In this document: piece after piece, positions 1 to 18,384 of the stretch
Numbering within the stretch: position 1 is the first letter of the stretch
Layout of the letters: each line of letters opens with the position of its first letter
Source of the DNA: a virus
Lineage: Duplodnaviria > Heunggongvirae > Uroviricota > Caudoviricetes
DNA: 18,384 bases
IMG/VR virus record: IMGVR_UViG_2645727539_000015
Reading direction: 5' to 3' (one strand)
Program-made: the position numbers and the translations under genes
The notes under the pieces: model-generated
The model's input: the letters and a program-made list of their open reading frames with translations, nothing else
What the model was told of the DNA's origin: nothing
Database searches by the model: none

Positions 1-93
1 TATCCGGAAGGTCGATGGGGAGTTGAATTTAATGATCATGAATTTGCTCTATTTGATTTTTTCAAAAATGGAAAAAGAAAAAAAACAGCATTT

Positions 94-327
94 ATGGCAA
101 TTCAGTTTATGGAAAGACATGAGGATGAAACAAGAACGGAGATAACAATTGATGTCAGTTTATCAGGTGTTGTGATTTCGGAGGGAGCCAGAACACCTAA
201 AAGACGTCCGTGGGTTGTGACTGGTCCCGGGCGTGGAGAGCTAAGAACTTATTCAACGTTAGACAAAGCTGCTACAGAGTTTTTTAAGCGACTTTCATTG
301 ATGGTATCTATGGCGATTGAAACATAA
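94..327 (+). CDS. hypothetical small phage protein (77 aa)
   Basis: ORF from the six-frame track; no recognisable motif and no clear Shine-Dalgarno; a weak GC hairpin plus T6 lies downstream at 421-438. Confidence 0.3.
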   Translation: MAIQFMERHEDETRTEITIDVSLSGVVISEGARTPKRRPWVVTGPGRGELRTYSTLDKAATEFFKRLSLMVSMAIET

Positions 328-561
328 GGGATATAAAGATACCGAGGAAATGATTTGTGTTATAACAAAAACCATCTTAATCTGTTAAGAGTGGTCACTC
401 CGTCATACAGCTTAAACCTGCCGCCTGGCGGGTTTTTTATGCCCAAAATCGCGTCAGTACAGTAAACACGCTGGTGGTTGCGAATACAGGTCTTTCAGCT
501 TGCTGGCTTTTTCGACAAGAGTTATTGGTATGTCACGTTAACCGGAAAAGGGAAAAAAGGC

Positions 562-759
562 ATGCTAAAACAGCAGGATATGACAGAAACCGCCAGAGTG
601 GTGTTTAATGAATTAAGCGTTACCGACCCGGCGACAGTCGGGGAGATTGCGCAGAATACTTACCTTTCACGCGAACGCTGCCAGTTAATACTGACCCAGC
701 TGGTTATGGCGGGTCTGGCAGACTATCAGTTTGGTTGTTACAGACGCCTTCAGTCCTGA
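562..759 (+). CDS. hypothetical small phage protein (66 aa from ATG 562; track ORF 478 begins at TTG)
   Basis: ATG at 562 preceded by purine-rich GGAAAAGGG; stop TGA 757-759 lies inside an intrinsic terminator hairpin. No family recognised with certainty. Confidence 0.4.
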   Translation: MLKQQDMTETARVVFNELSVTDPATVGEIAQNTYLSRERCQLILTQLVMAGLADYQFGCYRRLQS

Positions 760-769
760 AGGCTTTTTT
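746..769 (+). terminator. rho-independent terminator (7-bp stem GCCTTCA/TGAAGGC, loop GTCC, T6)
   Basis: Perfect inverted repeat 746-752/757-763 followed by TTTTTT 764-769, overlapping the stop codon of the 562..759 ORF. Confidence 0.55.
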
Positions 770-909
770 ATTTGTGGTAAATGGGCGGCTGGTGGGTGTT
801 AGGGGCACTCACCAGCCATCTGCTCATGCGTCTGGATCACAAGCAAACCTCAGGCCCACTGCTTTGCGCAAAAGCAGAATGAGCCTATCAGAGACAGGCT
901 TAATGATCC

Positions 910-1969
910 ATGCTTAATACTGTAAAAATATCCAGTTATGAGTTAATCAACGCCGACTGCCTGGAATTTATGCGGTCGTTACCCGAAAATTCTGTTGACC
1001 TGATAGTCACGGACCCCCCCGTACTTCAAAGTGAAACCCGAGGGCTGGGATAACCAGTGGGCGGGTGATGAAGATTACCTGAAGTGGCTGGACCAGTGTC
1101 TTGCGCAGTTCTGGCGGGTGCTGAAACCAGCCGGAAGTCTTTACCTGTTCTGTGGCCATCGCCTGGCATCTGACATCGAAATCATGATGCGTGAGCGGTT
1201 TAACGTACTGAACCATATCATCTGGGCAAAGCCGTCCGGACGCTGGAACGGGTGTAACAAGGAAAGCCTGCGGGCGTATTTTCCGGCCACAGAGCGCATT
1301 CTGTTCGCGGAACATTATCAGGGGCCGTATCGCCCGAAAGATGATGGCTGTGAGGCGAAGGGCAGGGCACTGAAACAGCATGTGATGGCCCCGCTGATTG
1401 CTTACTTTCGTGATGCGCGCGCTGCCCTGGGGATAACGGCAAAACAGATTGCAGATGCCACAGGAAAGAAAAACATGGTGTCGCACTGGTTCAGTGCCGG
1501 TCAGTGGCAGTTGCCGAACGAAAGTGATTATCTGAAATTACAGGCGCTGTTTGCCCGGGTGGCAGAAGAGAAGCATCAGCGGGGTGAACTGGAAAAGCCC
1601 CACCACCAGCTGCTGGAGACGTATACTTCACTGAACCGGCAGTATGCGGAACTGCAGAGTGAATATAAGCATCTGCGGCGGTATTTTGGCGTGACGGCGC
1701 AGGTGCCGTACACGGATGTGTGGACGCACAAACCCGTACAGTTCTATCCCGGGAAACATCCGTGCGAAAAACCGGCAGAAATGCTGCGGCAGATAATCAG
1801 TGCGAGCAGTCGTCCGGGAGACCTGGTTGCAGATTTCTTCATGGGGTCAGGTTCAACGGTAAAAGCGGCGCTGTCACTGGGACGTCGGGCGATTGGTGTT
1901 GAGCTGGAGACCGGACGTTTTGAGCAGACAGTCAGGGAAGTTCAGGATTTTATCAGTCAGAACGGATGA
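910..1969 (+). pseudogene. beta-class DNA N6-adenine/N4-cytosine methyltransferase, split by a +1 frameshift in a C7 tract
   Basis: ATG 910 frame reads MLNTVKISSYELINADCLEFMRSLPENSVDLIVTDPP then stops at 1051-1053. The track ORF 1031..1969 (GTG start) continues in the next frame and ends with the AdoMet motif DFFMGSGST. Removing one C from the C7 run 1014-1020 gives in-frame DPPYFKVKPEGW, restoring the catalytic DPPY motif. Confidence 0.8.
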
Positions 1970-2009
1970 TATTGCAGAATCAGTGACGCACCGTTATTAT
2001 TCTGCGCCC

Positions 2010-2085
2010 GGCCCTTTAGCTCAGTGGTGAGAGCGAGCGACTCATAATCGCCAGGTCGCTGGTTCAAATCCAGCAAGGGCCACCA
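2010..2085 (+). tRNA. tRNA, anticodon CAU (Ile2-lysidine type or Met), 76 nt
   Basis: Manual cloverleaf: acceptor GGCCCTT/AAGGGCC, D-stem GCTC/GAGC, anticodon loop CTCATAA, T-arm GCTGG-TTCAAAT-CCAGC, encoded CCA. One A-C mismatch at the top of the anticodon stem. Confidence 0.85.
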
Positions 2086-2092
2086 TCACATA

Positions 2093-2169
2093 CCGCCATT
2101 AGCTCATCGGGATAGAGCGCCAGCCTTCGAAGCTGGTTGCGCGGGGTTCGAGACCTCGATGGCGGTCCA
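2093..2169 (+). tRNA. tRNA-Arg, anticodon UCG, 77 nt
   Basis: Acceptor CCGCCAT/ATGGCGG, D-stem GCTC/GAGC, anticodon stem CCAGC/GCTGG with loop CTTCGAA, T-arm CGGGG-TTCGAGA-CCTCG (one G-U pair), encoded CCA. Confidence 0.8.
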
Positions 2170-2182
2170 TTATCCGTACCCT

Positions 2183-2259
2183 GCGTTGTTAGCTCAGCCG
2201 GACAGAGCAATTGCCTTCTAAGCAATCGGTCACTGGTTCGAATCCAGTACAACGCGCCA
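2183..2259 (+). tRNA. tRNA-Arg, anticodon UCU (rare AGA/AGG codons), 77 nt
   Basis: Acceptor GCGTTGT/ACAACGC, D-stem GCTC/GAGC, anticodon stem ATTGC/GCAAT with loop CTTCTAA, T-arm ACTGG-TTCGAAT-CCAGT, encoded CCA. Confidence 0.85.
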
Positions 2260-2272
2260 TATTTATTTACCT

Positions 2273-2296
2273 GGCTCGCTTTTGCGGGCCTTTTTT
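2273..2296 (+). terminator. rho-independent terminator after the tRNA cluster
   Basis: Stem GGCTCGC/GCGGGCC (7 bp, one G-U), loop TTTT, then TTTTTT 2291-2296. Confidence 0.5.
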
Positions 2297-2428
2297 GTAT
2301 CCGCGCCACGCCCGGCGCATATCAACCACAGAGCCTTTCGGGGGTGAGCTTACGGAGTGGTCAGTGTGACTTTCTCTGTGGGCAGATCGCTCCCGGGCGT
2401 TGGCTCACCCACCCAAAGGAACGTCACG

Positions 2429-2860
2429 ATGTTTGGAATCTTCAAAAAGAAAACCCGCAGAGCGGCAGCGGAAATTAAAAAGTTTGAAAAACGCGATCTG
2501 GCCCAGGCGGTGATTAACGCCGCATACCTGGTGGCTTATGCCGATGGTGAATGTGAGGCTTCCGAGAAAGCGAAGATCGAACAGGTATTACGTAACCAGC
2601 CCGCCTTGTCCGCGTTTACGTCAGAAATTAATGCGATTGGCGCAACCATCACTGGTCAGCTTGACACCAACTTTAAAATTGGTCGTCGTGCGGCGTTACG
2701 TGAGATCGAGGATGTGAAACACGATATGCGAGAAGCGGAAGATGTGCTGGATGTGGCGGTGGCCATTGCGGAATCAGATGGCGAAATTGAGCCTGAAGAG
2801 CGCAAGGTGCTGGAAGAGATAGCCGGTGTTCTGGGCCTTCGTCTGGAGAATCACCTGTGA
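2429..2860 (+). CDS. TerB-like (tellurite-resistance TerB domain family) protein, 143 aa
   Basis: ATG 2429 with AAAGGA 6-7 nt upstream. Two copies of the TerB-type signature hydrophobic-A-x-A-D/S-G-E (AYLVAYADGECEASE and VAIAESDGEIEPEE) in a helical, acidic protein. The track ORF start at 2357 has no RBS. Confidence 0.6.
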   Translation: MFGIFKKKTRRAAAEIKKFEKRDLAQAVINAAYLVAYADGECEASEKAKIEQVLRNQPALSAFTSEINAIGATITGQLDTNFKIGRRAALREIEDVKHDMREAEDVLDVAVAIAESDGEIEPEERKVLEEIAGVLGLRLENHL

Positions 2861-3021
2861 CGGTAAAACTGCGCCTGGCCATTGTGGTAGTTCTGCTGTT
2901 TCTTGTCGTGATGGTGGACTTCAGCAGCCGGATAATGTCAGTGCTGGCAGATGGGATGCTGGTGGCTGGTGTTGTGGTTGTTGTTTTCCCGTTGCTGAAA
3001 AAGAAAACAACAGGTGGTTAG
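2857..3021 (+). CDS. possible small membrane peptide (54 aa), start overlapping the TerB-like stop
   Basis: GTG 2857 overlaps stop TGA 2858-2860 (GTGA); GGAGAA lies 7 nt upstream. Translation VTVKLRLAIVVVLLFLVVMVDF...GMLVAGVVVVVFPLLKKKTTGG has two hydrophobic segments and a basic C-terminus. Absent from the ORF track; the overlapping track frame 2826..3125 is Trp/Cys-rich and looks non-coding. Confidence 0.3.
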   Translation: MTVKLRLAIVVVLLFLVVMVDFSSRIMSVLADGMLVAGVVVVVFPLLKKKTTGG

Positions 3022-3263
3022 CAGGGTATCAGTTAGCCGGCGAAATTTTTAAATACCTCACAATTCAGCAAGTTTATGATTGTCTGGCTGACTGCGAATT
3101 TGTTAAAAATCGCGTCGCATGGTGAATCCCCCTCAGCGGCGGGGCATATCAGTACAGGTGTTTTCGTTTAGCCTTATCCTTTCTGTGCGGGTTCAGGTAC
3201 TGATACTGAACTCACCGGGAGGCACCCGGCACCATGCAGTATACAGAGATTAGGCATATCACC

Positions 3264-3289
3264 AGCCCCCTCTTCGGAGGGGGCTTTTT
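3264..3289 (+). terminator. rho-independent terminator (9-bp stem, UUCG tetraloop, T5)
   Basis: AGCCCCCTC-TTCG-GAGGGGGCT followed by TTTTT 3285-3289. Confidence 0.6.
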
Positions 3290-3386
3290 ACATGCAAAAA
3301 AAGCCCGCGTAGGGGGCGGGCGGTAAGAAATAAAACAAAACGTGAAGAAAATTATTCAGCTATTGGATAATACCTGAGGATTATGA

Positions 3387-3418
3387 GGCTGCGCAACTGC
3401 GCGGCCTTTTTCGTTTTT
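3387..3418 (+). terminator. rho-independent terminator (8-bp GC stem, loop AACT, T5-CG-T5)
   Basis: GGCTGCGC-AACT-GCGCGGCC (one G-U) followed by TTTTTCGTTTTT, about 80 nt upstream of the esterase start. Confidence 0.6.
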
Positions 3419-3497
3419 ACTGGCAGTTGTCTTTTGTGTTTTCAGACTTCAGTCAGTCCTTATCTGATTCAACCCACTATCCCGGCCGGGAGGATTC

Positions 3498-5411
3498 ATG
3501 GCATTTAAACATTATGATGTGGTCAGGGCTGCGTCGCCTTCAGACCTTGCGGAGCGACTGACACAAAAACTGAAGGAAGGCTGGCAGCCGTTTGGCAGCC
3601 CGGTCGCCATTACCCCTTATACCCTGATGCAGGCGATTGCCGCAGAAGGGGATGTCACCACGCCTGTCGTGGTGACACCGGAGGAAGGCGGTGCGGTGGT
3701 GAGCGATCCGACCCGTGAGCCTGAATATTACTATGTGCTGGTCACCGCAGGTCAGTCCAACAATATGGCAACCGGCGAAGGTATGCCCCTGCCTGACAGC
3801 TACGACCGTCCCGATCCACGCATTAAGCAGCTGGCCCGCCGCAGTGTGGTCCGACCGGGTGGTGCTGCCTGTAAATACAACGATGTGATTGAGGCCGATC
3901 ACTGTCTCCATGACGTTGAAGACATGAGTGCCAAAAATCACCCCAACGCGGACCTTTCCCGTGGTCAGTATGGTTGTGTCGGGCACGGCCTGCATATTGC
4001 CAAACGTCTTCTGCCCTATATTCCGGTTAATGCGGGGATCCTGATTGTGCCGTGCAGTCGTGGTGGCTCTGCGTTTACCGATCGTGATGAGGGTACCTAT
4101 AACCCGGAGACGGGGGCAACAGCGGATTCCTCCCGCTGGGGTGTGGGTAAACCGTTGTACATGGATTTAATTGCCCGCACGAAGGCGGCCCTTGAAAAGA
4201 ATCCGAAAAACGTCCTGCTGGCCGTGTACTGGATGCAGGGCGAGGGTGACTGTATGTCTTCAGGTTACACGGGGCATCCGGCGTTGTTTACGGCCATGGT
4301 GAAACAGTTCCGTACCGATCTAGCCGCGTATGCCGGTCAGTGCCTGGGCGGCGATGCGGCCCGTGTACCCTGGGTATGTGGTGACACCACCTTCTGGTGG
4401 AAGCAACAGTACCCGACACAATACAGCCTGGTTTATGGCGCGTACCGTAAAAACAGTGAGCCGAATGTGCATTTTGTCGAACTCATGAAGGATGAGACCG
4501 GTGCGAATGTTCCGACCAATAACCCGGCAGAAGATCCGGATGTGCCGGAAGCAAATTATTACGGTGCAGCATCACGCACGGCGGGTAACTGGACGAACCC
4601 GACACGCGCCATGCATTTCAGTTCCTGGGCCCGTCGCGGCATCCTGCCGGACCGTATAGCCACCGCAATCCTGACCCATGCAGGGCGTAACGGACCGTTC
4701 CTTGCCGGTGGAGATATAACGGAAAACTATCCGGAACCGGCAAAACCGAAGAGTAACGTTACCACCCTGTACAGCGGTGCAGAAAGTGAAGGTGCTTATG
4801 CCGAACAGGGCTGGACGCTGAGCGAAGGTAAGGCGGAAGTGGTACAGGATGAAAGCAGTGCTTCCGGACGGGCGCTGAAACTGAGCCAGGATGAAGCAAT
4901 GAACCTGAAGCTGACCCGTGAAGTGGCAAATGCGGCGGAACTGCTGAAAAACGGCGGTAAAATTACCTGTCGTTTTAAAATACCGGGAAGTGCGAACGGA
5001 AAACAGATAGCCCTGGCGATGTATCTGCAGCTGAAGGAAAGCGATATCCCTGAAGGTGTGGAATTTGCCAATAAGGCGGACGGTACCCATCCGTTCCTGG
5101 TGGCGTTCTATCTGCAGACAGAAACGGATGGCAAACTCAGTCTGATGCACAATGGTGCAGCGCAGACGCGTGTTGCGGGATACGGTACGCTGAACAGTGA
5201 ATGGCACACACTGGAGCTGGTATATCCGGGAGGAGGCCAGAACACGGTGACGCCGTATGTTGATACGGTAAAAGCTCCGACCACACAGCTGTCCTGGTTT
5301 AAATATGAAGGACAGGAGAACACGCTTATTCTGACGGATGCGTCGAATACAGCCACGTATGAAACGTGGATTGACGCGCTGACAGTGGAAGTAAACAGTC
5401 CGGCAGCCTGA
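3498..5411 (+). CDS. nanS-p: prophage NanS-p-type sialate (9-O-acetyl-Neu5Ac) O-acetylesterase, 637 aa
   Basis: ATG 3498 with GGGAGGA 5 nt upstream. N-terminus MAFKHYDVVRAASPSDLAERL is DUF1737-like, followed by a sialate-O-acetylesterase/SGNH-type region (YYYVLVTAGQSNNMATGEG) and a C-terminal domain. The position after the tRNA triplet matches the large esterase ORF of Stx-converting phages as I recall it. Confidence 0.85.
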   Translation: MAFKHYDVVRAASPSDLAERLTQKLKEGWQPFGSPVAITPYTLMQAIAAEGDVTTPVVVTPEEGGAVVSDPTREPEYYYVLVTAGQSNNMATGEGMPLPDSYDRPDPRIKQLARRSVVRPGGAACKYNDVIEADHCLHDVEDMSAKNHPNADLSRGQYGCVGHGLHIAKRLLPYIPVNAGILIVPCSRGGSAFTDRDEGTYNPETGATADSSRWGVGKPLYMDLIARTKAALEKNPKNVLLAVYWMQGEGDCMSSGYTGHPALFTAMVKQFRTDLAAYAGQCLGGDAARVPWVCGDTTFWWKQQYPTQYSLVYGAYRKNSEPNVHFVELMKDETGANVPTNNPAEDPDVPEANYYGAASRTAGNWTNPTRAMHFSSWARRGILPDRIATAILTHAGRNGPFLAGGDITENYPEPAKPKSNVTTLYSGAESEGAYAEQGWTLSEGKAEVVQDESSASGRALKLSQDEAMNLKLTREVANAAELLKNGGKITCRFKIPGSANGKQIALAMYLQLKESDIPEGVEFANKADGTHPFLVAFYLQTETDGKLSLMHNGAAQTRVAGYGTLNSEWHTLELVYPGGGQNTVTPYVDTVKAPTTQLSWFKYEGQENTLILTDASNTATYETWIDALTVEVNSPAA

Positions 5412-5528
5412 CGGTAAGCAAAAAAAAGCCCCTCCGCCATGCGGAGGGGAAGAAGTTAACCATCAAACGAATATCTATGGAATTTGCATTCTGACGTTTT
5501 TCATCATTATGCACAATACGGTGGAACG

Positions 5529-5693
5529 ATGACTTTTATTCAACAATTCCTGCTGTACTTCTGTACGGTGGTGTGTGTGCTGGTGCTGCTTTCCGGTGGT
5601 TTTAAAGCTGTCCGTAATTTCTGGCGTAGCCAGATTGACAAAAGGGCCGCTGAAAAAATCAGTGCCGGGCAGCAGGACAGTTCCCTTCAGTAA
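5529..5693 (+). CDS. small single-pass membrane protein (54 aa)
   Basis: ATG 5529 with GGTGGA upstream; MTFIQQFLLYFCTVVCVLVLLSGGFKAVRNFWRSQIDKR has one hydrophobic helix then a charged tail. The track ORF start at 5484 lacks an RBS. Confidence 0.4.
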   Translation: MTFIQQFLLYFCTVVCVLVLLSGGFKAVRNFWRSQIDKRAAEKISAGQQDSSLQ

Positions 5694-5718
5694 CCTTTCC
5701 CGTAAACGAGAAAATCTC

Positions 5719-5952
5719 ATGAGTGATATTAATAAACTGGTCACTGCAGAAGCAGTGAAGGATGCGCTGCGCTCTGAAGAAGTGAGCAGCGTCCTGAAAC
5801 AAAAAATTCGTGCAACCTTTGAGTCACAGATAGATGCGGAGGTGGATGCGATTCTGGCAGAGCTGACAGGTGCGCCAGCTGAAGCGTCAGGGGGCTTGCC
5901 TGAGCCGGAACAACCGGCAGAAACGGCGGCTGACCCATTTATGCCTCAGTAA
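5719..5952 (+). CDS. hypothetical acidic small protein (77 aa)
   Basis: ATG 5719 inside track ORF 5575..5952; hydrophilic, Glu/Asp/Ala-rich; compact spacing with neighbouring genes. Function unknown. Confidence 0.4.
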
Positions 5953-6032
5953 GGGGTTATATGCAGGTCACCGGTCAGGAGGCGGGTGACCCTGTTGTTT
6001 CTGCGGACTTCCGTCAGTCGGGAGGCGAGGGC

Positions 6033-6248
6033 ATGTATCAGATGGAAAAAATAGCAACGGGTGTGTCGTACAGCACATCAGCGGCGGGGACGGGATACTG
6101 GTTGTTTCAGATACTGGATAATGTCACGCCCTCACAGTGGACGGCTATTGGAGTGCTGGGGAGTCTGTTTTTTGGTTTGCTGACATACCTCACCAATCTG
6201 TATTTCAAAATCAGAGAGGACCGGCGTAAGGCAGCCCGGGGAGAGTGA
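6033..6248 (+). CDS. S: pinholin (phage 21 S21-like class II holin) with dual-start motif MYQMEK
   Basis: [23 protein letters not shown]...[22 protein letters not shown] closely matches the phage 21 pinholin as I recall it. GGAGG sits 7 nt before ATG 6033 and a second ATG at 6042 gives the antiholin/holin pair. The track ORF start at 5961 is an in-frame leader. Confidence 0.9.
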
Positions 6249-6252
6249 GACG

Positions 6253-6786
6253 GTGAGTCAGAAAGTCCGTTATGGTTTATCGGCTGCGGTTCTGGCGCTG
6301 ATTGCCGCAGGTGCTTCTGCGCCTGACATTCTTGACCAGTTTCTGGATGAAAAGGAAGGTAACCACACCACGGCATACCGTGATGGTGCGGGTATCTGGA
6401 CCATCTGCCGTGGTGCCATTCTGGTGGATGGTAAACCTGTTGTTCCGGGGATGAAGTTGTCGAAGGAAAAATGCGACCAGGTTAATGGCATTGAACGTGA
6501 TAAGGCGCTGGCATGGGTGGAGAAAAACATCAGAGTGCCACTGACTGAACCCCAGAAAGCGGGGATCGCGTCATTCTGCCCGTACAACATTGGCCCCGGT
6601 AAGTGTTTTCCGTCGACGTTTTATAAACGAATTAATGCAGGTGATCGAAAAGGTGCCTGCGAAGCGATTCGCTGGTGGATTAAGGACGGTGGCAGAGACT
6701 GCCGTATCCGCTCAAACAACTGCTACGGTCAGGTATCCCGTCGTGACCAGGAAAGTGCGCTGGCGTGCTGGGGCATCGACAGATAG
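6253..6786 (+). CDS. R: SAR (signal-anchor-release) endolysin, T4-lysozyme-like
   Basis: GTG start 4 nt after the holin stop; N-terminal Gly/Ala-rich weak TM segment YGLSAAVLALIAAGASA; catalytic E/D/T spacing (EGNH..RDGAG..WTICRG) typical of the family and of pinholin partners. Confidence 0.85.
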   Translation: MSQKVRYGLSAAVLALIAAGASAPDILDQFLDEKEGNHTTAYRDGAGIWTICRGAILVDGKPVVPGMKLSKEKCDQVNGIERDKALAWVEKNIRVPLTEPQKAGIASFCPYNIGPGKCFPSTFYKRINAGDRKGACEAIRWWIKDGGRDCRIRSNNCYGQVSRRDQESALACWGIDR

Positions 6787-7083
6787 CAGAATATTTTGCT
6801 GAAAAATAACGTTTACTCACGCGGACGGATAACACGAAATCCTGCGAACTGGCAAAATGTAAGTGGATAAAGTCAAAACAGTTGTTTAACACTCAGGCAC
6901 TGTAATGGTGCCTTTGTCATTTCTGCGCTTCGCACAAGCGTAAATAAACCAAAGAACCTTTCAGGATGAGCCCTGGTGGATAACCGGCAGTGGTCTGGTT
7001 AACCCTCTTTGGGCTGGTTATTCCTGTGCGCAGGGTTCATCACTAAAAGGAATCAACCATGAAAGAGATGATTTCTGTCGATC

Positions 7084-7686
7084 ATGACACCTCATGAACC
7101 GCGTAAGTTCCTTGCAAAAATTGAGGACGAACTTGAGCTTGAGGTAACCTGGAAAAAATTCCGGTTAAACAATAACCAGACAAGAACGGCATACTATGAT
7201 CTGGATTTTGACCAGATGATGCTCGTTGGCATGAGGGAGTCAAAGGCCGTTCGTCGTTCTGTGCTGGCAAGACTCAAAGCGATGCATGGTATTCAGATCC
7301 CCCGGACTTTACCTGAGGCGTTGCGATTTGCGGCAAAACTGGCAGAACAGAAAGCAGAGCTGGAAAATCAACTGGCAATAGCAGCGCCGAAGGCTGAATT
7401 TGTTGATAACTATGTTGAAGCATCTGGTCTGATGGGATTCCGGGAAGTTGCTAAGTTATTCGGTATCAAAGAAACCGATTTCCGGCTGTTTTTGTTGGAG
7501 AACGGAATAATGTATCGCCTCGCTGGAAAAATGACGCATTACTCGCATCACCTGGATGCGGGGCGGTTTAGCGTGAAAACGGGCGAGGCGGGCAATGGTC
7601 ATGCTTTTACGCAGGTTAAATTCACCCCAAAAGGTGTTCAGTGGATTGCTGGTCTGTTTGCTGCATGGAGAGCTACCGCAGCATGA
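7084..7686 (+). CDS. phage antirepressor-like protein (KilAC/Ant C-terminal domain), possibly N-terminally truncated
   Basis: C-terminal half (AKLFGIKETDFRLFLLENGIMY...FTPKGVQWIAGLF) fits the KilAC pattern. No SD before ATG 7084, whereas an SD-equipped ATG at 7058 opens a 12-codon ORF in another frame. Confidence 0.5.
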   Translation: MTPHEPRKFLAKIEDELELEVTWKKFRLNNNQTRTAYYDLDFDQMMLVGMRESKAVRRSVLARLKAMHGIQIPRTLPEALRFAAKLAEQKAELENQLAIAAPKAEFVDNYVEASGLMGFREVAKLFGIKETDFRLFLLENGIMYRLAGKMTHYSHHLDAGRFSVKTGEAGNGHAFTQVKFTPKGVQWIAGLFAAWRATAA

Positions 7687-7778
7687 AGATGATAAAAATG
7701 GACTGGAAATTTTTGCTGGTCTGGCTGATTCCGTTTTTATGGGTGGTTGCCCGGTTAATTACTGCTATTAAGGGGTAA
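7683..7778 (+). CDS. possible tiny membrane peptide (31 aa)
   Basis: ATG 7683 overlaps the Ant-like stop (ATGA); MKMIKMDWKFLLVWLIPFLWVVARLITAIKG is hydrophobic. Too short for the ORF track; coding status uncertain. Confidence 0.25.
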   Translation: MKMIKMDWKFLLVWLIPFLWVVARLITAIKG

Positions 7779-7780
7779 AG

Positions 7781-7912
7781 ATGTCAGACAAACTCATAAT
7801 GCTGGCGAAGGGCCTTTGTATAATCGTCGGTATTTCATTTTCACTAATGCTGGTTGCTCTTTTTCTTTCCCTGGGCTGGATGATGTTGTCTTCGTCGGGG
7901 ATGCTGGGGTGA
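7781..7912 (+). CDS. possible tiny membrane peptide (43 aa)
   Basis: ATG 7781 with AAGGGG 5 nt upstream; [43 protein letters not shown]; stop is followed directly by the Rz RBS. Confidence 0.3.
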
Positions 7913-7919
7913 GGGGGAT

Positions 7920-8414
7920 ATGAACCGCGTTCTGTGTGTGGTCATCATTGCCCTGCTGGTGGCCTGTGGTGCGCTTAGTCTGGGGCTGAATCATTACCGC
8001 GATAACGCCATTACCTACAAAGCGCAGCGCGATAAAAAAGTCAGTGAGCTGAAACTGGCAAACGCAACCATTACTGATATGCAGCAGCGCCAGCGTGATG
8101 TTGCTGTGCTCGATGCAAAATACTCGAGGGAATTAGCCGATGCGAGAGCTGAAAATGAAACTCTGCGTGCTGATGTTGCCGCTGGTCGTAAGCGCCTGCG
8201 GATCAACGCCACCTGCTCAGGTACCGTGCGTGAAGCCACCGGCACCTCCGGCGTGGATAATGCAACCGGCCCCCGATTGGCAGACACCGCTGAACGGGAT
8301 TATTTCATCCTCAGAGAACGGTTGATGACAATGCAGAAGCAGCTGGAAGGGGCGCAGGAATATATCCGCACTCAGTGCACTAAGCTGGCTTTTTATTATC
8401 CGGAGGATACATGA
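7920..8414 (+). CDS. Rz: i-spanin Rz
   Basis: N-terminal TM then [45 protein letters not shown]...[22 protein letters not shown], very close to lambda Rz; GAGGGGG SD. Confidence 0.85.
8140..8325 (+). CDS. Rz1: o-spanin Rz1 lipoprotein, embedded in the +1 frame of Rz
   Basis: [20 protein letters not shown] lipobox followed by proline-rich [32 protein letters not shown], lambda Rz1-like; lies wholly inside Rz. Confidence 0.8.
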
Positions 8415-8635
8415 AGAAATTACTGGTAACCGTAAAGCCTTTTCAGGGAACAATTCCGTTCCGTATTTTGCAGCGTGGTCGTGTTCTTGTTGAAGGTTCG
8501 TTCAGTGGTAAATGTACGCAATTACACACCCGGACCTTTCAGGTGAATGCCACGAATGAAGCGCTAACCGTTGAGTGTACGATGAATGCCGCTAAATGCC
8601 GCATGGTATCCGCTGCATTACAGCCAGTGTGTTGA
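8411..8635 (+). CDS. hypothetical protein (74 aa)
   Basis: ATG overlaps the Rz stop (ATGA), suggesting translational coupling; no recognisable domain. Confidence 0.3.
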
Positions 8636-8973
8636 GTGACCTTATTATCCATACGCGGTATTGTCGCCGTATTCCTGCATTAACAGAGACCGCAGCCCGA
8701 CAGGGAGACTACTCTGCGCGAGTGTGCGGGGGTAATCAAAAACGATACACACCGGGGTTTACCGCGTTAACGGAGCGCGGCGTTGTCCCCTCATGGTCGC
8801 CTGTCCGGTGCGATGGTGGAAGAAACTGGACGAAGTGTTACCTCGCAAGCCCTGTTATGCCATGTGTCTGATTTGTGATTTAAGTCGGATAATTGTCGTT
8901 GCCATTAAGCAGAGGATTGATGACCGACAGGGTGGCATTGTTAGAATAAGACTTATTCTTATCTGTGCCGGGA

Positions 8974-9300
8974 ATGAAAAGAAATCTTCCGTTAATTATT
9001 TTGTTGTCTTCTCTGGTTATGGGGTGTTCGCAACATAAAACTGATATGCCACGACAGTTGGTTAAGGCGTTACCACAATATCCGGAATATGCAGCAGCTA
9101 ATCACATTAAGGGGCGTGTTGATGTGAAGTTTGATATTGGTGCTGATGGTACTGTCACCCGAATTGAGTTTATCCGTTCAGAACCGCACCATCTGTTTGA
9201 TGACCAGGTTGTAAAGGCGATGGCAAAATGGCGATTTGAGGAGGGCAAGCCGCGTAAAGGCGTGAAGAAAACATTTATCTTTAGTCCTTCTGCGCCCTGA
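8974..9300 (+). CDS. lipoprotein with TonB C-terminal-like domain (108 aa)
   Basis: MKRNLPLIILLSSLVMGC lipoprotein signal with lipobox Cys; ALPQYPEYAAANHIKGRVDVKFDIGADGTVTRIEFIRSEPHHLFDDQVVKAMAKWRFE matches the TonB_C signature (P-YP...G-V-V-F-V...G-V...FD-A...A...W-F). The track start GTG 8965 is less likely than ATG 8974. Confidence 0.7.
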   Translation: MKRNLPLIILLSSLVMGCSQHKTDMPRQLVKALPQYPEYAAANHIKGRVDVKFDIGADGTVTRIEFIRSEPHHLFDDQVVKAMAKWRFEEGKPRKGVKKTFIFSPSAP

Positions 9301-9432
9301 TTATTTTTAACAGAAACTAATTATCACTGTGTTGTTATTCTGTACATCCCGGCAGGTAAAGTCTTGTTCCGCCGGATATGACGATGAAATATTGTTGGAG
9401 GACAGAGGTTATCTGCTCCTGTAACCGAACGT

Positions 9433-9633
9433 TCATTTCTCGTTATTTGTCATGCTGACCGGGCGCAGATGCGTTGCATTTGTTGCCAGCCTTCTCCTGC
9501 AGGCTTCAATAACCCACGCTGAAAAGTTACCGGAACCTTTATGTTCAAGGGCGATATTGATCTGTTCAATCATGTGATTGGGGAAACGGATATTGCGGGT
9601 TGTGGTTCTGCGGGTCCGGTTTTTCGATGACAT
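9433..9633 (-). CDS. small ribbon-helix-helix (Arc/CopG-type) DNA-binding protein, resembling DLP12 YlcI (DUF3950) as far as I can recall
   Basis: Minus-strand ORF of 66 aa; RNIRFPNHMIEQINIALEHKGSGNFSAWVIEACRRRL has the beta-strand plus two-helix RHH layout; AGAGGA upstream of its ATG; divergent from the HNH gene. Confidence 0.6.
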   Translation of the reverse strand: MSSKNRTRRTTTRNIRFPNHMIEQINIALEHKGSGNFSAWVIEACRRRLATNATHLRPVSMTNNEK

Positions 9634-9674
9634 TTTTTTTCCTCTGGTAACAAGCTATATGGCGAGGATTTTAC

Positions 9675-10040
9675 ATGGCTGTGCTTCGTGCGTTACCGGG
9701 CAGAATCAAAACGCTGAACACCCGGCGGATAAATGTCCTGAAGGGTGAACAGCGTCGTGTCAGTGGCAGTGCCCGGGTTTACCTCAAACGTCGTATCTGG
9801 CTGAGGGATGCCGGACACTGTTGTCTTTGTGGACGCGTGGTTGACCTTTGTGACAGTGAACTCGATCACCGCATTGCACTTCAGTTTGGTGGTGGTAATG
9901 AGGAAATGAATCTCTGGACGCTCTGTACCGAATGCCATCGCCAGAAGTCAGTCAGTGAAACGGCGAGTGGTATGCCGGACCCGACGTTGCCGGAAGTGTC
10001 CGGAGGTCATGGCAGGGCAGACGATATCATCGGACTGTGA
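9675..10040 (+). CDS. HNH endonuclease (terminase-associated type)
   Basis: Motif CCLCGRVVDLCDSELDHRIALQFGGGNEEMNLWTLCTECHRQK (Cys pairs plus H-N-H); GAGGA SD; sits upstream of terS as in HK97-like phages. Confidence 0.8.
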   Translation: MAVLRALPGRIKTLNTRRINVLKGEQRRVSGSARVYLKRRIWLRDAGHCCLCGRVVDLCDSELDHRIALQFGGGNEEMNLWTLCTECHRQKSVSETASGMPDPTLPEVSGGHGRADDIIGL

Positions 10041-10130
10041 CCCGCCCAGGGGGGGGTATCATCCGGCGAAAAAAACGATCGCCACGGACACCGCGCCCCC
10101 TCTCATGCAGAGAAAAAATTCCTGTTTCAG

Positions 10131-10260
10131 GCCAGTTAACATGTTAACTGGCTGTCCGGGCATTTTTGCGGTTTTTATCTTTATTATTCAGTTTGTTGTG
10201 CGAAAAAAATGTTAACTGGCTTTTTCAGCAAATGTTAACCAGGCAGCAGTTAACATTTGC
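10131..10260. repeat. cos/pac-like recognition region: 22-bp perfect palindrome plus repeated ATGTTAAC motifs
   Basis: GCCAGTTAACATGTTAACTGGC (10131-10152) is its own reverse complement. Further ATGTTAAC/GTTAACAT copies occur at 10209-10216, 10232-10239 and 10250-10257, separated by an AT-rich block, in the HNH-terS intergenic region. Confidence 0.45.
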
Positions 10261-10330
10261 GGCATGAGACGCCGGGAAAAATGGGCTGAACCATACCCGG
10301 CTGAGTGCGTTATGGACCCGGGAGGAGGCT

Positions 10331-10894
10331 GTGCTGACAACGCAAAAACGAAAATTTGCGCTGGCGCTCATGTCCGGGAAAAACAAAACAGCGTCAGCCA
10401 TTGCCGCCGGTTATTCGGCGAAGACCGCCAGGGTTAAAGGCTCGCAGCTGGCAAAAGATCCGGAGGTGCTCGCGTTTATAGCCCGTAAACAGTCCGAAAC
10501 GGTGGAGGTGGATGAGGTTCCTGTTTACCGGCAGAAAAAATCAGAGCAGGAGGATAAACCCCGTCGCCGTGAGGTGGCTGCAATACCACAGCCGGACGAA
10601 ACAAATCCGGAGATGCCACCGCCCGTGGTGATATCTCCTGGTATTGAGTATATGGAGGACGGTCTTCCCGATCCGGTGAAAGCGATGGGGCGTCTTCTGG
10701 TGGAGAACATTAATACCGACCCCAGGCTGGCGCTGGATGCGGCTTATAAGCTGGCGCAGTTCACGCACCACAAAAAAGGGGATGCCGGTAAAAAATCGGC
10801 AAAAGGTGACGCGGCGAAAAAAGCGGCTAACCGTTTTGCGGTGCCACTACCACCCCGACTGGTGGTGAATAATGATAATGAGGGCAACGGATGA
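10331..10894 (+). CDS. terminase small subunit
   Basis: N-terminal HTH region KRKFALALMSGKNKTASAIAAGYSAKTARVKGSQLAKDPEV typical of the Terminase_2 family; GTG start after GGAGGAGG; stop overlaps the terL start (ATGA). Confidence 0.7.
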   Translation: MLTTQKRKFALALMSGKNKTASAIAAGYSAKTARVKGSQLAKDPEVLAFIARKQSETVEVDEVPVYRQKKSEQEDKPRRREVAAIPQPDETNPEMPPPVVISPGIEYMEDGLPDPVKAMGRLLVENINTDPRLALDAAYKLAQFTHHKKGDAGKKSAKGDAAKKAANRFAVPLPPRLVVNNDNEGNG

Positions 10895-12552
10895 TACCTG
10901 TGTGGAGCACGGCCTGCCCGGACTGGGCAGAGCGCCTGAAAAAGGGGCTGTCGATTATTCCGGCCCCGATTTATCCGGATCAGGCTGCACATGCACTGGC
11001 GATTTTTAAACAACTGCGGATTGTGGATGCACCGGGCAGCCCGACGTTCGGGGAGTCCTGCGCACAGTGGGTGTTTGACCTGGTGGCGGCCCTGTTTGGC
11101 TCCTACGATGCGCAGACTGGTGTACGCCATATCAAGGAAGTTTTTATCCTTATCCCCAAGAAAAACTCGAAGTCCACGCTGGCCGCAGGGATCATGATGA
11201 CTGCACTGTTACTGAACTGGCGGCAGGCGGCGGGCTACACGATTCTGGCCCCGACAGTGGAGGTGGCAGCCAACGCCTTCAACCCTGCCAGGGATATGGT
11301 ACGACGGGACGATGATCTGGATGACCTCTGTCAGGTGCAGACACATATCCGGACCATCACCCACCGGGTGACAGACACCACCCTGAAGGTGGTGGCAGCC
11401 GATCCGAATACGGTGTCCGGTATCAAGTCCGTGGGTACGCTGATTGATGAGCTGTGGCTGTTTGGCAAGCAGTACAAGGCGGAGGACATGTTACGTGAAG
11501 CCATAGGTGGCCTTGCCTCCCGCCCGGAAGGGTTTGTGGTGTATACGACCACCCAGTCGAATGAACCGCCCGCCGGGGTGTTCAGACAGAAACTGCAGTA
11601 CGCCCGGGATGTGCGCGACGGCAAAATTCATGATCCGCACTTTCTGCCGGTGATCTTTGAACACCCTCCTGAAATGGTGGAAAGCGGGGCTCACCTGCTG
11701 ATGGAAAACCTCGCCATGGTCAATCCGAATCTCGGCTATTCAGTGGATGAGGCCTTTCTGTACCGGGAGTATCGAAAAGCACGGGAAGCCGGTGAAGAGA
11801 CATTCCGGGGCTTCATGTCAAAACACGCCAATGTGGAAATTGGTCTTGCCCTGCGCTCTGACCGCTGGGCGGGGGCGGATTTCTGGGAAGAGCAGGGCCG
11901 TTGTATCAGCCTGGACGATATCCTGCTGCGTGCTGATGTGGTGACAGTGGGGATTGACGGCGGAGGGCTGGATGATCTGCTGGGGATGTATGTGATTGGG
12001 CGTGACCGGGAGACCCGCGAATGGCTGGGCTGGGGCCATGCCTGGGCGCATGAAACCGCGGTGGTCCGACGGAAGAGCGAGGCGTCCCGGTTTCAGGATC
12101 TTGTTGCCTGTGGAGATATGACCATTGTCCGGCGTGTCGGGGATGACACGGCGGAAGTGGCGGAATATGTGCGTCGCATTCATGAGGCTGAGTTACTGGA
12201 CCATATCGGTATTGACCCGTCAGGGGTGGGGCAGATTCTGGATTCACTGGCGGAAGCCGGGATCCCTGAAGGAATTGTGGTGGGGATAAGCCAGGGCTGG
12301 AAACTGGGTGGGGCCATCAAAACCACCGAGCGCAAACTGGCTGAAGGGGTGCTGATTCACGGTGACCAGCCCCTGATGGCCTGGTGTGTCGGCAATGCCC
12401 GGGTGGAGCCTAAAGGTAACGCCATCCTTATTACCAAACAGGCCAGCGGACGGGGGAAAATTGACCCGCTGATGGCGCTCTTCAATGCGGTATCCCTGAT
12501 GTCCCTGAATCCGGAGCCCAAAAAGAAAGAATATGCGGTTTTTTTCATATAA
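10891..12552 (+). CDS. terminase large subunit (553 aa)
   Basis: Length, position and conserved blocks (FILIPKKNSKSTLAAGIMM Walker-A-like region; C-terminal nuclease region VTVGIDGGGLDDL...IGIDPSG) match phage large terminases. Confidence 0.9.
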   Translation: MIPVWSTACPDWAERLKKGLSIIPAPIYPDQAAHALAIFKQLRIVDAPGSPTFGESCAQWVFDLVAALFGSYDAQTGVRHIKEVFILIPKKNSKSTLAAGIMMTALLLNWRQAAGYTILAPTVEVAANAFNPARDMVRRDDDLDDLCQVQTHIRTITHRVTDTTLKVVAADPNTVSGIKSVGTLIDELWLFGKQYKAEDMLREAIGGLASRPEGFVVYTTTQSNEPPAGVFRQKLQYARDVRDGKIHDPHFLPVIFEHPPEMVESGAHLLMENLAMVNPNLGYSVDEAFLYREYRKAREAGEETFRGFMSKHANVEIGLALRSDRWAGADFWEEQGRCISLDDILLRADVVTVGIDGGGLDDLLGMYVIGRDRETREWLGWGHAWAHETAVVRRKSEASRFQDLVACGDMTIVRRVGDDTAEVAEYVRRIHEAELLDHIGIDPSGVGQILDSLAEAGIPEGIVVGISQGWKLGGAIKTTERKLAEGVLIHGDQPLMAWCVGNARVEPKGNAILITKQASGRGKIDPLMALFNAVSLMSLNPEPKKKEYAVFFI

Positions 12553-12615
12553 CCCTGTTCACCCTGTAACCATCATGGACCGCTGCGGCGGTTTTTTTAT
12601 TTTCAGGAGGCTAAT

Positions 12616-14553
12616 GTGACTCTTAAACGGGCCTGCTCCCTGCTGACGGTGAAATCCTTCAGTGAGGATGAGCGGGTGATCACCGGGATTGCGTCAACGC
12701 CTTCTCCGGATCGGGATGGTGACATCCTGGAGCCGGAGGGCGCGGAGTTTGGCAGTGCGATCCCGTTTCTCTGGCAGCATGACCATTCCCGCCCGGTGGG
12801 GCAGTGTACGGTGCGCCGGGTCAGCGAAGGGCTGGAAATCACGGCAACACTGGCGAAGCCCGTGCCGGATATGCCATCGCAACTGGCTGCCAGGCTGGAT
12901 GAGGCCTGGGCGGCCATTAAGACCGGGCTGGTCAGGGGGTTGTCCGTGGGCTTCCGTCCTCATGAATACACCTTTCTGGACGGAGGTGGACTGCATTTTC
13001 TGCGCTGGGAGCTGATGGAGGTGTCTGCCGTCACCGTGCCCGCGAATGCGGAATGCACCATCCGGACCATTAAATCTTACGACCGCCTGTTTTCTGCCGC
13101 GTCCGGCAACCGGAAACCGGTGGTGAAAATCGCATCTTCTGCCGGCGCTGCGGCACAGTCAACAACCGTTTTTCATAAGGAAAAGACCATAATGAATATT
13201 GGCGAACAGATTAAAAGTTTTGAAAACAAGCGTGCAGCACTGGCAGCCTCCCTTGAGGAGGTCATGACCAAAGCCGCAGAGGAAGGGCGCACGCTGGATG
13301 TGGAGGAGGAAGAGCATTACGACAACACCGCAGCGGAAATCCGTCAGGTGGATGCGCATCTGAAGCGCCTGCGTGAACTGGAAGCCGGTAAGGCCGCCAC
13401 GGCACAGCCGGTGAAACAGGCTGGTAACGGGAATTTGGCCGCGGTGGCTTCAGCGCCGGTGATCCGTGTGGAGCAGAAACTGGATAAGGGGATTGGTTTC
13501 GCACGTTTTGCCAAATCGCTGGCTGCGGCTAAAGGTGTCCGCTCTGAAGCCCTGGAAGTGGCCCGTCGTCAGTATCCGGATGACAGTCGTCTGCATCATG
13601 TCCTGAAATCGGCAGTGGGCGCGGGGACCACCACGGATCCGCAGTGGGCAGGCAGCCTGTCTGAATATCAGGAATACGCACAGGACTTTATTGATTACCT
13701 GCGTCCTCAGACCATTATCGGGCGATTTGGTCAGGGCGGGATCCCGGCCCTTCGTCAGGTGCCGTTCAATATCCGTGTGCACGCCCAGGTGTCGGGCGGT
13801 GCTGCCGGCTGGGTGGGTGAGGGTAAGGCAAAACCCCTGACGAAGTTTGATTTTGAATCCATCACCTTCAGTCATGCGAAGGTGTCGGCCATTGCGGTAC
13901 TGACGGAAGAATTGATCCGTTTTTCCAGTCCGGCTGCTGATGCACTGGTCCGTAATGCGCTGGCGGAAGCGGTGGTGGCGCGTCTGGATACAGACTTTGT
14001 GGACCCGAAAAAAGCGGCGGTGGCAGATGTCTCCCCGGCGTCCATCACCCATGATGTGAAGGGCACGGCATCAAGCGGTAACCCGGATGCGGATGCAGAG
14101 GCGGCGTTTGGACAGTTTGTGGCAGCAAACCTGCAGCCCACCGGTGCGGTCTGGCTGATGTCCAGCACCAATGCCCTGGCGCTGTCCATGCGTAAAAATG
14201 CGCTGGGTCAGAAGGAATATCCGGACATGACCCTGCTGGGTGGCTCCTTCCAGGGGCTGCCGGTGATTGTCTCCCAGTACGTGGGTGACCAGCTGGTGCT
14301 GGTGAATGCCCCGGATATTTATCTGGCGGATGACGGCGGCGTGGCAGTGGATATGTCCCGCGAGGCATCACTGGAAATGCAGTCTGATCCGACCGGCGAC
14401 AGTACCACGCCGTCGCCGGTGGAGCTGGTTTCCATGTTCCAGACAGGCAGCGTGGCCATCCGTGCGGAGCGCTGGATCAACTGGCGTCGTCGCCGTACCG
14501 CGGCGGTGGCGGTGATCACAGGAGTGAACTACGGCAGTGCGTCCGGCGGCTGA
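12616..14553 (+). CDS. prohead protease (HK97/S78-type) fused to HK97-fold major capsid protein (645 aa)
   Basis: N-terminus ITGIASTPSPDRDGDILEPEGAEF...WQHD...PVG...GLSVGF...EVSAVTVPAN is prohead-protease-like; a central coiled-coil/delta-like segment follows; the C-terminal ~400 aa are capsid-like (AGWVGEGKAKPLTKFDFESITFSHAKVSAIAVLTEEL). GTG start after AGGAGG. Confidence 0.8.
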   Translation: MTLKRACSLLTVKSFSEDERVITGIASTPSPDRDGDILEPEGAEFGSAIPFLWQHDHSRPVGQCTVRRVSEGLEITATLAKPVPDMPSQLAARLDEAWAAIKTGLVRGLSVGFRPHEYTFLDGGGLHFLRWELMEVSAVTVPANAECTIRTIKSYDRLFSAASGNRKPVVKIASSAGAAAQSTTVFHKEKTIMNIGEQIKSFENKRAALAASLEEVMTKAAEEGRTLDVEEEEHYDNTAAEIRQVDAHLKRLRELEAGKAATAQPVKQAGNGNLAAVASAPVIRVEQKLDKGIGFARFAKSLAAAKGVRSEALEVARRQYPDDSRLHHVLKSAVGAGTTTDPQWAGSLSEYQEYAQDFIDYLRPQTIIGRFGQGGIPALRQVPFNIRVHAQVSGGAAGWVGEGKAKPLTKFDFESITFSHAKVSAIAVLTEELIRFSSPAADALVRNALAEAVVARLDTDFVDPKKAAVADVSPASITHDVKGTASSGNPDADAEAAFGQFVAANLQPTGAVWLMSSTNALALSMRKNALGQKEYPDMTLLGGSFQGLPVIVSQYVGDQLVLVNAPDIYLADDGGVAVDMSREASLEMQSDPTGDSTTPSPVELVSMFQTGSVAIRAERWINWRRRRTAAVAVITGVNYGSASGG

Positions 14554-14597
14554 GTCTGATGAGGAGGACGGGAGGCGTGCGCCTCCCGTAACAGGTT

Positions 14598-14819
14598 ATG
14601 GCAAAGATCCGATATCTGCAGGGCACGCATGATGCCCGGGCCGGGGATATCCGTGATGTGGCACAGCCGTGTGCGGAGGTGCTGGTTCGCCTGGGAAAGG
14701 GGGAGTACATCACGGTGCGACGTCCGGCAGGTCAGAAAAAGAAACGTGATGCGGAGCATGGCGAATGTGGAACCTTTTACGGCGAACCCGAAAAAACCAG
14801 AAATCAGGACGTGACGTAA
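14598..14819 (+). CDS. hypothetical small protein (73 aa), overlaps the portal start by 55 nt
   Basis: ORF from the track, preceded by a perfect 7-bp hairpin at 14570-14587; no recognisable domain. Confidence 0.25.
   Translation: MAKIRYLQGTHDARAGDIRDVAQPCAEVLVRLGKGEYITVRRPAGQKKKRDAEHGECGTFYGEPEKTRNQDVT

Positions 14820-18384: not shown

Follow-up and report, generated by a model that had tools for sequence, protein, structure and literature searches.

A conserved structured element that shares bases with a Chi site lies upstream of a phage DNA methyltransferase gene

Gene organization of the window

Judging from its gene order, the window, that is, the whole stretch of 18,384 nt that was analysed, contains the late region of a lambdoid, Stx-phage-like prophage. 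The following features were delineated:

up to 327: end part of a moron ORF
418–440: terminator
562–759: ORF of 65 amino acids
746–769, plus strand: terminator of the 65-aa ORF (consensus scan)
910, plus strand: start codon ATG of a gene encoding an N6_N4-family DNA methyltransferase
2010–2256: three tRNAs
3087–3295: STnc100
3′ of STnc100, in this order: esterase gene, lysis genes, terminase genes, portal gene
10331–12552, plus strand: the terminase genes

In E. coli phages, the 65-aa ORF appears TrmB-like or winged-helix-like, at a Pfam score of 17.4 bits that lies under the cut-off of 25.6. The methyltransferase is of the N6_N4 type with an HTH insert of its own, and sequence inspection revealed no Shine-Dalgarno sequence at its start. 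The terminator at 746–769, already proposed in a preliminary description of this DNA, was also called by our consensus scan.

Between this terminator and the methyltransferase gene, the preliminary description had pointed to a 12-bp stem with a single G-U pair and no U-tract after it, and to a self-complementary decamer. Both were found as described. The stem is formed by GGCTGGTGGGTG (787–798) and CACTCACCAGCC (806–817) across a loop of 7 nt, its only wobble on the plus strand is G795-U809, and the letters that follow, AUCUGCUC, contain no U-tract. The decamer TTTGCGCAAA lies at 863–872. We counted stems of at least 12 bp with at most one G-U pair and a loop of 3–10 nt in 100 dinucleotide shuffles of the window and obtained 0.07 such stems per shuffled window, with any qualifying stem in only 7 of the 100 shuffles; the judgement that a helix of this length is unlikely to arise by chance was therefore sound. 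The real plus strand has two such stems, one at 787–817 and another at 10228–10260. Perfect palindromic decamers as such occur at chance level (16 in the window versus 17.9 in shuffles), and the palindrome TTTGCGCAAA has meaning only because it is conserved. RNA folding, one of the checks that had been suggested, showed that the segment 740–915 folds better than its shuffles on both strands (z −4.85 and −4.38). A second terminator located at the stem was considered and rejected, since on the plus strand 787–817 is not followed by a U-tract and the consensus scan calls only 746–769 in this region.

A conserved block precedes the methyltransferase gene

The stem and the palindrome both lie inside a block of ~135 nt (773–910) located 5′ of the N6_N4 DNA methyltransferase gene. 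We collected loci via the methyltransferase protein, a sample that is unbiased as to the hairpin, and found the ~135-nt block directly 5′ of the start codon in almost all of 44 species-level genomes, among them Escherichia albertii, Salmonella, Citrobacter, Klebsiella, Enterobacter, Kosakonia, Buttiauxella, Erwinia, Mixta, and Gilliamella. It is also present in hundreds of viral contigs. The gene on its upstream side varies, but the block starts with CTGTGRAAATGGGCG (window ~773) irrespective of that gene. This constant edge next to changing neighbors identifies the hairpin as part of the methyltransferase module.

A first protein-based scan of the viral contigs yielded near-identical relatives from E. 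coli only. A DNA-pattern scan of these contigs, independent of the protein, identified 116 elements, and in 115 of the 116 an ORF for a methyltransferase with a DPPY motif follows, bearing out the suspected tie to this gene. Further variants came from queries with divergent methyltransferases. About 160 distinct variants are known from prophages of Escherichia, Salmonella, Klebsiella, Erwinia, and Gilliamella and from Aeromonas phages. By BLAST, 2884 of 5426 complete E. coli genomes match positions 730–930 of the window. Matches were also obtained for phiP27 and 1720a-02 and for many Stx2a and Stx2d phages, with the block placed between the Q region and stx; in several Stx2a, Stx2d, and Stx2e phages its position is between stx and the region of the late promoter. 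In the genome of E. coli O157 Sakai (NC_002695.2), prophage Sp9 carries the element at 1772842–1772947 (minus strand), flanked by ECs_1779 and ECs_1780, the latter being the methylase gene. Among the Sakai regions examined it occurs in Sp9 only, being absent from Sp3, Sp6, Sp10, Sp15, and the examined part of Sp12.

The element is unannotated, although over half of the complete E. coli genomes in the search contain it and it lies upstream of stx in several toxin phages. Rfam 15 gave no match at gathering thresholds for positions 700–1000, and the best hit of a permissive scan was P26 with 17.2 bits versus a cut-off of 36 (E 0.61). Elsewhere in the window, the only Rfam matches are the three tRNAs and STnc100, the latter a separate match at 3087–3295 and not at the element. 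AgvB, AsxR, and their convergent partners as well as the Pas sRNAs were also rejected as identities, being located near esterase or holin genes and not at the element. The papers on StxS and on xenogeneic-silencing sRNAs do not mention the locus, and no published description of the element was found in the literature searched.

Consensus architecture and covariation

The element has a consensus fold of ~100 nt, in which a 5′ hairpin, P3, is followed by a three-way junction made of P0, P2, and P1. Its helices in the window are:

859–877, minus strand: 5′ hairpin P3, CUGCUUU-UGCGC-AAAGCAG, which holds TTTGCGCAAA (fold, covariation)
854–858, minus strand: 5′ strand of the closing helix P0, UGGGC (RNAalifold, covariation, fold)
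782–786, minus strand: 3′ strand of P0, GCCCA (RNAalifold, covariation, fold)
818–848, minus strand: P2, 11 bp, GUUUGCUUGUG (848–838) paired with CAUGAGCAGAU (828–818) (fold, covariation)
787–817, minus strand: P1, GGCUGGUGAGUG-CCCCUAA-CACCCACCAGCC (sequence, repeat search, fold)

The 9-nt loop of P2 (837–829) is variable. In the window, four of the 11 P2 pairs are G-U on the minus strand and hence A-C mismatches on the plus strand. P1 on the minus strand has one A-C mismatch, opposite the last base of the Chi site described below.

To follow these pairs across the relatives, we used a calibrated covariance model (R1), with which 96 matches were realigned (model-fitted alignment A7). Of the pair cells in A7, 94.5% are standard, and two-sided changes occur in 21 of the 33 pairs. 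There are 201 two-sided cells versus 43.1 ± 8.5 in shuffled alignments, none of 500 being as high, although such shuffle controls overstate significance, since common descent and horizontal transfer link the sequences. When the partners were slid by 1–3 columns, pairing fell to 36–56%. The structure-naive MAFFT alignment A5 gave 92.4% paired cells and 110 two-sided cells versus 27.2 (0 of 500 as high). RNAalifold, run on an independent plus-strand alignment, placed P1 inside TGGGC/GCCCA (P0) and recovered part of P2, one pair of which is C-G, U-A, or A-U among the members.

All four helices contribute. P0 is 100% paired, with compensatory changes from CG to GC, UA to GC, and GC to UA in the Gilliamella and Aeromonas members; P2 is 96.9% paired, and five of its pairs show two-sided changes. 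Such changes were found in nine of the 12 pairs of P1 and in four of the five modelled pairs of P3. The stem sequence of P1 can be wholly different among relatives, as is seen from the arm pairs GACAGTGAGGATG / CATCCCCACTGTC (variant L317), GACCGATGAGTG / CACACATCGGTC (L323), GACTGTAAAAGTG / CACCTTTACAGTC (L283 family), GACTGATACATG / CATGTAGCAGTC (Gilliamella), and GATCGGAGAGCG / CACTCTTCCGATC (L350), and also in L338 and L333. In Aeromonas phages of the phiARM81ld type, matched by the covariance model at 44 bits, P0, P1, P2, and P3 are all re-coded. An Aeromonas phage member has an ORF for a Com-like zinc-ribbon protein (PF10122, 26.8 bits) located after the RNA element and before the methyltransferase, a placement in keeping with tight post-transcriptional regulation of this gene family.

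The stem at 787–817 is therefore helix P1 of a conserved structured element of ~100 nt located immediately 5′ of the methyltransferase gene, and its base-pairing is held by compensatory changes across phages of Enterobacterales, Orbales, and Aeromonadales. The covariation check suggested earlier had this outcome, pairing being maintained through many two-sided changes. What stands of the earlier reading as an RNA element is a selected nucleic-acid structure; the free-standing plus-strand stem-loop does not stand, as the stem is one helix of a three-way junction. The decamer, for which a separate protein-binding site had been considered, is the apical part of hairpin P3 and belongs to the same element: its letters vary in relatives (GCGC, GTGCAC, ACGCGT) and the P3 stem stays. 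Model R1 can be used for annotating the family.

Mosaic joints were considered as the origin of the stem. The BLAST breakpoints reflect real events, located at ~779 (the left edge of the conserved block), at ~799 (an IS3-family insertion in the P1 loop, L056), and at ~831 (an HTH protein gene replacing the methyltransferase just after P1, L055 and L057), but they do not explain the stem.

A Chi site in one arm of P1

The left arm of the stem holds a Chi site, which was absent from the preliminary description:

788–795, plus strand: Chi octamer GCTGGTGG in the P1 arm (exact match)

The window has six Chi sites versus 1.02 expected, and none of 200 shuffles had as many. Five of the six are on the plus strand (470, 788, 2958, 6671, and 7955), which places them all downstream of the Q side and upstream of the terminase genes, in the last ~10 kb before the latter. 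In lambdoid phages, an active Chi faces RecBCD entering from the right cos end (PMC12315714). Judged from the terminase genes downstream on the plus strand, the site at 788–795 is in the active orientation, and the DNA of this P1 arm is accordingly a Chi that, by its sequence, would be oriented to stop RecBCD coming from the right cos end.

We compared the arms in 72 variants with the outer stem GGCTGG/CCAGCC. The full Chi octamer is retained in 60 of them, and the summed positional entropy is 1.13 bits for the Chi arm versus 4.66 bits for its partner. The Chi arm is thus more conserved than pairing demands. In variants of the window and phiP27 types, the A-C mismatches of P1 lie opposite positions 6–8 of Chi (T793, G794, G795); a compensating change at exactly these positions would destroy Chi. 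A few variants traded Chi for a restored pair (GGCTGGCGGGTG types), and one variant type (O25b, E. albertii) has a perfect Chi on both arms. The stem is kept without Chi in the Gilliamella and Aeromonas phages, the L283 family, L317, and L323. Because the Chi-less members keep the stem, the helix is the older, general feature, to which Chi was then probably added as a second function where the hosts of the phages use Chi.

The element is a natural example of two selective layers, an RNA helix and Chi, on the same bases. The signature of these two layers is that one arm is frozen, the other is free, and mismatches occur where repair would kill Chi.

The wobble pairs point to the minus strand

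Over all pairs, the minus strand has 361 G-U cells versus 62 A-C cells, and pairing reaches 94.5% on the minus strand versus 84.7% on the plus strand, where the mismatches are almost all A-C or C-A and correspond to G-U on the minus strand. The asymmetry is strongest in P2 (293 G-U versus 6 A-C cells on the minus strand) and is also seen in P3 (44 versus 2). P1 runs opposite, with 23 G-U versus 54 A-C cells on the minus strand. We explain this reversed count by the Chi constraint; it is also what a plus-strand RNA would give.

Using RNAfold, the minus strand was favored in 125 of 161 variants, with the same junction every time, whereas the plus-strand folds vary among variants. The minus-strand fold of the window has −42.9 kcal/mol and z −3.4, and its minimum free energy (MFE) structure equals the centroid (frequency 0.29). 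It matches the consensus with a 7-bp P3, a 5-bp P0, a 5-nt joint, the 11-bp P2, and P1; the plus-strand fold of the window is ill-defined. The earlier assignment of the stem to the plus-strand message thus did not hold up: an RNA read on the minus strand fits the distribution of the wobble pairs. Because Watson-Crick pairs are strand-neutral, the late plus-strand mRNA carries a weaker mirror-image structure that could matter too. We consider a minus-strand structured RNA with an embedded Chi the probable reading of these data.

Predicted promoter and 3′ end

On the minus strand, three further features flank the fold:

882–890, minus strand: predicted extended −10 element TGATAGGCT, with TG at 890–889 and the hexamer TAGGCT at 887–882 (motif conservation)
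905–910, minus strand: weak −35-like hexamer TGGATC, 17 nt upstream of the −10 element (sequence)
772–781, minus strand: 3′ tail after P0, UUUACCACAA (alignment, BLAST breakpoints)

The conserved plus-strand sequence GAGCCTATCA reads TGATAGGCT on the minus strand. Of 160 variants, 153 have the motif TGnTA[GA]GCT, in each case 6–7 nt before the P3 stem and with variable bases in between. In an Aeromonas phage member, TGATAAGCT is found at the same spacing before P3. Transcription is predicted to start near 875–877, within the initial bases of P3. A GATC (Dam) site at 905–908 lies inside the −35-like hexamer, which abuts the methyltransferase ATG at 910. Among the 152 motif-bearing variants, 148 have the GATC at a constant distance of 14 nt from the TG. 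From this arrangement we infer a possible role for the −35-like hexamer and its GATC. A generic promoter scan of positions 300–1000 on both strands, demanding at least 9 of 12 hexamer matches, reported nothing. The position and conservation of the motif strongly suggest that a sigma-70 promoter of the extended −10 type belongs to the RNA, with a start at P3, and that the element is an independent minus-strand RNA gene.

At the other end, the tail motif AUUU(U/C)CACAG is conserved and marks the left edge of the block. No convincing terminator follows the junction on the minus strand: after P1 and the GCCCA of P0 come only 2–4 U, a non-canonical arrangement for a Rho-independent terminator that is lost in the distant members, the U-run being missing in Gilliamella and Aeromonas. 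The tail may be a weak site of termination or processing, and the minus-strand RNA may read on, antisense to whichever gene sits upstream. The single experimental hint of expression is the Hfq-CRAC peak EcOnc49 (Sakai 1772764–1772808, minus strand; PMC4104026 Table S2), which lies outside the element, 34 nt downstream on the same strand, and passed in three CRAC data sets only.

Alternative explanations

The strongest competitor of a minus-strand RNA is a cis-acting structure in the plus-strand late mRNA, where the block would act in the 5′ leader of the methyltransferase as a processing site, a stabiliser, or a translational control. By the gene order, the late transcript must cross the block on this strand, and all Watson-Crick pairs form there too. 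The E. coli-type variants have the G-U pairs of P1 on the plus strand, including G795-U809 of the window, and the lack of a Shine-Dalgarno sequence at the methyltransferase start also counts for a leader structure, as does the plus-strand MFE structure, which pairs GGAUCA (834–839) with UGAUCC (903–908) beside the start codon. Such MFE structures are, however, inconsistent among variants. On the plus strand, P2 would contain 293 mismatched A-C cells versus 6 wobbles, overall pairing is down to 84.7%, and the conserved TGnTAnGCT at its fixed distance of 6–7 nt from P3 would be without a role, so that we regard this reading as unlikely. A purely DNA-level origin, with Chi and a decayed inverted copy of it forming an incidental hairpin, would account for the over-represented and oriented Chi sites in the window, for the perfect Chi on both arms in the O25b / E. 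albertii type, and for the fact that the constrained arm is the Chi arm. As the sole explanation it is already largely refuted by the Chi-less members (L317, L323, the L283 family, Gilliamella, and Aeromonas), which keep the stem with wholly different sequences. Some variants (GGCTGGCGGGTG types) even give up Chi to restore a pair, and P0, P2, and P3 covary as well without any Chi; we consider this origin very improbable.

Still smaller chances are left to two further readings. The inverted repeats might be operators for a dimeric DNA-binding protein, either the 65-aa winged-helix-like protein or the HTH insert of the methyltransferase: in many variants, GCTTTAGCGCTAAAGC forms a perfect palindrome of 16 bp, and the small TrmB-like ORF is found upstream in E. 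coli phages, again at 17.4 bits below the Pfam cut-off of 25.6. Operators would be expected to conserve their half-sites, but here only complementarity is conserved and arms are replaced wholesale. The single-base bulges and G-U-type asymmetries in the arms, the chance frequency of palindromic decamers, and the persistence of the element where the small upstream ORF is missing or different further speak against operators, which have barely any likelihood left. Elements of ~100 nt with several hairpins serve as single-stranded DNA priming signals in some plasmids and small phages, and the block could similarly form such a structure, e.g., an ssi-type signal on the strand displaced in rolling-circle replication, close to Chi sites that are involved in late replication and recombination. 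However, P2 would contain 2–5 G-T pairs among its 11, unstable as DNA, and both the conserved promoter-like motif directly before the structure and the Hfq-bound minus-strand RNA nearby (EcOnc49, PMC4104026) argue for RNA, leaving a priming signal hardly credible.

Three smaller candidates within the block were also rejected. A leader peptide starting at ATG(781), GGC GGC TGG TGG, would read MGGWWVL-stop in many variants, but neither the length (3 to >30 codons) nor the sequence of this ORF is conserved. For a plus-strand methyltransferase promoter inside the block, the hexamers looked poor on inspection, and the scan gave none. The RNA loops can pair with the start region of the methyltransferase over 4–6 bp only, around the self-complementary GATC, which is unconvincing.

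Proposed mechanism

Returning to the minus-strand RNA, a regulatory role for the methyltransferase appears plausible. We tentatively suggest antisense silencing, a mechanism that we hold to be possible but below even chance. In the lysogen, the minus-strand promoter would give rise to a stable and extensively folded antisense RNA that is complementary to positions −34 to about −135 of the late mRNA leader, counted from the ATG. This promoter would fire convergently against the Q-dependent, PR′-derived late transcript that enters from upstream and continues into the methyltransferase and tRNA genes and, in related phages, also into stx. The antisense RNA might pair with the leader of read-through mRNA, possibly with RNase III cleavage; alternatively, its transcription might collide with read-through polymerases (transcriptional interference). 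Either way, the methyltransferase and the downstream late genes would stay silent until Q-modified polymerase overrides this silencing. Through its conserved GATC, the −35 region may make the promoter responsive to Dam methylation. If antisense to the late transcript, the RNA would be a candidate brake on leaky expression of methyltransferase, toxin, and lysis genes in lysogens. In view of the EcOnc49 peak, a trans-acting, Hfq-dependent role is a possible alternative.

A bolder version, which we offer as speculation with a low probability, would make the element a Dam-sensitive antisense switch. Its GATC-bearing promoter would read the methylation or replication state of the prophage, the three-way-junction RNA would gate PR′ read-through into the methyltransferase, tRNA, stx, and lysis genes, and the RNA gene would have been co-opted to carry a Chi that stops RecBCD. 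If true, one stretch of 31 bp would combine transcription control, RNA structure, and genome-end protection in phages that carry Stx genes.

Comparison with known systems

Lambdoid phages that lack a recombination module of their own are rich in Chi, with clusters in the active orientation at the right end (Zheng, Casjens, Davidson, Amundsen, Smith, Genome Res 2025, PMC12315714). The exact octamer is on their top strand when the terminase genes are drawn to the left, as on the standard map, and the copies are gathered in the last ~10 kb before cos, as are five of the six sites here. That study treats Chi as free-standing octamers (PMC12315714), whereas one Chi of the window is built into the arm of a conserved RNA helix, which puts two constraints on the same eight bases.

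Among RNAs, the EHEC prophage sRNAs AgvB and AsxR and their partners, together with the EcOnc list (Tree et al., Mol Cell 2014, PMC4104026), are comparable as small RNAs antisense to the Q-dependent late operon of lambdoid prophages downstream of PR′, and the Hfq-CRAC peak EcOnc49 in Sakai Sp9 is only 34 nt from the element on the same strand. AgvB and AsxR differ in being 51–60 nt long and located between the moron and the esterase gene, and their Rfam models have no match here. The element is ~100 nt long, folds into a three-way junction, lies 5′ of the methyltransferase, and is conserved far beyond Escherichia.

The C4 antisense RNA of phages P1 and P7 is a compact regulatory RNA of ~77–100 nt with a closing helix and two hairpins. 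C4 and its target share one transcript, in which C4 comes first, and RNase P excises it. The element is likewise phage-encoded and compactly folded with a closing helix and two hairpins. It differs in having no match to RF01695 on either strand at E up to 10, and no CCA-like 3′ end after P0. Lambda OOP, paQ, and P22 sar are short RNAs from promoters facing the main transcript and are proposed to damp expression; the RNA proposed here would similarly oppose a major transcript via pairing or interference. These are simple hairpin or terminator RNAs in early or immunity regions, and unlike the element they are without a conserved multi-helix fold.

The mom gene of phage Mu, a DNA-modification gene, is under tight control, involving GATC sites near the promoter and the zinc-ribbon translational activator Com. 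Shared with com-mom are a gene for a DNA-modifying enzyme, a GATC near the promoter and, in the Aeromonas member, a Com-like ORF. The enzyme here is an N6_N4 methyltransferase and not Mom, the window has no Com gene, and we know of no RNA gene at mom.

The Chi aspect of the locus is thus of a known kind. The RNA belongs to no Rfam 15 family and is not AgvB, AsxR, a Pas sRNA, STnc100, or StxS. By analogy, it resembles the antisense and structured regulatory RNAs of phages (C4, OOP, sar, and the convergent EHEC sRNAs) in kind; its unusual feature is that it shares bases with a Chi site.

Start and reading frame of the methyltransferase gene

The predicted structured RNA, read from the minus strand within the conserved block at about 773-910, lies upstream of a gene for an N6_N4-family DNA methyltransferase, whose ATG at 910 has no Shine-Dalgarno sequence. 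A GATC is found immediately before this start.

905-908: GATC, 2 nt upstream of the methyltransferase ATG

The distance from this GATC to the predicted extended -10 motif on the minus strand is fixed in 148 of 152 variants. In Aeromonas phages, the corresponding GATC precedes a Com-like ORF. Within the gene itself, the catalytic DPPY motif is interrupted by a frameshift at 1013-1019, where the window reads GACCCCCCCGTAC, a run of seven C, and relatives read GACCCGCCGTAC. The frame ends near 1050 and continues in the ORF at 1031-1969; the gene is either a pseudogene or affected by a sequencing error in the homopolymer.

Distant and interrupted copies of the element

In L333/L334, loci of the Aeromonas phage phiARM81ld type, the region 931-1277 includes the RNA family's most distant member. 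Here the element is located upstream of an ORF for a zinc-ribbon protein similar to Com of phage Mu (PF10122, 26.8 bits), which in turn precedes the methyltransferase gene with a slight overlap.

Three E. coli loci carry interrupted copies. In strain Z0117EC0013 (L056), an IS3-family element is inserted at 2570, precisely after the left arm of the 12-bp stem P1. In O55:H7 CB9615 (L055) and ETEC1716 (L057), divergence starts just past P1, at about 2590; a gene for an HTH-domain protein takes the place of the methyltransferase gene, and a decaying half-element remains.

A possible longer antisense RNA

The Hfq-CRAC peak EcOnc49 (PMC4104026) was mapped to the minus strand of Sakai Sp9 (L356) at 3765-3809, corresponding to 694-738 of the window. 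It is located on the same strand as the element, 34 nt downstream of it, and overlaps the 3′ end of the 65-aa ORF (562-759) in antisense orientation. Further downstream, a hairpin is followed by UUUUUCCCUUUU (L356 about 3655-3620, minus strand), and together these could form the end of an antisense transcript roughly 320 nt long that spans the entire small ORF.

Other features of the late region

355-383: promoter-like TTGTGT-N17-TAATCT
418-440: strong terminator, 3′ of the promoter-like sequence
2010-2256: three tRNA genes (Ile, Arg, Arg by annotation in relatives)
3087-3295: STnc100 sRNA, upstream of an esterase gene (full-length match, 159.9 bits)
10205-10260: the window's other 12-bp stem besides P1, in which AAATGTTAAC (10230-10239) is paired with GTTAACATTT (10250-10259)
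470-477, 2958-2965, 6671-6678, 7955-7962 (+) and 1603-1610 (-): five Chi octamers besides the one in P1

Similarity to phages with different Q proteins starts at about 383, and the region 355-440 may represent a PR′/tR′ unit and the source of a short StxS- or 6S-like RNA. The moron site in the window is without stx genes. An extra copy of AAATGTTAAC at 10207-10216 lies about 70 nt upstream of the gene for the small terminase subunit; the repeats at 10205-10260 are possibly cos-region or terminase-binding repeats.

All five further Chi octamers, four of them on the plus strand, lie upstream of the terminase genes, and none is present over the 10 kb of structural genes that come next. [quoted passage not shown]

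Follow-up and report, generated by a model that had tools for sequence, protein, structure and literature searches.

A frameshifted M.EcoGII-family methyltransferase gene, probably a recent pseudogene, in a Stx-phage-like prophage of Escherichia coli

Gene content of the window and anatomy of the methyltransferase locus

The stretch of DNA analysed here, which we refer to as the window, was the entire contig JHSD01000099.1 (18,384 bases) of an E. coli draft genome (assembly GCA_001265815.1). Analysis of its gene order revealed the 3′-end of a WYL-like gene, a 65-aa ORF, a DNA methyltransferase gene, three tRNAs, a TerB gene, a DUF3927 gene and a NanS-p-like SASA esterase gene, followed by lysis, terminase, capsid, portal and head-tail connector genes. 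The order Q, small ORF, methyltransferase, tRNAs and esterase was common to RefSeq genomes and phages, and the window is the late region, from Q to the tRNAs and onward, of a lambdoid, Stx-phage-like prophage. The genes flanking the methyltransferase in the window included no adjoining nuclease or cognate restriction gene, which makes it an orphan. The features to which the text refers were located at the following window positions:

562–759, + strand: conserved 65-aa ORF, widespread, which precedes the methyltransferase in lambdoid prophages
910–1053, + strand: 5′ methyltransferase fragment of 47 codons (...VTDPP, ten out-of-frame residues and TAA)
1007–1969, + strand: 3′ methyltransferase fragment in the +1 frame, with the TRD region and motif I; first possible start GTG 1031
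1012–1024, + strand: segment coding for catalytic motif IV (DPPY), 13 nt here instead of 12
1014–1020, + strand: C7 run, site of the one-base insertion; 6 nt in relatives (CCCGCC, TCCGCC or TCCCCC)
1832–1858, + strand: AdoMet-binding motif I (DFFMGSGST, FxGxG)
2010–2259, + strand: tRNA cluster (CAT anticodon, Arg-TCG, Arg-TCT), directly downstream of the methyltransferase as in Stx-type phages
17675–18384, − strand: ISEc31 (IS3 family) transposase sequence, which starts a few bases past the head-tail connector gene and reaches the end of the contig

The contig began inside a gene annotated as encoding a hypothetical or WYL-domain protein (1–327). In E. coli UPEC 26-1 this WYL-like gene followed the Q antiterminator and preceded the small ORF located 5′ of the methyltransferase; among 5,426 complete E. 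coli genomes, only 22 carried the 1–327 segment. The 65-aa ORF was followed directly, ahead of the methyltransferase, by a terminator-like hairpin with a T tail (746–763), recognised as a consensus match only. Should this hairpin work as a terminator, the methyltransferase could be transcribed only with Q-mediated antitermination, and such a need would fit the silence of M.EcoGII that has been reported in lysogens.

Downstream, the tRNA with the CAT anticodon was assigned to Met by ARAGORN and was annotated as tRNA-Ile in RefSeq relatives. The interval between the tRNAs and the esterase (2429–3021) encoded a TerB-family protein of 143 aa and a DUF3927 protein of 54 aa; at the place of these two genes, just downstream of its methyltransferase, phage 1720a-02 encoded stx2A. 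In other assemblies the same TerB protein was encoded beside an hsdM/hsdS pair of a Type I RM system. An intergenic G8 run (10049–10056), flanked by the HNH gene and the small terminase gene, was G7 in the relative E. coli strain 4, with no coding consequence. The portal gene (14765–17350) contained a 162-bp tandem repeat between 16292 and 16881 (3.6 copies, 92% matches). At the right end, the contig of a second assembly, which is described below, stopped at window position 17737, also inside ISEc31. ISEc31 thus interrupts the morphogenesis genes of the prophage, which is consistent with a decaying element, the only sign of a prophage defect being this IS at the contig end.

Translation of the methyltransferase gene from ATG 910 gave MLNTVKISSYELINADCLEFMRSLPENSVDLIVTDPP, followed by the ten out-of-frame residues VLQSETRGLG and a TAA stop codon at 1051–1053, yielding a product of 47 aa with the C-terminus ...LIVTDPPVLQSETRGLG. 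The +1 frame was open from 1007 to a TGA at 1967–1969; it read ...TPPYFKVKPEGW... and, taken from 1007, ...TPPYFKVKPEGWDNQW... on through DFFMGSGST, which was encoded at 1832–1858. The earliest start codon in the +1 frame was the GTG at 1031, past the position of DPPY, from which a product of 312 aa could be translated. In the native sequence the DPPY and FxGxG motifs therefore lay in different frames. The sequence between 1000 and 1029 was ctgatagtca cggacccccc cgtacttcaa, and its C7 run was the sole run of six or more Cs on the + strand of the window. Removal of one C in silico, leaving C6, gave GAC CCC CCG TAC (DPPY) and a continuous protein of 352 aa.

The initial annotation had described the gene in these terms, with a methyltransferase N-terminus from ATG 910 up to DPP and a stop at 1051–1053, the remainder including DFFMGSGST in another frame, and a six-C run that would restore GAC CCC CCG TAC. 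Translation confirmed each of these observations, the repaired frame being uninterrupted and matching PF01555. Its reading of the locus as a DNA methyltransferase gene broken by one extra C within the DPPY codons is also supported, as neither fragment can hold the complete catalytic motif. The number of C7 and G7 runs in the window was unremarkable (5 observed, 4.75 expected from shuffles), and the C7 run was notable solely for its position at the frame break.

Family assignment of the repaired protein

Comparison of the repaired 352-aa protein with Pfam revealed a match to PF01555 (N6_N4_Mtase) across residues 29–340 (E=5.8e-44; 151 bits, with a cut-off of 26.7). DPPY was found at residues 35–38 and FMGSG at residues 310–314, which is the beta-class order of DPPY (motif IV), TRD and FxGxG (motif I). 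The protein also matched solved beta-class adenine or N4-cytosine methyltransferases, for example M.RsrI and CcrM. Alignment with the M.EcoGII sequence printed in the supplement of PMC11551740 showed that 320 of 349 residues were identical (~92%), a lower bound given that this text was machine-read and contains a few OCR errors. Identity to the methyltransferase of phage 1720a-02 was 94% (332 of 352 residues).

Of the 5,426 complete E. coli genomes, 1,880 carried a homologue, as did Stx2-converting phages, and its position was the same throughout. Among the full-length matches listed, the span was 1059 bp and the annotation was DNA methyltransferase or methylase; intact relatives were either 1059 bp or 1050 bp in length. 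Among the loci that were fetched, 47 of the 49 other full-length homologues were intact. The matches included homologues from STEC 95NR1 and 95JB1 (95.4% identity), which have been listed as 'nonspecific' M.EcoGI/GII homologues (PMC6602927).

A strong similarity to M.EcoGII has been noted for the methyltransferase of phage 1720a-02 (Murray et al. 2018, PMC5778455). M.EcoGI and M.EcoGII are non-specific N6-adenine methyltransferases encoded by cryptic prophages of E. coli O104:H4 C227-11, and the E. coli prophage methyltransferases have been described as a 'very large family' (PMC5778455). Both enzymes have been reported as silent in normal growth and deleterious under constitutive expression, with induction presumably turning them on (PMC5778455; PMC7544214). 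Taken by its sequence, the window gene would be a broken member of this M.EcoGI/GII family of orphan beta-class N6-adenine methyltransferases: the domain, the motif order, the identity and the context all fit such an assignment, whereas an intact frame does not.

The C7 tract in two assemblies and in relatives

The 312-aa downstream product was recorded from two NCBI assemblies, that of JHSD01000099.1 and that of AIBG01000187.1 (GCA_000446685.2). AIBG01000187.1, a contig of 16,856 bases that is also IMG/VR UViG 2548876859_000008, was reconstructed in whole (L002 and L294) and was identical to the window between 882 and 17737 save for one substitution at 16769 (A vs C). As the contig ends differed, these are separate assemblies. 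The lone SNP fell in the 162-bp tandem repeat of the portal gene and may therefore reflect assembly and not a difference between strains. The C7 run was of equal length in both, as were all other homopolymers, including the G8, A8 and T8 runs, the count of seven Cs being that of two deposited consensus sequences which are possibly not independent in strain, library or platform. Additionally, a contig from an unrelated public sequencing run (Logan contig SRR19671077_261, L317) was 100% identical to the window between 3207 and 6518, which places the same prophage lineage in at least one further dataset.

A homopolymer sequencing or assembly error, the alternative named in the initial annotation, would mean that the genome truly carries C6 (GAC CCC CCG TAC) and that the gene is intact. 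A C6 run read as C7 is a textbook error with flow-based and early long-read chemistries, and both assemblies came from draft-genome projects of about 2013–2015. The 312 downstream codons were also perfectly open, with a divergence resembling that under purifying selection, as would be expected of an intact gene. However, the same C7 was recovered in two assemblies that were deposited separately and differ in their contig boundaries, which argues against random sequencing error, and so does the agreement of all other homopolymers between the two. Comparison with two relatives revealed no other frame-breaking indel in conserved coding sequence across the 18 kb, and the exact repaired 352-aa protein was absent from ~15 billion proteins whereas the 312-aa product was recorded from both assemblies. 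The alternative of an error is weakened in this way to an unlikely residual, and the frameshift lesion, judged from these sequences, is probably real.

The closest relative read GAC CCG CCG TAC, that is, CCCGCC at the tract. A pattern scan of IMG/VR and metagenome contigs, in which the conserved flanks could be separated by any 4–10 bases, yielded 81 other homologous sites: CCCGCC (37), TCCGCC (21), TCCCCC (20), TCCTCC (1), TCCACC (1) and CTCGCC (1). All 81 were six bases long and in frame, none contained a run of six or more Cs, and the sole seven-base allele was that of the window's own lineage. Relative to the CCCGCC of its nearest relatives the window therefore showed both a G-to-C substitution and one extra base, the relatives having no shorter homopolymer at the site. 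The third positions of the Asp codon and of the first Pro codon of DPPY thus vary neutrally in the family.

Further searches agreed with the scan. A targeted metagenome scan found no allele with six or more Cs, and a pattern scan of genome contigs gave 0 matches to a C7 or C6 allele; in IMG/VR such an allele was recovered from the same genome only. The CCCGCC 32-mer, which served as a positive control, was found at 387 exact places in 379 of the 5,426 complete E. coli genomes. Short BLAST of the C6 and C7 32/33-mers against the same genomes returned 0 matches, although the C7 query was possibly masked as low complexity; exact 86/87-mers with C6 or C7, which put the same question with longer sequence, also had no match there. 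A C6 intermediate allele was seen in none of the sites, genomes and metagenomes searched, and an exact look-up of the 47-aa product gave no match. As neither C6 nor C7 occurred in the 81 sites or in the complete E. coli genomes, where CCCGCC occurred 387 times, the tract is lineage-specific.

Several candidates for a closer or similarly broken relative were set aside. Genomes reached through exact matches to the neighbouring proteins (TerB, the 65-aa ORF and the esterase) carried methyltransferase genes of at most 96% identity that read CCCGCC or TCCGCC, and the Logan run with the 100% identical esterase segment did not include the methyltransferase region. The top-scoring protein match, P0001, had an internal duplication, was located on a 2-kb Logan contig and did not belong to this lineage. 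Shorter homologues (302–336 aa), considered as frameshifts at the same site, had intact N-termini with DPPY and carried in-frame internal deletions instead. What looked like an internal stop in L047 and others was just the normal stop of the 349-aa variant.

The initial annotation had further suggested that the tract may be phase-variable. In such a system slipped-strand mispairing would switch the methyltransferase between ON (C6 or C9) and OFF (C7 or C8) at high frequency. Haemophilus, Neisseria, Helicobacter and Campylobacter provide well-known examples of mod genes under homopolymer control, and here too the frame is broken in a homopolymer within the ORF, where slippage from C7 to C6 would restore a perfect DPPY. 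A conserved tract would be expected of such a system, but no run of six or more Cs was present in the 81 sites, the complete E. coli genomes or the metagenomes, and the tract was of the same length in both assemblies of the lineage. Seven bases is also below the usual hypermutable length, known systems usually having 8–9 or more G/C, and E. coli is mismatch-repair proficient; a reversion from C7 to C6 is possible in principle and would be rare. The gene is moreover reported to be silent in lysogens (PMC5778455), in which case an ON/OFF switch would be without phenotype in normal growth. When the 7-nt tract was compared with the hallmarks of phasevarions, it showed neither conservation of the repeat among orthologues nor length polymorphism, in the relatives and the two assemblies compared, nor a hypermutable length. 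Phase variation is thus not supported, and we regard it as very improbable. What was found instead was the pattern that the initial annotation had itself assigned to a simple dead pseudogene, in that the relatives showed no variation in tract length and both assemblies of the lineage were C7. Had the tract varied in length, it would have been a rare repeat-mediated methyltransferase switch in E. coli; nothing found points there.

Origin of the frameshift and comparison with known systems

Comparison of the repaired ORF with eight relatives revealed 41–83 differing positions and dN/dS values of 0.10–0.34 (0.12–0.15 among intact relatives), with no second stop or indel. These values and the lack of a second lesion in this comparison suggest that the gene was under purifying selection until very recently and that the lesion is recent.

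Other copies of the gene were also found to be damaged. Among the fetched loci, 2 of the 49 other full-length homologues were frameshifted, at short A runs. In IMG 2541047426 (L035, a draft) and the finished genome CP038416.1 (L330, locus 3349–4406) one A had been lost from an A4 run, changing GGAAAAGC to GGAAAGC, and in IMG 2531839446 (L020) one A had been gained in an A3 run. Copies of this methyltransferase family thus decay sporadically. Additionally, P0001 (386 aa) carried the internal duplication mentioned above, and P0022, P0024, P0025, P0026, P0073 and P0009 carried in-frame internal deletions of 16–50 residues in the core or TRD; these proteins either represent additional decay or arose where short-read assemblies collapsed at microhomologies.

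We consider the window gene to be a recent, lineage-specific frameshift pseudogene of an M.EcoGI/M.EcoGII-family methyltransferase in a lambdoid, Stx-phage-like prophage, with a probability of roughly 0.77. The first proline codon of DPPY in this lineage is CCC, the usual codon being CCG, and together with the C of GAC it would make C6. One further C (C7) puts the ribosome out of frame after DPP, with a stop ten codons later. The 47-aa N-terminal peptide that results is without the motif IV tyrosine and all that lies beyond it, and the sole possible downstream product, from GTG 1031 with no obvious ribosome-binding site, is without motif IV. As motif IV is split or absent in both products, we infer that no active enzyme is made and that enzyme activity has been lost. 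In the order of events that we propose, a synonymous G-to-C change would have come first and produced an accidental C run in the DPPY codons, on which replication slippage may then have added the extra C. Enzymes of the M.EcoGI/GII type are thought to protect phage DNA from restriction at induction, and the loss of a silent, potentially toxic, phage-serving enzyme from a degrading prophage would be neutral or mildly beneficial to the host.

A different use of the same allele would be recoding, in which a low level of full-length enzyme is made from C7 when tRNA-Pro slips by +1 on CCC-CCC-G, or through transcriptional slippage, down-tuning a toxic enzyme. It is known that tRNA-Pro tends to shift by +1 at CCC-N sites and that peptide bonds form more slowly at Pro-Pro motifs. 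Were the ribosome to shift by +1 at the second CCC, it would read exactly DPPY and then the native sequence. Constitutive expression of M.EcoGII is deleterious (PMC5778455). The arrangement is, however, confined to one lineage and not conserved, unlike what would be expected of a selected recoding signal; between 1000 and 1030 there was no evident stimulatory element (a Shine-Dalgarno-like sequence, or a rare or stop A-site codon), and the efficiency expected without stimulators is about 1% or less. We consider recoding to be highly improbable. The accidental C7 could also be imagined as a primitive switch or attenuator of recent origin that controls a toxic, sequence-independent adenine methyltransferase, an incipient contingency locus seen at its birth in E. 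coli. Rare slippage from C7 to C6 in DNA or RNA, or +1 slippage of tRNA-Pro on CCC-CCC-G, would then yield active enzyme in a few cells, or as a small fraction of the protein, at prophage induction; we give this idea very little weight.

The frameshift pseudogene that we favour was thus correctly observed but is an ordinary one, belonging to a well-characterised and already known prophage gene family. The proper annotation of the locus would be a frameshifted M.EcoGII-family pseudogene, and not two ORFs or a 312-aa 'site-specific DNA-methyltransferase'. The case illustrates how neutral synonymous changes (GAC, CCC and CCG in succession) can build a short homopolymer in the DPPY codons and in this way a local hot spot for frameshifts. 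It is also a further piece of evidence for the sporadic decay of copies of a potentially toxic prophage methyltransferase.

Of the known systems, the closest in kind is M.EcoGII/M.EcoGI. The repaired protein was ~92% identical to M.EcoGII over 349 residues, had the same beta-class motif order, shared a lambdoid prophage home and, like M.EcoGII, falls within the 'very large family' of PMC5778455; in contrast, the window copy has a one-base insertion within the DPPY codons, and its repaired form ends in a 352-aa C-terminus (...FISQNG) where M.EcoGII has that of a 349-aa protein. The methyltransferase of the Stx2 phage 1720a-02 (KF030445, AGR48369) aligned over its full length with 93.5% nucleotide identity and 94% protein identity. 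In 1720a-02 and other Stx2a/2c/2d-converting phages the methyltransferase is likewise situated between the Q antiterminator and the cargo or lysis region, but in those phages it is intact and reads GAC CCG CCG TAC, whereas the window copy is frameshifted. The cargo position also differed, being occupied by stx in 1720a-02-type phages and by the TerB and DUF3927 genes in the window prophage.

The phasevarions of Haemophilus, Neisseria, Helicobacter and Campylobacter resemble the window gene in that the frame of a methyltransferase is set by the length of an internal simple repeat. Their repeats are long, conserved among orthologues and polymorphic both among and within strains, whereas the tract of the window is 7 nt, is found in a single lineage and is invariant in the two assemblies available. 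The copies in CP038416.1, IMG 2541047426 and IMG 2531839446 are closer parallels in the nature of their damage, as they too are otherwise conserved prophage copies with single-base frameshifts at short homopolymers; their sites lie in the TRD or core, whereas the lesion of the window gene lies in the catalytic motif.

Follow-up and report, generated by a model that had tools for sequence, protein, structure and literature searches.

The cargo carried between the tRNA genes and the STnc100-family sRNA gene of the window (the whole 18,384-nucleotide stretch of viral DNA that was analysed, from an E. coli prophage) is a four-part cassette consisting of an intrinsic terminator, a 132-nt pseudoknotted leader RNA, tciA, and tciB, and the identity and anatomy of this cassette, taken as one claim, are close to certain. 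The tciAB protein pair is not new, and the tciA/tciB name comes from phage P1; the new item is the conserved knotted leader, which masks the ribosome-binding site and has no counterpart among catalogued RNA families. The best explanation overall, which is accepted about as readily as it is doubted, is that the cassette would be a lytic-cycle, membrane-associated TerB module locked twice, by the terminator and by the translational leader. The features on which this account is based are collected in Table 1.

Table 1. Positions in the window of the cassette, the pairings of its leader RNA, and the surrounding features.
Feature	Position	Strand	Basis or remark
tRNA cluster Met/Ile2(CAT), Arg(TCG), Arg(TCT)	2010–2259	+	ARAGORN and Rfam tRNA matches; left landmark of the slot
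Intrinsic terminator-like hairpin and T-run, directly 5′ of the tciA leader	2273–2296	+	Consensus scan (site at 2273–2290)
Conserved pseudoknotted 5′ leader RNA of tciA, copy 1	2297–2428	+	Conservation, covariation
Leader helix P1	2303–2307 / 2314–2318		
Leader PK1	2308–2313 (P1 loop) with 2395–2400		
Leader Pa	2326–2333 / 2374–2381		
Leader anti-SD	2334–2341 with 2412–2419		Covers AAAGG of the SD AAAGGA (2415–2420)
Leader Pb	2342–2350 / 2402–2410		
Leader Pc	2359–2363 / 2367–2371		
tciA, 143-aa cytosolic TerB-family protein	2429–2860	+	Pfam TerB, PHROG 632
tciB, 54-aa DUF3927 two-helix membrane peptide, GTG start	2857–3021	+	Pfam DUF3927, PHROG 1470
STnc100-family sRNA gene	3087–3295	+	Rfam RF02076; right landmark, outside the cassette; own terminator at 3264–3289 (consensus scan site at 3264–3285)
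Terminator-like site	3385–3408		Consensus scan
NanS-p-type esterase	3498–5411		Domains DUF1737, SASA, DUF6645
P21-type holin	5961–6248		
Lysozyme	6253–6786		
Terminator-like hairpin and T-run, directly 5′ of leader copy 2	6895–6918	+	Consensus scan
Leader RNA family, copy 2, before ant	6919–7064 (to 7059 before ant)	+	Covariance model
ant (antirepressor, KilAC domain), disrupted here	7060–7686	+	Pfam ANT

The stx2 slot and its protein pair

The gene order of a Stx2a phage (methylase, three tRNAs, stx2A, stx2B, STnc100, and yjhS) is the order at this slot, and homology to Stx2 phages breaks at 2307/2308 and 3057/3058. tciA and tciB occupy exactly the stx2AB position of Stx2 phages, in agreement with the original prediction, which had proposed an stx-equivalent slot from a layout of tRNA triplet, NanS-p esterase, and lysis genes that is indeed present. 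The tRNA triplet found upstream of stx2A in a Stx2a phage is identical, and STnc100, which in the window scores 159.9 bits against a gathering score of 47 over model positions 1–206 of 206, is also located 3′ of stx2B in the Stx2a phage and 3′ of tciB in JLK-2012. The stx2AB genes of Stx2-converting phages have the same slot, reaching from the tRNA triplet and terminator to STnc100, and the same late-operon position, but as cargo they are unrelated to tciAB; because homology stops at 2307, the compared Stx2a phage retains only the first 11 nt of the leader. The interval originally proposed for the cargo ended at 3125, and this limit has been given up: it is the end of an overlapping 99-aa ORF (2826–3125), which is treated as spurious since it has no family match and is broken up in relatives, and it falls inside the STnc100 gene. 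The tciAB pair is found 3′ of tRNAs in lambdoid, P1, D6, and jumbo phages, an association read as a common cargo hot spot; a functional link between tciAB and tRNAs was rejected, as most prophage loci lack a tRNA within 3 kb.

The TerB-domain protein expected in this slot was confirmed by profile search, in which TciA scores 58.9 bits against Pfam TerB PF05099 (cutoff 24.4; E = 7e-16; residues 26–138); TciA also matches PHROG 632, ‘tellurite resistance’, at E = 6e-68. A profile of 57 TciA homologs aligns end to end with residues 18–144 of the solved TerB 2JXU_A (E = 1e-14). The AlphaFold model is all-alpha with seven helices (pLDDT 88.8), and its best Foldseek matches are 2H5N (probability 1.00, E = 0.018) and 2OU3 (probability 0.69, E = 1.8), the latter deposited as a COG3793 tellurite-resistance protein, with TM-scores of only 0.48–0.55 and no match at E ≤ 0.001. 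D39, G40, and E46, together with D117, G118, and E124, are invariant or at least 90% conserved across homologs; TciA is a soluble TerB-fold protein with the two acidic DG-x5-E motifs of the family. Compared with TerB of the terZABCDEF operon (2JXU), the full-length profile match, the all-alpha fold, and the duplicated DG-x5-E motif are shared, but sequence similarity is low. TerB has been reported to interact with TerC, an integral membrane protein (PMC11003894), and just as TerB of the ter operon pairs with TerC, TciA is a soluble TerB protein with a putative membrane protein partner; however, the 54-aa two-helix TciB has no similarity to the multi-pass TerC. In addition, TciA gives weak but specific matches to the membrane-protein families DjlA (E = 2.5e-6) and DUF533 (E = 5e-5). 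DjlA and YebE/DUF533 are inner-membrane proteins in which a TerB-like domain is fused to a transmembrane helix, and the likeness suggests a TerB domain at the cytoplasmic face of the membrane. TciA is not itself a member of DjlA or DUF533, since the scores are far below the family cut-offs, and the cassette differs from these proteins in having the membrane part as a separate, translationally coupled gene. Longer TerB ORFs of 167 or 192 aa, called through the leader by some gene-calling programs, were rejected: the leader lengths fall in all mod 3 classes, 43 of 51 leaders contain in-frame stops, and the start MFG(I/F)FKKK is conserved.

The second member of the pair, put forward originally as a possible 54-aa two-helix membrane peptide whose GTG start overlaps the TerB stop, held up equally well. 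TciB scores 72.1 bits against Pfam DUF3927 (cutoff 25; E = 4e-20) and matches PHROG 1470, ‘TciB-like’. Two hydrophobic segments, with hydropathy maxima of 3.19 and 2.71, flank DFSSR, where the minimum lies, and the ends are basic; as an inner-membrane hairpin of two helices, TciB should have both of its basic termini on the cytoplasmic side under the positive-inside rule, and it carries a conserved intramembrane Asp. The tciB start overlaps the tciA stop as GTGA, with GGAGA 9 nt upstream. In 15 of 17 species-level genome loci, a tciB homolog of about 50 aa adjoins or overlaps the stop of the TerB gene, with stop/start junctions of GTGA or of TAATG/TGATG that are found in jumbo phages too, and the GTGA overlap recurs in a second TerB subfamily. 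The core VDF(T/S)S..(M/L)SVL(A/S)DG is conserved in 15 loci from about 10 genera, while the DUF3927/TciB family as a whole is small and its members are always about 40–90 aa long. Both genes are under purifying selection, with dN/dS values of 0.02–0.06 for tciA against close clades and of 0.15–0.46 for tciB against the window copy, the latter at synonymous sites near saturation. Judged by this conservation, which had been named originally as a check on the small ORF, tciB is a real gene; tciA and tciB are translationally coupled and have been inherited together in about 10 genera and in several types of phage that are unrelated. Behind two distant TerB genes, found in Pseudomonas and Paracoccus, lies another kind of small ORF with a single TM segment, and a small membrane partner therefore seems to be needed generally. 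TerB-DUF3927 ‘fusion’ proteins (P0124, P0186, and P0252) were considered as Rosetta-stone evidence and set aside as frameshift or mis-called chimeras.

The pair has already been named in JLK-2012, P1, and D6 and carries the RefSeq labels ‘TerB family’ and ‘DUF3927’. It is present in 803 of 5,426 complete E. coli genomes, as well as in P1/D6 plasmid-prophages and in Machinavirus jumbo phages, which we take to be virulent and without lysogens, and many E. coli prophages retain only a 3′ remnant of tciB. It has been reported that all three tci genes of P1 are non-essential by CRISPRi (PMC10695390), and that tci genes have been lost from about half of one P1-like plasmid subgroup (PMC9603915); from the dispensability in P1, the loss in plasmids, and the 3′ remnants in prophages, it follows that the benefit of tciAB is conditional. 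P1 tciA is transcribed in P1vir lytic infection (bioRxiv 10.64898/2025.12.28.696737). In P1 (and in D6 and P7), the genes are arranged as tciA-tciB-tciC; P1 tciA is about 52% identical to the window TciA, P1 TciB, also of 54 aa, is homologous and shares the core VDFTS...SVLSDG, the two genes abut, and the P1 tci genes likewise lie beside phage tRNA genes. P1 is a plasmid prophage, whereas the window phage is lambdoid; the third small gene tciC is absent from the window, where 65 nt separate tciB from STnc100. Unlike the window copy, tciA of P1 and D6 has no leader RNA, and the leader is therefore dispensable for tciAB function as such. The literature search returned no experimental function for tciA, tciB, or DUF3927, and the ‘tci’ name was given by homology only. 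The possibility had been raised at the outset that the cassette is a common annotated prophage gene with a known unrelated function: it is common, annotated, and named, but no unrelated function is known for it.

The leader RNA and its other copies

By its conservation and covariation, the leader is a well-supported structured RNA family, lying on the sense strand directly 5′ of the ORF. It is conserved far above the synonymous sites of tciA, it is not coding, and the leader model scores only 11–19 bits on the reverse strand. In leader alignment A6, 94.1% of cells pair, compared with 32–50% when the partners are slid, and compensatory change occurs in eleven leader pairs, a number reached by 0 of 500 shuffles; in alignment A8, 95.5% pair, compared with 34–48% when slid, with compensatory change in 19 of 26 pairs. 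For PK1 and for Pa, a per-sequence duplex search with non-cognate controls counted 9–10 distinct Watson–Crick-matched sequence versions each; column-based counting on the model-made alignment was dropped because linker-length differences shift the columns. A nested MFE fold of the leader was also rejected in favour of the covariation-supported model, its central helix (52–61/78–87) being only 74.7% paired across homologs. The anti-SD and Pb pairings make up a nearly continuous helix of about 17–19 bp, and the leader is predicted to fold so that the SD and the 5–7 nt before it are paired in this long conserved helix, and every copy has an ATG within 9–15 nt after the SD. The SD helix is crossed by both Pa and PK1, which may coexist in a single compact fold or may be alternative states of a switch; for some strands two partners are available (GAGCC, for instance, with GGCUC or within Pa and anti-SD), and the helix strands are sequence-conserved beyond pairing needs. 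Rfam 15 gave no leader match at gathering thresholds over the whole window and only noise at E ≤ 10 on 2255–2450, the 24 RefSeq E. coli records listed all lack an annotated feature under the leader, and no description of this leader was found in the literature.

A second copy of the leader lies before ant in the same window. A covariance model built from tciA leaders only detects it over its full length with 74.4 bits (E about 1e-19); all helices are retained with different sequences, and in its MFE structure CCUUU pairs with the SD (z-score −3.26). The ant gene itself has an apparent deletion of about 68 bp, which leaves a 12-codon ORF (7060–7098) and a 200-aa ORF (7084–7686); an intact 231-aa ant begins at the corresponding ATG in phage Lys8385Vzw, and so does a 189-aa ant in phi296. 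The element precedes ant in 276 phage records; about 23% of complete E. coli genomes (1,242) have it, some in as many as six copies, and it is also found in Stx1/Stx2 phages, in Pantoea and Klebsiella phages, and in Erwinia and Salmonella jumbo phages. In 41 of 51 distinct leader contexts, a hairpin and T-run lie just upstream, in at least 8 different sequences. The genes behind the leader comprise TerB/tciAB, Ant of Stx1/Stx2 phages, and, before which copies were found in other phages, KilA-N proteins and HNH nucleases.

In pairing the SD region of a phage accessory or toxic gene by a conserved helix, the leader resembles riboswitch expression platforms and the mom leader of phage Mu, which sequesters the SD and is opened by the Com protein. 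Such pairing implies a default OFF state that needs a trigger. However, the leader fold differs from these systems by two long-range interactions that cross the SD helix, and the leader, which has no Rfam match, regularly follows a terminator or tRNA directly. It has been reported that cis-regulatory RNAs go with ‘Ter’-named membrane-stress genes (PMC5737381), and the terC RNA motif and the Mn2+ (yybP-ykoY) riboswitch, which lie upstream of TerC-family genes, were compared for this reason; an identity of the leader with either was rejected, as Rfam 15 gave no such match even at E ≤ 10, and the leader, in contrast to these RNAs, also precedes non-Ter genes.

The leader may represent a new class of signal-responsive translational switch, either a riboswitch or an operator for some phage or host factor dedicated to it, which would silence potentially toxic accessory genes of enterobacterial phages until a defined moment of infection; this wider proposal is speculative, with the weight of doubt against it. 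It is also possible, but rather improbable, that the leader is not a switch but a constitutive structural or processing element, such as an RNase III/RNase E site that separates the accessory mRNA from the late polycistron and fixes a low translation or half-life. RNase III substrates are close in length to the 17–19 bp of the combined anti-SD and Pb helix, and such an element would fit the conservation of the helix strands beyond pairing needs, the location right after terminators or tRNAs, which are places of transcript processing, and downstream genes that are functionally unrelated (TerB, Ant, KilA-N, and HNH) and give no hint of a common metabolite. On the other hand, a simple processing site would rarely require two additional long-range interactions such as Pa and PK1, each of which has been preserved by many compensatory changes, and strands with two possible partners are more typical of alternative conformations.

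Expression of the cassette and its proposed function

The upstream terminator has a 7-bp stem with 6 G-C pairs followed by TTTTTT; it is common to Stx2 phages, whose homology extends to 2307, and it accompanies the cassette also in genomes without tRNAs upstream. No sigma-70 promoter-like site was found between this terminator and tciA, or anywhere on the + strand from 1900 to 3600, with a simple consensus that would miss weak, sigma-S, and activator-dependent promoters, so that some expression in the lysogen is possible. In Pantoea and Franconibacter prophages, Q-like antiterminator ORFs lie before the cassette and a lysozyme-like ORF lies after it, as read by eye. The order of terminator, structured leader, and gene points to terminator-resistant late transcription and not to an independent lysogen-expressed unit, and the occurrence of tciAB in Machinavirus jumbo phages and behind terminators argues for a lytic-cycle role.

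The double-lock expression logic is favoured by a narrow measure. Transcription of the cassette would depend entirely on read-through from pR′ by late, Q-modified RNA polymerase that resists terminators, the route by which stx2 is expressed, and tciA, and tciB through coupling, would not be translated before the SD helix is opened, for which a ligand, a phage or host protein, or RNA processing could be the trigger. A membrane-complex function in the lytic cycle is a more tentative part of the explanation, and is doubted more than it is believed. TciB would anchor or partner TciA at the cytoplasmic face of the inner membrane, a contact that we infer, and the two proteins may be a split version both of membrane-tethered TerB domains (DjlA and YebE) and of the TerB-TerC pair. 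The complex would be active in lytic growth, where it may sense or buffer membrane and cation disturbance and thus shield the infected cell from premature collapse, superinfection, or colicin-type insults until programmed lysis.

It was originally suggested that the pair, being bracketed by terminators, is an autonomous moron expressed in the lysogen, in which a TerB sensor and a membrane effector peptide serve in defence by superinfection exclusion or abortive infection. TerB domains do occur in the validated defence systems Shango, Bunzi, and Dionysus (bioRxiv 10.1101/2025.09.30.679545), but none of the partners of these systems (ATPase, helicase, and pore toxin) is present in the window, and PADLOC gave no defence-system model match for the cassette, the best being PDC-S48, an unrelated candidate, at E = 0.005. 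The classical ter operon has been associated with colicin resistance and with the inhibition of phages, the slot is already known to take cargo in that it holds stx, and the conserved intramembrane Asp of TciB would suit an ion-leak effector. The terminator-like sites are also found near the positions first given for them, but they do not delimit an autonomous unit: the upstream one is shared with Stx phages and accompanies the cassette, the first downstream one is STnc100's own, and a terminator lies directly upstream of a region in which no promoter-like site was found. A sequestered SD and the carriage of the pair by jumbo phages, presumably virulent, likewise speak against expression in the lysogen, and lysogenic defence is considered unlikely beside the lytic-cycle module described above.

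A counter-defence role, in which the phage TerB would act as a look-alike that poisons or decoys host TerB-based immune sensors at the membrane, is very improbable. It would account for the presence of tciAB in Machinavirus jumbo phages, as Dionysus, a TerB-containing system whose TerB protein is predicted to form dimers, acts specifically against jumbo phages (bioRxiv 10.1101/2025.09.30.679545), but TciA shows no similarity to PADLOC's defence TerB proteins that could be detected, and its strongly conserved metal-type DG...E motifs suggest an active TerB over a decoy. That tciAB confers resistance to tellurite, or to another oxyanion or metal, on the host is scarcely credible, for although the family name and the homology to the TerB of the ter operon favour it, ORFs for terC, terD, terE, and terZ are all missing from the window, where the neighbours are tRNAs, tciB, STnc100, and nanS-p, the resistance constructs of the cited work carry terBCDEF or more and never terB alone (PMC11003894), and ‘tci’ is a name by homology only.

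Significance for phage accessory genes

Taken alone, the protein pair is an ordinary, widespread, named, and uncharacterised phage accessory pair. The proposed gating to the lytic cycle and the probable split membrane-tethered TerB module narrow the experiments that may be designed on tci gene function, and for the stx slot of Stx-negative prophages, they argue against the default label of lysogenic conversion. The leader RNA matters more than the protein pair: it points to ‘terminator plus translational lock’ as a design that recurs in front of phage accessory genes and of which no earlier description was found in the literature. Since the leader, as a switch, would gate ant in at least 276 phage records, mostly of Stx-converting phages, it could, if this is true, influence prophage cross-induction and hence the release of Shiga toxin.

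The stx slot of the prophage

The window, which is contig JHSD01000099.1 of assembly GCA_001265815.1 (18,384 bp; the exact protein pair is labelled E. coli in the sources), holds the late region of a Stx-type lambdoid prophage, with about 92–94% identity to converting phages of the Stx1a and Stx2a types. The STnc100-family sRNA gene is the fixed right-hand landmark of the slot, between tciB and nanS-p, and is also found 3' of stx2B in the Stx2a phage and 3' of tciB in phage JLK-2012. The Stx2a phage LC567840 is homologous to the window up to 2307 and again from 3058; between the equivalents of these breaks LC567840 carries stx2A and stx2B, whereas the window carries tciA and tciB, and the stx slot is thus occupied exactly by the pair, as originally predicted. 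LC567840 (1517–1926 of its locus versus window 1900–2307) still has the upstream terminator, followed by the initial 11 nt of leader sequence, which reach through the 5' strand of helix P1, before it diverges into the stx2 region; this is consistent with stx and leader-tciAB having been exchanged for one another by recombination at the 2307 point. The interval of the minus-strand hairpin just past STnc100 is occupied in the compared Stx2a phage by iraM (minus strand), which is absent from the window.

Features of the window around the tciA/tciB cassette
Feature	Position	Strand	Remarks
DNA methylase	1031–1969		
tRNA Met(CAT), Arg(TCG), Arg(TCT)	2010–2259		
Upstream terminator	2273–2296		
Leader RNA	2297–2428		132 nt, non-coding
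tciA/tciB cassette			between tRNA cluster and NanS-p-type esterase
tciA	2429–2860		143 aa
tciB	2857–3021		54 aa
STnc100-family sRNA gene	3087–3295	+	Rfam RF02076, full length, 159.9 bits; own terminator 3264–3289
Terminator-like hairpin	3303–3321	−	
NanS-p-type esterase	3498–5411		DUF1737, SASA, DUF6645
P21-type holin	5961–6248		
Lysozyme	6253–6786		
ant, spanins, then terminase and head genes			right of lysozyme, in that order
Terminator-like hairpin	6895–6913		
Second leader copy	6919–7064	+	full length
ant (KilAC antirepressor)	7060–7686	+	

The tciA-tciB pair and its distribution

Both genes and their placement had been seen correctly in the original prediction. TciA belongs to the TerB family: it matches Pfam PF05099 with 58.9 bits (cutoff 24.4) and PHROG 632 at E 6e-68, and a profile of 57 TciA homologs matches 2JXU, a solved TerB structure, from end to end (E 1e-14). 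Its AlphaFold model is all-alpha (pLDDT 88.8); the fold search with this model gave no match at E ≤ 0.001, the best fold matches being 2H5N and 2OU3, the latter deposited as a COG3793 tellurite-resistance protein (TM-scores 0.48–0.55). TciA also has weak hits to the DjlA and YebE/DUF533 models. Two D-G-x5-E acidic motifs (D39, G40, E46; D117, G118, E124) are invariant or nearly so.

The predicted two-helix membrane peptide is likewise supported, with a DUF3927 match of 72.1 bits (cutoff 25), assignment to PHROG 1470 'TciB-like', and a hydropathy pattern in which a DFSSR turn is flanked by two hydrophobic helices with basic ends. The GTG start of tciB overlaps the tciA TGA stop, with GGAGA 9 nt upstream, and the two genes are coupled. 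Among 17 loci recovered from contigs, one genome per species, a homologous ORF of about 50 aa abuts or overlaps the TerB stop in 15 (Franconibacter, Pantoea, Pseudescherichia, Enterobacter, Buttiauxella, Dryocola, Serratia, Symbiopectobacterium, Pectobacterium and an Aeromonadaceae MAG), with the common core VDF(T/S)S..(M/L)SVL(A/S)DG. Relative to the window copy, tciB dN/dS is 0.15–0.46, with synonymous differences of up to 0.6–0.8 per site; on these grounds tciB is a real gene. The family is small, with 49 clusters at 50% identity among 1.84 billion representatives. The remaining two loci (Pseudomonas juntendi, L025 3441–3644; Paracoccus MAG, L029 3398–3604) have in the tciB position a different ORF of 67–68 aa, mutually similar, which overlaps the TerB stop, carries a single hydrophobic helix at its N-terminus and matches nothing in Pfam. 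A 99-aa ORF at 2826–3125, which had set the right end of the interval, was rejected, having no family match and being interrupted in relatives.

The pair is not new: it is a phage cassette that is already known and common, though uncharacterised. Phage JLK-2012 annotates the same genes as tciA and tciB in the order Q, tRNAs, tciA, tciB, yjhS, S, R, Rz; the names are also used in P1 and D6, and the RefSeq labels are 'tellurite resistance TerB family protein' and 'DUF3927 family protein'. The original prediction had envisaged that the cassette might turn out to be a common annotated prophage gene of known, unrelated function; the names and its presence at ≥80% coverage in 803 of 5,426 complete E. 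coli genomes bear out the first part, but no experiment on tciA or tciB function was found in the literature. It has been reported that none of the P1 genes tciA, tciB and tciC is essential under CRISPRi (PMC10695390), that nearly half of one P1-like subgroup is without the tci operon, whose role is called unclear there (PMC9603915), and, in the Pas-sRNA survey, that TerB is among the conserved neighbours of prophage sRNAs. Any match to the pair occurs in 2,696 of the 5,426 genomes, about 1,893 of them partial only, and in the records examined the partial match is a tciB 3' remnant adjoining tRNAs; this points to a cassette that often decays or is replaced. In three E. coli chromosomes (L004 2489–2605, L005 2469–2600, L006 2486–2599), as in many E. 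coli prophages, a truncated DUF3927 3' part is left and tciA is deleted.

TciA has close homologs in Klebsiella, Salmonella, Serratia, Pantoea, Enterobacter and Cronobacter, and the two genes are found together in Erwinia and Salmonella jumbo phages of the Machinavirus group. Genes for tRNAs adjoin tciAB in lambdoid, P1, D6 and jumbo phages (L002 3599–3832; P1, L003 1142–1295 and 2937–3012; D6, L032 1223–2989; L030 1142–1606; L031 468–1119), and an Asn-Thr tRNA pair is common to JLK-2012 and P1. This adjacency is not obligatory, since most prophage tciAB loci lack tRNAs. In Candidatus Pantoea communis (L020 1843–2262, 4203–4616), the N-termini of two further ORFs near tciA look TerB-like by eye, which suggests several TerB paralogs in a single prophage.

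A leader RNA recurring behind terminators and before unrelated accessory genes

Leader homologs were collected from genome loci, viral contigs and a metagenome scan with a pattern from the leader alone; in the scan, a TerB ORF lies 3' of about 80 of 88 distinct matches, the other 8 being evident chance matches. Leader lengths of 117–143 nt fall in all three classes modulo 3, in-frame stops occur in 43 of 51 distinct copies, and conservation between genera is well above that of tciA synonymous sites. The comparative fold, which is better supported than the thermodynamic MFE fold, begins with a hairpin (P1), whose loop pairs as pseudoknot PK1 with a segment about 85 nt farther 3'. It also has a helix that spans a long range (Pa), a hairpin of variable sequence (Pc), and a long helix (Pb plus anti-SD) in which CCUUU pairs with AAAGG of the Shine-Dalgarno (SD), so that the conserved fold occludes the SD. 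In a MAFFT alignment of 28 diverse leaders, 94.1% of cells are paired (slid-partner controls 32–50%), and compensatory pairs number 11 against 4.7 ± 1.6 in shuffles (0/500 reach 11), a shuffle statistic inflated by related sequences, with the structure derived from the same sequences. In the model-made alignment of 51 distinct copies, 95.5% of cells are paired (slid-partner controls 34–48%), and 19 of 26 pairs are compensatory (Pb 10/11, P1 5/5; slid controls 2–9).

PK1 and Pa, which lie outside the covariance model and were tested separately, each occur in 9–10 different Watson-Crick-matched versions, for instance CGCCC/GGGCG, CGCUC/GAGCG, GGCUC/GAGCC, CGCACA/UGUGCG, UCUCAC/GUGAGA and UUUCCCA/UGGGAAA for PK1, and CCACAGAG/CUCUGUGG, CCGUAGAG/CUCUACGG, CCAAAGA/UCUUUGG and CUGAGAA/UUCUCAG for Pa. 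Cognate complementarity exceeds non-cognate (PK1, 5.8 versus 3.7 bp; Pa, 7.2 versus 4.6 bp). The slid controls and the many independent versions are a stronger argument than the shuffles. Pa and PK1 cross the SD helix, and the three may form either one compact knot or alternating states.

The covariance model, built from tciA leaders only, finds in the window a second copy (74.4 bits, E ~1e-19) between the endolysin gene and ant, before the spanin genes and directly 3' of a terminator-like hairpin. Relative to Stx1a phages and phage Lys8385Vzw, window ant appears to have lost about 68 bp by deletion, which splits it into a 12-codon ORF and a 200-aa KilAC ORF, and is probably a pseudogene; intact ant in other phages starts at the corresponding ATG. 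With blastn, 276 phage records contain the ant leader, mostly Stx2a or Stx1a converting phages. Other matches of the covariance model precede a P22_AR_N-type antirepressor (in NC_004913, a Stx1 phage), a KilA-N/P63C protein (Klebsiella phage), an HNH endonuclease (phage ECP1) and a 216-aa protein with a marginal Pfam match only (metagenomic prophage). In the last two (L239 896–1588; L152 5314–8996), a large ORF, annotated glycosyltransferase in ECP1, lies 3' of the leader-preceded gene, and these gene sets may be a further accessory module under leader control.

Of 51 distinct contexts, 41 have a terminator-like hairpin with a T-run that stops immediately before the leader, with at least 8 different hairpin sequences; in jumbo phages the leader begins a few nt after a tRNA instead. 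The tciA-type leader is found in 1,242 of 5,426 E. coli genomes at 2,842 places, and the JLK-2012 genome has one copy; no leader was found by covariance-model search at P1 tciA, D6 tciA or more distant TerB loci. Upstream of P1 and D6 tciA (L003 ~2100–2160, L032 ~2080–2140), a stretch CACCGGGAGGAACCCGGCACCGCAA resembles by eye the conserved 3' domain CACCGGGAGGCACCCGGCACCAUGCA of STnc100, with no Rfam match at the gathering threshold. In the 24 records listed, nothing is annotated under the tciA-type leader; Rfam 15 offers no matching family, even with the threshold relaxed to E ≤ 10, and full-text literature searches found no description. From these comparisons, the leader is an RNA family rather than a peculiarity of tciA, and it is the real novelty of the interval.

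Expression and proposed working

The consensus scan supports three terminators, upstream and downstream of the pair as predicted, and finds no sigma-70-like promoter between the upstream terminator and tciA. The reading of these terminators as the brackets of an autonomous moron does not hold: that argument leans on terminators belonging to other things, the one at 3264–3289 being that of STnc100 and the upstream one being common to Stx phages and also accompanying the cassette in prophages without tRNAs. In Pantoea and Franconibacter prophages, ORF translations read by eye give the order Q-like gene, terminator, leader, tciA, tciB, lysis genes. This order, together with the presence of the pair in Machinavirus jumbo phages, which we take to be virulent, favours expression of the cassette in the lytic cycle by late, terminator-resistant transcription.

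A double lock may be proposed as a working model, with no transcription unless the late polymerase is antiterminated and no translation until the SD helix opens; such control would suit genes harmful at the wrong time, such as those for Ant, KilA, HNH and membrane proteins. The leader might instead be a constitutive RNA processing or stability element and not a switch, which is possible but unlikely.

TerB domains appear typically to be held at the membrane; DjlA and YebE/DUF533 would achieve this by a fused helix, and classical TerB would be held there through TerC (PMC11003894). In defence systems, TerB proteins are presumed to monitor the membrane (bioRxiv 10.1101/2025.09.30.679545). Given these precedents, TciB is proposed to serve TciA as a tether or partner on the inner side of the membrane, and the complex could act late in infection on membrane or cation homeostasis. 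That tciAB is a defence module expressed in the lysogen, as the defence-system TerB proteins might suggest, is rather doubtful; an anti-defence decoy is very improbable, and literal tellurite resistance, despite the RefSeq label, is hardly credible. The leader RNA family is worth experimental follow-up, particularly since it would also gate ant of Shiga-toxin phages.

Follow-up and report, generated by a model that had tools for sequence, protein, structure and literature searches.

The late region and its hairpins

The window, by which we mean the whole 18,384-nt stretch analyzed here, has the gene content of the late region of a lambdoid, Stx-phage-like prophage. A DNA methylase gene (1031–1969) is followed by a tRNA-Met/Arg/Arg cluster (2010–2259), a plus-strand terminator (2273–2290), and two cargo genes, which encode TerB/TciA (2357–2860) and TciB/DUF3927 (2857–3021). 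Beyond these lies a plus-strand gene for a NanS-p-like sialate O-acetylesterase (3498–5411; Pfam DUF1737, SASA, and DUF6645), whose Shine–Dalgarno sequence GGGAGG and ATG (3488–3500, plus strand) are invariant in our alignment A1. Genes for a DUF826 protein, a P21-type holin, and a lysozyme follow in that order. The tRNAs of the 2010–2290 region carry the anticodons CAU, UCG, and UCU and are arranged like ileZ-argN-argO of Stx phages.

Positions 349–445 align with the stretch directly after the Q stop codon of an Stx2d phage and have a tR'-like terminator at their end. This PR'/tR'-like region suggests that a late transcription unit starts there, upstream of the cargo, and crosses the spacer between cargo and esterase. 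No Q gene is recognizable within the window, and the antiterminator gene therefore lies outside it or is of an unrecognized type; the open reading frame (ORF) ending at 327 (window 1–327) has no Pfam match and only a hit to phrog_8498, of unknown function. In lambdoid phages, polymerase modified by Q at PR' reads through terminators, and by analogy the same is expected of the terminators in this prophage. The first-pass annotation of this DNA had proposed that late transcription must reach the esterase and lysis genes by antitermination, which agrees with this established biology and with the presence of the PR'/tR'-like region.

That annotation had also listed four hairpins in the spacer. All four are present, give or take 1–2 nt, and sit, as described, in the spacer between the tciA/tciB cargo, which ends at 3021, and the esterase, which starts at 3498. 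The CCGGG/CCCGG hairpin, which had been placed one base off, pairs 3215–3219 with 3225–3229. The first plus-strand terminator has the form AGCCCCCTC-TTCG-GAGGGGGCT at 3264–3285, followed by T5 (dG −19.6 kcal/mol, z −4.81 vs. shuffles). Next comes A7 at 3296–3302 and GCCCGC (3303–3308) pairing with GCGGGC (3316–3321), a minus-strand terminator that our scan lists at 3321–3303 (−). The second plus-strand terminator is a 10-pair stem at 3385–3408 with TTTTTCGTTTTT running to 3418 (dG −18.7 kcal/mol, z −4.96). The opposite polarity of the terminators was thus read correctly, with 3264–3289 and 3385–3418 on the plus strand and 3321–3296 on the minus strand. Terminator-like sites are not enriched over the window as a whole (22 vs. 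19.5 ± 4.8 in shuffles). These three (3264–3418), all inside 155 bp, are among the five strongest in the window and are conserved in 69 distinct related sequences. Compensatory changes in the first plus-strand terminator and in the minus-strand terminator, detailed below, argue for more than chance.

STnc100 on the plus strand

A cmscan search placed STnc100 (Rfam RF02076) at 3087–3295 on the plus strand; the match scores 159.9 bits (gathering score 47; E 1.9e-36) and covers the complete model (1–206 of 206). This Hfq-associated prophage sRNA gene goes by the names EcOnc27 in EHEC Sakai and sRNA103 in EDL933; the northern probe that Tree et al. (2014) used for EcOnc27 has the reverse-complement sequence of the homologous 3' part. 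The RNA has a core formed by a multi-helix junction (3117–3237), with a closing helix (3117–3124 with 3230–3237), P2 (3129–3133 with 3140–3144), P3 (3189–3196 with 3206–3213), and P4 (3215–3219 with 3225–3229), and ends at the intrinsic terminator with UUCG loop and U5 (3264–3289). P4 is the CCGGG/CCCGG hairpin; what had been listed as an element of its own is an internal helix of STnc100.

We aligned 76 homologous regions (69 distinct) and scored the Rfam structure on them. Among the 69 distinct sequences, 83.9% of the cells were paired, compared with 37%–47% when partners were slid, and both sides had changed at 12 pairs. The closing helix was 99.8% paired, with GC replaced by AU in 12 sequences; P3 was 100% paired, with compensatory changes at three pairs; and P4 was invariant (69/69). 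Three pairs of the terminator showed compensatory changes, in 21, 14, and two sequences. The central variable helices (4–6) received no support from the covariation count on the 69 distinct homologs.

In Sakai, EcOnc27 is bound by Hfq in CRAC and ran at 235/247 nt on northern blots (Tree et al. 2014). The Sakai northern sizes (222 nt and 235/247 nt) suggest a 5' end ∼30 nt upstream of the Rfam start, near 3057–3062. Conservation across all contexts begins near the same positions, where the true 5' end may lie. Judging from the homologs, the window copy would likewise be expressed as an Hfq-associated RNA.

An ORF inside STnc100 (3119–3253) was considered as a protein gene and rejected. It has no Pfam match, its frame, as we read the alignments, is broken by indels in A1 and by an early stop in one related locus (L001), and it is probably a spurious gene call. 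Some public records carry a small ORF within STnc100 as a hypothetical protein (L002 1574–1717; L008 2586–2726). We also rejected a riboswitch-like pairing of P2 with the terminator: The likeness of the arms is seen in some alleles and is gone in alleles with other terminators. Separately, the scan reported a promoter-like TTAACA-16-GACAAT at 3106–3079 (−), which overlaps the invariant TTGTTAAAA of the STnc100 5' region.

An 18-mer from the STnc100 core is found across Enterobacterales, in some cases in tandem arrays of two to four copies (spaced 220–370 nt, mostly ∼250–270 nt). Genera with family cores include Kosakonia, Enterobacter, Klebsiella, Raoultella, Pantoea, Erwinia, and Salmonella (diarizonae), among others (genome contigs L183, L184, L210, L162, L181, and L177), and in Enterobacter isrI is found near such cores. 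A hairpin of the 3385–3418 type was not found next to 104 STnc100 copies of other genera. A strict perfect-stem script returned no dyads (convergent sRNA pairs) for 104 copies of other genera, a count that reflects an overly strict rule, as inspection by eye shows a dyad in Klebsiella grimontii (L154). In prophage PP6 of EPEC E2348/69 (L333, ∼1040–1055), an ISEc13 insertion deletes the 5' part of STnc100 and leaves the minus-strand sRNA, the distal hairpin, and the esterase intact.

The minus-strand sRNA, hairpin 3, and the esterase leader

The minus-strand terminator (3296–3321; stem 3321–3316 with 3308–3303, U7 at 3302–3296) lies ∼6 nt from the 3' end of STnc100 and ends an Hfq-type sRNA of the EcOnc08/21/42 group, with a predicted 66-nt short form at 3296–3361 (−). 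Its stem keeps pairing in different alleles: GCCCGCG/CGCGGGC, GCCCGCAT/ATGCGGGC, and the wholly different CCGCTC/GAGCGG. Over the 3' 66–73 nt, the window RNA is 79.7% identical to the E2348/69 copy and 75% identical to EcOnc08 of Sakai Sp4, and it shares position, strand, and flanks with the EcOnc08-type copies. The Sakai Hfq-CRAC peak EcOnc08 (1179938–1180010, minus strand) covers exactly the homologous 73 nt.

In an EPEC RIL-seq study, the E2348/69 copy is the sRNA candidate E2348C_1409.E2348C_1408.IGR, with 37 interactions and the authors' label "Homologues identified in EHEC (EcOnc08/EcOnc21/EcOnc42)." Among its partners are the cfa 5' UTR (767 chimeras), the dppA 5' UTR, and tir, and the motif of its targets, GGCA(A/G)GG, complements CCUUGCC, located just 5' of the terminator. 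The window RNA folds like a typical Hfq sRNA, with a single-stranded U-rich stretch and a putative seed adjoining the terminator. This seed (3322–3328) reads UCUUACC instead of the CCUUGCC of the E. coli copies, and the two differing positions probably mean a shifted target set. Both the expression of the RNA in its host and the targets of its seed are what we infer from the sequence.

We considered whether the minus-strand RNA is AsxR or AgvB and rejected this identity. Rfam gave no match to either RNA in the window, even at E ≤ 10, and none in an Stx2d phage that carries this cassette; the published sequences differ; and a forced alignment gave 56% identity. AsxR/AgvB-type RNAs are 51–60 nt long, with a variable 5' end and a conserved 3' region of ∼42 nt (GUAUCUCAUGC..UUGCCCGAACCCACUCGGGC), a pattern that the window RNA does not follow. 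A full-text literature search with the sRNA and hairpin sequences returned no match.

The second plus-strand terminator, hereafter hairpin 3 (3385–3418; UUUUUCGUUUUU), is a near-invariant intrinsic terminator with a 10-bp stem and is homologous to the terminator of PasD, an sRNA of EPEC. Its 5' arm and loop hold the −35 element (TTGCGC, 3396–3391) of a predicted minus-strand sigma-70 promoter (3367–3396), with an 18-nt spacer and the −10 element TATTAT (3372–3367). Transcription would start near 3361 and yield the 66-nt RNA. The −35 element matches the consensus at three of six positions, and a generic promoter scan of the window did not report TTGCGC-18-TATTAT. In Sakai Sp5, the 5' end of AsxR, mapped by RLM-RACE as a primary end (Tree et al. 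2014), lies 6 nt downstream from TAAAAT, with TTGCGC 18 nt further up, in the hairpin GGCTGCGCAACTGCGCGGCC. The motif was present in all 41 unique STnc100-linked upstream regions judged to have a minus-strand sRNA and absent from all six PasD-type regions, which have STnc100 and no minus-strand sRNA. The exact 5' ends and efficient termination at the hairpins in the window are predictions.

Reported lengths of EcOnc08-type RNAs are greater than the predicted 66 nt: 182 nt by EPEC RNA-seq boundaries and ∼271 nt by EHEC northern blot. There may thus be a second start besides that from the promoter inside hairpin 3, or the latter may be of minor importance. A second Hfq-CRAC peak, EcOnc21, lies on the minus strand over hairpin 3 and the leader region, and by analogy there may be a longer minus-strand transcript antisense to the esterase leader. 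Inspection of 3480–3620 in the window gave no convincing promoter for a 182- to 271-nt form.

Hairpin 3 is invariant in alignments A1 and A3, so covariation cannot prove an RNA structure here. Three variants of it (GCGCGGTC, GCGTGGCC, and GCGCAGCC) differ outside the −35 element and remain paired on the plus strand; the changes are from G-C to G-U, compatible with the plus strand only. PasD is a validated sRNA that ends at the homologous hairpin, so that in relatives hairpin 3 is a working plus-strand terminator. Directly downstream, the esterase mRNA leader contains a long plus-strand stem predicted by RNAalifold (3419–3426 with 3450–3457; 3429–3432 with 3444–3447). Across 37 sequences, it has two pairs with both-side changes and many changes from G-C to G-U, and a tally on the alignment (∼52 G-U vs. 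six A-C cells) favors the plus strand. In the window sequence alone, the stem is no better than shuffles (z −0.37).

We surveyed loci gathered through the N terminus of the esterase, so that the hairpin itself did not select them, and obtained 60 unique upstream regions. STnc100, hairpin 3, and the minus-strand promoter motif occurred together in 35 of them (class 1). Another six (class 2) kept the minus-strand sRNA and TTGCGC-18-TATTAT, with the 3' arm of the hairpin replaced such that no plus-strand hairpin is possible. Six regions were of the PasD class, with the STnc100 core but neither its own terminator nor the minus-strand sRNA; they end at the hairpin 3 homolog GGCTGCGCATGGCGTGGCC, followed by seven or eight T's, with the −35 element destroyed. 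The remainder were 12 regions of unrelated AT-rich sequence and one apparently truncated locus (L315) with hairpin 3 and the promoter motif and without the STnc100 core. Retention of the promoter motif where the hairpin is lost shows that the terminator and promoter functions are separable.

The block of ∼500 bp from ∼3000–3057 to the esterase start was found downstream of sequences of very different kinds: tRNAs (directly), a restriction–modification system, Q plus a small ORF, TerB/DUF3927 (tciAB), and stx2AB. Because it is kept with the esterase across varied cargo, we take the module to belong with the esterase, the conserved ORF to which it is linked, and not with the cargo. Within the module, the STnc100 central region, the type of STnc100 terminator, and the minus-strand cassette (EcOnc08-type, 49 unique; AsxR/AgvB/EcOnc03-type, 24 unique; and two others) assort independently, which indicates frequent recombination. 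Matches in the phage database fell into two classes, one aligned from the minus-strand sRNA onward and the other only from ∼3377 (promoter and hairpin) onward.

Comparison with known sRNA pairs and weighing of explanations

A convergent sRNA dyad between the moron slot and a conserved ORF was described by Tree et al. (2014; Mol Cell), and a later review speaks of dyads of Hfq-binding sRNAs and calls the reason for the arrangement unclear. The known cases are EcOnc27/AsxR in Sp5, EcOnc05/EcOnc08 in Sp4, and EcOnc06/AgvB in Sp17 (Tree et al. 2014; Sy and Tree 2021). The window shares with them a position after the cargo, before the esterase ORF, and downstream from PR' (here, tciA/tciB at 2357–3021, dyad at 3087–3361, esterase from 3498, and the PR'/tR'-like region at 349–445). 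Also shared are two convergent RNA genes with back-to-back intrinsic terminators (3264–3289 on the plus strand and 3321–3296 on the minus strand, 6 nt apart) and STnc100 as the plus-strand partner. The arrangement is that of Sakai Sp4, and published Hfq-CRAC peaks in Sp4 and Sp5 fall exactly on the homologous elements. The differences are in sequence (69%–74% identity to the Sakai and EPEC copies for STnc100, 75%–80% for the minus-strand sRNA), in cargo (tciA/tciB instead of stx), and in the minus-strand seed (UCUUACC vs. CCUUGCC). The structured spacer is therefore a diverged copy of a described convergent sRNA pair and not a new feature.

Other relatives share parts of this design. The anti-sRNAs AsxR, AgvB, and EcOnc03 (RF02703, RF02702) occupy the same slot and strand as the window RNA and have the same general layout. 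Their promoters share the window's arrangement, with the −35 element TTGCGC in hairpin 3, an 18-nt spacer, and an A/T-rich −10 element (TAAAAT in AsxR, TATTAT in the window), and their terminators resemble that of the window (GCCCG...CGGGC). The RNA bodies, in contrast, are unrelated, as the forced alignment above attests, and the EPEC homolog of the window RNA pairs with mRNAs, whereas the AsxR/AgvB type sponges sRNAs. PasD1 and PasD2 of EPEC (Pearl Mizrahi et al. 2021; Zhu, Shabalina, and Storz 2026, preprint) combine an STnc100-derived core with a terminator homologous to hairpin 3 and, like the window dyad, lie between DUF3927/TciB and the esterase; in E2348/69, PasD2 ends at GGCTGCGCATTGCGCAGCC followed by U8. 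PasD, a northern-validated Hfq sRNA, is a single RNA from core to hairpin, with neither its own upstream terminator nor a convergent sRNA, whereas in the window a canonical STnc100 is accompanied by a convergent gene, and hairpin 3 stands apart as an element of its own. Lambda 6S RNA and StxS (PR' to tR') are likewise short terminated transcripts of the late region that Q-modified polymerase reads through, but the homologous region in the window (349–445) is a different locus, ∼3 kb upstream, and no part of the dyad.

We consider it likely that 3057/3087–3418 is a convergent sRNA dyad of lambdoid/Stx-type prophages joined to the leader of the esterase/lysis operon, a reading carried by family membership, conserved structure and synteny, the conserved promoter motif, and those natural variants in which the functions of hairpin 3 are separated. 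STnc100/EcOnc27 would be made as an RNA of ∼200–230 nt, with the conserved multi-helix core that includes CCGGG/CCCGG, ending at the 3264–3289 terminator. About six bases further on, an Hfq sRNA of the EcOnc08/21/42 type, transcribed on the minus strand from TTGCGC-18-TATTAT, would end at 3321–3296. Its layout (5' region, U-rich single strand and seed, GC hairpin, U7 tail) would be that of a trans-acting RNA. Hairpin 3 would serve twice: as plus-strand RNA, it would act as a backup terminator behind that of STnc100 and in the lysogen keep moron and STnc100 transcription out of the esterase, holin, and lysozyme genes; as DNA, its 5' arm and loop would supply the −35 element of the minus-strand promoter. 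In the lytic cycle, polymerase that Q has modified at PR' would run past all of these terminators. Several features count against this reading: the heavily structured core of STnc100, which is unusual for a seed-type sRNA; the greater lengths reported for EcOnc08-type RNAs; the poor consensus match of the −35 element; the invariance of hairpin 3; and the lack of a recognizable Q gene in the window.

We regard as less likely than not a fuller reading in which the dual use of hairpin 3 is deliberate and the hairpin and the STnc100 terminator frame a recombinational "sRNA slot." Unrelated bodies (EcOnc08-type, AsxR/AgvB-type, and at least two others) would be swapped behind one shared promoter. 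Q-antiterminated late transcription across hairpin 3 would occlude the minus-strand promoter, making the minus-strand sRNA specific to lysogeny, and the altered seed UCUUACC would retarget it.

The first-pass annotation had instead read the terminators as insulators of the moron, with a possible separate short sRNA from ∼3320 to 3418. Terminators of both polarities do flank the cargo slot, another plus-strand terminator (2273–2290) precedes tciAB, and any terminator here also blocks read-through into the lysis genes. However, the elements are conserved with the esterase and not with the cargo, and each is the 3' end of an sRNA detected experimentally in relatives. The region is not a generic insulator: each of the back-to-back terminators forms the 3' end of an sRNA gene, and the two genes converge and are linked to the esterase. 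The suspicion that a small RNA is involved was right, but the RNAs are STnc100, which ends at ∼3290, and the minus-strand RNA, which ends at ∼3296. Nothing in our analysis points to a separate short transcript that ends at 3418: PasD, which ends there in relatives, starts at the position of STnc100; the promoter scan gave no plus-strand promoter for such an RNA, with none in 3290–3385; and the table of Tree et al. is without a plus-strand Hfq-CRAC peak at the homologous hairpin. By eye, the only candidate plus-strand promoter element was GATAAT (3366–3371), which we rejected, as it would yield an RNA of ∼35 nt, the hairpin alone. We regard insulation of the moron as very unlikely. A cis reading of STnc100, as a riboswitch- or attenuator-like leader that regulates whether transcription continues into the esterase and lysis genes and yields no free sRNA, strikes us as more improbable still. 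A multi-helix core directly before an intrinsic terminator, upstream of the operon and in the same orientation, would suit such a leader, and no function of STnc100 is known. Yet STnc100 occurs in many genera in tandem arrays and in contexts without hairpin 3, and a convergent gene and a second terminator stand between it and the esterase. It is also found bound to Hfq as a discrete RNA, trans partners have been recorded for the related PasD, and the likeness of P2 to a terminator arm is lost in variants with other terminators.

For the minus-strand RNA, an unlikely but more serious alternative is that it acts chiefly in cis. A 180- to 270-nt transcript from near or inside the 5' end of the esterase gene would be antisense to the leader and would damp esterase and lysis expression by pairing or by interference from convergent transcription, the short trans-acting form being secondary. 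The 182-nt and ∼271-nt sizes and the EcOnc21 peak described above point in this direction. Against it, the trans partners found by RIL-seq are numerous and have in common a motif complementary to the 3' seed, and the related AsxR-type RNAs, which occupy this position, are primary transcripts of 51–60 nt. In addition, 3480–3620 offers no convincing minus-strand promoter, and the leader stem bears the G-U signatures of the plus strand. We therefore favor the convergent dyad with a trans-acting minus-strand sRNA.

In EHEC, the dyad adjoins the Shiga toxin genes and encodes AsxR and AgvB, which rewire host sRNA networks, and a 2025 study (PMC12711010) placed SNPs in STnc100/EcOnc27 among the top genomic predictors of HUS. 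Here, a non-stx prophage with tciAB cargo bears a diverged copy of the dyad, whose minus-strand sRNA has a different seed. Such a copy fits the idea that these slots evolve fast and supply regulatory RNAs. A promoter inside a terminator, together with variants that separate the two functions, offers a testable handle on the reason for the dyad arrangement. In practice, recognizing the module prevents spurious small-ORF calls and the label of a "terminator-rich spacer."

Finally, we noted a further candidate sRNA on the minus strand at 5421–5510, directly after the esterase stop at 5411. It has a strong terminator, CCCCTCCGC-atg-GCGGAGGGG followed by U8 (5449–5429), and a −10-like CATAAT on the minus strand ∼80 nt upstream of it. 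Its position is that of PasA in EPEC and EcOnc52 in Sakai Sp4, and its sequence differs from the Sp4 copy.

Follow-up and report, generated by a model that had tools for sequence, protein, structure and literature searches.

Lysis timing sets how much Shiga toxin a lysogen releases. In the S21 holin family a built-in antiholin is made from a dual start (S21-71, with the Lys that makes it an antiholin), and in T4 a holin is modulated by a small membrane protein, RI, which works through its periplasmic domain, together with a small cytoplasmic helical protein, RIII. In 2022 a late, non-holin factor was found in phage Mu, the releasin gp25 (DUF2730), which is needed for release of the SAR endolysin (PMC9239132).

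Most Stx-converting phages have two small genes in their late operon, placed directly between the toxin/esterase cargo on one side and the lysis genes on the other. ORFs that carry a DUF826 or DUF1378 domain, and to which no function is assigned, have been described between nanS-p and S in some genomes (PMC10462455). The DUF826 gene of 933W is known as L0106, and the pair in Sakai Sp5 as ECs_1210/ECs_1211. Our literature search on L0106, ECs1210, ECs1211, DUF1378 and DUF826 returned this one descriptive mention and one microarray entry, and found no functional study or experiment. The microarray entry, in a single table, reports ECs1211 as 3.3-fold lower at the exponential-to-stationary transition of an uninduced culture (PMC2241611), which is weak evidence that the gene is transcribed. 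The same region is also a site of small RNAs. EcOnc52, PasA and PasC are Hfq-associated sRNAs, and in EPEC E2348/69 PasA and PasC are encoded between esterase and holin, with the 'minor' 3' end of PasA falling on the esterase stop (PMC8550237 Table S6; bioRxiv 10.64898/2026.05.13.724894).

Here we analyse a window of 18,384 nucleotides, that is, the whole stretch of DNA taken from the Caudoviricetes record IMGVR_UViG_2645727539_000015 of IMG/VR, in which both genes are present. What is added to earlier knowledge is a comparative map of where DUF1378 and DUF826 occur.

Two catalogued gene families between the esterase and the pinholin

The features of the region are given in Table 1. The esterase stop (5411) is followed after 117 nt by the DUF1378 gene (ORF1), then after a further 25 nt by the DUF826 gene (ORF2), which ends 80 nt before the pinholin start (6033). 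An Ant-like protein and then Rz are encoded 3' of the lysozyme gene. These coordinates and the domains of the flanking proteins agree with the preliminary description, which had two small genes tightly packed between an esterase and a pinholin.

Table 1. Positions of the genes and the candidate RNA of the esterase-lysis region in the window.
Feature	Position	Strand	Remarks
NanS-p-type sialate O-acetylesterase, 637 aa	3498..5411	+	DUF1737 + SASA + DUF6645 domains
Candidate sRNA	5421..5492	-	Intrinsic terminator; weak promoter-like element; in the 117-nt esterase/DUF1378 spacer
DUF1378-family gene (ORF1)	5529..5693	+	ATG start, 54 aa; predicted one-TM membrane protein
DUF826-family gene (ORF2)	5719..5952	+	ATG start, 77 aa; predicted acidic, soluble protein
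S21-family class II holin (pinholin)	6033..6248	+	PF04971, 109.6 bits; dual start M-Y-Q-M
Phage lysozyme, SAR-type endolysin	6253..6786	+	PF00959 + PHROG 7; N-terminal hydrophobic Ala/Gly-rich segment

Both ORFs score above the Pfam gathering cut-off, which is 25 bits for either family. ORF1 matches DUF1378 (PF07125) with 96.2 bits (E 1.3e-27, residues 1-52 of 54) and PHROG 494 with E 1e-29, while ORF2 matches DUF826 (PF05696) with 80 bits (E 1.5e-22) and PHROG 311 with E 4.9e-27. Furthermore, both genes are under purifying selection, at a dN/dS of ~0.2-0.25. Among distinct nucleotide variants from related loci, the median pairwise value was 0.21 for DUF1378 (n=68) and, for DUF826 (n=61), 0.25 in the core (residues 1-52) and 0.51 in the tail. 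An ATG equivalent to that of the window is the start in 186 of 186 DUF1378 and 138 of 138 DUF826 homologues collected. Given the family matches, the low dN/dS and the shared ATG, ORF1 and ORF2 are real genes and not chance ORFs.

Neither gene is new, as both belong to families already catalogued in Stx phages and E. coli prophages. The window DNA is 95.8% identical to a prophage of E. coli UTAK-6, in which PGAP labels the products 'DUF1378 family protein' and 'DUF826 domain-containing protein'. By tblastn, DUF1378 was found in 309 and DUF826 in 307 GenBank phage records, almost all of them Stx-converting or related lambdoid coliphages. The two genes had been called uncharacterised in the preliminary description; this is apt in that no function is known for either, but both fall in named and annotated families. 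Both ORFs are conserved, and related prophages carry the pair in the same position.

The DUF1378 protein

The window copy fits the description of its family, namely ~50-64 aa with one N-terminal hydrophobic helix and an L-Y...S-G-G...R core. Across the family, 2-6 residues precede a hydrophobic stretch of ~19-23 residues (approximately residues 3-25 in the window copy), and the 15 residues after this stretch carry a net charge of +2 to +5 in every member. Because of this charge distribution, the positive-inside rule predicts that the N-terminus is out and the C-terminus in. The AF2 model is a single continuous helix from residue 2 to 51 (pLDDT 67), and together with the one hydrophobic stretch it agrees with the earlier view of a 54-aa single-pass membrane protein. 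The predicted cytoplasmic tail is basic, of ~30 aa, with a pI of 10.3.

In the alignments, L9, Y10, G23, G24 and R29 are invariant, as is S22 inside the E. coli group, and after the S-G-G comes an aromatic residue, which is F in the window copy and Y in most relatives. A GGTGGA Shine-Dalgarno sequence precedes the ATG in the window. Compared with the common Stx-phage forms, the window protein is a rarer variant, being 73-81% identical to them with a shorter C-terminus (54 versus 59-64 aa). It is like ECs_1210 of Sakai Sp5 in its N-terminal TM segment, its LY...SGG...R motif and its place in the nanS-p/S interval. The family was found in enterobacterial genomes, in two phages listed for Stenotrophomonas and in unassigned IMG/VR contigs only. 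A sequence-profile search of the PDB with DUF1378 gave nothing significant; it returned three matches, with an E value of 0.51, to translocon-associated protein gamma.

The DUF826 protein and its gene model

In the DUF826 protein, residues 1-52 form a conserved core of two helices, which is followed by an acidic, Pro-rich tail that varies between members. In the AF2 model of the window copy, helices span residues 2-17 and 20-50 and the tail (51-77) is disordered, with pLDDT below 50. The pI is 4.16 in the window and ~4.1 across the family. Thus the 77-aa protein is acidic and, in its modelled core, helical, as had been proposed. Across the family the tail has 4 to 75 residues, with a high content of Glu, Pro and Asp, and its last three residues are a Met-rich tripeptide in most lambdoid and Mu-like members. 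Relative to the Stx-phage forms, the window protein is 54-69% identical, and its shorter tail ends in FMPQ instead of the Met-rich tripeptide. It is like L0106 of 933W and ECs_1211 of Sakai Sp5 in its 52-residue helical core and in its place just upstream of S.

An exhaustive profile search among 1.84 billion proteins recovered 49 clusters of DUF826 at 50% identity, all of them of 138 aa or less, and among these 49 clusters there were no domain fusions that might have hinted at a function. Foldseek searches of BFVD and the PDB with DUF826 gave nothing below an E value of ~3, and PDB sequence profiles contained no relatives.

The gene has been annotated with a longer reading frame. L0106 of 933W (148 aa) and the PGAP model (111 aa) extend it upstream across DUF1378 in another frame, and the window carries the same open frame, from a GTG at 5575. 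We regard the long frame as an annotation artefact, since only lambdoid loci of the closely related group keep its upstream part open. Elsewhere, that part is in a different register and 81 nt long in Mu-like loci, and 15 nt long in two diverged loci of our survey (L143 and L174). A strong AAGGAGG lies just 5' of the conserved ATG in the Mu-like copies. As the long frame is limited to the lambdoid group and the ATG is conserved in all homologues, the short model is correct, and we offer this as a correction to the over-long gene models of 933W L0106 and the PGAP DUF826 gene.

Where the two genes occur

Three DUF1378 variants and a number of distant DUF826 variants served as seeds, and loci were drawn from IMG/VR, GTDB genomes and GenBank phages. 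In total, 199 non-redundant loci were classified. Their counts vary with the seeds chosen, and many of the prophages are near-identical; only about six independent arrangements are represented. The GTDB scan, made from a few degenerate patterns, contributed 6 loci. The distant family members in the survey exceed the family thresholds.

The order esterase - DUF1378 - DUF826 - S21 holin was found in 74 loci, and in 14 more that are cut by contig ends. An esterase is the upstream neighbour in all lambdoid loci with the pair (80+ loci). In 21 loci of BUCT709-like phages the order is S21 holin - SAR lysozyme - Rz/Rz1 - DUF1378 - tailspike; here the DUF1378 start overlaps the Rz stop (ATGA) behind a strong AGGAG, and both the esterase and DUF826 are absent. 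The start again overlaps the Rz stop in 4 loci, from Rosenbergiella prophages and one IMG/VR contig, with the order Phage_holin_8 - Phage_holin_3_7 - GH19 endolysin - Rz/Rz1 - DUF1378 and then HNH and terminase genes, in a cassette otherwise unrelated to that of the BUCT709-like phages. DUF826 is found without DUF1378 in 44 loci, in the order lysozyme or GH19 endolysin - Rz/Rz1 - (cargo) - DUF826 - small terminase subunit. The cassettes are of HP1 type or GH19 type, and the small terminase subunit is the very next gene after DUF826 in 26 of these loci.

Mu-like prophages carry the genes in other surroundings. At the right end of such prophages, 18 loci have the order esterase-like - DUF1378 - DUF826, with a C5 methyltransferase as the next recognised gene in some of them and no holin nearby. 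In approximately 10 loci from Mu-like prophages of Mixta, Erwinia and Cedecea, the order is tail fibre - tail-fibre assembly protein - [DUF826] - DUF1378 - (acyltransferase) - Dam methylase, and the three loci that have both genes show DUF826 before DUF1378. Within the 4-5 kb flank on each side, the Mu-like right-end loci contain no lysis gene.

Several conclusions follow from this map. As the survey finds each gene without the other, DUF1378 and DUF826 are separable units and not an obligate pair. Each is repeatedly found bordering a lysis cassette, either ahead of S or behind Rz: in 148 of the 199 loci a holin lies no more than 1.3 kb downstream, or an Rz or endolysin gene no more than 1.3 kb upstream, of one or both genes. 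Neither is confined to such places, and both occur at a great distance from lysis genes as well. Finally, many S21-type cassettes contain neither DUF1378 nor DUF826, and these include closely related working cassettes in EPEC PP2 and Sakai Sp12.

Expression context and a candidate antisense RNA

The terminator scan gave no plus-strand terminator between 5300 and 6300, and in three contexts no sigma-70-like promoter of their own was found above background upstream of DUF1378/DUF826. With neither a terminator nor a promoter on the plus strand between the esterase and the holin, the two genes should be co-transcribed with S and R, and they probably share a transcript with the pinholin gene. In 933W and UTAK-6 the block is downstream of Q/pR'.

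On the minus strand, the spacer between the esterase and DUF1378 holds a candidate sRNA (Table 1). Its strong terminator, from the same scan, consists of a stem (5449-5429) with 8 G-C pairs followed by T8, and abuts the esterase stop. The promoter-like element is degenerate in the window (TTGTGC-17-CAGAAT) and overlaps the DUF1378 5' leader. The predicted RNA of 72 nt folds with -21.3 kcal/mol (z -2.0), and the spacer has no match in Rfam. An A-run and GC hairpin occur at the same place in every esterase-linked locus, lambdoid or Mu-like, with stem sequences that vary by locus (CCCCTCCGC, CCGCCAG, GCCGCCGG and TCCCGCC). In most of these loci there is a minus-strand promoter, TTGAC(A/T/G)-17/18-TA(A/G)AAA, beginning 21-29 nt from the DUF1378 ATG, from which a transcript of ~70-95 nt is predicted. 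The esterase-free DUF1378 loci have neither the terminator nor the promoter element.

The unit resembles PasA/PasC of EPEC and EcOnc51/52 of EHEC, which are minus-strand sRNAs of ~80 nt with a GC hairpin and U-tract, adjoining the esterase stop and convergent with the esterase. It has the same place and strand as EcOnc52, PasA and PasC. EcOnc52 lies in Sakai Sp4 at 1181998-1182075 on the minus strand, where the esterase ECs_1088 ends at 1182008. A blastn search with PasA gave no match in the window, nor in lambdoid and Mu-like loci of the common types; four loci with an extra esterase fragment did match. For PasC the comparison was by eye only. The canonical PasA loci (EPEC PP2, Sakai Sp12) have the order esterase - sRNA - holin, without DUF1378 and DUF826.

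The candidate RNA would be complementary over its whole length to the late transcript, immediately 5' of the DUF1378 ribosome-binding site, and through this complementarity it may damp basal expression of the downstream genes in lysogens. Such an antisense unit upstream would fit DUF1378 and DUF826 being kept silent in lysogens.

Discussion

We tentatively propose that DUF1378 and DUF826 are non-essential accessory proteins, expressed late, through which lysis is tuned at the inner membrane, a reading to which we give a probability of about 0.35. Both proteins would be expressed along with the pinholin, the SAR endolysin and the spanins, and from the cytoplasmic side of the inner membrane they would alter the timing or efficiency of lysis. 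The analysis shows that the genes are real and conserved, which topology is predicted, that they belong to the late operon and that they recur at cassette edges; from there on, we infer their possible partners and an effect on lysis. DUF1378 would insert with its N-terminus out and its C-terminus in, presenting a conserved small/polar face of its single, strongly hydrophobic TM helix (Y10, C12/T13, S22-G23-G24), and this face could pack against the TM helices of other lysis proteins, namely TMD2 of the pinholin, the SAR domain or the anchor of the i-spanin. DUF826 might bind electrostatically to basic cytoplasmic segments, either the DUF1378 tail or the highly basic C-terminal tail of the holin.

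A role in lysis timing had been raised in the preliminary description, and our survey lends it indirect, though not decisive, support. Relatives of both genes recur singly at the edges of lysis cassettes, with DUF1378 overlapping the Rz stop and DUF826 in the interval between Rz and the small terminase subunit; but they are found at the right ends of Mu-like prophages as well, are absent from many S21-type cassettes and showed no homology to known lysis regulators. When known antiholins (T4 RI and RIII, P1 LydB) were sought, no lysis-category PHROG was matched at E values up to 0.1. All PHROG matches were to families of unknown function, apart from a sub-threshold match of DUF826 to the small-terminase PHROG 426 (E 0.066). 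Furthermore, adjacency to lysis genes is weak evidence, because the edges of cassettes are also module junctions at which unrelated cargo gathers.

For this reason the two genes may instead be cargo ('morons') at module junctions, unrelated to lysis and acting on host physiology or on competing phages, for example by blocking superinfection. We consider this possible, and nearly as likely as the role of lysis accessory. All the positions in which the genes occur (downstream of pR', after Rz, after tail-fibre genes) are of a kind classically taken by cargo, and their typical cargo neighbours include NanS-p, an acyltransferase, Dam and C5 methyltransferases, lipoproteins and a Tlde1/YkuD-like protein. 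Moreover, both genes are dispensable and patchy and their families very narrow, with 49 clusters for DUF826 and mostly enterobacterial genomes for DUF1378. Against this reading, no promoter of their own was detected, and DUF1378 overlaps the Rz stop codon in two phage groups. Late-only expression would also be unexpected for a gene of lysogenic conversion or exclusion, and five family members gave 0 matches to PADLOC defence proteins at E values up to 1. The suggestion of superinfection exclusion made in the preliminary description thus finds no positive support in the PADLOC search, the promoter search or the late-operon position.

The remaining explanations are given less weight. That the esterase, DUF1378 and DUF826 form one functional unit, serving for instance the membrane association or release of NanS-p, appears improbable: the trio and the antisense sRNA unit are indeed kept as a block in lambdoid and Mu-like prophages, at ~50-67% protein identity, but DUF1378 and DUF826 each occur without any esterase, in ~85 loci, and EPEC PP2 and PP5 and Sakai Sp4 and Sp12 have esterase genes without the pair. 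We think it very improbable that DUF826 belongs to the start of the packaging/head module, with DUF1378 unrelated to it. Such a place would account for DUF826 being directly upstream of the small terminase subunit in 26 non-redundant loci (at 64 nt in locus L199), and it would agree with the PHROG 426 'terminase small subunit' match, which is below significance, and with the name 'head completion protein' given to DUF826 in one GenBank record, that of PhiR12_5. This label is unsupported; the protein is acidic (pI ~4.1) and has no detectable fold or sequence relative. Furthermore, in the window and ~100 lambdoid loci DUF826 lies ~4 kb upstream of the presumed terminase ORFs (10331-12552), with the whole lysis cassette between them.

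A small hydrophobic protein with a divergent sRNA is also the layout shared by tisB/istR and zorO/orzO, and DUF1378 could in principle be a type I toxin-like membrane peptide held in check by the sRNA unit of ~70-95 nt that is transcribed divergently just upstream of its start. We give this hardly any weight, since the sRNA unit goes with the esterase and not with DUF1378, occurring in loci that lack DUF1378 and missing from every DUF1378 locus without an esterase. In addition, no separate promoter was detected for DUF1378, and in other phages its translation is coupled to that of Rz.

To return to lysis, a more specific proposal is that DUF1378, with or without DUF826, acts in trans as a lysis regulator of a new class, similar to an antiholin or a releasin, and sets the time of lysis in pinholin/SAR-endolysin/spanin cassettes. 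This is rather unlikely in our estimation. Such a regulator could compensate for the M-Y-Q-M dual start of the window pinholin, which is without the Lys of S21-71; the dual start in loci with the pair is M-[YN]-Q, likewise without that Lys. The type of dual start does not discriminate between loci with and without the genes, as M-K-M loci also carry DUF1378.

What these families would mean depends on which reading holds. If DUF1378 and DUF826 are merely cargo, the finding is an ordinary one. A lysis-tuning role for either protein would make it a new regulator of toxin release, one that is easy to test, and would add it, after the Mu releasin, to the lysis proteins outside the holin, endolysin and spanin classes. 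Should DUF1378 set the time of lysis, the amounts of Shiga toxin and of NanS-p released from Stx phages would be set as well. The remaining interest lies in uncharacterised families at a position that controls toxin release, although as a finding this is ordinary.

With respect to known systems, homology to the Mu releasin can be set aside, as hhalign gave a probability of 0.2% for both proteins and there is no Pfam PF10805 match. The likeness, a point in favour of a role in lysis, is one of predicted architecture and of place. Mu gp25 is, as predicted for DUF1378, a small late protein with a tiny periplasmic N-terminus (~4 residues in gp25), one N-terminal TM segment and a cytoplasmic C-terminus, and its gene, like that of DUF1378 in the window, is near those of the SAR endolysin and spanins and does not encode a holin. 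[quoted passage not shown] The T4 RI/RIII pair offers the same concept of a membrane protein and a cytoplasmic helical partner, with no homology to DUF1378/DUF826, and it differs in that RI works through a periplasmic domain that DUF1378 does not have.

An antisense sRNA candidate beside the esterase gene

The stop codon of the NanS-p-type esterase gene is directly adjoined by a conserved minus-strand terminator, that of a candidate sRNA antisense to the late transcript. A promoter of the form TTGACA-17/18-TAAAAA is present in most relatives, 21-29 nt from the DUF1378 ATG, and the occurrence of the sRNA unit follows the esterase rather than DUF1378. Just 5' of the esterase gene, Rfam places a match to STnc100, a family that a preprint links to PasD (bioRxiv 10.64898/2026.05.13.724894), and the order in the window is therefore PasD-like sRNA, esterase, antisense sRNA and lysis genes.

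Features of the window and of the BUCT709 locus
Feature	Location	Strand	Details
Three tRNA genes	window 2010-2256	+	Rfam
STnc100	window 3087-3295	+	Rfam match, 159.9 bits
Candidate sRNA	window 5421-5492	-	terminator stem 5449-5429
43-aa ORF	window 7781-7912	+	PHROG 4906 (unknown function), E 4e-20
Embedded 61-aa ORF	window 8140-8325	+	+1 frame inside Rz 7920-8414; lipobox LVVSAC
BUCT709 lysis cassette + DUF1378	L083 (OM816835) 2721-4153		S21-like holin, SAR lysozyme

The DUF826 gene and its product

Public DUF826 models (933W L0106; UTAK-6 ABH545_RS13760) run 5' over DUF1378 in a different frame. We rejected this long form (5575-5952 (+) in the window): the extension is not kept in diverged homologues and seems to be an artefact of annotation. 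In most DUF826 proteins of the lambdoid and Mu-like groups (for example, at loci L067, L119 and L164), the last three residues form a Met-rich tripeptide (MMM, MML or TML), which comes after a long tail that is acidic and rich in Pro; the window protein ends in FMPQ, and distant members have no tail. The tripeptide is possibly a short docking motif.

The pinholin leader and small proteins of the lysis cassette

Downstream of the DUF826 stop codon and ahead of the pinholin start is a stable hairpin, GGUCACC...GGUGACC (5966-5991 (+)), followed by a U-rich stretch, and the entire 96-nt leader has a predicted fold of -34.9 kcal/mol (z -1.8). This predicted hairpin might influence which start codon is used, or it might be a weak attenuator.

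Two more uncharacterised small proteins are encoded within lysis cassettes. The 43-aa ORF, directly 5' of Rz, has a strongly hydrophobic segment and its product is probably a membrane protein; in L199-type phages, the same place is taken by a different 45-aa ORF of like kind (PHROG 6632). The ORF embedded in Rz is expected to encode the Rz1 o-spanin.

Comparison with known systems

The holin of phage 21 has the dual start M-K-S-M, with Lys in the extension. In contrast, loci carrying both DUF1378 and DUF826 (the window, at 6033-6044 (+), and about 100 related loci) have M-[YN]-Q-M-E-K, and therefore a three-residue extension without Lys. The M-K-M start of BUCT709-type phages also differs in having Lys. 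In holins of the EPEC PP2 type the first ATG has been lost (I-H-Q-M). BUCT709, a phage listed for 'Stenotrophomonas', combines DUF1378 with a lysis cassette of the window type, its SAR lysozyme is visibly similar to that of the window in the N-terminal region, and 24 IMG/VR contigs share this arrangement. Finally, the candidate sRNA shares its location and strand with the prophage sRNAs EcOnc52, PasA and PasC, and the gene order of the window is the same as that described for EPEC and EHEC prophages.

Follow-up and report, generated by a model that had tools for sequence, protein, structure and literature searches.

The lysis region of a Stx-phage-like prophage

The 18,384-nucleotide stretch of DNA analysed here (the window) carries, at positions 5961-6786, an ordinary set of lysis genes from a lambdoid prophage that resembles Stx phages, encoding a presumed small-hole holin (S) and a lysozyme that would be membrane-tethered (R) (Table 1). 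The cassette type is already known, and an annotation as class II holin and lysozyme pre-exists. By direct reading of the sequence and its ORF list, we recovered every sequence item that had been described for this region in the original prediction, namely a dual ATG, a lysozyme ORF, an inverted repeat, a U-rich run and a repeated Shine-Dalgarno (SD)-like 11-mer. Upstream accessory genes in the window include a nanS-p-like gene, DUF1378 and DUF826, in the place where relatives carry stx, and a TerB-domain ORF follows the tRNAs. No stx genes were found in the window, and a three-frame read of its first 1 kb revealed no recognisable Q gene or late promoter. Scanning the window located other plus-strand terminator-like sites of the late region at 746, 2273, 3264, 3385 and 6895. 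An sRNA of the STnc100 family lies at 3087-3295. The full 5700-6800 stretch was matched by one complete E. coli genome only, that of UTAK-6 (96.9%), and megablast-level similarity to Stx phages starts only at 6019 (~89% DNA identity onward).

Table 1. Positions of the genes and leader elements of the lysis region, numbered from the first base of the window.
Feature	Position	Strand	Description
DUF826-family gene, 77 aa	5719-5952	+	PF05696, 80 bits; stop TAA 5950-5952; annotated as DUF826 protein in E. coli UTAK-6
Hairpin A	5964-5994	+	5' arm CAGGTCACC (5964-5972), 12-nt loop (5973-5984), 3' arm GGTGACCCTG (5985-5994), one bulged C
SD-like copy GTCAGGAGGCG in hairpin A loop	5974-5984	+	AGGAGG 5977-5982; lineage-specific
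Interrupted U-rich tail TTGTTTCTG	5995-6003	+	From sequence; 6 T in 10 bases after the aligned stem (7-8 in most relatives)
Small stem-loop over SD	6008-6024	+	CTTCCG 6008-6013, loop TCAGT, CGGGAG 6019-6024; in centroid structure
Two purine runs	6020-6031	+	GGGAGG 6020-6025, 7 nt before ATG1; GAGGG 6027-6031, 10 nt before ATG2
Holin S, class II / phage 21 S family	6033-6248	+	PF04971, 109.6 bits; 71 aa from ATG 6033, 68 aa from ATG 6042
Endolysin R, 177 aa, GTG start	6253-6786	+	PF00959, 84.8 bits; weakly hydrophobic N-terminal segment, residues 7-23 (6271-6321)
Terminator-like hairpin with T-rich tail, 3' of R	6895-6913	+	Consensus scan
ANT/KilAC-domain ORF between R and Rz	7084-7686	+	PF03374, 91.8 bits; insertion as in Stx phages
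Rz (i-spanin)	7920-8414	+	PF03245, 167 bits
Rz1 (o-spanin), embedded in Rz	8140-8325	+	PF06085, 77 bits

The holin keeps two start codons with no basic residue between them

In the mechanical list, the holin is part of a 95-aa ORF (5961-6248), within which the 71-aa protein begins at ATG 6033 with the N-terminus MYQMEK. The holin exceeded the PF04971 cut-off (26 bits; Table 1) and also matched holin PHROGs, and its UTAK-6 orthologue is a class II holin in RefSeq. Identity to S21 was 73% across all 71 residues (the S21 query sequence matched phage phi458 at 100%). Residues 7-24 are 67% Gly/Ala/Ser/Thr, equal to the proportion in S21, and the most hydrophobic stretch spans residues 39-53. Reading the sequence of the second transmembrane domain (TMD), we found G40, S44 and G48, which we take to be the G40xxxS44xxxG48 motif face that is important in S21. 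S is therefore best described as a two-TMD holin of the phage 21 family, which presumably forms pinholes. Such holes measure about 2 nm and collapse the membrane potential while letting no cytoplasmic endolysin out. An N-terminally extended, 95-aa holin starting at ATG 5961 was rejected: that ATG is missing in other leader types, the in-frame upstream peptides are unrelated between leader types, and RefSeq uses the 71-aa form. The 95-aa ORF is called in several public assemblies.

The two in-frame ATGs of the predicted dual start (6033 and 6042) proved to be conserved family-wide, as nearly all holin relatives share the pattern M-x-x-M-[D/E]-K with ATGs three codons apart. The codons between the two Met residues vary in the family (KS, YR, LR, HR, YQ, DQ, NQ). 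A basic residue is present there in the MKS, MYR, MLR, MHR and MK types and absent in all x-Q types (MYQ, MDQ, MNQ, MFQ, MHQ and MSQ, one of them acidic). The extension of the window holin is Met-Tyr-Gln and not Met-Lys-Ser, therefore the longer product gains no added basic side chain. A literature search for 'MYQMEK' returned no paper, and no experimental data on the MYQMEK allele class were found.

We infer that both S starts are used; in a classical holin/antiholin device the longer product would be inhibitory. A competing explanation, which we hold to be possible but not likely, is that only one start codon is used, the dual start being no holin/antiholin device in MYQ alleles and Met4 or ATG1 being conserved for another reason. 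The Tyr-Gln between the Met residues, without Lys or Arg, is what this explanation expects, as is the whole set of x-Q relatives with its acidic member: reviews ascribe antiholin action in S21 71 and lambda S107 to the positive charge added by a basic residue between the starts (PMC9636201, PMC6116005), and the time at which TMD1 flips depends on the charge that S21 68 carries at its N-terminus (bioRxiv 10.1101/2021.04.20.440580). Use of a single start sits poorly, however, with the retention of both ATGs in nearly all family members despite the variable codons between them, and with a purine run at a workable distance from each ATG; in addition, loss of the formyl group can give the N-terminal Met a positive charge of its own, a finding reported for lambda S107 (PMC6116005). 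The MYQMEK-type clade, which includes Stx-phage holins, thus keeps both starts without the basic residue needed by the textbook antiholin mechanism, and the presence or absence of an antiholin in these phages bears on the timing of lysis and toxin release.

The endolysin has an N-terminus of SAR-type composition

R displays the catalytic pattern Glu-8 residues-Asp-5 residues-Thr, and alignment with an R21-like enzyme (30% identity) places identical residues opposite its E35, D44 and T50, in what we take to be the triad numbering of R21. Its relatives in the PDB are 3hde (E = 2e-16), 3hdf and 4zpu. At the N-terminus, K4 and R6 are followed by YGLSAAVLALIAAGASA, and residues 7-24 are 61% Gly/Ala/Ser/Thr, equal to the R21-like enzyme. 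Of eight cysteines in R (four in the R21-like enzyme), none lies in the N-terminal segment. The sequence A-S-A is followed by Pro24, an arrangement that disfavours signal peptidase I; A-G-A followed by S offers an alternative signal-peptidase site, so that cleavage is possible judging by sequence. The predicted pairing of the holin with a signal-anchor-release (SAR) endolysin agrees with this SAR-type composition, and R would be exported by Sec, tethered by its uncleaved N-terminal segment and freed from the membrane upon depolarisation. Both the pinholin and the SAR behaviour are predictions from homology and composition.

The claim that a dual start and a SAR endolysin together diagnose pinholin lysis was overstated, since a dual start is not diagnostic and the basic residue between the Met residues is missing. 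Similarly, the assignment to a phage-21-type cassette was borne out for the holin, by PF04971 and the identity to S21, but not strictly for the remainder, as R is only 30% identical to the R21-like enzyme and the module is of the Stx-phage type, with ANT between R and Rz.

A hairpin under structural selection precedes S

The predicted 7-bp hairpin with a 12-nt loop and a U-rich run was confirmed in the S leader (GGTCACC 5966-5972 / GGTGACC 5985-5991), with CTGTTGTTTCTG at 5992-6003, just 3' of the core repeat. The stem of this element, hairpin A, is 10 bp long when a single bulged C is allowed, and its fold reaches -19.7 kcal/mol (z = -2.36; 3/200 shuffles as good) versus -13.1 on the minus strand. 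Perfect 7-bp inverted repeats with loops of 3-12 nt number 29 in the window versus 12.2 +/- 4.1 in shuffles, and the 7-bp stem by itself is within chance and unremarkable. Hairpin A counts as more than chance because of comparative evidence.

Conservation was the point on which the original prediction had allowed that its leader hairpin might fail, and a hairpin was present at the equivalent position in 81 of 82 MYQMEK-type loci (27 distinct leaders; the exception is L045), the stems differing by compensating changes and a T-run following in most cases. At least six different stem sequences occur among the homologues. In alignment A2, helix 1 was 94.8% paired and 5 of its 9 pairs change on both sides, and the whole structure, 96.9% paired in register, fell to 41-58% in a control in which partners were slid by 1-3 columns. 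With 23 G.U cells, pairing was 94.8% on the plus strand versus 77.8% on the minus strand, an asymmetry indicating that the structure is formed by plus-strand RNA.

In most variants the hairpin runs into TTTTTTATTG or TTTTTCATG (7-8 T within 10 bases), and homologues have loops of 5-7 nt and positive d'Aubenton-Carafa-type scores in 9 stem types. One canonical variant, as an example, reads AGCCATCAG...TTTTTT. Another common stem type, GGGGC..., likewise forms a strong hairpin although its U tract is poor, therefore selection may be for something besides or instead of termination. The element adjoins S regardless of the gene on its 5' side, which may be DUF826, a nanS-p-like gene or stx1B with a nanS-p remnant. 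Its occurrence in 81/82 loci, with compensating stems and next to any upstream gene, marks it as an element of the intrinsic-terminator type that is linked to S. At this position there is no hairpin in phage 21-type and Enterobacter-type leaders, which do have the dual ATG.

The window copy is a weak or borderline version, with its 12-nt loop and interrupted U tract, where intrinsic terminators typically have a loop of 3-8 nt and an unbroken U tract right behind the stem. Three inner loop pairs would leave 4 nt unpaired, and the tail reads UUGUUUCUG; on a d'Aubenton-Carafa-type score the copy reaches about -16, below threshold. A consensus terminator scanner made no call for hairpin A, the loop being too long; the scanner was uninformative here, as it also skipped the Sakai homologue (internal mismatch) and the T-run hairpins 5' of phage 21-type S. 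The S leader matched no Rfam family, at a permissive threshold or at gathering scores, and a scan for sigma-70-like promoters between hairpin A and S found none.

A small stem pairs with the Shine-Dalgarno region

A second stem-loop, at 6008-6024, pairs with the SD itself and had been missed in the original prediction. Each of the two purine runs may be assigned to one start codon, in which case the stem would pair with the SD for ATG1, leave GAGGG free for ATG2 and thereby favour the 68-aa form. Among 15 MYQMEK-type leaders the SD stem is invariant and its loop variable, with no covariation, and other lineages carry their own stems over the SD (in alignment A3, bulges shift the register for column-wise covariation of this stem across lineages). 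Its energy (z = +0.38) is no more stable than that of shuffled sequence, and SD occlusion in 7 lineages was modestly above that of shuffles (combined p = 0.013). Longer leader folds give competing structures, in which the U-rich tail can pair with the SD region. If RNA structure controls start choice, the 6008-6024 stem is, with modest support, a better candidate than hairpin A.

The predicted recurrence of the SD context is real, as GTCRGGAGGCG occurs twice in the window (5974-5984 and 6017-6027; 0.04 matches expected by chance), but it is unconserved outside the lineage of the window. The copy in the hairpin A loop was found only in the window, in E. coli UTAK-6 and in ten contigs with an identical leader, and the loops of other relatives are unrelated, that of VT2-Sakai being TAAACAG. 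Loop copy and true SD have equal predicted pairing with the 16S 3' end (-10.3 kcal/mol). A 19-codon ORF 3' of the loop AGGAGG (TTG 5995 to TAG 6054) was rejected as lacking comparative support.

A weak terminator is the most likely role of hairpin A

Together with its U tract (5964-6003), hairpin A would be a conserved element of the rho-independent terminator type, ~40 nt 5' of S in this holin clade. We consider it most likely to be a weak transcription terminator that shields the lysis genes and not a start-codon switch. It would stop transcription entering from the upstream accessory genes, so that only RNA polymerase rendered terminator-resistant by Q could express the lethal lysis genes. 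Such Q-dependent read-through is an assumption taken over from relatives, because the window has no recognisable Q gene or late promoter. Intra-operon terminators are recognised in lambdoid late operons, where one proposed role is to stop transcription unmodified by the antiterminator, although their roles are uncertain (PMC8022706), and accessory 'moron' genes may have their own promoters and terminators (PMC8065619). The 'attenuation' that had been offered as an alternative role for the hairpin fits the terminator reading. A terminator-type hairpin on the 5' side of S is also in keeping with insulation of lethal lysis genes from accessory-gene transcription in lysogens, and in Stx phages such insulation would be relevant to the absence of lysis when toxin is expressed from a promoter of its own.

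Hairpin A could instead be mainly an RNA-stability or processing element, either the 3' stem-loop of a transcript or sRNA ending 5' of S or a protector of S mRNA, and we judge this improbable though worth weighing. It would account for compensatory changes that preserve the hairpin in types with a decayed U tract (window type, GGGGC type). Stx-type late regions also carry many Hfq-binding small RNAs in the interval from the late promoter to the lysis genes (PMC7873438), and the window contains the STnc100-family sRNA; yet the S leader lacks any Rfam match, most variants have the stem-plus-T-run anatomy of terminators, and a terminator also yields a stable 3' end, so that the two roles are compatible.

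Also considered was the proposal that the 5966-5991 hairpin works like sdi, as a leader structure choosing between the S start codons. In its favour, structural selection does act on this genuine hairpin, its loop in the window bears a copy of the SD region, and its U-rich tail can pair with the SD region in longer folds. However, 38 nt separate the end of the stem from ATG1 and about 25 nt separate it from the SD, which it does not overlap, and this makes a role in start choice unlikely. The SD region is also constant although the stem sequence changes freely, therefore hairpin A and the SD share no conserved, fixed interaction. A canonical, terminator-typical T-run is present in most homologues, the SD-like loop is limited to one lineage, and phage 21-type and Enterobacter-type leaders manage a dual ATG with no hairpin there. 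On these grounds the original prediction that the leader hairpin governs start choice was set aside, and we regard any such function as quite unlikely.

A variant confined to the lineage of the window is that the loop copy, gained by a handful of loop substitutions, acts as a ribosome standby or decoy or competes for the CUUCCG anti-SD segment, coupling the read-through hairpin to S translation level and ATG choice. This strikes us as very unlikely; if true, lysis timing would be set by the RNA leader and not by a classical positively charged antiholin. Finally, the inverted repeat might lack any RNA function, having arisen by chance or been left as a neutral scar by recombination where two modules meet. 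This would suit the commonness of 7-bp inverted repeats and the onset of megablast similarity to Stx phages only at 6019, but is extremely improbable and already disfavoured by covariation, given pairing maintained over at least six stem types with two-sided changes, G.U pairs tolerated on the plus strand only, and an element found in 81/82 loci whatever the upstream gene.

Taken as a whole, the explanation that we favour, with some confidence, is a Stx-type lysis module in which hairpin A is a terminator-type element and the SD stem, if RNA structure is involved at all, the likelier site of start control.

Comparison with known systems

Phage 21 S and the window S are both 71 aa long, with an M-x-x-M-[D/E]-K start, a Gly/Ala/Ser/Thr-rich first TMD and an identical basic C-terminus, and a small stem over the SD is common to both. 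They differ in their extensions (Met-Lys-Ser in S21, Met-Tyr-Gln in the window) and in setting, as the window S lies kilobases 3' of the tRNA block, behind accessory genes, whereas phi458 S begins 365 nt after the Q gene. R shares with R21 (3hde/3hdf), RrrD (4zpu) and P1 Lyz the lysozyme fold family, an aligned triad and a Gly/Ala/Ser-rich N-terminal TMD after basic residues; it departs from the R21-like enzyme in the low identity and doubled cysteine number given above.

In lambda S, the sdi stem-loop, a short stem that adjoins or covers the SD in a dual-start holin gene, could bias initiation between the starts, and Barenboim and colleagues reportedly described a stem-loop for S21 in 1999. 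In the window it is the 6008-6024 stem that occupies such a position, and the 5966-5991 hairpin lies elsewhere. With lambdoid late-operon terminators and tR', hairpin A shares a GC-rich stem and T-rich run on the transcribed strand of an operon read by antiterminated polymerase, although the window copy, a predicted element, is atypical in its 12-nt loop and interrupted U tract.

Stx phages such as VT2-Sakai and 933W have the same S-R-(ant)-Rz/Rz1 order (in VT2-Sakai, ant lies between R and Rz) and the same MYQMEK start, and they share the SD stem and a homologous hairpin with its T-rich tail. A pinholin and a SAR endolysin have been predicted for Stx phages (PMC8136144). The window differs from them in the stem of its hairpin, which is its own, in a longer loop bearing the SD-like 11-mer, in a weaker U tract and in carrying no stx.

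A hairpin best explained as a terminator-type element precedes the lysis genes

Hairpin A, a stem-loop between the DUF826 gene and the holin gene S, pairs GGTCACC (5966-5972) with GGTGACC (5985-5991) across a 12-nt loop, with CTGTTGTTTCTG next; if a single bulged C is allowed, the stem extends to 10 bp (5964-5972 / 5985-5994). The fold was predicted at -19.7 kcal/mol (z = -2.36; minus strand, -13.1). Considered alone, hairpin A was unremarkable; the window has 29 inverted repeats that pair perfectly over 7 bp around a loop of 3-12 nt, versus 12.2 +/- 4.1 in shuffles. With its 12-nt loop and the tail UUGUUUCUG, the window copy scored below the terminator threshold, drew no call from the scanner and appears to be a weak terminator version.

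We consider comparison among related sequences decisive for how hairpin A is read. A hairpin was found at the homologous position in all but one (L045) of 82 loci with the MYQMEK type of holin start (27 distinct leaders), with at least six stem types among the leaders (GGTCACC, GGCCATCAG, AGCCATCAG, GGGGCTGTCGG, GGACCATCGG and GGCTGTCAGTG). In a 15-sequence alignment the helix was 94.8% paired, 5/9 pairs changed on both sides, and the whole structure was 96.9% paired in register versus 41-58% with partners slid by 1-3 columns. Taking G.U cells into account (n = 23), pairing was 94.8% on the plus strand and 77.8% on the minus; since it works on the former and not the latter, the structure is that of plus-strand RNA. 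In most variants the bases that come next are TTTTTTATTG or TTTTTCATG, and most pass as terminators on a d'Aubenton-Carafa-type score. The element adjoins S with DUF826 upstream (the window, L002, L003, L028 and L047), with a nanS-p-like gene upstream (L005 and L066) or with stx1B and a nanS-p remnant upstream (L042), and a scan of the window found no promoter-like sites between hairpin A and S. Together, the comparative evidence, the terminator-like tails, the linkage to S and the lack of an intervening promoter favour reading hairpin A as an element of the rho-independent-terminator type that stays with the lysis genes on their 5' side. Such an element would block entry of non-Q-modified transcription into S and the endolysin gene R. 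Terminators inside lambdoid late operons have been described, with a possible role in stopping unmodified transcription (PMC8022706), and accessory 'moron' genes may carry their own promoters and terminators (PMC8065619).

A role in RNA stability or processing is a live alternative, because the window copy is weak as a terminator and, in the common GGGGC type, the hairpin stays strong and the U tract is poor. The original prediction had assigned the leader hairpin to start choice or attenuation; the structure itself is borne out by conservation with covariation, but sdi-like selection of the S start is disfavoured, since hairpin A stops 38 nt 5' of the first start codon (ATG1, 6033) and does not contact the Shine-Dalgarno sequence (SD), and since its stem sequence is free to vary while the SD region is constant. 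The best explanation for hairpin A is a putative insulator of the terminator type, not a device for start selection.

A separate predicted stem covers the holin SD

The SD 7 nt before ATG1 is predicted to pair in a 6-bp stem (CUUCCG, 6008-6013; CGGGAG, 6019-6024) that leaves GAGGG (6027-6031), 10 nt before the second start (ATG2), unpaired. Within the clade this SD stem was invariant and its loops variable. Other leaders cover the SD with their own stems: the phage 21 type with AUCCGU/GCGGA, the Enterobacter type with CACC-CGC/GCG-A-GGUG and L015 with CCGCC/GGCGG. With an energy z-score of +0.38 and a combined shuffle p of 0.013, support for the SD stem is modest. Barenboim et al. (1999) reportedly found that a stem-loop at the SD of the phage 21 holin gene affects the ratio of its two products. 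L051 has CGAGAG for CGGGAG at the SD, weakening both SD and stem. L045 has neither hairpin A nor the SD stem, its leader being replaced by unrelated sequence as far as the 5' arm of that stem, ~25 nt upstream of S. These natural variants could act as controls.

The recurring SD context of the original prediction was confirmed: the 11-mer GTCRGGAGGCG is present twice, at 5974-5984 and 6017-6027 (0.04 matches expected by chance). Compared with other loops in the aligned leaders, the loop AGGAGG is the product of point changes, and its predicted pairing with the 16S 3' end is as good as that of the true SD. Only the window's lineage, whose leader does not vary, has this SD-like loop, and a standby or decoy function is a low-probability speculation.

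The dual start is retained without a basic residue

We surveyed 23 genomic loci, 80 viral loci and 120 protein-cluster representatives for the dual start. M-x-x-M-[D/E]-K was almost universal, with the two codons between the Mets variable; the retention of both ATGs around a drifting spacer argues that each is important. One group has a basic residue between the Mets (MKS, MYR, MLR, MHR and MK types), and an x-Q group has none (MYQ, MDQ, MNQ, MFQ, MHQ and MSQ). The antiholin behaviour of the long phage 21 form (S21 71) and lambda S107 has been ascribed to an extra positively charged residue (PMC9636201), with the deformylated Met1 of S107 contributing too (PMC6116005), and in a mutational screen of the short form (S21 68) N-terminal charge set the timing of TMD1 translocation (bioRxiv 10.1101/2021.04.20.440580). 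The window allele and all Stx-phage alleles have two starts and lack the basic residue. Of the new observations, the most useful is that holins of the Stx-type clade retain two starts but lack the charge by which classical antiholins are defined; no paper in the literature searched contained the motif MYQMEK.

Several public assemblies call a 95-aa ORF from an upstream ATG (5961 in the window) instead of the 71-aa holin (protein P0002; loci L108-L117), and over-extended calls of 83-119 aa occur in other leader types. We rejected these extensions as annotation artefacts because they are unrelated between leader types.

The lysis genes lie in a Stx-phage-like late region

From domain, tRNA and Rfam matches, the window is late-region DNA of a lambdoid prophage resembling Stx phages.

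Features of the window in gene order
Feature	Coordinates	Strand	Remarks
DNA methylase			first in gene order
Three tRNAs	2010-2259		Met-type CAT, Arg TCG, Arg TCT
TerB-domain ORF	2357-2860		after tRNAs
STnc100-family sRNA	3087-3295	+	Rfam, 159.9 bits (gathering score 47)
Terminator-like hairpin	3264-3285	+	near STnc100
Terminator-like hairpin	3321-3303	-	near STnc100
Terminator-like hairpin	3385-3408	+	near STnc100
nanS-p-like esterase	3498-5411		
DUF1378 and DUF826 genes			between esterase and holin
Holin, then lysozyme (next two rows)			3' of DUF826
Mechanical ORF	5961-6248		contains ATG 6033 and in-frame ATG 6042 (M-Y-Q-M-E-K)
Endolysin (lysozyme) ORF	6253-6786		GTG start, 177 aa
ANT/KilAC ORF	7084-7686		between lysozyme and Rz/Rz1
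Rz/Rz1, then HNH, terminase, head genes			3' of ANT/KilAC ORF

Stx phages carry stx (stxAB) where the window has the TerB-domain ORF, and the layout at 2010-2860 is that of a Stx-phage late region minus the toxin genes. DNA matches to Stx phages (~89% identity) start only at 6019, and UTAK-6 was the single complete E. coli genome matching all of 5700-6800 (96.9%); its RefSeq features there are a DUF826 protein, a class II holin (71 aa) and a lysozyme.

The STnc100 match, with convergent terminators on its flanks, follows the TerB-like ORF and precedes the nanS-p-like gene. In EHEC lambdoid prophages, Hfq-binding sRNAs are described as dyads in the interval from the late promoter to the lysis genes (PMC7873438), and the STnc100 locus may be of this kind. 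The minus strand between the nanS-p-like gene and DUF1378 has a GC-rich hairpin of 9 perfect bp and then T8 (5429-5449; A8 precedes on the plus strand), which looks like a leftward-facing terminator within the rightward operon. A 12-codon ORF in another frame (ATG 7060, MKEMISVDHDTS, stop 7096-7098) precedes the ANT/KilAC ORF, a sign that the antirepressor-like gene may be frameshifted or truncated at its 5' end. Directly 5' of Rz, a 43-aa hydrophobic ORF (7781-7912, +; PHROG 4906, an unknown-function family, 72 bits) encodes a predicted small membrane protein within the lysis region.

The cassette is of Stx-phage type

Direct reading recovered every sequence feature of the original prediction (dual ATGs, endolysin ORF, inverted repeat with tail, repeated SD context), and its interpretation as a whole is partly supported. 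The proposed likeness to phage 21 held for the holin, which matched PF04971 ('Bacteriophage P21 holin S'; 109.6 bits) and the phage 21 holin S21 (73% identity, full length; the S21 query matched phage phi458 at 100%), shares the Gly/Ala/Ser/Thr richness of S21 TMD1 and keeps G40, S44 and G48. It held less well for the endolysin, which matched PF00959 and was 30% identical to an R21-like enzyme, with E35, D44 and T50 aligned; related solved structures include 3hde, 3hdf and 4zpu (RrrD). The endolysin N-terminus (K4, R6, then YGLSAAVLALIAAGASA, then Pro) resembles a SAR segment in composition. Its eight cysteines (residues 52, 74, 109, 118, 136, 150, 157 and 172; none in the N-terminal membrane segment), versus four in the R21-like enzyme, hint at periplasmic disulfide bonding or at regulation unlike that of R21 or P1 Lyz. 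The cassette is of a known kind, since a genomic survey predicted a SAR endolysin paired with a pinholin in ~99% of Stx phages (PMC8136144). As in the window, VT2-Sakai has ANT between R and Rz, and the cassette is of the Stx-phage type, not strictly that of phage 21.

Follow-up and report, generated by a model that had tools for sequence, protein, structure and literature searches.

The gene annotated as ant in the lysis cassette analyzed here is very probably a pseudogene created by a 68-bp deletion, and the two small hydrophobic ORFs that follow it would be separate, translationally coupled membrane-protein genes that belong to the cassette and not to ant. The window, an 18,384-nt stretch from a Caudoviricetes virus record (IMGVR_UViG_2645727539_000015), carries on the + strand, between positions 5961 and 8635, a lysis cassette that its sequence assigns to a lambdoid, Stx-phage-like prophage of E. 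coli. Pinholin S comes first, followed by SAR-type lysozyme R, an accessory slot and Rz/Rz1 (Table 1), and the disrupted gene occupies the accessory slot.

Table 1. Positions of the lysis cassette features in the window and the evidence for each.
Feature	Position	Strand	Evidence
Phage-21-type class II holin (pinholin S), cassette start	5961-6248	+	PF04971, E=1.6e-31; phrog_9876/phrog_20 holin
Lysozyme R, hydrophobic SAR-like N-terminus (MSQKVRYGLSAAVLALIAAGASAP)	6253-6786	+	PF00959, E=8e-24; phrog_7 endolysin
Conserved spacer and leader of the accessory slot, 272 bp	6787-7058	+	common to cassettes with unrelated ant genes
Terminator-like hairpin and T-run, just 3' of R	6895-6913	+	consensus scan
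Predicted long imperfect hairpin (~35 bp), CCUUU pairing with ant SD AAAGG	6957-7051	+	prediction
SD AAAGGA of the ancestral ant start	7046-7051	+	read from sequence
5' stump of ant, 12 codons (MKEMISVDHDTS, then stop)	7059-7097	+	translation
Out-of-frame 3' remainder of ant, 200 codons (part of N-domain, linker, KilAC)	7084-7686	+	PF03374
68-bp deletion junction	7087-7088	+	alignment with intact alleles
Mini-ORF1, 31 aa, predicted single-pass membrane peptide	7683-7778	+	phrog_6632, weak
Mini-ORF2, 43 aa, predicted single-pass inner-membrane peptide	7781-7912	+	phrog_4906, E=4.4e-20, residues 1-43
Rz i-spanin	7920-8414	+	PF03245, E=2e-49; phrog_13
Rz1 o-spanin ORF embedded in Rz (+1 frame), lipobox-like LVVSAC	8140-8325	+	ORF list
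Conserved hypothetical ORF, 74 aa, ATG overlapping the Rz stop (ATGA)	8411-8635	+	phrog_2571, E=1e-27

Layout of the lysis cassette

Lysozyme R shares ~94% identity with the R gene of Stx phages, the ORF equivalent to Rz1 matches PF06085 (Rz1) in relatives, and the 74-aa ORF at the end of the cassette corresponds to the hypothetical protein WP_000735655.1 in the annotation of E. coli strain 4. A reading of the window made from the letters and the open reading frames alone (hereafter, the sequence-only reading) had placed a KilAC-domain, Ant-like gene between the endolysin and Rz genes, and this placement is correct. Because a promoter scan found no sigma-70-like site on the + strand between 6700 and 8700, a moron-style promoter serving ant was ruled out, and the cassette is presumably transcribed with the late operon.

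A 68-bp deletion at the start of ant

The sequence-only reading had also pointed to an anomaly at the start of the gene, where the only good ribosome-binding site (RBS) serves a 12-codon ORF and the long ORF begins inside it, and had proposed either a frameshifted gene or a leader-peptide coupling arrangement. The AAAGGA SD lies where it had been reported, and the 12-codon ORF exists, one base further along than had been read (7059-7097 rather than 7058-7096). The long ORF does start within it, at ATG 7084, in the +1 frame and with no SD of its own. Of the two explanations, the frameshift is the one that alignment with intact alleles bears out, with a 68-bp internal deletion and the RBS-served ATG as the ancestral start.

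The closest phage records (Lys8385Vzw, phi-O153 and PhiR5_1) align to the window in two pieces at ~96% identity and are ~68 bp longer. Their annotations give a 696-nt (231-aa) Ant gene whose start codon is precisely the RBS-served ATG, the AAAGGA SD serving the annotated start of the intact genes. The Ant proteins of Stx1 phage phi-O153 (AAW21765), Lys8385Vzw (gp63) and PhiR5_1 derive from the same gene, with 95-98% identity, and lie in the same place, between R and mini-ORF1/mini-ORF2/Rz, behind the same leader and SD. All three are intact at 231 aa, a gene that PGAP names 'phage antirepressor KilAC domain-containing protein', whereas the window's copy has lost 68 bp (codons 10-32) and with them its reading frame. 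On either side of the gap the window has the same sequence as an intact E. coli allele (GCA_903973585.1), and the lesion is therefore a clean deletion between positions 7087 and 7088, which joins GATCATGA to CACCTCATGA.

Given the deletion and the frameshift, the 12-codon 'leader' is the stump of the gene, with the true start codon and 9 native codons followed by 3 out-of-frame codons and a TGA (7095-7097) where intact alleles read MKEMISVDHEISMSS, and the 200-codon ORF is the out-of-frame remainder. The ATG at 7084 arises by chance from the CAT-GA of codons 9-10 at the junction and is in frame with this remainder. Ribosomes starting at the ancestral SD and ATG would stop after 12 codons, which would leave the 200-codon ORF untranslated or poorly translated, and the product of any reinitiation at 7084 would be without the core of the N-domain. 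Ant function is thus presumably lost in the window. A repeat-mediated origin for the deletion was ruled out, as alignment by eye revealed no microhomology at the junction.

Rarity of the allele and recurrent decay of ant

Two independent assemblies, one from NCBI (GCA_000446685.2) and one from Logan (SRR19671077), have the same junction. Among 5,426 complete E. coli genomes no sequence spans it, and 227 contain the intact sequence. The deletion allele is therefore real, but rare and private to one lineage. Its very rarity could also be read as the mark of a sequencing or assembly artefact, with the gene intact in the organism. We consider this extremely improbable, since the junction is identical in the two independent assemblies (in the NCBI assembly, on contigs of 16,856 and 18,384 bp) and a clean loss of 68 bp with no repeat at its borders is untypical of assemblers.

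The exact 200-aa product is on record as WP_249439454.1 (E. coli), for two contigs only. As a counterpoint to the pseudogene, the 200-codon remainder is still open and carries few changes, and PGAP calls it as an ordinary protein under this accession. This annotation is an error, and the gene is due a flag as disrupted.

Other alleles of ant are damaged in other ways. In one locus (L015), a 2-bp deletion fuses Ant to the frame of mini-ORF1, and further variants include calls of 156 aa cut short at the N-terminus, a frameshifted form of 259 aa and losses of one or two codons in frame. Decay of this gene in resident prophages is recurrent, and the pseudogene in the window, as one more decaying accessory gene of an E. 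coli prophage, matters little in itself.

The KilAC family and the residues lost

The ORF at 7084 matches the KilAC profile (PF03374) with E=4.2e-26 and 91.8 bits (cutoff 25.3) over residues 94-193 of its 200 aa, and the phrog_63 'anti-repressor Ant' profile with E=2e-53 over profile positions 151-359 only. At E<=1e-10, homology searches returned 2,524 homologues, the best 120 of which, almost all of 229-237 aa, come from Escherichia, Shigella, Salmonella, Plesiomonas, Cronobacter, Pantoea, Providencia, Enterobacter, Citrobacter, Yersinia and other genera. A length of ~231 aa is thus conserved across the Enterobacterales, and all intact homologues start at the RBS-served ATG (MKEMISVDH...). 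We defined full-length members of this family (a subset of phrog_63; the cluster of P0106) by a start of the form MKEMISV... or M..LI.V, the motif SMSSLDFLNNIINPxRxEAGE and a length of ~229-237 aa. In the window ORF the motif is deleted and the frame broken, and its 200 aa begin inside the N-domain; the gene is a family member by descent, but a pseudogene.

An alignment of 34 diverse members indicates that the deletion took out the nearly invariant residues M13, S15, L16, D17, F18, I22, I23, N24, R27, G31 and E32, which make up the most conserved N-terminal motif of the family and its predicted helix 1. In an AlphaFold2 model of an intact member (mean pLDDT 74, and ~80-87 across residues 11-50 and 71-90 of the N-domain), the lost residues fall in a helix spanning residues 15-29, within an N-domain made of helices and a beta-hairpin. 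The predicted architecture of the family comprises a helical or winged-helix-like N-domain, a coiled linker (a long helix) and the KilAC domain.

What the gene has lost is not an N-terminal Bro-N or KilA-N domain, whose absence the sequence-only reading had proposed to check, because intact homologues are only 31 residues longer and have no match to such a domain. Pfam searches identified KilAC alone in both the window ORF and an intact homologue, with no PF10547 or other P22_AR domain in either, and neither Bro-N nor KilA-N in intact members.

The same homologues bear on the proposed leader-peptide coupling, in which the 12-codon ORF would be a functional upstream ORF and ribosomes back-scanning to ATG 7084 would yield a functional, N-terminally shortened KilAC protein. 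ATG 7084 shares its frame with the remainder of the gene and precedes the leader stop by 13 nt, so that low-level termination-reinitiation is possible; the 200 codons downstream are intact, and the allele occurs in at least two datasets. Yet no SD precedes 7084, the arrangement was made by a deletion absent from the complete E. coli genomes, other alleles of ant carry unrelated inactivating lesions, and homologues across genera start ~31 codons earlier, and the residues lost are the best conserved ones of the N-domain. Every homologue begins with MKEMISV and spans ~231 aa, and none starts at the equivalent of 7084; leader coupling is therefore unsupported, and we regard it as very unlikely. 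The preferred reading, a gene disrupted by deletion, has ancestral start and remainder in different frames.

For the protein in the window, 'antirepressor' is an annotation label and not a finding. P22 Ant and the early-region Ant of Phi24B, both antirepressors studied by experiment, share this label with it, and the window protein has none of the P22_AR domains. A literature search returned no dedicated functional study of an ant gene located between R and Rz; the sole functional study found deals with the Phi24B early-region Ant, a different protein, and reports that an ant mutant affects the relief of CI repression (PMC3064807). Unlike the window gene, Phi24B ant lies upstream of qut/pR', outside the lysis cassette, and is P22-Ant-like.

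An accessory slot between R and Rz

The location of ant between R and Rz is already known, Stx phage annotations having listed the gene there for some two decades (phi-O153, Stx2 phage 86, P13374, Lys19259Vzw and Stx1_14040). Two unrelated proteins fill the slot, one of the KilAC type and one, of 189 aa, of the P22_AR_N type, and both types of ant share the spacer that follows R, through the SD. The P22_AR_N-type gene of the P13374/O104:H4 phage, Stx2 phage 86 and Lys19259Vzw thus has the same slot, upstream spacer and SD as the window gene, but its product (PF10547 P22_AR_N plus ORF11CD3, with no KilAC) is unrelated to the window protein. It is followed by ORF53, a 49-aa homologue of mini-ORF2 (in P13374, phrog_4906 with E=3.9e-32), and then by Rz, mini-ORF1 being absent.

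Many cassettes are ant-less. Among 92 loci carrying both R and mini-ORF2, the gap between the two falls into five classes. The most common, of ~353 bp (58 of the 92), contains a 60-aa transmembrane (TM) ORF (phrog_1115), and a gap of 288-292 bp (12 loci) contains a mini-ORF1-like ORF. Gaps of ~1,060 bp (16 loci) hold an ant of near-intact length, the frameshifted L015 among them; the five loci with a gap of 994 bp are all the window's own allele, and the single gap of 860 bp is of the P22_AR_N type.

In other genera the KilAC family is found between endolysin and spanin (Plesiomonas), directly after the spanins and before terminase (Yersinia and Enterobacter) or in the early region (Providencia). 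From these varied placements, the stretch from lysis genes to terminase is a general accessory-gene site, an arrangement that is already known. What the window holds is an ordinary pseudogene, located where Stx-type lysis cassettes are known to carry accessory genes. The KilAC 'Ant' family recurs inside or right after lysis cassettes in several genera, where it would be expressed late.

Two small membrane ORFs upstream of Rz

Both hydrophobic mini-ORFs described in the sequence-only reading are present at the positions it gave. The ATG of mini-ORF1 (SD GGAGAG, 7667-7672) overlaps the ant stop as ATGA, and its own stop is followed after 2 nt by the ATG of mini-ORF2, whose SD (AAGGGG, 7770-7775) lies inside the end of mini-ORF1. 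Mini-ORF2 ends, as had been noted, at the Rz ribosome-binding site: its last codons form the Rz SD (GAGGGGG, 7911-7917), and 7 nt separate its stop from the Rz ATG. The adjacency of the two ORFs to ant therefore stands, but they are not appendages of it, since they are also found in ant-less cassettes. Both are present in close relatives, where their absence or disruption would have spoken against the sequence-only reading, and the check on small-protein conservation that it had proposed found mini-ORF2 in 191 phage records and mini-ORF1 in 33 loci.

ORF length was rejected as evidence of coding, because it lies within chance: shuffles of 7683-7919 produce an ATG-initiated ORF of at least 31 codons in 38% of cases and of at least 43 codons in 15%. 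The periodicity of T at codon position 2, on the other hand, exceeds chance in both ORFs. Its frequency is 0.56 in mini-ORF2 (vs 0.27; P=0.0025 in shuffles), a value like that of the Rz TM segment, and 0.55 in mini-ORF1 (P=0.012), each in the ORF's own frame, which differs between the two. Neither mini-ORF matches Pfam, NCBIfam or PADLOC models (holin, antiholin, releasin or defence), and membership of a defence system was set aside for want of a PADLOC match.

Mini-ORF2 is the more secure of the two. Its sequences fall into 105 protein clusters, which come from E. coli without exception and with few exceptions are 43 aa long. It has 368 confirmed IMG/VR matches, and it precedes Rz in the 191 phage records, mostly of Stx-converting and Shigella phages; PGAP annotates it as a hypothetical protein. 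In all 98-102 loci, across at least four unrelated upstream contexts, it is intact and keeps an SD-like motif and a start codon, and where its ATG is changed to ATA an in-frame ATG sits immediately upstream. Twenty DNA haplotypes with 50 variable sites contain no stop and no indel, while the neighbouring spacer varies in length. The pN/pS ratio is 0.76 in the close set and 0.59 when divergent copies are included, vs 0.77 and 0.94 off-frame, a signal of weak purifying selection at the protein level; dN/dS was dropped as proof of coding, since the in-frame values (0.59-0.76) differ little from those of other frames. The central 45 nt do not vary, not even at synonymous sites, and this could point to a constraint at the nucleic-acid level.

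Huecker et al. (2017; PMC5597208) describe a homologue of mini-ORF2 in E. coli O157:H7 Sakai, XECs191 (MMGWLMISDKLITLVKSLCVLVGISF), as a novel small gene that is translated; they report both RIBOseq and RNA-seq signal for it and predict an SD, one TM helix and an inner-membrane localisation. Their S5 Table records the gene from ~2,700 Escherichia genomes. XECs191 follows a P22_AR_N-type ant and was called from an upstream start, at 49 aa as against the 43 aa of mini-ORF2.

Mini-ORF1 is less secure as a gene. The form in the window matches phrog_6632 weakly (E=2.3e-4, residues 7-30 only), as against E=3.4e-16 for the 47-aa form of ant-less cassettes, and the 33 loci that carry the ORF are drawn from ~102, with the ORF shortened to 24 aa in five of them, which represent one lineage. 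PGAP left it uncalled in the one PGAP-annotated relative examined. Because the ant module ends on its right-hand side within mini-ORF1, near codon 7, forms with and without ant have different N-termini; they share the same TM core, and the SD and ATG are kept in both.

An alternative is that the mini-ORFs, and mini-ORF1 especially, are chance frames in a T-rich Rz leader, conserved as a recombination linker or as the Rz initiation region. The frequency of such frames in shuffles is compatible with this, as are pN/pS values near those of the other frames, the invariance of the mini-ORF2 centre at synonymous sites too, and a mini-ORF1 that is absent from most cassettes, sometimes shortened and uncalled by PGAP. 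It accounts poorly, however, for the concentration of T at codon position 2 in two different frames, for an SD and start of mini-ORF2 kept in unrelated contexts (with an adjacent ATG in the ATA cases), for the lack of stops and indels among its haplotypes, for the RIBOseq signal of Sakai XECs191 (PMC5597208) and for the existence of PHROG families for all these ORFs. We therefore judge it unlikely, though the least so of the alternatives weighed here. The small membrane ORFs are probably genuine, regular members of the cassette that have already been catalogued.

As genes of the cassette, the mini-ORFs would encode small inner-membrane accessory proteins made with the late/lysis transcript, and they are presumably translated in this strain as small inner-membrane peptides coupled to Rz. 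In most Stx-type cassettes mini-ORF2 stands before Rz regardless of what occupies the slot, and it supplies the Rz SD. Membrane proteins encoded beside endolysin and spanin genes, such as P2 LysA and the antiholins, tune endolysin release or lysis timing. In phage Mu, the 'releasin' gp25 is a membrane protein encoded beside a SAR endolysin and spanins that tunes endolysin release and lysis timing (PMC9239132). By loose analogy with these proteins, it is speculative that the mini-ORF peptides modulate lysis. The mini-ORFs have no sequence or family relationship to Mu releasin, P2 LysA or the antiholins, and whereas Mu releasin is a DUF2730 protein with a cytoplasmic domain, mini-ORF1 and mini-ORF2 are predicted to be bare TM peptides of 31 and 43 aa. 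A broader proposal is that mini-ORF2 and its interchangeable partners (mini-ORF1, the phrog_1115 ORF of 60 aa and the additional copies carried by PhiR5_1) form an unstudied class of tiny inner-membrane peptides, translationally coupled to Rz in the pinholin/SAR-endolysin cassettes of Stx phages, that tune SAR-endolysin release, pinholin triggering or spanin function. We hold this to be quite unlikely, somewhat more so than the reading of the ORFs as chance frames. If true, it would affect lysis timing and Shiga-toxin release, and since Stx release depends on phage lysis, such a role would be medically relevant. The small peptides are encoded directly before Rz in ~190 Stx and Shigella phages with sequenced genomes.

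The spacer between R and ant

The spacer and leader that precede ant are conserved beyond the gene itself. The first 284 bases of the query are ~92% conserved in more than 300 phage records, and in alignment the spacer is identical to that of P13374 up to the SD, homology to the P22_AR_N-type module ending just past it. A search of Rfam with positions 6700-8000 returned no match at the gathering threshold or at E<=1, which ruled out a known sRNA in the spacer; the AsxR, AgvB and Pas sRNAs map upstream of the holin. Folding of 6787-7060 gives z=-2.5 and includes the predicted long hairpin that would pair with the ant SD (Table 1), for which RNAalifold reports 35 pairs and zero covariation, the aligned sequences being nearly identical. 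At the place equivalent to the terminator-like hairpin just 3' of R, ant-less relatives carry another GC-rich hairpin with a T-run.

Sequence elements of the slot between endolysin and Rz

Folding predictions place a hairpin in the leader upstream of the slot that holds ant, the KilAC-domain gene lying as a pseudogene between the endolysin and Rz genes (see table). In the predicted fold (z=-2.5 for 6787-7060), a CCUUU segment pairs with the Shine-Dalgarno sequence of ant, AAAGG. The hairpin sequence is identical in phages carrying an unrelated P22_AR_N-type ant, and the predicted structure is therefore part of the slot rather than of the ant gene. The endolysin gene of the window is directly followed by a terminator-like hairpin. 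In relatives devoid of ant, the corresponding site (about 1230-1270 in the related cassette L090) is occupied by another hairpin, rich in GC (AAAAACCCCG...CGGGGTTTT). Together, these hairpins indicate the presence of a terminator-like element within the late operon, between the endolysin gene R and Rz.

Coordinates of predicted features in the window and in related lysis cassettes (L090, L003)
Feature	Position	Basis or remarks
Three tRNA genes (CAT, Arg-TCG, Arg-TCT) and STnc100 sRNA match (160 bits)	window 2010-2259 and 3087-3295	
SASA/DUF1737 esterase ORF, 637 aa	window 3498-5411	downstream of tRNAs and STnc100 match
Terminator-like hairpin and T-run	window 6895-6913	directly 3' of endolysin gene
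Predicted imperfect hairpin, ~35 bp	window 6957-7051	leader 5' of ant slot; folding prediction
ORF of 111 aa, lipoprotein-like signal (LVMGC), TonB_C domain	window 8965-9300	domain per relatives' annotation
Third small TM ORF family, 60 aa (phrog_1115/4493/3246), and a further 28-aa TM ORF	L090 1304-1486; L003 2705-2821 and next 28-aa ORF	

The small transmembrane (TM) ORFs preceding Rz also differ among cassettes. In the most frequent cassette type (53/92 loci), ant and mini-ORF1 are replaced by a 60-aa TM ORF, and in PhiR5_1, a relative with an intact KilAC ant, the 38-aa core of this same family and another 28-aa TM ORF are found between mini-ORF2 and Rz. Cassettes thus carry between one and four such tiny ORFs ahead of Rz, in varying order. 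A six-sequence alignment over mini-ORF2, taking in phages with different flanking modules, revealed that ~45 nt at its centre (window 7830-7875; GTCGGTATTTCATTTTCACTAATGCTGGTTGCTCTTTTTCTTTCC) are nearly invariant, synonymous sites included. The exceptions are isolated substitutions, confined to one or two sites and seen in fewer than half of the copies, and variation is found at the ends of the ORF. The near-invariance might stem from a recent sweep, or the segment may serve as an RNA element or recombination linker.

Further lesions and annotation of ant

In another related cassette (L015, GCA_043505835.1), ant has independently lost 2 bp close to its 3' end, which joins it in frame to mini-ORF1 and generates a 261-aa ORF (1793-2578). 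In a 259-aa frameshift variant of ant (P0132, 23 member sequences), translation would continue across this region in a different frame. The public annotation of the truncated 200-aa ORF of the window (7084-7686; WP_249439454.1) is 'phage antirepressor KilAC domain-containing protein', with no flag for disruption.

Regions flanking the lysis genes

The best complete-genome matches to the window share 93% identity over only 78% of its length. Upstream of the lysis genes, the tRNA genes, STnc100 match and esterase ORF follow the layout seen downstream of Q in Stx phages. Because the ORF list of the window contains no stxA-sized ORF between the tRNAs and the esterase ORF, the window appears to be an Stx-phage-like prophage without stx. 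The TonB_C ORF, annotated in relatives as 'TonB family protein' (PF03544), is likely a moron, situated after the lysis genes and before the terminase.

Follow-up and report, generated by a model that had tools for sequence, protein, structure and literature searches.

What does a small gene between the lysis and packaging genes of a prophage do when its product resembles a part of TonB, and how is its expression controlled? We have addressed this question in a stretch of viral DNA of 18,384 nucleotides (Caudoviricetes; IMG/VR record IMGVR_UViG_2645727539_000015), the whole of which is called the window below. The original prediction, made from these letters, described a 108-aa cargo lipoprotein with a TonB C-terminal-like domain, located where lambdoid phages often carry bor. 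It was supposed to interfere with TonB-dependent receptors used by other phages or colicins, and to be preceded by a palindrome within a promoter-like arrangement.

The gene and its lipoprotein signal

The coding sequence of the 108-aa protein extends from 8974 to 9300 on the plus strand (ATG at 8974, stop codon at 9298–9300) and is a type A allele. Residues 1–18 (8974–9027, plus strand) constitute a signal peptide, MKRNLPLIILLSSLVMG|C, with the lipobox LVMG|C, in which Cys18 (codon 9025–9027) is followed by Ser at +2. With this open reading frame and a lipobox that fits the PROSITE PS51257-type pattern, the description of the product as a 108-aa lipoprotein has been borne out. Of 10 lipoprotein relatives examined, 9 match the same pattern, type B included, while the remaining one, P0042, fails it at position -4, yet ends in LSAC. 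By the +2 rule, the residue after the lipobox cysteine predicts outer-membrane sorting. Judged from Ser at +2, the protein should be lipidated and is predicted to be sorted to the outer membrane, where a tether of ~8 residues would connect Cys18 with the TonB_C domain.

The start region of this copy is unusual. A Shine-Dalgarno-like GGGA (8970–8973, plus strand) lies directly against the start codon, while most relatives have an extra ATGAAA unit, and GGGA(A) is then found 6–7 nt ahead of the ATG used. A single ATGAAA unit occurs only in the window and in L026, and the first ATG reads ATA in 16 of 67 viral loci. Because the 6-nt deletion sets the Shine-Dalgarno sequence against the ATG, the window allele may be poorly translated.

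Within and between alleles, dN/dS is 0.12–0.17, and the 108-aa protein is under purifying selection; the window gene is a genuine protein-coding gene. The database record of the identical protein reads "TonB family protein [Escherichia coli]". That is, the gene is already annotated, yet unstudied, and our search of the literature for a functional study of the 108-aa protein found none.

The mature protein is a TonB C-terminal domain

It is with its C-terminal domain that TonB docks to TonB boxes, which TonB-dependent transporters and group B colicins carry. According to phmmer, the AF2 model and Foldseek, residues 26–104 of the window protein (9049–9285, plus strand) correspond to residues 153–231 of E. 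coli TonB. A Pfam search had been named as a check of this assignment, and it gives a match to PF03544 at E=8e-16, with 58.7 bits against a cutoff of 24.6; the NCBIfam model TIGR01352 is matched at E=1.8e-15, with 57.0 bits against 27.1. In the PDB, phmmer matches the protein to the E. coli TonB C-terminal domain 1u07 (E=1e-16, 40.5% identity over TonB 153–231). The AF2 model has a pLDDT of 86.6 overall and above 95 across residues 30–100, and in Foldseek it superimposes with a TM score of 0.92 on both 2gsk_B (rmsd 1.0 Å) and 2grx_C (rmsd 1.1 Å), i.e., TonB as in the BtuB and FhuA complexes, respectively. Overall, profile, sequence and fold evidence fully support that the mature part of the lipoprotein is a TonB C-terminal domain.

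The aromatic/glycine core of the domain is kept: Y36/P37, G47, F53 and G59 correspond to TonB Y163/P164, G174, F180 and G186, with the YP motif retained, and F75, W86 and F103 correspond to F202, W213 and F230. Residues linked to TonB-box recognition are altered (Q160 to L, R166 to Y), the pairing strand is VVNILF in TonB and KKTFIF in the window protein, and the C-terminus is SPSAP, with the last ~8 residues of TonB missing. Matches to the TonB energy-transducer equivalogs (NCBIfam PRK10819) are confined to the C-terminal ~70–85 profile positions and reach 47–75 bits, well below the cutoffs of 265–448. The fold and family profile are thus those of the TonB C-terminal domain of E. coli and Salmonella (1U07, 2GSK, 2GRX, 8RD6). 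Unlike TonB, however, the window protein is predicted to be lipid-anchored to the outer membrane and has neither the N-terminal inner-membrane anchor nor the proline-rich spacer, and therefore it cannot transduce energy.

A moron-type insertion that is widespread in E. coli

Alignment to PPyecE_EH1910, where the DNA between a GC-rich element and ynfO is unrelated and no TonB-like gene is present, delimits a moron-like inserted segment at 8842–9432 (plus strand), which comprises the gene, the AT-rich leader ahead of it and ~130 nt of flanking DNA on its 3' side. GC content is 36–45% in the leader and 3' flank, 44–49% over the gene body, and 37–42% at about 8850–9050. The right border is a ylcI/ynfO (DUF3950) gene on the minus strand (9433–9633; Pfam DUF3950 E=4e-20; NCBIfam YlcI_YnfO_N), in agreement with RefSeq annotation of relatives. 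The segment, at about 8842–9432, has thus been inserted, like a moron, between Rz and terminase of a lambdoid E. coli prophage, a slot where bor and iss are also found, and the bor-type position originally assigned to the gene is correct. Homologues occupy the same slot in Sodalis (52% identity) and Rahnella (35% identity) prophages, and the gene flanks vary, those of JLK-2012, ST131, Sodalis and Rahnella each being different.

The gene (types A and B together) is present in 1618 of 5426 complete E. coli genomes (~30%), with ST131, O157, O145 and O111 strains among the carriers; in an ST131 prophage the type B allele comes directly after iss. A Serratia homologue is a periplasmic TonB_C-only protein with a signal-peptidase I type signal instead of a lipobox, and in two different genomic backgrounds it adjoins an immunity gene and a pore-forming colicin, which has a TonB-box-like DSMTV at residues 18–22. 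Another homologue adjoins KAP-NTPase/QatB (Qat genes) on a plasmid-like contig, and a further one adjoins a SIR2 gene. The orthologues of Raoultella, Klebsiella and Erwinia are chromosomal and lie in conserved non-phage contexts.

The leader has a candidate promoter, a palindrome and a weak Fur-like site

The gene is oriented in the sense of the late operon, and a terminator scan of the plus strand at 9300–9432 found no site, the nearest being at 9462–9475, within ylcI. As for a promoter of its own, the arrangement TTGTTA-N16-TATCTG pointed out originally does exist in the leader as letters, but it makes a poor promoter: G occupies the critical sixth place of its -10, and 8 nt separate the end of this hexamer from the ATG that follows. 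As it is also absent from the list of the promoter scan, we have rejected it. The scan's own pick is ATGACC-16-TAGAAT with an upstream TG (8920–8947, plus strand), composed of a variable -35-like ATGACC at 8920–8925 and an extended -10, TGtTAGAAT, at 8939–8947, from which transcription is predicted to start at ~8954. This extended -10 is the better promoter candidate. In the 67 viral loci TGTTAGAAT is unchanged while the -35 is variable, and the block ATTGT[T/C]AGAATAAGAC is kept between type A and type B despite a coding dS of ~1.5.

The palindrome at 8943–8959 is a perfect 8-1-8 one, AGAATAAG-A-CTTATTCT, as confirmed by direct reading and exact search, and it overlaps the candidate -10 and +1. 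It is intact in 63 of the 67 type A viral loci and reads CTTATTTT in the other 4. On the minus strand, a Fur-box-like 19-mer, GATAAGAATAAGTCTTATT, is found at 8945–8963, with its centre 3 nt off the palindrome centre and 10 nt between its end and the ATG, and it likewise overlaps the candidate -10/+1. It agrees with GATAATGATAATCATTATC at 13 of 19 positions, which is a weak match, although it is the joint top Fur score in the window.

Homologues in Raoultella, Klebsiella, Sodalis and Erwinia are preceded by more distinct Fur boxes (14–17/19), whose register is that of the window palindrome; the 13/19 site of the window is likewise in register with the boxes of 15–17/19. For Raoultella, Klebsiella, Sodalis and Erwinia typographi, the match immediately upstream of the homologue is the best or joint-best in the whole 8–12 kb locus, and in five such loci the Fur box ends 9–11 nt ahead of the ATG, like the 13/19 site of the window. 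Upstream of the type B, Rahnella and Serratia copies, a search for a Fur-like site found none. That relatives carry Fur boxes in register with the window palindrome is a new finding. An operator that overlaps the -10 seems a more likely role for the palindrome than a part of the spacer of TTGTTA-N16-TATCTG; it is possibly a decayed Fur box, and the window copy may be Fur-controlled.

Alternatively, the dyad may have arisen by chance or become fixed locally and have no regulatory role, with the gene expressed only by read-through from the late operon or from an unregulated promoter. We take this possibility seriously and would put it only a little below an even chance. If a spacer of up to 10 is allowed, palindromes as large as this one are centred at 9 places of the window, where dinucleotide shuffles yield 2.5±1.8, and several of the 9 are likely terminators; the type B allele lacks the right arm; the type A copies are too alike for conservation to be tested; and the score of 13/19 is reached by three sites of the window, i.e., it is equalled by two others. 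On the other hand, the dyad coincides in position with the strong Fur boxes of relatives and overlaps the best -10 candidate, and just 55 of 2000 leader shuffles (2.75%) attain 13/19.

A possible TonB-box decoy

Our best reading, a tentative one that in our judgement falls somewhat short of being probable, is that the gene product is an iron-regulated TonB-box decoy. Its most likely way of acting would be competition, in which the lipoprotein, at the periplasmic face of the outer membrane, would occupy TonB boxes and exclude the real TonB. Such competition would lower TonB-dependent uptake, and this reduction would cut the entry of TonB-dependent phages (T1 and phi80 types), colicins and microcins, so that TonB-box binding by the lipoprotein would provide a protective phenotype. 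The gene would probably be driven by its own extended -10 promoter, overlapped by the dyad where relatives carry a Fur box. As that box stands at the dyad position, expression would have been induced by iron starvation ancestrally, and here perhaps still is. Induction would then coincide with the iron starvation under which receptors peak.

Laboratory work provides a mechanistic precedent. As summarised in PMC9841981, which cites Howard et al. 2001 and Tuckman and Osburne 1992, iron import is inhibited when a TonB domain is overexpressed in the periplasm, and colicin killing and phi80 infection are reduced by a TonB-box peptide. These periplasmic fragments, like the window protein, are TonB C-terminal domains without energy coupling. 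They are, however, soluble and overexpressed, whereas the window gene is natural and mobile and is under purifying selection, and its product is predicted to be lipid-anchored. If the decoy reading is true, the gene would be a natural equivalent of the dominant-negative TonB fragment used in the laboratory.

The original suggestion of receptor interference, with exclusion of phages and colicins, gains indirect support from the Fur boxes of relatives and from their neighbours, namely the colicin-immunity genes in Serratia and the Qat and SIR2 genes. No PADLOC defence model matches the 108-aa protein at E<=0.01. In JLK-2012, a phage that carries the gene, the C-terminus of the tail-tip protein J is of the lambda/434 type, not of a known FhuA-binding type; because of this we see no link to the phage's own receptor, and self-exclusion via a FhuA-type tail tip has been rejected. 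Several points count against a decoy. By competing with TonB in general, such a protein would deprive the cell of iron, and a pure inhibitor is difficult to reconcile with the Fur-induced chromosomal orthologues of Raoultella, Klebsiella and Erwinia. The changed recognition residues, the weakness of the 13/19 site and the lack of a Fur-like site in type B, Rahnella and Serratia also speak against it, as do the missing terminator and the possibly poor translation of the window allele.

The orthologues of Raoultella, Klebsiella and Erwinia may point to a different role, in which the outer-membrane-tethered TonB domain, induced with the Fur regulon, would aid TonB-dependent transport instead of blocking it and be a positive accessory of iron uptake. 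It might do so by holding or pre-organising TonB boxes or by pairing with the C-terminal domain of TonB, and the phage would carry the gene for fitness or virulence. The strong Fur boxes ahead of these chromosomal non-phage genes, the position of type B next to iss in ST131 prophages and the presence of the gene in 30% of complete E. coli genomes would all suit such a factor. We nevertheless consider it unlikely, as the protein has no route to the proton motive force, without a transmembrane anchor or an ExbB/ExbD contact region, and scores far below the cutoffs of the TonB equivalogs. Inhibition is also the sole published effect of a free periplasmic TonB domain, going by PMC9841981. The linkage of relatives to colicin-immunity and defence-type genes fits protection better, too.

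Less probable still, in our view, is an envelope tether, that is, a lipoprotein which leaves TonB boxes alone, binds peptidoglycan or abundant outer-membrane proteins and stiffens the envelope, giving serum or stress resistance like Bor/Iss or modulating lysis. The TonB C-terminus has been reported to associate with peptidoglycan, and this role would suit a predicted outer-membrane lipoprotein in a slot shared with bor and iss; yet there is no Bor or OmpA-type match, the Fur boxes and the colicin linkage indicate the TonB pathway, and the nearest structures are those of TonB in its TonB-box-bound form. A function in lysis, as the PHROG label suggests, is very improbable. The protein does match phrog_1267, "Rz-like spanin", over its full length (E=5e-40), and the gene lies 3' of the lysis cassette, but a complete Rz/Rz1 pair is already there (PF03245, E=2e-49; PF06085, E=8e-22), the fold is that of a TonB C-terminal domain and not of a spanin, and lysis genes are absent around homologues located on chromosomes, on plasmids or beside colicins. 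Most probably, the label has been carried over during annotation.

Comparison with known systems and significance

Llp of T5 and Cor of phi80, N15 and HK022 are small outer-membrane lipoproteins of phages, which act from the periplasm on a TonB-dependent transporter (bioRxiv 10.64898/2026.03.26.714494). The analogy drawn with them in the original prediction stands as a functional parallel, in that the protection logic proposed for the window protein is alike, but it does not extend to homology or a shared fold. Actually, the PDB fold matches at E<=0.001 in Foldseek are all TonB-type and the weaker ones are TonB, HasB and TolA; the FhuA:Llp entry 8A60 is not among the 50 PDB matches listed, and the fold search of BFVD gave nothing at E<=0.001. 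The two systems would also differ in their targets. While Llp is specific for FhuA and allosteric, the window protein would aim at the generic TonB box, and the phages carrying its gene seem to be without FhuA-type tail tips.

Bor/Iss is comparable in another respect, being an outer-membrane lipoprotein moron between Rz and the packaging genes, although its sequence is unrelated and its orientation opposite to that of the window gene. In FusB of Pectobacterium (7ZC8, 9HI3), a dedicated TonB homologue, the C-terminal domain of the TonB family is specialised for an unusual role, and its structures align with the window model at TM scores of 0.82–0.84. However, FusB has the full length of a TonB protein, resides in the inner membrane and energises uptake, whereas the window protein is the C-terminal domain alone.

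The TonB pathway is the entry route of group B colicins, several microcins, albomycin-type antibiotics, siderophore-drug conjugates and many coliphages. If the gene damps this pathway, strain competition of gut E. coli and host range in phage therapy would be affected, and so would susceptibility to Trojan-horse antibiotics and iron-related virulence. Extending the decoy reading to the relatives, we would regard it as rather doubtful, though worth stating, that secreted proteins with the TonB C-terminal domain only, either lipid-anchored or periplasmic, make up an unrecognised mobile family of TonB-box decoys, often Fur-controlled, in prophages, colicin clusters, plasmids and some chromosomes. 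Such a family would capture TonB boxes at the outer membrane and so protect broadly, in times of iron starvation, against phages, colicins and microcins that depend on TonB, and in colicin clusters it would provide a second, import-level immunity.

DNA upstream of the insertion

The gene had been described as preceded by ~340 bp of apparently non-coding DNA, AT-rich by eye. The non-coding part of this description stands, in that no credible open reading frame exists at 8636–8973 and related copies vary there by 1-nt indels, but only ~8842–8973 is AT-rich, while 8650–8850 has 54–61% GC. Further upstream, a 74-aa open reading frame (8411–8635, plus strand, from the ORF list; phrog_2571, function unknown) has a start overlapping the Rz stop codon and gave no match in searches of Pfam and NCBIfam. 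It is present in L003, a phage without the TonB-like gene, and is missing before the gene in JLK-2012. As this frame is not constant and a Rahnella one of equal length and place is non-homologous, we have rejected a linkage between it and the TonB-like gene.

The GC-rich DNA at 8650–8840 constitutes a conserved non-coding element (54–61% GC) outside the TonB-like insertion. With or without the TonB-like gene, and behind differing upstream genes, it is nearly invariant, with 1-nt indels between copies. It occurs in 398 phage records, including those of mEp460, 434 and 933W-like phages, where it sits immediately 5' of the packaging genes; in the lambda reference it was sought at 45900–48502 and is absent. 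A structured RNA has been rejected as its identity, with a fold z-score of ~0 on both strands and no net covariation in RNAalifold, and a search of Rfam gave no match. We have likewise rejected sRNAs of the AgvB/AsxR type or Pas, which are located at the pR' moron site or flank esterase/holin genes. In PA28, one hairpin of the element seems to have been swapped for a different hairpin.

Domain and fold of the predicted lipoprotein

The gene of interest (8974–9300, plus strand) encodes a protein of 108 amino acids, of which residues 1–18 (MKRNLPLIILLSSLVMG/C) fit a lipoprotein signal; as position +2 is Ser, sorting to the outer membrane is predicted by the +2 rule. The TonB C-terminal domain occupies residues 26–104, and both PF03544 (E=8e-16, 58.7 bits vs a cutoff of 24.6) and TIGR01352 (E=1.8e-15) match the protein. 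In a phmmer search against the PDB, the C-terminal domains of E. coli and Salmonella TonB were hit at E=6e-17 to 1e-16, and the identity to residues 153–231 of E. coli TonB is 40.5%. The AlphaFold2 model, for which a family alignment of 14 sequences was used as input, has residues 30–100 at pLDDT >95 and superposes on TonB bound to BtuB (2GSK) and to FhuA (2GRX) with a target-normalised TM score of 0.92 and an rmsd of 1.0–1.1 Å. The original prediction, which had read the gene as a TonB C-terminal lipoprotein and had named PF03544 as the profile to search for, is borne out by the lipobox pattern, the Pfam and TIGRFAM profiles, phmmer and the predicted fold.

TonB's YP motif is retained, as is its core of aromatic and glycine residues. 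On the other hand, Leu stands for Q160 and Tyr for R166, the strand pairing with the TonB box reads KKTFIF rather than VVNILF, and the C-terminus ends in SPSAP without the last ~8 residues of TonB. Since there is neither a membrane anchor nor a proline spacer, and only the C-terminal part of the TonB equivalog models is matched (47–75 bits vs cutoffs of 265–448), the product is a TonB_C-domain protein and not a TonB. PHROG family phrog_1267, labelled 'Rz-like spanin, lysis', also matches 8974–9297. We rejected a spanin identity because the prophage has a complete, separate Rz/Rz1 pair and the fold is that of the TonB C-terminal domain; given this conflict, the label is probably an annotation carry-over.

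The upstream region and the start codon

The 340 bp before the gene, originally described as one AT-rich leader, are two distinct things, namely a GC-rich element followed by the leader of an insertion. The description holds for the leader, which begins at ~8842 and has 37–42% GC, but not for 8650–8840, which has 54–61% GC and is nearly invariant among copies. The inserted segment as a whole runs from ~8842 to near 9432. The GC-rich element is separate from the TonB-like unit; PPyecE_EH1910, a phage without the gene, has it too, and in JLK-2012 a different gene lies upstream of it. Its copies are distinguished from each other by 1-nt indels, and it is therefore non-coding. A sensitive search found the element in 398 phage records, and in mEp460 and 933W-like phages it is located immediately upstream of the packaging genes. 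No Rfam match, unusual folding energy or net covariation was found in it, and its role may be that of a recombination junction or of an element in the late transcript. It separates the lysis/moron region from the packaging genes, and it is common to hundreds of lambdoid phages with differing packaging modules.

At the 5' end of the gene, the ATGAAA unit that precedes the coding sequence is present twice in most relatives and three times in two loci, while a single unit was found only in the window and in its twin L026, an IMG/VR contig with a 100% identical copy (comparison with L001, L002 and L026–L105). This copy-number variation maps to 8968–8979. Because the first ATG is ATA in 16 of 67 relatives, we take the last ATG as the start codon. 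In the relatives GGGA(A) stands 6–7 nt upstream of this codon; with only one unit, the SD-like GGGA of the window and L026 abuts the ATG, so translation of the window allele may be reduced.

Promoter, palindrome and Fur-like sites

Direct reading and exact search confirm that the palindrome at 8943–8959, as first noted, is exact. The promoter proposed with it, TTGTTA-N16-TATCTG, does not stand up, as its -10 is poor, with 8 nt between its end and the ATG; the promoter scan reports instead ATGACC-16-TAGAAT with a TG before the -10, i.e., a candidate extended -10 TGtTAGAAT at 8939–8947. Across 67 viral copies TGTTAGAAT is invariant and the -35 is variable, and no stretch of the AT-rich leader is better conserved between type A (the window's allele) and type B (the second allele) than the ATTGT[T/C]AGAATAAGAC block. 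Overall, what was originally observed is real and was read correctly as to structure, while the leader description and the promoter were wrong in detail. On the minus strand, a promoter-like GTGATA-16-AATAAT at 9300–9327 is directed antisense to the gene, into its 3' end, though the number of such sites equals the chance expectation.

The palindrome overlaps both the candidate -10 and the predicted transcript start. As palindromes of comparable size are not rare within the window and the right arm is missing from type B, it proves little on its own. A scan with the 19-bp Fur consensus GATAATGATAATCATTATC gave a weak match of 13/19 at 8945–8963, which is the joint best in the window and is reached by 2.75% of leader shuffles. 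The matches of the relatives are much stronger, being the best or joint best of each 8–12 kb locus and lying directly before the homologue: 17/19 in a Sodalis prophage (L013), 16/19 in Erwinia typographi (L014) and Klebsiella sp. (L009), 15/19 in four Raoultella loci (L005–L008), and 14/19 at a second Raoultella planticola paralogue (L010). The match is the single best in L005, L006, L009, L013 and L014; in L007, L008 and L010 one further position ties with it. In L005, L009, L013 and L014 the 19-mer ends 9–11 nt before the ATG, which is the register of the window, and the distance is 15 nt in L008 and 18 nt in L010. These strong matches directly before the relatives' genes indicate, at sequence level, that Fur control is probably the ancestral state of the TonB_C-only family. 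The dyad of the window is located at the expected operator position; it may have arisen from a Fur box by decay, or may serve a different dimeric regulator as its operator. No Fur-like site was found before the gene in the type B, Rahnella, Erwinia sp. MMLR14 and Serratia copies.

Distribution and alleles

By blastn, the gene is present in 1618 of 5426 complete E. coli genomes, with type A (90–95% DNA identity) in ~414 and type B (~74%) in ~1200. The carriers include O157:H7, O145, O111 and ST131 strains, and among named phages JLK-2012, Lys8385Vzw and Stx1a phages have it; in IMG/VR, 215 contigs encode a relative of the protein. The database record of the exact 108-aa protein reads "TonB family protein [Escherichia coli]", and "TonB family protein" is the annotation of 29/29 matches over the gene among the matches listed. 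The gene is thus already annotated and widespread, while our literature search found no functional study of it.

The two alleles have a protein identity of ~71% and a dS of ~1.5, and dN/dS (Nei-Gojobori) is 0.12–0.17 among type A copies and likewise between type A and type B. Several of the type B relatives P0009, P0011–P0014, P0019 and P0021 diverge or extend past ~residue 90, their C-termini resembling frameshifts within the last beta strand; in some genomes the gene seems to be undergoing decay. In ST131, type B comes after iss, a bor homologue, which supports the original placement of the gene at the position of bor in lambdoid phages and means that it shares the bor slot and does not replace bor.

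Relatives and their genomic contexts

Short TonB_C-only proteins (107–133 aa), most with a lipobox, were found by exhaustive HMMER search and score up to ~100 bits against the query, vs ~64 bits for canonical TonB C-termini. Their contexts vary among chromosome, prophage, plasmid-like contig, and SIR2 and colicin neighbourhoods. Chromosomal relatives occur in Raoultella and Klebsiella, near lacZ- and lacI-like genes, and in Erwinia. A Sodalis prophage (52% identity; with RusA, Q, lysozyme, DUF1441 and GpA terminase) and a Rahnella prophage (35%) are quite unlike the window's prophage, yet use the same Rz-terminase slot. Defence-island-like neighbourhoods were seen in L110 (5001–9646), a plasmid-like contig with ParM/StbA where the gene adjoins a KAP-NTPase/QatB pair, and in L114 (1840–5300), where it adjoins a 786-aa SIR2_2 protein. 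In two Serratia loci (L108, 5001–7510; L111, 5001–7447), one chromosomal and one plasmid-like, a TonB_C-only protein with a predicted signal peptidase I type signal, and hence putatively periplasmic, is followed by a colicin-E1-type immunity gene and then a convergent pore-forming colicin. This colicin has DSMTV at residues 18–22 of its N-terminus, which we take to resemble the TonB boxes of group B colicins.

A possible TonB-box decoy

As summarised in PMC9841981, TonB-dependent import is inhibited when the TonB domain is present free in the periplasm, and TonB-box peptides lower colicin killing and phi80 infection. In addition, Llp is an example of a phage lipoprotein whose action on a TonB-dependent transporter is from the periplasmic face (bioRxiv 10.64898/2026.03.26.714494). 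Given these precedents, the Fur boxes and the associations with colicin and defence genes, the most economical model is that the lipoprotein is a TonB-box decoy, which we regard as quite possible but would not yet call probable. The lipoprotein would be confined to the outer membrane's periplasmic face and could not couple to ExbB/ExbD; with the decoy in place, phages and bacteriocins would enter less by TonB-dependent routes, and its synthesis would take place mainly during iron starvation, when receptor numbers rise.

However, a general inhibitor would carry an obvious iron cost, the recognition residues are altered, no match was found in the defence database, and nothing connects the gene with the type of receptor that the phage itself uses. 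Chromosomal orthologues predicted to be Fur-induced also exist, and these fit a helper at least as well as an inhibitor. The main rival, a positive accessory role of the lipoprotein in iron uptake, we consider unlikely. As to the decoy, the register of the Fur box and the colicin linkage in Serratia are new leads that together make the exclusion/immunity hypothesis directly testable.

Layout of the late region

The window covers the late region of a lambdoid E. coli prophage. Three tRNA genes (2010–2256) are followed by an STnc100-type RNA (3087–3295; full-length match, 159.9 bits); Stx-type prophages usually show this layout downstream of Q/pR'. An ORF of 637 aa (3498–5411) lies 3' of this RNA and is, by position, the counterpart of the esterase (SASA family) that the annotation of the related locus L001 places upstream of the holin. 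Then come an Ant-like gene, Rz with embedded Rz1 (PF03245, E=2e-49; PF06085, E=8e-22), a 74-aa ORF (8411–8635) and, after a gap, the gene of interest at 8974–9300. Next is the ylcI/ynfO gene (9433–9633), on the opposite strand, and after it an HNH endonuclease gene, terS and terL. Between the HNH endonuclease gene and terS there is a 22-bp perfect palindrome, GCCAGTTAACA/TGTTAACTGGC (10131–10152), at the position where phages with HNH plus terminase would be expected to have cos or a terminase recognition site.

Follow-up and report, generated by a model that had tools for sequence, protein, structure and literature searches.

Does the DNA between an HNH endonuclease gene and the small terminase gene terS of a lambdoid prophage hold the site at which the phage chromosome is cut for packaging and, if so, where does the cut fall and which sequence elements belong to it? 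This question is raised by positions 10041-10330 of the 18,384-nucleotide stretch of viral DNA analysed here (hereafter the window). A preliminary description had proposed a cos/terminase recognition region in this interval, consisting of a G8 tract (10049-10056), a 22-bp perfect palindrome (10131-10152), an AT-rich block and three further copies of the motif ATGTTAAC, and each of these elements is indeed found where it was placed. From the comparisons described below, we estimate at about three in four the probability that the interval serves as cos in a packaging module of the HK97 type, which combines a large terminase, an adjacent HNH protein and 3'-protruding cohesive ends. In kind it is an ordinary HK97-type, HNH-associated cos, in which the details of modest interest are a conserved G tract and an expanded motif array.

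Packaging genes and a conserved non-coding block

According to the gene annotation, the window covers the late region of a lambdoid prophage of E. coli, in which a DNA methylase gene, three tRNA genes and the genes for a NanS-type esterase, holin, lysozyme, Ant and Rz are followed by the HNH gene, the interval, terS, terL and the genes for a protease-capsid fusion, portal and head-tail adaptor. The region is 95-97% identical to that of the Stx phages 1717, BP-4795, 2851, YYZ-2008 and phi330 (genus Pankowvirus), and the prophage family includes many Shiga-toxin phages (e.g., 2851, BP-4795, 1717 and the Stx1a/Stx2c phages). The region was found in 1254 of the 5426 complete E. coli genomes (median copy number, two), and the cos block itself in 1246 of them, often in more than one copy each; the IMG/VR contig L002 is identical to the window over 10000-10400. 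An IS3-family transposase gene (rve integrase core; 17692-18369, minus strand) lies directly after the head-tail adaptor gene, which suggests that this prophage copy may be defective, being disrupted in its head-tail genes, and that its cos site may therefore be out of use here. Elsewhere in the window, the methylase gene of the phage occupies 1031-1969, and the tRNA genes (Met, Arg, Arg; 2010-2259) precede a gene for a TerB-domain protein (2357-2860). The TerB-domain gene and the tRNA genes occupy the spot of stx in Stx phages, and no stx gene is present within the window. In the head region (12616-17350) terL is followed by the protease-capsid fusion (645 aa, S78 protease plus HK97-fold capsid) and an 861-aa portal with a long C-terminal extension, the capsid gene being ahead of the portal gene.

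The proteins encoded on both sides of the interval belong to a recognizable packaging module. TerL (10891-12552, plus strand; PF03354 and PF20441) is of the HK97 type, with both the TerL_ATPase and TerL_nuclease domains, and its sole PDB match is 6Z6D (E 2.2e-9), which we take to be the HK97 large terminase; it is 47.6% identical to TerL of Xop411 and 21% identical to that of phage D3. The small terminase TerS (10331-10894, plus strand; PF03592, E 7e-9; phrog_641) contains an N-terminal PF03592 helix-turn-helix domain, which is its best-conserved part: compared with TerS of Salmonella phage FSL SP-016 (49% identical), the first ~60 residues are conserved best. Relatives of TerS with 40-49% identity occur in Atlantibacter, Enterobacter, Kluyvera, Erwinia, Kosakonia, Phytobacter, Pantoea, Citrobacter and phage FSL SP-016, and no similarity was detected to HK97 gp1 or D3 TerS, which are of a different family. 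The HNH endonuclease gene (9675-10040, plus strand; PF01844, E 3.8e-6; phrog_589) is the last gene before cos and lies 290 bp upstream of terS, across cos; FSL SP-016, Xop411, D3 and HK97 have the corresponding arrangement. Its product is 70% identical to the HNH protein of FSL SP-016 and weakly similar to that of Xop411 (E 8e-5), and BLASTP gave it no significant similarity to HK97 gp74 (E 0.27). In HK97, gp74 stimulates cos cleavage (PMC9410871), and an HNH gene adjoining the terminase genes is a hallmark of HNH-dependent cos packaging (PMC13595911).

Directly upstream of terS, the DNA corresponding to window positions 10045-10148 is kept at 72-79% identity in relatives, whereas TerS itself is only 40-49% identical. 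Matches to this block were found in prophages of other Enterobacterales (Atlantibacter, Enterobacter, Kluyvera, Erwinia, Kosakonia, Pantoea and Citrobacter), as well as in Salmonella phage FSL SP-016. An open reading frame at 9955-10215 has no family match and overlaps this conserved non-coding block, and is probably not a gene. When the 141 unique cos regions were sorted by type, 76 were of a short type with a single motif copy located at the terS start, and 61, all E. coli-type, were of a long type with five copies and a 182-bp insert (10149-10330); the other four have a GTG start (GTTAACGTGTTAAC) and otherwise the short-type layout. The insert is missing from most relatives and is specific to the lineage of E. 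coli prophages. Almost every one of the 1246 block-carrying E. coli genomes has the long type, the short type being found in only 4 E. coli genomes.

Predicted position and polarity of the chromosome ends

The first of three lines of evidence on the position of the cut is a 42,956-bp metagenome contig, IMGVR_UViG_3300015186_000014, from a relative whose TerS and HNH proteins are 98 and 90% identical, respectively, to those of FSL SP-016, and in which both ends are capped by Illumina adapters. This adapter evidence comes from one contig, which represents a relative and not an E. coli member of the group. At its left end, adapter sequence ending in ...GCTCTTCCGATCT is fused to CTCATTCGTAGAAAAAAT, i.e., the adapter is directly followed by CTCATTCGTAG... 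with the boundary before CTCATTCG; at its right end, ...CCATGGACAC is directly followed by AGATCGG (also written as ...CGATCGCCATGGACAC fused to AGATCGG), and the last phage bases are GGACAC. In prophage copies of the relatives the same junction reads GGACAC, then C(G/T)C(G/C)CCCCCT, then CTCA, and the 10 nt in the middle are absent from both adapter-capped ends. Because blunt-ending removes a 3' overhang, the loss of these 10 nt from both blunt-ended ends points to a 10-nt 3' overhang. The GACAC that precedes it is near-universal among relatives, GAAAC being found in 2 of 263 matched loci.

The other two lines come from deposited phage genomes. The record of the Pseudomonas phage D3, the ends of which were reportedly determined experimentally by Sharp in 1996 and by Kropinski in 2000, ends in GGACACCGCGCCCCCA, which matches window positions 10086-10101 (GGACACCGCGCCCCCT) at 15 of 16 bases and has the same final base, despite the low identity of D3 TerL. 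D3 also resembles the window in having HNH as the last gene before the end and a G-rich tract, and differs from it in having an unrelated TerS and an unrelated left end (GGTCTTTTTCC...). The record of the Xanthomonas phage Xop411 starts with CCCATTCGCAGAAAAA (CCCATTCGCAGAAAAATT), which matches the CTCATTCGCAGAAAAAAT of the family at 21 of 24 bases (z 8.4) and has the same first base. Xop411, Xp10 and ZP3 (Xipdecavirus) have 3' cos ends, HNH as the last gene and a left end homologous to that predicted here. The sequence at the overhang site differs in Xop411 (GGACAGTCT, presumably a 9-nt overhang), and this phage has neither a PF03592 helix-turn-helix TerS (its p02 shows weak C-terminal similarity only) nor the GTTAAC array. 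Its close relative ZP3 has been typed as COS 3' by PhageTerm (PMC11437452), and HK97 has a 10-nt 3' overhang (PMC11331095).

Taken together, the adapter-capped contig, D3 and Xop411 are three independent lines that place the predicted cut at one and the same nucleotide. With the HNH protein assisting, the terminase would introduce a top-strand nick between 10101 and 10102 and a bottom-strand nick between 10091 and 10092, leaving a 10-nt 3' overhang of sequence CGCGCCCCCT, so that the chromosome in the virion would have 10102 (CTCATGCAG...) as its first position and 10101 as its last. The predicted right end thus has GGACAC (10086-10091, plus strand) as its last double-stranded bases, as in the adapter-capped contig, followed by the predicted protruding strand (10092-10101, plus strand), which is assigned by homology to the ends in relatives. 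The predicted left end (10102-10130, plus strand; CTCATGCAGAGAAAAAATTCC...), assigned from Xop411 and the adapter-capped contig, includes an A6 tract at 10113-10118 (+12 to +17) and varies at 2 of its 29 positions among 103 unique E. coli variants. Homology to physically mapped ends of relatives lends good support to the proposal of the preliminary description that cos lies between the HNH gene and terS, but the probable cut itself, the GC-rich block GGACAC/CGCGCCCCCT/CTCA at 10086-10105, was missing from the features it had listed.

The predicted polarity of the ends distinguishes the site from that of lambda, which has a 12-nt 5' overhang and needs no HNH protein: the ends of the relative's contig are devoid of the junction bases, which indicates a 3' and not a 5' overhang. 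Headful (pac) packaging, in which the interval would have no defined cleavage site, has in its favour that small terminases of the PF03592 type occur commonly among pac phages (e.g., SPP1 and SF6), and the weak PDB matches are to proteins of this type. Such packaging yields permuted, redundant DNA, whereas the relative's contig has two unique adapter-capped ends that indicate a ~10-nt 3' overhang, in agreement with the deposited ends of D3 and Xop411. With a TerL of the HK97 cos type and an HNH gene next to the terminase genes (PMC13595911) added to this, we consider pac packaging very improbable.

Apart from these three lines, the sole hint from within the E. coli lineage is an E. coli-type contig (L028/L456) that begins 1 nt before the predicted left end, which is weak support since it could be an assembly break. 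The scan of viral contigs for further adapter-capped ends gave only IMGVR_UViG_3300015186_000014, a first metagenome scan gave none, and the pattern used for a second one was too unspecific (0 of 120 matches with the cos block). Contigs encoding exactly this TerS were tried as end markers and proved uninformative, their ends corresponding to window positions 10065 and 10203, off the predicted cut; contig ends in the repeat zone (L037, L064, L472 and L491) were treated as assembly breaks. In the searched literature, the overhang sequence appears in no phage paper, nothing was found on the cos of phage 2851, and the phi330 paper is silent on ends. A prediction of the ends at base level provides a test of which prophages are still packageable and can guide the design of cos plasmid or transduction assays; it also aids the reading of read pile-ups and accounts for breaks in assemblies within the repeat zone.

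The G tract and the right-end arm

Upstream of the predicted cut, a conserved element is the G8 tract (10049-10056, plus strand), which lies at -53 to -46 relative to the top-strand cut predicted here and forms an upstream subsite of cos. By chance alone, about 1.4 runs of G8 or C8 are expected in the window, and the significance of the tract comes from its conservation and not from chance statistics: a run of 5-12 G is present in 141 of 141 unique relatives, always 28-30 nt before GACAC. Among more distant phages of the HK97 type, 8 of the 10 records sampled have a G-rich tract at -55 to -41 from the right end. These are HK97 and HK022 (both G9, -51 to -43), D3 (GGGGTGGGGCGGG, -53 to -41), Xop411 (GGGCAGGGG, about -54 to -46), phi1026b (GGGGAGGGGGGG, -54 to -43), Gordonia phage Antonio (G7, -53 to -47), Streptomyces phage Shawty (G6, -55 to -50) and Edwardsiella phage EPP-1 (GGGTAGGGGGTGGG, about -55 to -42); of the two sampled records that have no G tract, that of a Paenibacillus phage shows a C run in its place, and that of a Staphylococcus phage shows no run of either kind. 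The comparison with cos regions of HK97-like phages that had been suggested earlier yields a G tract at a similar distance from the right end in HK97, HK022, D3 and Xop411. In HK97 and the window, the G9 or G8 tract is followed by ATCA, some 45-50 nt before the end.

The tract lies on the side that is packaged last, where it would be read by TerL or the HNH protein, or would act in termination like cosQ of lambda, a separate element upstream of the cut; the likeness to cosQ is that of a separate conserved element in this position. TerL or HNH, or a role like that of cosQ, is suggested because the TerS families differ among phages with the G tract, whereas TerL and HNH are shared. No description of a G tract as a cos subsite was met in the searchable literature, the coverage of which is limited, and its presence at a fixed distance from the end in distantly related HK97-type phages may point to a little-noticed subsite.

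Between the G tract and the cut, the right-end arm (10057-10085, plus strand) contains a conserved CGATCGCC at 10076-10083 with a GATC site, which is kept across 76 short-type sequences; Xop411 has GATCGCC at a similar place. This CGATCGCC (a GATC Dam site) lies 19-26 nt ahead of the top-strand cut and 9-16 nt ahead of the overhang. Positions 10058-10075 are 72% identical to the short-type consensus and have lost a GTAAAC hexamer located at -33.

Upstream of the G tract the sequence is non-homologous among relatives, so that the tract marks the boundary at which their homology begins. This boundary, and the fact that palindromes are typical nuclease targets, would fit a cut elsewhere in the interval, for example in the 22-bp palindrome or at the G8 tract, in which case the GC-rich block would be a binding site and no more. 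Yet adapter-capped ends, D3 right end and Xop411 left end all agree on one position, the G9 of HK97 ends 42 nt before the mapped end of that phage, and the palindrome is missing in the short type, which together make a cut at either element quite unlikely. The cut between 10101 and 10102 is hence retained as the preferred prediction.

The DNA bordering the G tract was also compared in single family members. When the sequence upstream of the tract in L094, L145, L090 and L087 was set against that of HK97 (L102 600-690), some family members were seen to share the AT-rich sequence of HK97 (TGAAATCATTTCAAATG...), with z values of 5.8-8.8 for the sequence common to HK97 and L094 and L145, and others to have the HNH stop codon directly before the tract. 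This pattern of shared and unshared sequence means that the right-end arm of cos is itself mosaic. In the PPompW prophages (L417 2560-2700, PPompW_132418; hits H89-H94), an ISEc20 element of the IS110 family abuts the G tract, of which ~5 G are left; the lysis genes and HNH are gone in these prophages, and Q and tRNA genes are followed by the IS, cos and terS.

The motif array and the insert downstream of the predicted cut

Downstream of the predicted left end lies the palindrome GCCAGTTAACATGTTAACTGGC, with two GTTAAC hexamers at +34 and +42. It is the sole perfect palindrome longer than 12 bp in the window, in which ~0.004 of that length are expected; only 1 of its 22 positions is variable among the 103 E. 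coli variants. Two of the five copies of ATGTTAAC overlap within it (10135-10142, minus strand, and 10141-10148, plus strand), and the three others (10209-10216 and 10232-10239, plus strand, and 10249-10256, minus strand) are contained in 12-nt inverted repeats at 10209-10260, candidate binding sites for TerS or another protein, that occur in the E. coli long type only. No further copies are present in the 18.4 kb, for which 0.41 are expected. The two groups of copies are separated by the AT-rich spacer (10153-10208), which belongs to the lineage-specific insert and carries two T5 tracts (10163 and 10172) and one A7 tract (10203); it is missing from short-type relatives, varies at 13 of 56 positions among the 103 variants and has a GC content of 26% over 10163-10208, versus 53.5% in the window. 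Behind the array, a poorly conserved leader (10261-10330, plus strand; 23 of 70 positions variable) ends in the terS ribosome-binding site GGGAGGAGG (10320-10328).

These comparisons change the standing of several of the elements that had been listed as parts of cos. The G8 tract is a conserved part, but since the insert is absent from most relatives, and ATGTTAAC is the start codon there, the AT-rich block and the three additional copies are not core elements of the family's cos and belong to the insert of the E. coli lineage. The preliminary description had moreover read the repeats as flanking a bend site; no match to the IHF consensus WATCAANNNNTTR with one mismatch or fewer is found in 10041-10330, and the interval has no IHF-consensus bend site.

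The origin of the array can be read from the two types. In the short type, ATGTTAAC is the start of terS (ATG TTA ACA, encoding MLT), preceded by a GGAGG ribosome-binding site and embedded in GT(A/T)AACATGTTAAC in 76-80 relatives; in the long type, the present terS start is GTG CTG ACA (also MLT), located after the insert, and its sequence GTGCTGAC is a diverged copy of ATGTTAAC. Judged by this alignment, the ATG at 10141 is a relic of the ancestral terS start codon. Around it, the former ribosome-binding zone has dropped to 41% identity to the short-type consensus, whereas the GTWAACATGTTAAC core is 92% identical. Hexamers of the form GT(A/T)AAC are located at -33, +34 and +42 in the short type and at +34, +42, +110, +133 and +148 in the long type.

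That the motif copies, palindrome and AT-rich block could be functionless debris of the duplication and insertion that separated terS from cos, only 10049-10130 being functional, fits this history: the first copy is a relic start, the current start is a diverged copy, the insert is confined to one lineage, and short-type relatives manage with a single motif pair and no spacer. Against this reading, a comparison of the 103 unique E. coli variants gave 0 variable positions out of 38 within the motifs and 44 out of 162 outside them in 10131-10330 (Fisher p 4e-5), a difference drawn from closely related, recombining prophage copies that are not independent sequences. The persistence of the relic copy next to a lost ribosome-binding site and the predominance of the long type in block-carrying E. 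coli genomes also speak against debris, which we regard as improbable. The invariance of the motif, together with the decayed ribosome-binding zone and the conserved helix-turn-helix domain of TerS, favours the view that the motifs have a sequence-specific reader.

Such a reader could in principle act in regulation and not in packaging, the repeats being an operator for a phage or host DNA-binding protein or forming hairpins in the late RNA by which translation of terS is tuned. In relatives, the motif overlaps the start codon and ribosome-binding site of terS, which is a classic place for autoregulation, its invariance fits any sequence-specific reader, and the single-strand folding of the sequence beats all 200 shuffles (z -3.9). 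On the other hand, no gene-strand promoter-like site or terminator was found in the interval, and the search of Rfam returned a single match at chance level and no family. Besides, the nearest motif copy is 75 nt upstream of the present terS start, too far to occlude its ribosome-binding site, and when terS and cos were separated the motif held its distance to the cut (+34/+42) and not that to terS. A regulatory role is thus not the likely one, though it deserves some weight.

For a reader involved in packaging, TerS is a plausible candidate, the likeliest by analogy with HK97, in which binding occurs just downstream of the cut, and with cosB of lambda. In lambda, cosB consists of R3-I1-R2-R1 between cosN and Nu1. 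The window resembles it in layout only, in that the cut is separated from the small terminase gene by an AT-rich spacer and several short repeats of either orientation, and differs from it in its terminase families (PF03354/PF03592 versus gpA/gpNu1), in having no IHF consensus and in showing no sequence similarity. The TerS of HK97 binds a site close behind the cut, at +15 to +29 (PMC13595911). This site has no sequence counterpart in the window; the TerS family differs from that of HK97 and D3, so that the binding site is not transferable and is a feature specific to HK97 and not of the class. HK97 is like the window in the order HNH, cos, terS, terL, in a homologous TerL and in the 10-nt 3' overhang, assigned to the window from its relatives; it differs in the overhang sequence (CGCCGCCAAA versus CGCGCCCCCT) and in the start of terS, at +50 in HK97 and +230 in the window.

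In the proposed mechanism, the GTTAAC/ATGTTAAC motifs, which lie downstream of the cut on the side packaged first, would be the best candidates for the TerS recognition site. In relatives one motif pair (+34 to +47) overlaps the terS start, and in the E. coli lineage the 182-bp insert uncoupled terS from cos and contributed the copies at +110, +133 and +148. Two broader proposals can be made tentatively, and we think them more doubtful than probable: that the G-rich tract is a general subsite of HNH-dependent 3' cos sites from Proteobacteria to Actinobacteria, and that the E. coli lineage may have rebuilt its TerS recognition region from the start-codon motif of terS as a five-copy array on the insert, similar to cosB of lambda.

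The relic terS start also opens a 24-codon frame (10141-10215) for a very hydrophobic peptide (MLTGCPGIFAVFIFIIQFVVRKKC), which extends to 41 codons in a few variants. As the frame has no ribosome-binding site, it is probably not translated.

Follow-up and report, generated by a model that had tools for sequence, protein, structure and literature searches.

A single reading frame of an Escherichia coli prophage joins an S78 prohead protease, a scaffold-like segment and an HK97-fold capsid domain, with a conserved candidate internal start

The window analysed here is a stretch of 18,384 nucleotides, and the element that hosts the gene under study is a lambdoid (Pankowvirus-like) E. coli prophage. 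Following terS (10331-10894) and terL (10891-12552, + strand; Pfam TerL_ATPase and TerL_nuclease) is a single open reading frame of 645 amino acids (12616-14553, + strand), lying between the terL stop (12552) and the next ORF (from 14598), that is, within 12553-14597. It begins with GTG (12616-12618) behind the ribosome-binding site AGGAGG (12605-12610), an initiation region for the full-length product that was read from the sequence (12605-12618, + strand) and has an SD duplex energy of -10.3 kcal/mol. GTG opens the fusion in all 71 E. coli-type loci in which a start motif was found, and ATG does so in 18 of the 21 other relatives analysed. Next come a conserved ORF of 73 amino acids (PHROG 829; 14598-14819, + strand), situated between the capsid and portal genes and overlapping the portal start by 55 nt; an 861-aa portal gene (14765-17350, + strand), with a portal domain at about residues 1-454 and a C-terminal extension of about 400 residues; and a head-tail adaptor of the Ad1 or gp6-like connector kind, recognized by profile matches (17347-17673, + strand). 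In the window's prophage copy an IS element directly follows the adaptor gene.

The first-pass annotation had given the order as terL, protease-capsid fusion, portal and connector, and had treated it as a departure from the usual one. The order is correct, and the annotated neighbours agree with it. It is indeed unusual, but it is not peculiar to this locus. It is fixed in a large lineage already described, in members with separate protease and capsid genes as in those with the fusion; PAJU2, the Stx1a/Stx2c phages, Burkholderia vB_SBP33 and Moraxella Mcat7 all belong there. A synteny comparison showed the order to be conserved in relatives and annotated likewise in PAJU2; in 29 loci with tblastn hits the succession terS-terL-fusion-small ORF-portal-Ad1 was uncontradicted, and the full set from terS to Ad1 was found in order in 19 of them.

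That the 645-aa frame combines protease, scaffold-like and capsid parts had been proposed from the sequence, and HMM matches together with a confident AlphaFold model bear this out; the two Pfam families named at that stage, Peptidase_S78 and Phage_capsid, were both matched. The N-terminal part (residues 17-154; 12664-13077, + strand) is assigned by PF04586, fold and alignments to the HK97 gp4-type prohead serine proteases. PF04586 covers residues 48-152 with 34 bits (cut-off 21); the stricter equivalog TIGR01543 gave 46.7 bits, under its cut-off of 59. BLASTP aligned the domain to HK97 gp4 at 29% identity (E = 1e-8), and hhalign against gp4 returned a probability of 85%. In the BLASTP alignment Ser110 (GLSVGF; codon 12943-12945, + strand) falls on gp4 Ser114, and His55 (FLWQHD; codon 12778-12780, + strand) lies one column off gp4 His65. 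Both residues are invariant in 113 diverse homologues. Their gp4 counterparts, His65 and Ser114, we take to be the catalytic residues (roles from Duda et al. 2013). The domain was modelled with a pLDDT of at least 93, and a Foldseek search of BFVD with the N-terminal part recovered stand-alone prohead proteases, for example that of Streptococcus phage SpSL1 (TM-score on target 0.65), as well as protease-capsid fusions. No ClpP or S49 domain was matched at the N-terminus by Pfam or NCBIfam profiles. By these sequence and model criteria the domain belongs to Peptidase S78 and is a predicted protease.

The AlphaFold model of the whole protein has a mean pLDDT of 86 and was built on an alignment of 113 cluster representatives; a shallow alignment of 18 sequences (at least 73% identical) gave a pLDDT of 41.7 and was not used for the fold search. 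The protease domain is followed by a flexible linker of 38 residues (155-192; 13078-13191, + strand; pLDDT below 50 at residues 155-190), whose sequence and length vary, with indels, in alignment A1. A helical hairpin resembling the scaffolding delta domain then spans residues 195-262 (13198-13401, + strand), its two helices (195-222 and 229-262) having a pLDDT of about 96; the HK97 delta domain is part of the TIGR01554 model, whose alignment begins with its third position at residue 204. Between this segment and the capsid domain is a junction (residues 263-284; 13402-13467, + strand) with a pLDDT below 50 at residues 268-281 and indels in A1, which is the probable region of maturation cleavage.

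The remainder, from about residue 285 to 645 (13468-14550, + strand), is an HK97-fold major capsid domain by PF05065, TIGR01554 and Foldseek. PF05065 Phage_capsid matched residues 386-635 with 53 bits (cut-off 24.2), TIGR01554 major_cap_HK97 residues 204-584 with 76.5 bits (cut-off 27.5), and PHROG 617 the full length (residues 1-639) with 869 bits. Foldseek against the PDB with the C-terminal part gave a probability of 1.0 for Bxb1 (E = 1.7e-14), HK97, D3 and T5, with TM-scores on target of 0.63-0.73 for HK97 heads and proheads. The capsid part had no match to HK97 gp5 by BLASTP or hhalign, and a PDB sequence search gave only a weak match to Bxb1; the assignment of the HK97 fold therefore stands on the HMMs and the fold search, by which the domain belongs to the HK97-family major capsid proteins. 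Lys-Asn isopeptide cross-linking (chain mail) is no condition of belonging to that family. We regard the S78-scaffold-capsid architecture of the gene, taken alone, as very nearly certain.

The fused frame is widespread. The gene is present in 1252 of 5426 complete E. coli genomes, and 1249 complete E. coli genomes carry the same 645-aa frame; genes 95-99% identical to it occur in 93 records of Stx-type and related E. coli phages, and the frame is also found in complete, separately named records of Stx-converting phages such as 2851, YYZ-2008 and 1717. Full-length homologues extend across Enterobacterales and occur in Alpha- and Betaproteobacteria, and full-length fusions of 630-680 aa make up most of the best 150 representatives (50%-identity clusters). 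A scan of viral contigs yielded 80 loci, 73 of them near-identical E. coli-type copies (95-99% identity), in which the GTG start and the internal-start context described below are fixed within the lineage. A further homologue search, run with a diverse profile, contributed little: nearly all the sequences it brought up were the same Enterobacterales ones.

Relatives in which the two genes are separate exist in Snodgrassella (loci L025 and L028), Acidovorax (L024), Burkholderia vB_SBP33 and Moraxella Mcat7. Their existence, and the IS element after the adaptor gene, which may mean that this prophage copy is defective, could be taken to suggest that a frameshift from sequencing or assembly, or the loss of a stop codon in a defective prophage, feigns the fusion. 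We give this practically no credence. The identical frame recurs in the 1249 genomes and the separately named Stx phage records, the isolated phage PAJU2 carries the fusion, and full-length fusions prevail among the best cluster representatives; conservation this wide refutes an artefact or decay. The possible frameshift raised by the first-pass annotation was not found: there is one frame, which some 1250 complete E. coli genomes conserve as a fusion. Conservation excluded a frameshift, an assembly artefact and a pseudogene alike.

The gene is bracketed by two hairpins, which we regard as conserved elements, terminator-like or RNA-stabilising by prediction. A weak GC hairpin with seven T residues had been noted earlier in the gap between terL and the fusion, and it was found there (12577-12604, + strand): GGACCGC-TGCG-GCGGTTT (12577-12594; stem 12577-12583/12588-12594, loop TGCG) followed by T7. 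A terminator scan picked it up, but the scan found 4 terminator-like sites where 7.9 were expected, so that the hairpin alone is not above chance. A hairpin and T-run stand at the same place in 17 related loci (ACCCGC-NNNN-GCGGGTTTTTT), with the stem kept and the loop variable; the window has a weakened version of this stem. Past the stop codon, at 15 nt, lies a GC-rich hairpin (14568-14589, + strand; loop GTGC); the perfect 7-bp core described before (14570-14587) is present and extends to 9 bp. It folds with -19 kcal/mol (z = -2.3) and lacks a T-run in the window. All relatives examined have a GC hairpin directly after the stop, with a T-run in four of them (L005, L011, L012 and L025).

These hairpins might set stoichiometry, the upstream one as a partial terminator and the downstream one as a stabilising or terminating structure, which together would adjust capsid mRNA relative to terminase and portal mRNA. 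The conserved positions of both elements argue for such a role, as does the HK97 record, where gene 4 is preceded and gene 5 followed by annotated putative terminators. Against it stand the weakened upstream stem of the window, whose folding energy does not rise above that of shuffled sequences (z-score -1.1), and the missing downstream T-run. Late operons of lambdoid phages are, moreover, read under Q antitermination. The stoichiometric problem that the fusion poses is the ratio of protease to capsid, which the hairpins cannot alter because they lie outside the ORF; as regulators of that ratio they were rejected on account of their location. We thus think a stoichiometric role unlikely, and it is in any case compatible with the explanation preferred below rather than a true alternative to it. 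Within the ORF, the sequence holds a feature that could govern the protease:capsid ratio more directly.

At the boundary between linker and scaffold-like segment, an in-frame ATG (13192-13194, Met193) is preceded by the ribosome-binding motif AAGGAA (13177-13182), the two forming a candidate internal start (13177-13194, + strand) that is conserved in the family. Met193 aligns with the start codon of the separate capsid gene in Snodgrassella L025 and L028, Acidovorax L024, vB_SBP33 and Mcat7, and the stand-alone capsid proteins in the representative library begin at query residues 193-196. It is invariant in alignment A1 despite the variable linker before it. Among 113 representatives of distinct 50%-identity clusters, 102 place a Met ahead of the conserved E197, at a distance of 1-8 (mostly 4-5) residues; of the 11 lacking it, 8 have Val or Leu at the aligned position.

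The residues just before this Met follow a pattern, positions -5 to -3 being enriched in K/R, then K/G/E, then G/E. On the RNA, an AAGGA core lies 6-10 nt 5' of the ATG in every Enterobacterales locus, and the corresponding sites are AGGAGG in PAJU2 and AAGGAG in a Rhizobium phage. Gly at the site is encoded by GGA in 17 of 17 loci, a codon that accounts for only 2-33% of the Gly codons in those genes; loci without Gly at the site obtain GGA from AAG-GAA, in another codon register. The surroundings are distinctive as well. The GC content of the window's gene is lowest (0.317) and its RNA structure weakest around the internal start, and in 9 of 13 loci tested the 50 nt around the ATG rank in the lowest 0.3-2% of windows for GC; likewise, in 9 of the 13 they fall in the weakest 0.5-4.5% for RNA structure. 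The GC dip is weak in L023 and PAJU2, and the structure dip in L023, L021 and PAJU2. The SD itself is modest in the window (AAGGA, -6.2 kcal/mol), and an equally good upstream match occurs at about 16-23% of in-frame codons in these genes; with a background rate of about 16%, we did not take SD duplex energy alone as evidence. What carries the argument is conservation, together with codon choice and local composition; the conservation statistics are uncorrected for phylogeny. Taken together, the conserved Met, motif, rare GGA codon and unstructured context make it probable that, like lambda C/Nu3, the gene gives rise to two nested products.

The gene might instead make the 645-aa product only, with one protease for each capsid subunit and autocatalytic processing after assembly; Met193 and the purine-rich motif would then be leftovers of an ancestral start, or be kept for the sake of the protein, for example for capping of the first scaffold helix. 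The PAJU2 homologue is read in this way in the literature, as a capsid polyprotein for which autocatalytic cleavage was proposed (Uchiyama et al. 2009, as cited in PMC8306868), and Nocturne116 ORF18, of the same three-part layout, is described likewise (PMC13595954). The internal SD score is not in itself unusual, and by our own estimate a T=7 procapsid would still have room for about 415 protease domains of about 21 kDa. Some observations count directly against nested products: the 5' SD is much stronger than the internal one, ribosomes arriving from upstream could occlude the internal site, PMC8306868 presents the PAJU2 polyprotein without mentioning a second start, and 11 of the 113 representatives have no Met at the site. 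A leftover, however, would be expected to erode. Around this site the linker has fully diverged, with indels, but four features have persisted between lineages as distant as 33-57% identity: the ATG, the GGA core, the rare GGA codon and the AT-rich, unstructured context. The survival of the GGA core through a change of codon register (AAG-GAA versus AAA-GGA) argues for selection on RNA rather than on protein. We therefore consider a single polyprotein product rather doubtful, if worth serious attention.

In the reading that we prefer, with two nested products, translation from GTG 12616 would give the full-length 645-aa protein, and translation from ATG 13192 would give a scaffold-capsid protein of 453 residues without the protease. 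ATG 13192 would be the former start of a once separate capsid gene, still equipped with its ribosome-binding site. The scaffold and capsid parts would let both products co-assemble around the portal, and the procapsid would enclose the tethered protease domains, which would need no separate targeting signal. The proteases would then cut off the linker, the scaffold and themselves at about residues 263-290, leaving a mature capsid protein of some 360 residues. How much protease each capsid receives would depend on how the two starts compare in strength, the GTG having a strong SD and the ATG a weak one within an AT-rich, unstructured stretch. This explanation as a whole, of a three-part head-assembly gene with nested products, seems to us somewhat better than an even proposition. 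With similar, modest confidence we suggest that the "polyprotein" genes of the family, in the Stx1a/Stx2c phages and PAJU2, are each two nested genes, the protease-free scaffold-capsid protein being the building block and the full-length protein the subunit that carries the protease.

As a type of head gene, the fusion is ordinary and already known. Since this type of head module is well populated and long annotated, we do not flag the fusion as a discovery; the one new proposal, and a testable one, is the internal start that we infer at Met193. For annotation, it is worth recording that the NCBI pipeline name "phage major capsid protein" hides the protease, and that the name "portal" for the 861-aa protein hides a second fusion. 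An internal start, if real, would explain how phages with the fused gene avoid having one protease per capsid subunit, and it would be a bacterial example of the nested-gene logic of lambda and the herpesviruses (C/Nu3, UL26/UL26.5), extended to the capsid protein itself. It would also bear on the use of such genes for virus-like particles and on virion proteomics of Stx phages.

By sequence, the gene belongs with the PAJU2 gp03/Stx-prophage type (PHROG 617). PAJU2 gp03, annotated in its record as "prohead protease fused capsid protein" and in UniProt P85500 as "capsid polyprotein", is homologous along its whole length (tblastn, 48.7% identity across residues 1-642) and has the same layout of S78 protease, linker, scaffold and HK97-fold capsid. 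The two loci share the order terS-terL-fusion-small ORFs-portal-gp07-Ad1, and the internal ATG is at the same aligned place. There are two differences: the internal ATG follows a canonical AGGAGG in PAJU2 (-10.8 kcal/mol) and AAGGA in the window, and the 861-aa ORF of the window fuses what PAJU2 encodes in two genes, portal (464 aa) and gp07 (334 aa). Closer still are the Stx1a/Stx2c phages and related E. coli O157 prophages (among them YYZ-2008, a Pankowvirus; 2851; 1717; Stx2a_WGPS6), which have the same gene at 95-99% amino acid identity and the same 7.4-kb packaging and head module at 95-97% DNA identity. Their records name the product "major head protein/prohead protease", "capsid and scaffold" or "major capsid protein". 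Where YYZ-2008 carries stxAB, three tRNAs, a DNA methylase and a TerB-like ORF are found in the prophage of the window, which also differs by the IS element right after the adaptor gene.

HK97 is similar in its parts and different in their arrangement. Its gp4 shares the protease family and the catalytic Ser and His, its gp5 also has the scaffold as an N-terminal helical domain of a capsid protein with the same fold, and hairpins bracket the protease-capsid unit in both. In HK97, however, protease and capsid are separate genes after the portal (terL-portal-protease-capsid), while the window has them in one frame before it, and the capsid sequences have diverged beyond the reach of BLASTP and hhalign. 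Salmonella phage Gifsy-2 reportedly, from work of Effantin et al. in 2010, has a tripartite capsid gene with a ClpP/lambda-C-type protease. Pseudomonas phage MD8 gp5 is a tripartite capsid gene with a protease of the same type (PMC8508860). Both share the order protease, scaffold, capsid in one gene, but their protease is of the lambda C/S49-ClpP type and that of the window is S78; the Gifsy-2/MD8 and S78 fusions are independent and use non-homologous protease families. Membership of the window's gene in the Gifsy-2/MD8 type was rejected, its N-terminal domain being S78 with ClpP/S49 not found.

The same domain order is frequent among siphoviruses with small genomes (PMC9671004). Fusions of the NCBIfam NF045541 type (scaf_prot_MCP2, protease/MCP fusion) have it in a different sequence family; membership there was also rejected, as the model matched only the protease-linker part (residues 48-284) with 52 bits against a cut-off of 525. 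Nocturne116 ORF18, of another sequence family too, comprises an N-terminal prohead protease, a scaffold and a capsid domain, with the mature N-terminus at residue 243, and cryo-EM has shown its capsid protein in the cleaved, mature form (PMC13595954). Protease and scaffold genes nested in frame are known from lambda C/Nu3, HSV-1 UL26/UL26.5 and HFTV1 gp17/gp17.5 (bioRxiv 10.64898/2026.09.13.751334). Like these, the window's gene may give a long product with the protease and a short one, from an internal start, without it. In those systems, however, the shared part is the scaffold only and the capsid gene is separate, whereas in the window it would comprise scaffold and capsid together.

The ORF at 12616-14553 encodes a 645-aa protein from a GTG start with AGGAGG 5 nt upstream. 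The first-pass annotation had read it as a prohead protease fused to the major capsid protein, and Pfam searches found both Peptidase_S78 (aa 48-152) and Phage_capsid (aa 386-635) above their gathering scores. The reading is further borne out by NCBIfam (major_cap_HK97, aa 204-584, 76.5 bits; proheadase_HK97, under the equivalog cut-off), by PHROG 617, which covers the protein end to end (869 bits), and by an AlphaFold model; the protein falls outside the NCBIfam fusion family NF045541 (52 bits vs 525). The model, built from an alignment of 113 diverse homologues, has a mean pLDDT of 86 and clear domain limits. Its protease domain, rich in beta structure, spans aa 17-154; a disordered linker (aa 155-190) leads to a hairpin of two helices (aa 195-262), and a second disordered stretch (aa 268-281) forms the junction to the capsid domain, which begins at aa ~285. 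Among solved structures, the modelled capsid domain hits HK97-fold capsid proteins (Bxb1, E = 1.7e-14; HK97, target TM-score up to 0.73). Against a viral structure library, the full-length model hits other 500-730-aa proteins called "prohead protease" or "major capsid protein"; its N-terminal domain alone hits stand-alone prohead proteases. Ser110 aligns with the HK97 gp4 nucleophile Ser114 and His55 lies one column off gp4 His65; both are among just eight invariant columns of the 113-sequence alignment.

The initial observation and interpretation were correct overall. The fusion architecture is an already known and very common head-gene type. GenBank records of near-identical genes call the product "major head protein/prohead protease", and gp03 of Pseudomonas phage PAJU2, 48.7% identical over its full length, is annotated "prohead protease fused capsid protein". 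The classic case is reportedly the "tripartite capsid gene" of Gifsy-2, described by Effantin et al. in 2010. The fused gene is present in 1252 of 5426 complete E. coli genomes, in up to seven copies per genome; homologues 73-77% identical number thousands of proteins across Enterobacterales, and most of the best 150 representatives of 50%-identity clusters are fusions of 630-680 aa. This wide conservation of the fused frame excludes an assembly frameshift or a decaying pseudogene. Analogous one-gene arrangements occur in Pseudomonas phage MD8, with a lambda-C-type protease (PMC8508860), in many small actinobacteriophages (PMC9671004) and in Lactococcus phage Nocturne116, where by cryo-EM the mature capsid protein begins at precursor residue 243 (PMC13595954).

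The window covers the late region of a lambdoid prophage of the E. coli type. In gene order it carries a DNA N6/N4 methylase gene (1031-1969), a cluster of tRNA-Met(CAT), tRNA-Arg(TCG) and tRNA-Arg(TCT) (2010-2259), a TerB-domain ORF (2357-2860) and a NanS-type esterase gene, followed by holin, lysozyme, Ant, Rz, HNH endonuclease, terS and terL, and ends with the fusion ORF, a 73-aa ORF, an 861-aa portal, the Ad1 adaptor and an IS element. Over the 7.4-kb packaging/head segment, identity to Stx1a/Stx2c-converting phages such as YYZ-2008 (genus Pankowvirus), 2851 and 1717 is 95-97%. YYZ-2008 and similar Stx phages carry stxA/stxB upstream of the esterase gene, whereas the window has the methylase, tRNA cluster and TerB ORF there, with toxin genes absent from 1031-2860. 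The HNH gene (9675-10040) lies directly upstream of terS, as is usual in HK97-like cos phages, whose HNH protein helps the terminase. The IS element (~17680-18384; rve-family integrase-core transposase ORF 17692-18369, minus strand) starts ~6 nt past the Ad1 stop codon. Similarity to YYZ-2008, which itself goes on with a head-closure gene, stops at 17679, and because of this interruption the prophage copy may be defective.

The order terL, fusion, portal, connector, noted at first pass as a departure from the usual one, holds in the window and beyond it: terS-terL-[protease-capsid]-small ORF-portal-Ad1 is kept in every related locus with these genes detected, in Enterobacterales, more distantly in Alpha- and Betaproteobacteria, and in isolated phages. 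In some relatives (Snodgrassella, Acidovorax, Burkholderia phage vB_SBP33, Moraxella phage Mcat7) protease and capsid genes are separate with the order unchanged. The two genes lie in different frames in the Snodgrassella loci L025/L028 (6001-8048) and are divided by a stop codon in the Acidovorax locus L024 (5943-8012), with gaps of 24-48 nt. The fusion therefore arose inside a lineage already having this order, and the Snodgrassella and Acidovorax modules are useful comparators for its origin. The 73-aa ORF between the capsid and portal genes (14598-14819, PHROG 829) overlaps the portal start by 55 nt and has no Pfam match; tblastn found it, at 34-56% identity, in 18 of 23 unrelated-genome loci having the capsid-portal interval.

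Judged from its sequence, the 861-aa "portal" ORF (14765-17350) is itself a second gene fusion, the portal part being aa ~1-454 only. Its C-terminal ~400 aa (~16127-17347) are homologous to PAJU2 gp07 (28% identity, E = 5e-27), which is a separate 334-aa ORF 3' of the portal, and betaproteobacterial relatives have a separate 363-380-aa ORF at this position. Within the extension, 3.6 copies of a 162-bp tandem repeat (16292-16881; 92% matches) encode 54-aa protein repeats, and close to the C-terminal end there is a weak CBM_5_12-like motif.

Both hairpins proposed to flank the fusion gene were found, with counterparts in relatives. The one between terL and the fusion gene (12577-12604), with its T-run, is weak and taken alone not above chance; however, 17 related loci have the same element there, and in them the stem (ACCCGC/GCGGGT) is stronger, the loop varies freely and a T-run follows. 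Downstream of the gene, the 9-bp hairpin at 14568-14589 (-19 kcal/mol, z = -2.3) is matched by one immediately 3' of the stop codon in every relative examined, with a T-run in some but none in the window's copy. Since the HK97 record also annotates putative terminators 5' of gene 4 and 3' of gene 5, such hairpins are a trait common to these head modules.

A conserved internal start at Met193 (ATG 13192) is probable from the sequence comparisons, as a combination of conserved signals. In alignments Met193 falls precisely on the codon that starts the capsid gene in unfused relatives, and it also lines up with the N-terminal residues of stand-alone capsid proteins from a representative library; in fused genes it is invariant, though the linker before it differs in sequence and length. 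Of 113 representatives, each from a distinct cluster, 102 carry a Met 1-8 residues (mostly 4-5) ahead of conserved Glu197; in 8 of the other 11 the aligned residue is Val or Leu. At the positions 3-5 residues ahead of this Met, Lys/Arg, then Lys/Gly/Glu, then Gly/Glu are over-represented, and their codons spell AAGGAG-like strings. In the DNA, AAGGA stands 6-10 nt before the ATG in every Enterobacterales locus, AGGAGG in PAJU2 and AAGGAG in a Rhizobium phage. Where Gly is used in the motif its codon is GGA (17/17 loci), although GGA makes up 2-33% of Gly codons in those genes, and the window, Proteus and Candidimonas obtain the same GGA in another register, from AAG-GAA; this argues for selection on nucleotides, not amino acids. 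The energy of the internal Shine-Dalgarno pairing is unremarkable alone, because ~16% of in-frame codons score equally well. Few 50-nt stretches of the gene are richer in AT or less structured than the one surrounding the ATG (window: GC 0.34 vs 0.60 for the gene; MFE -5.8 vs a mean of -14 kcal/mol). By GC content the site ranks within the bottom 0.3-2% of windows in 9 of 13 loci tested and, likewise in 9 of 13, by RNA structure within the weakest 0.5-4.5%.

Internal initiation would yield two nested in-frame products, the 645-aa full-length protein and a 453-aa scaffold-capsid protein. The two would co-assemble and so bring the tethered protease into the shell, where it would then cut off linker, scaffold and itself. 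From these data we infer internal initiation, co-assembly, cleavage sites and product ratios. A pure polyprotein, every subunit carrying its own protease, is the less likely reading. It is the one published for PAJU2 gp03, cited as a capsid polyprotein for which self-cleavage is proposed (PMC8306868); the conserved signals at Met193 favour two products. The full-length frame starts with GTG in all 71 E. coli-type loci with a start motif found and with ATG in 18 of 21 other relatives analysed, and both groups have ATG at the internal start; the GTG may be a cut, specific to the E. coli-type lineage, in the share of protease-bearing subunits. What the conserved internal start adds to the known architecture is modest and testable, and parallel nested products are made by lambda C/Nu3, HSV-1 UL26/UL26.5 and archaeal virus HFTV1 gp17/17.5. 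Unlike in those systems, the part shared by the two products of the fusion gene would include the capsid protein.
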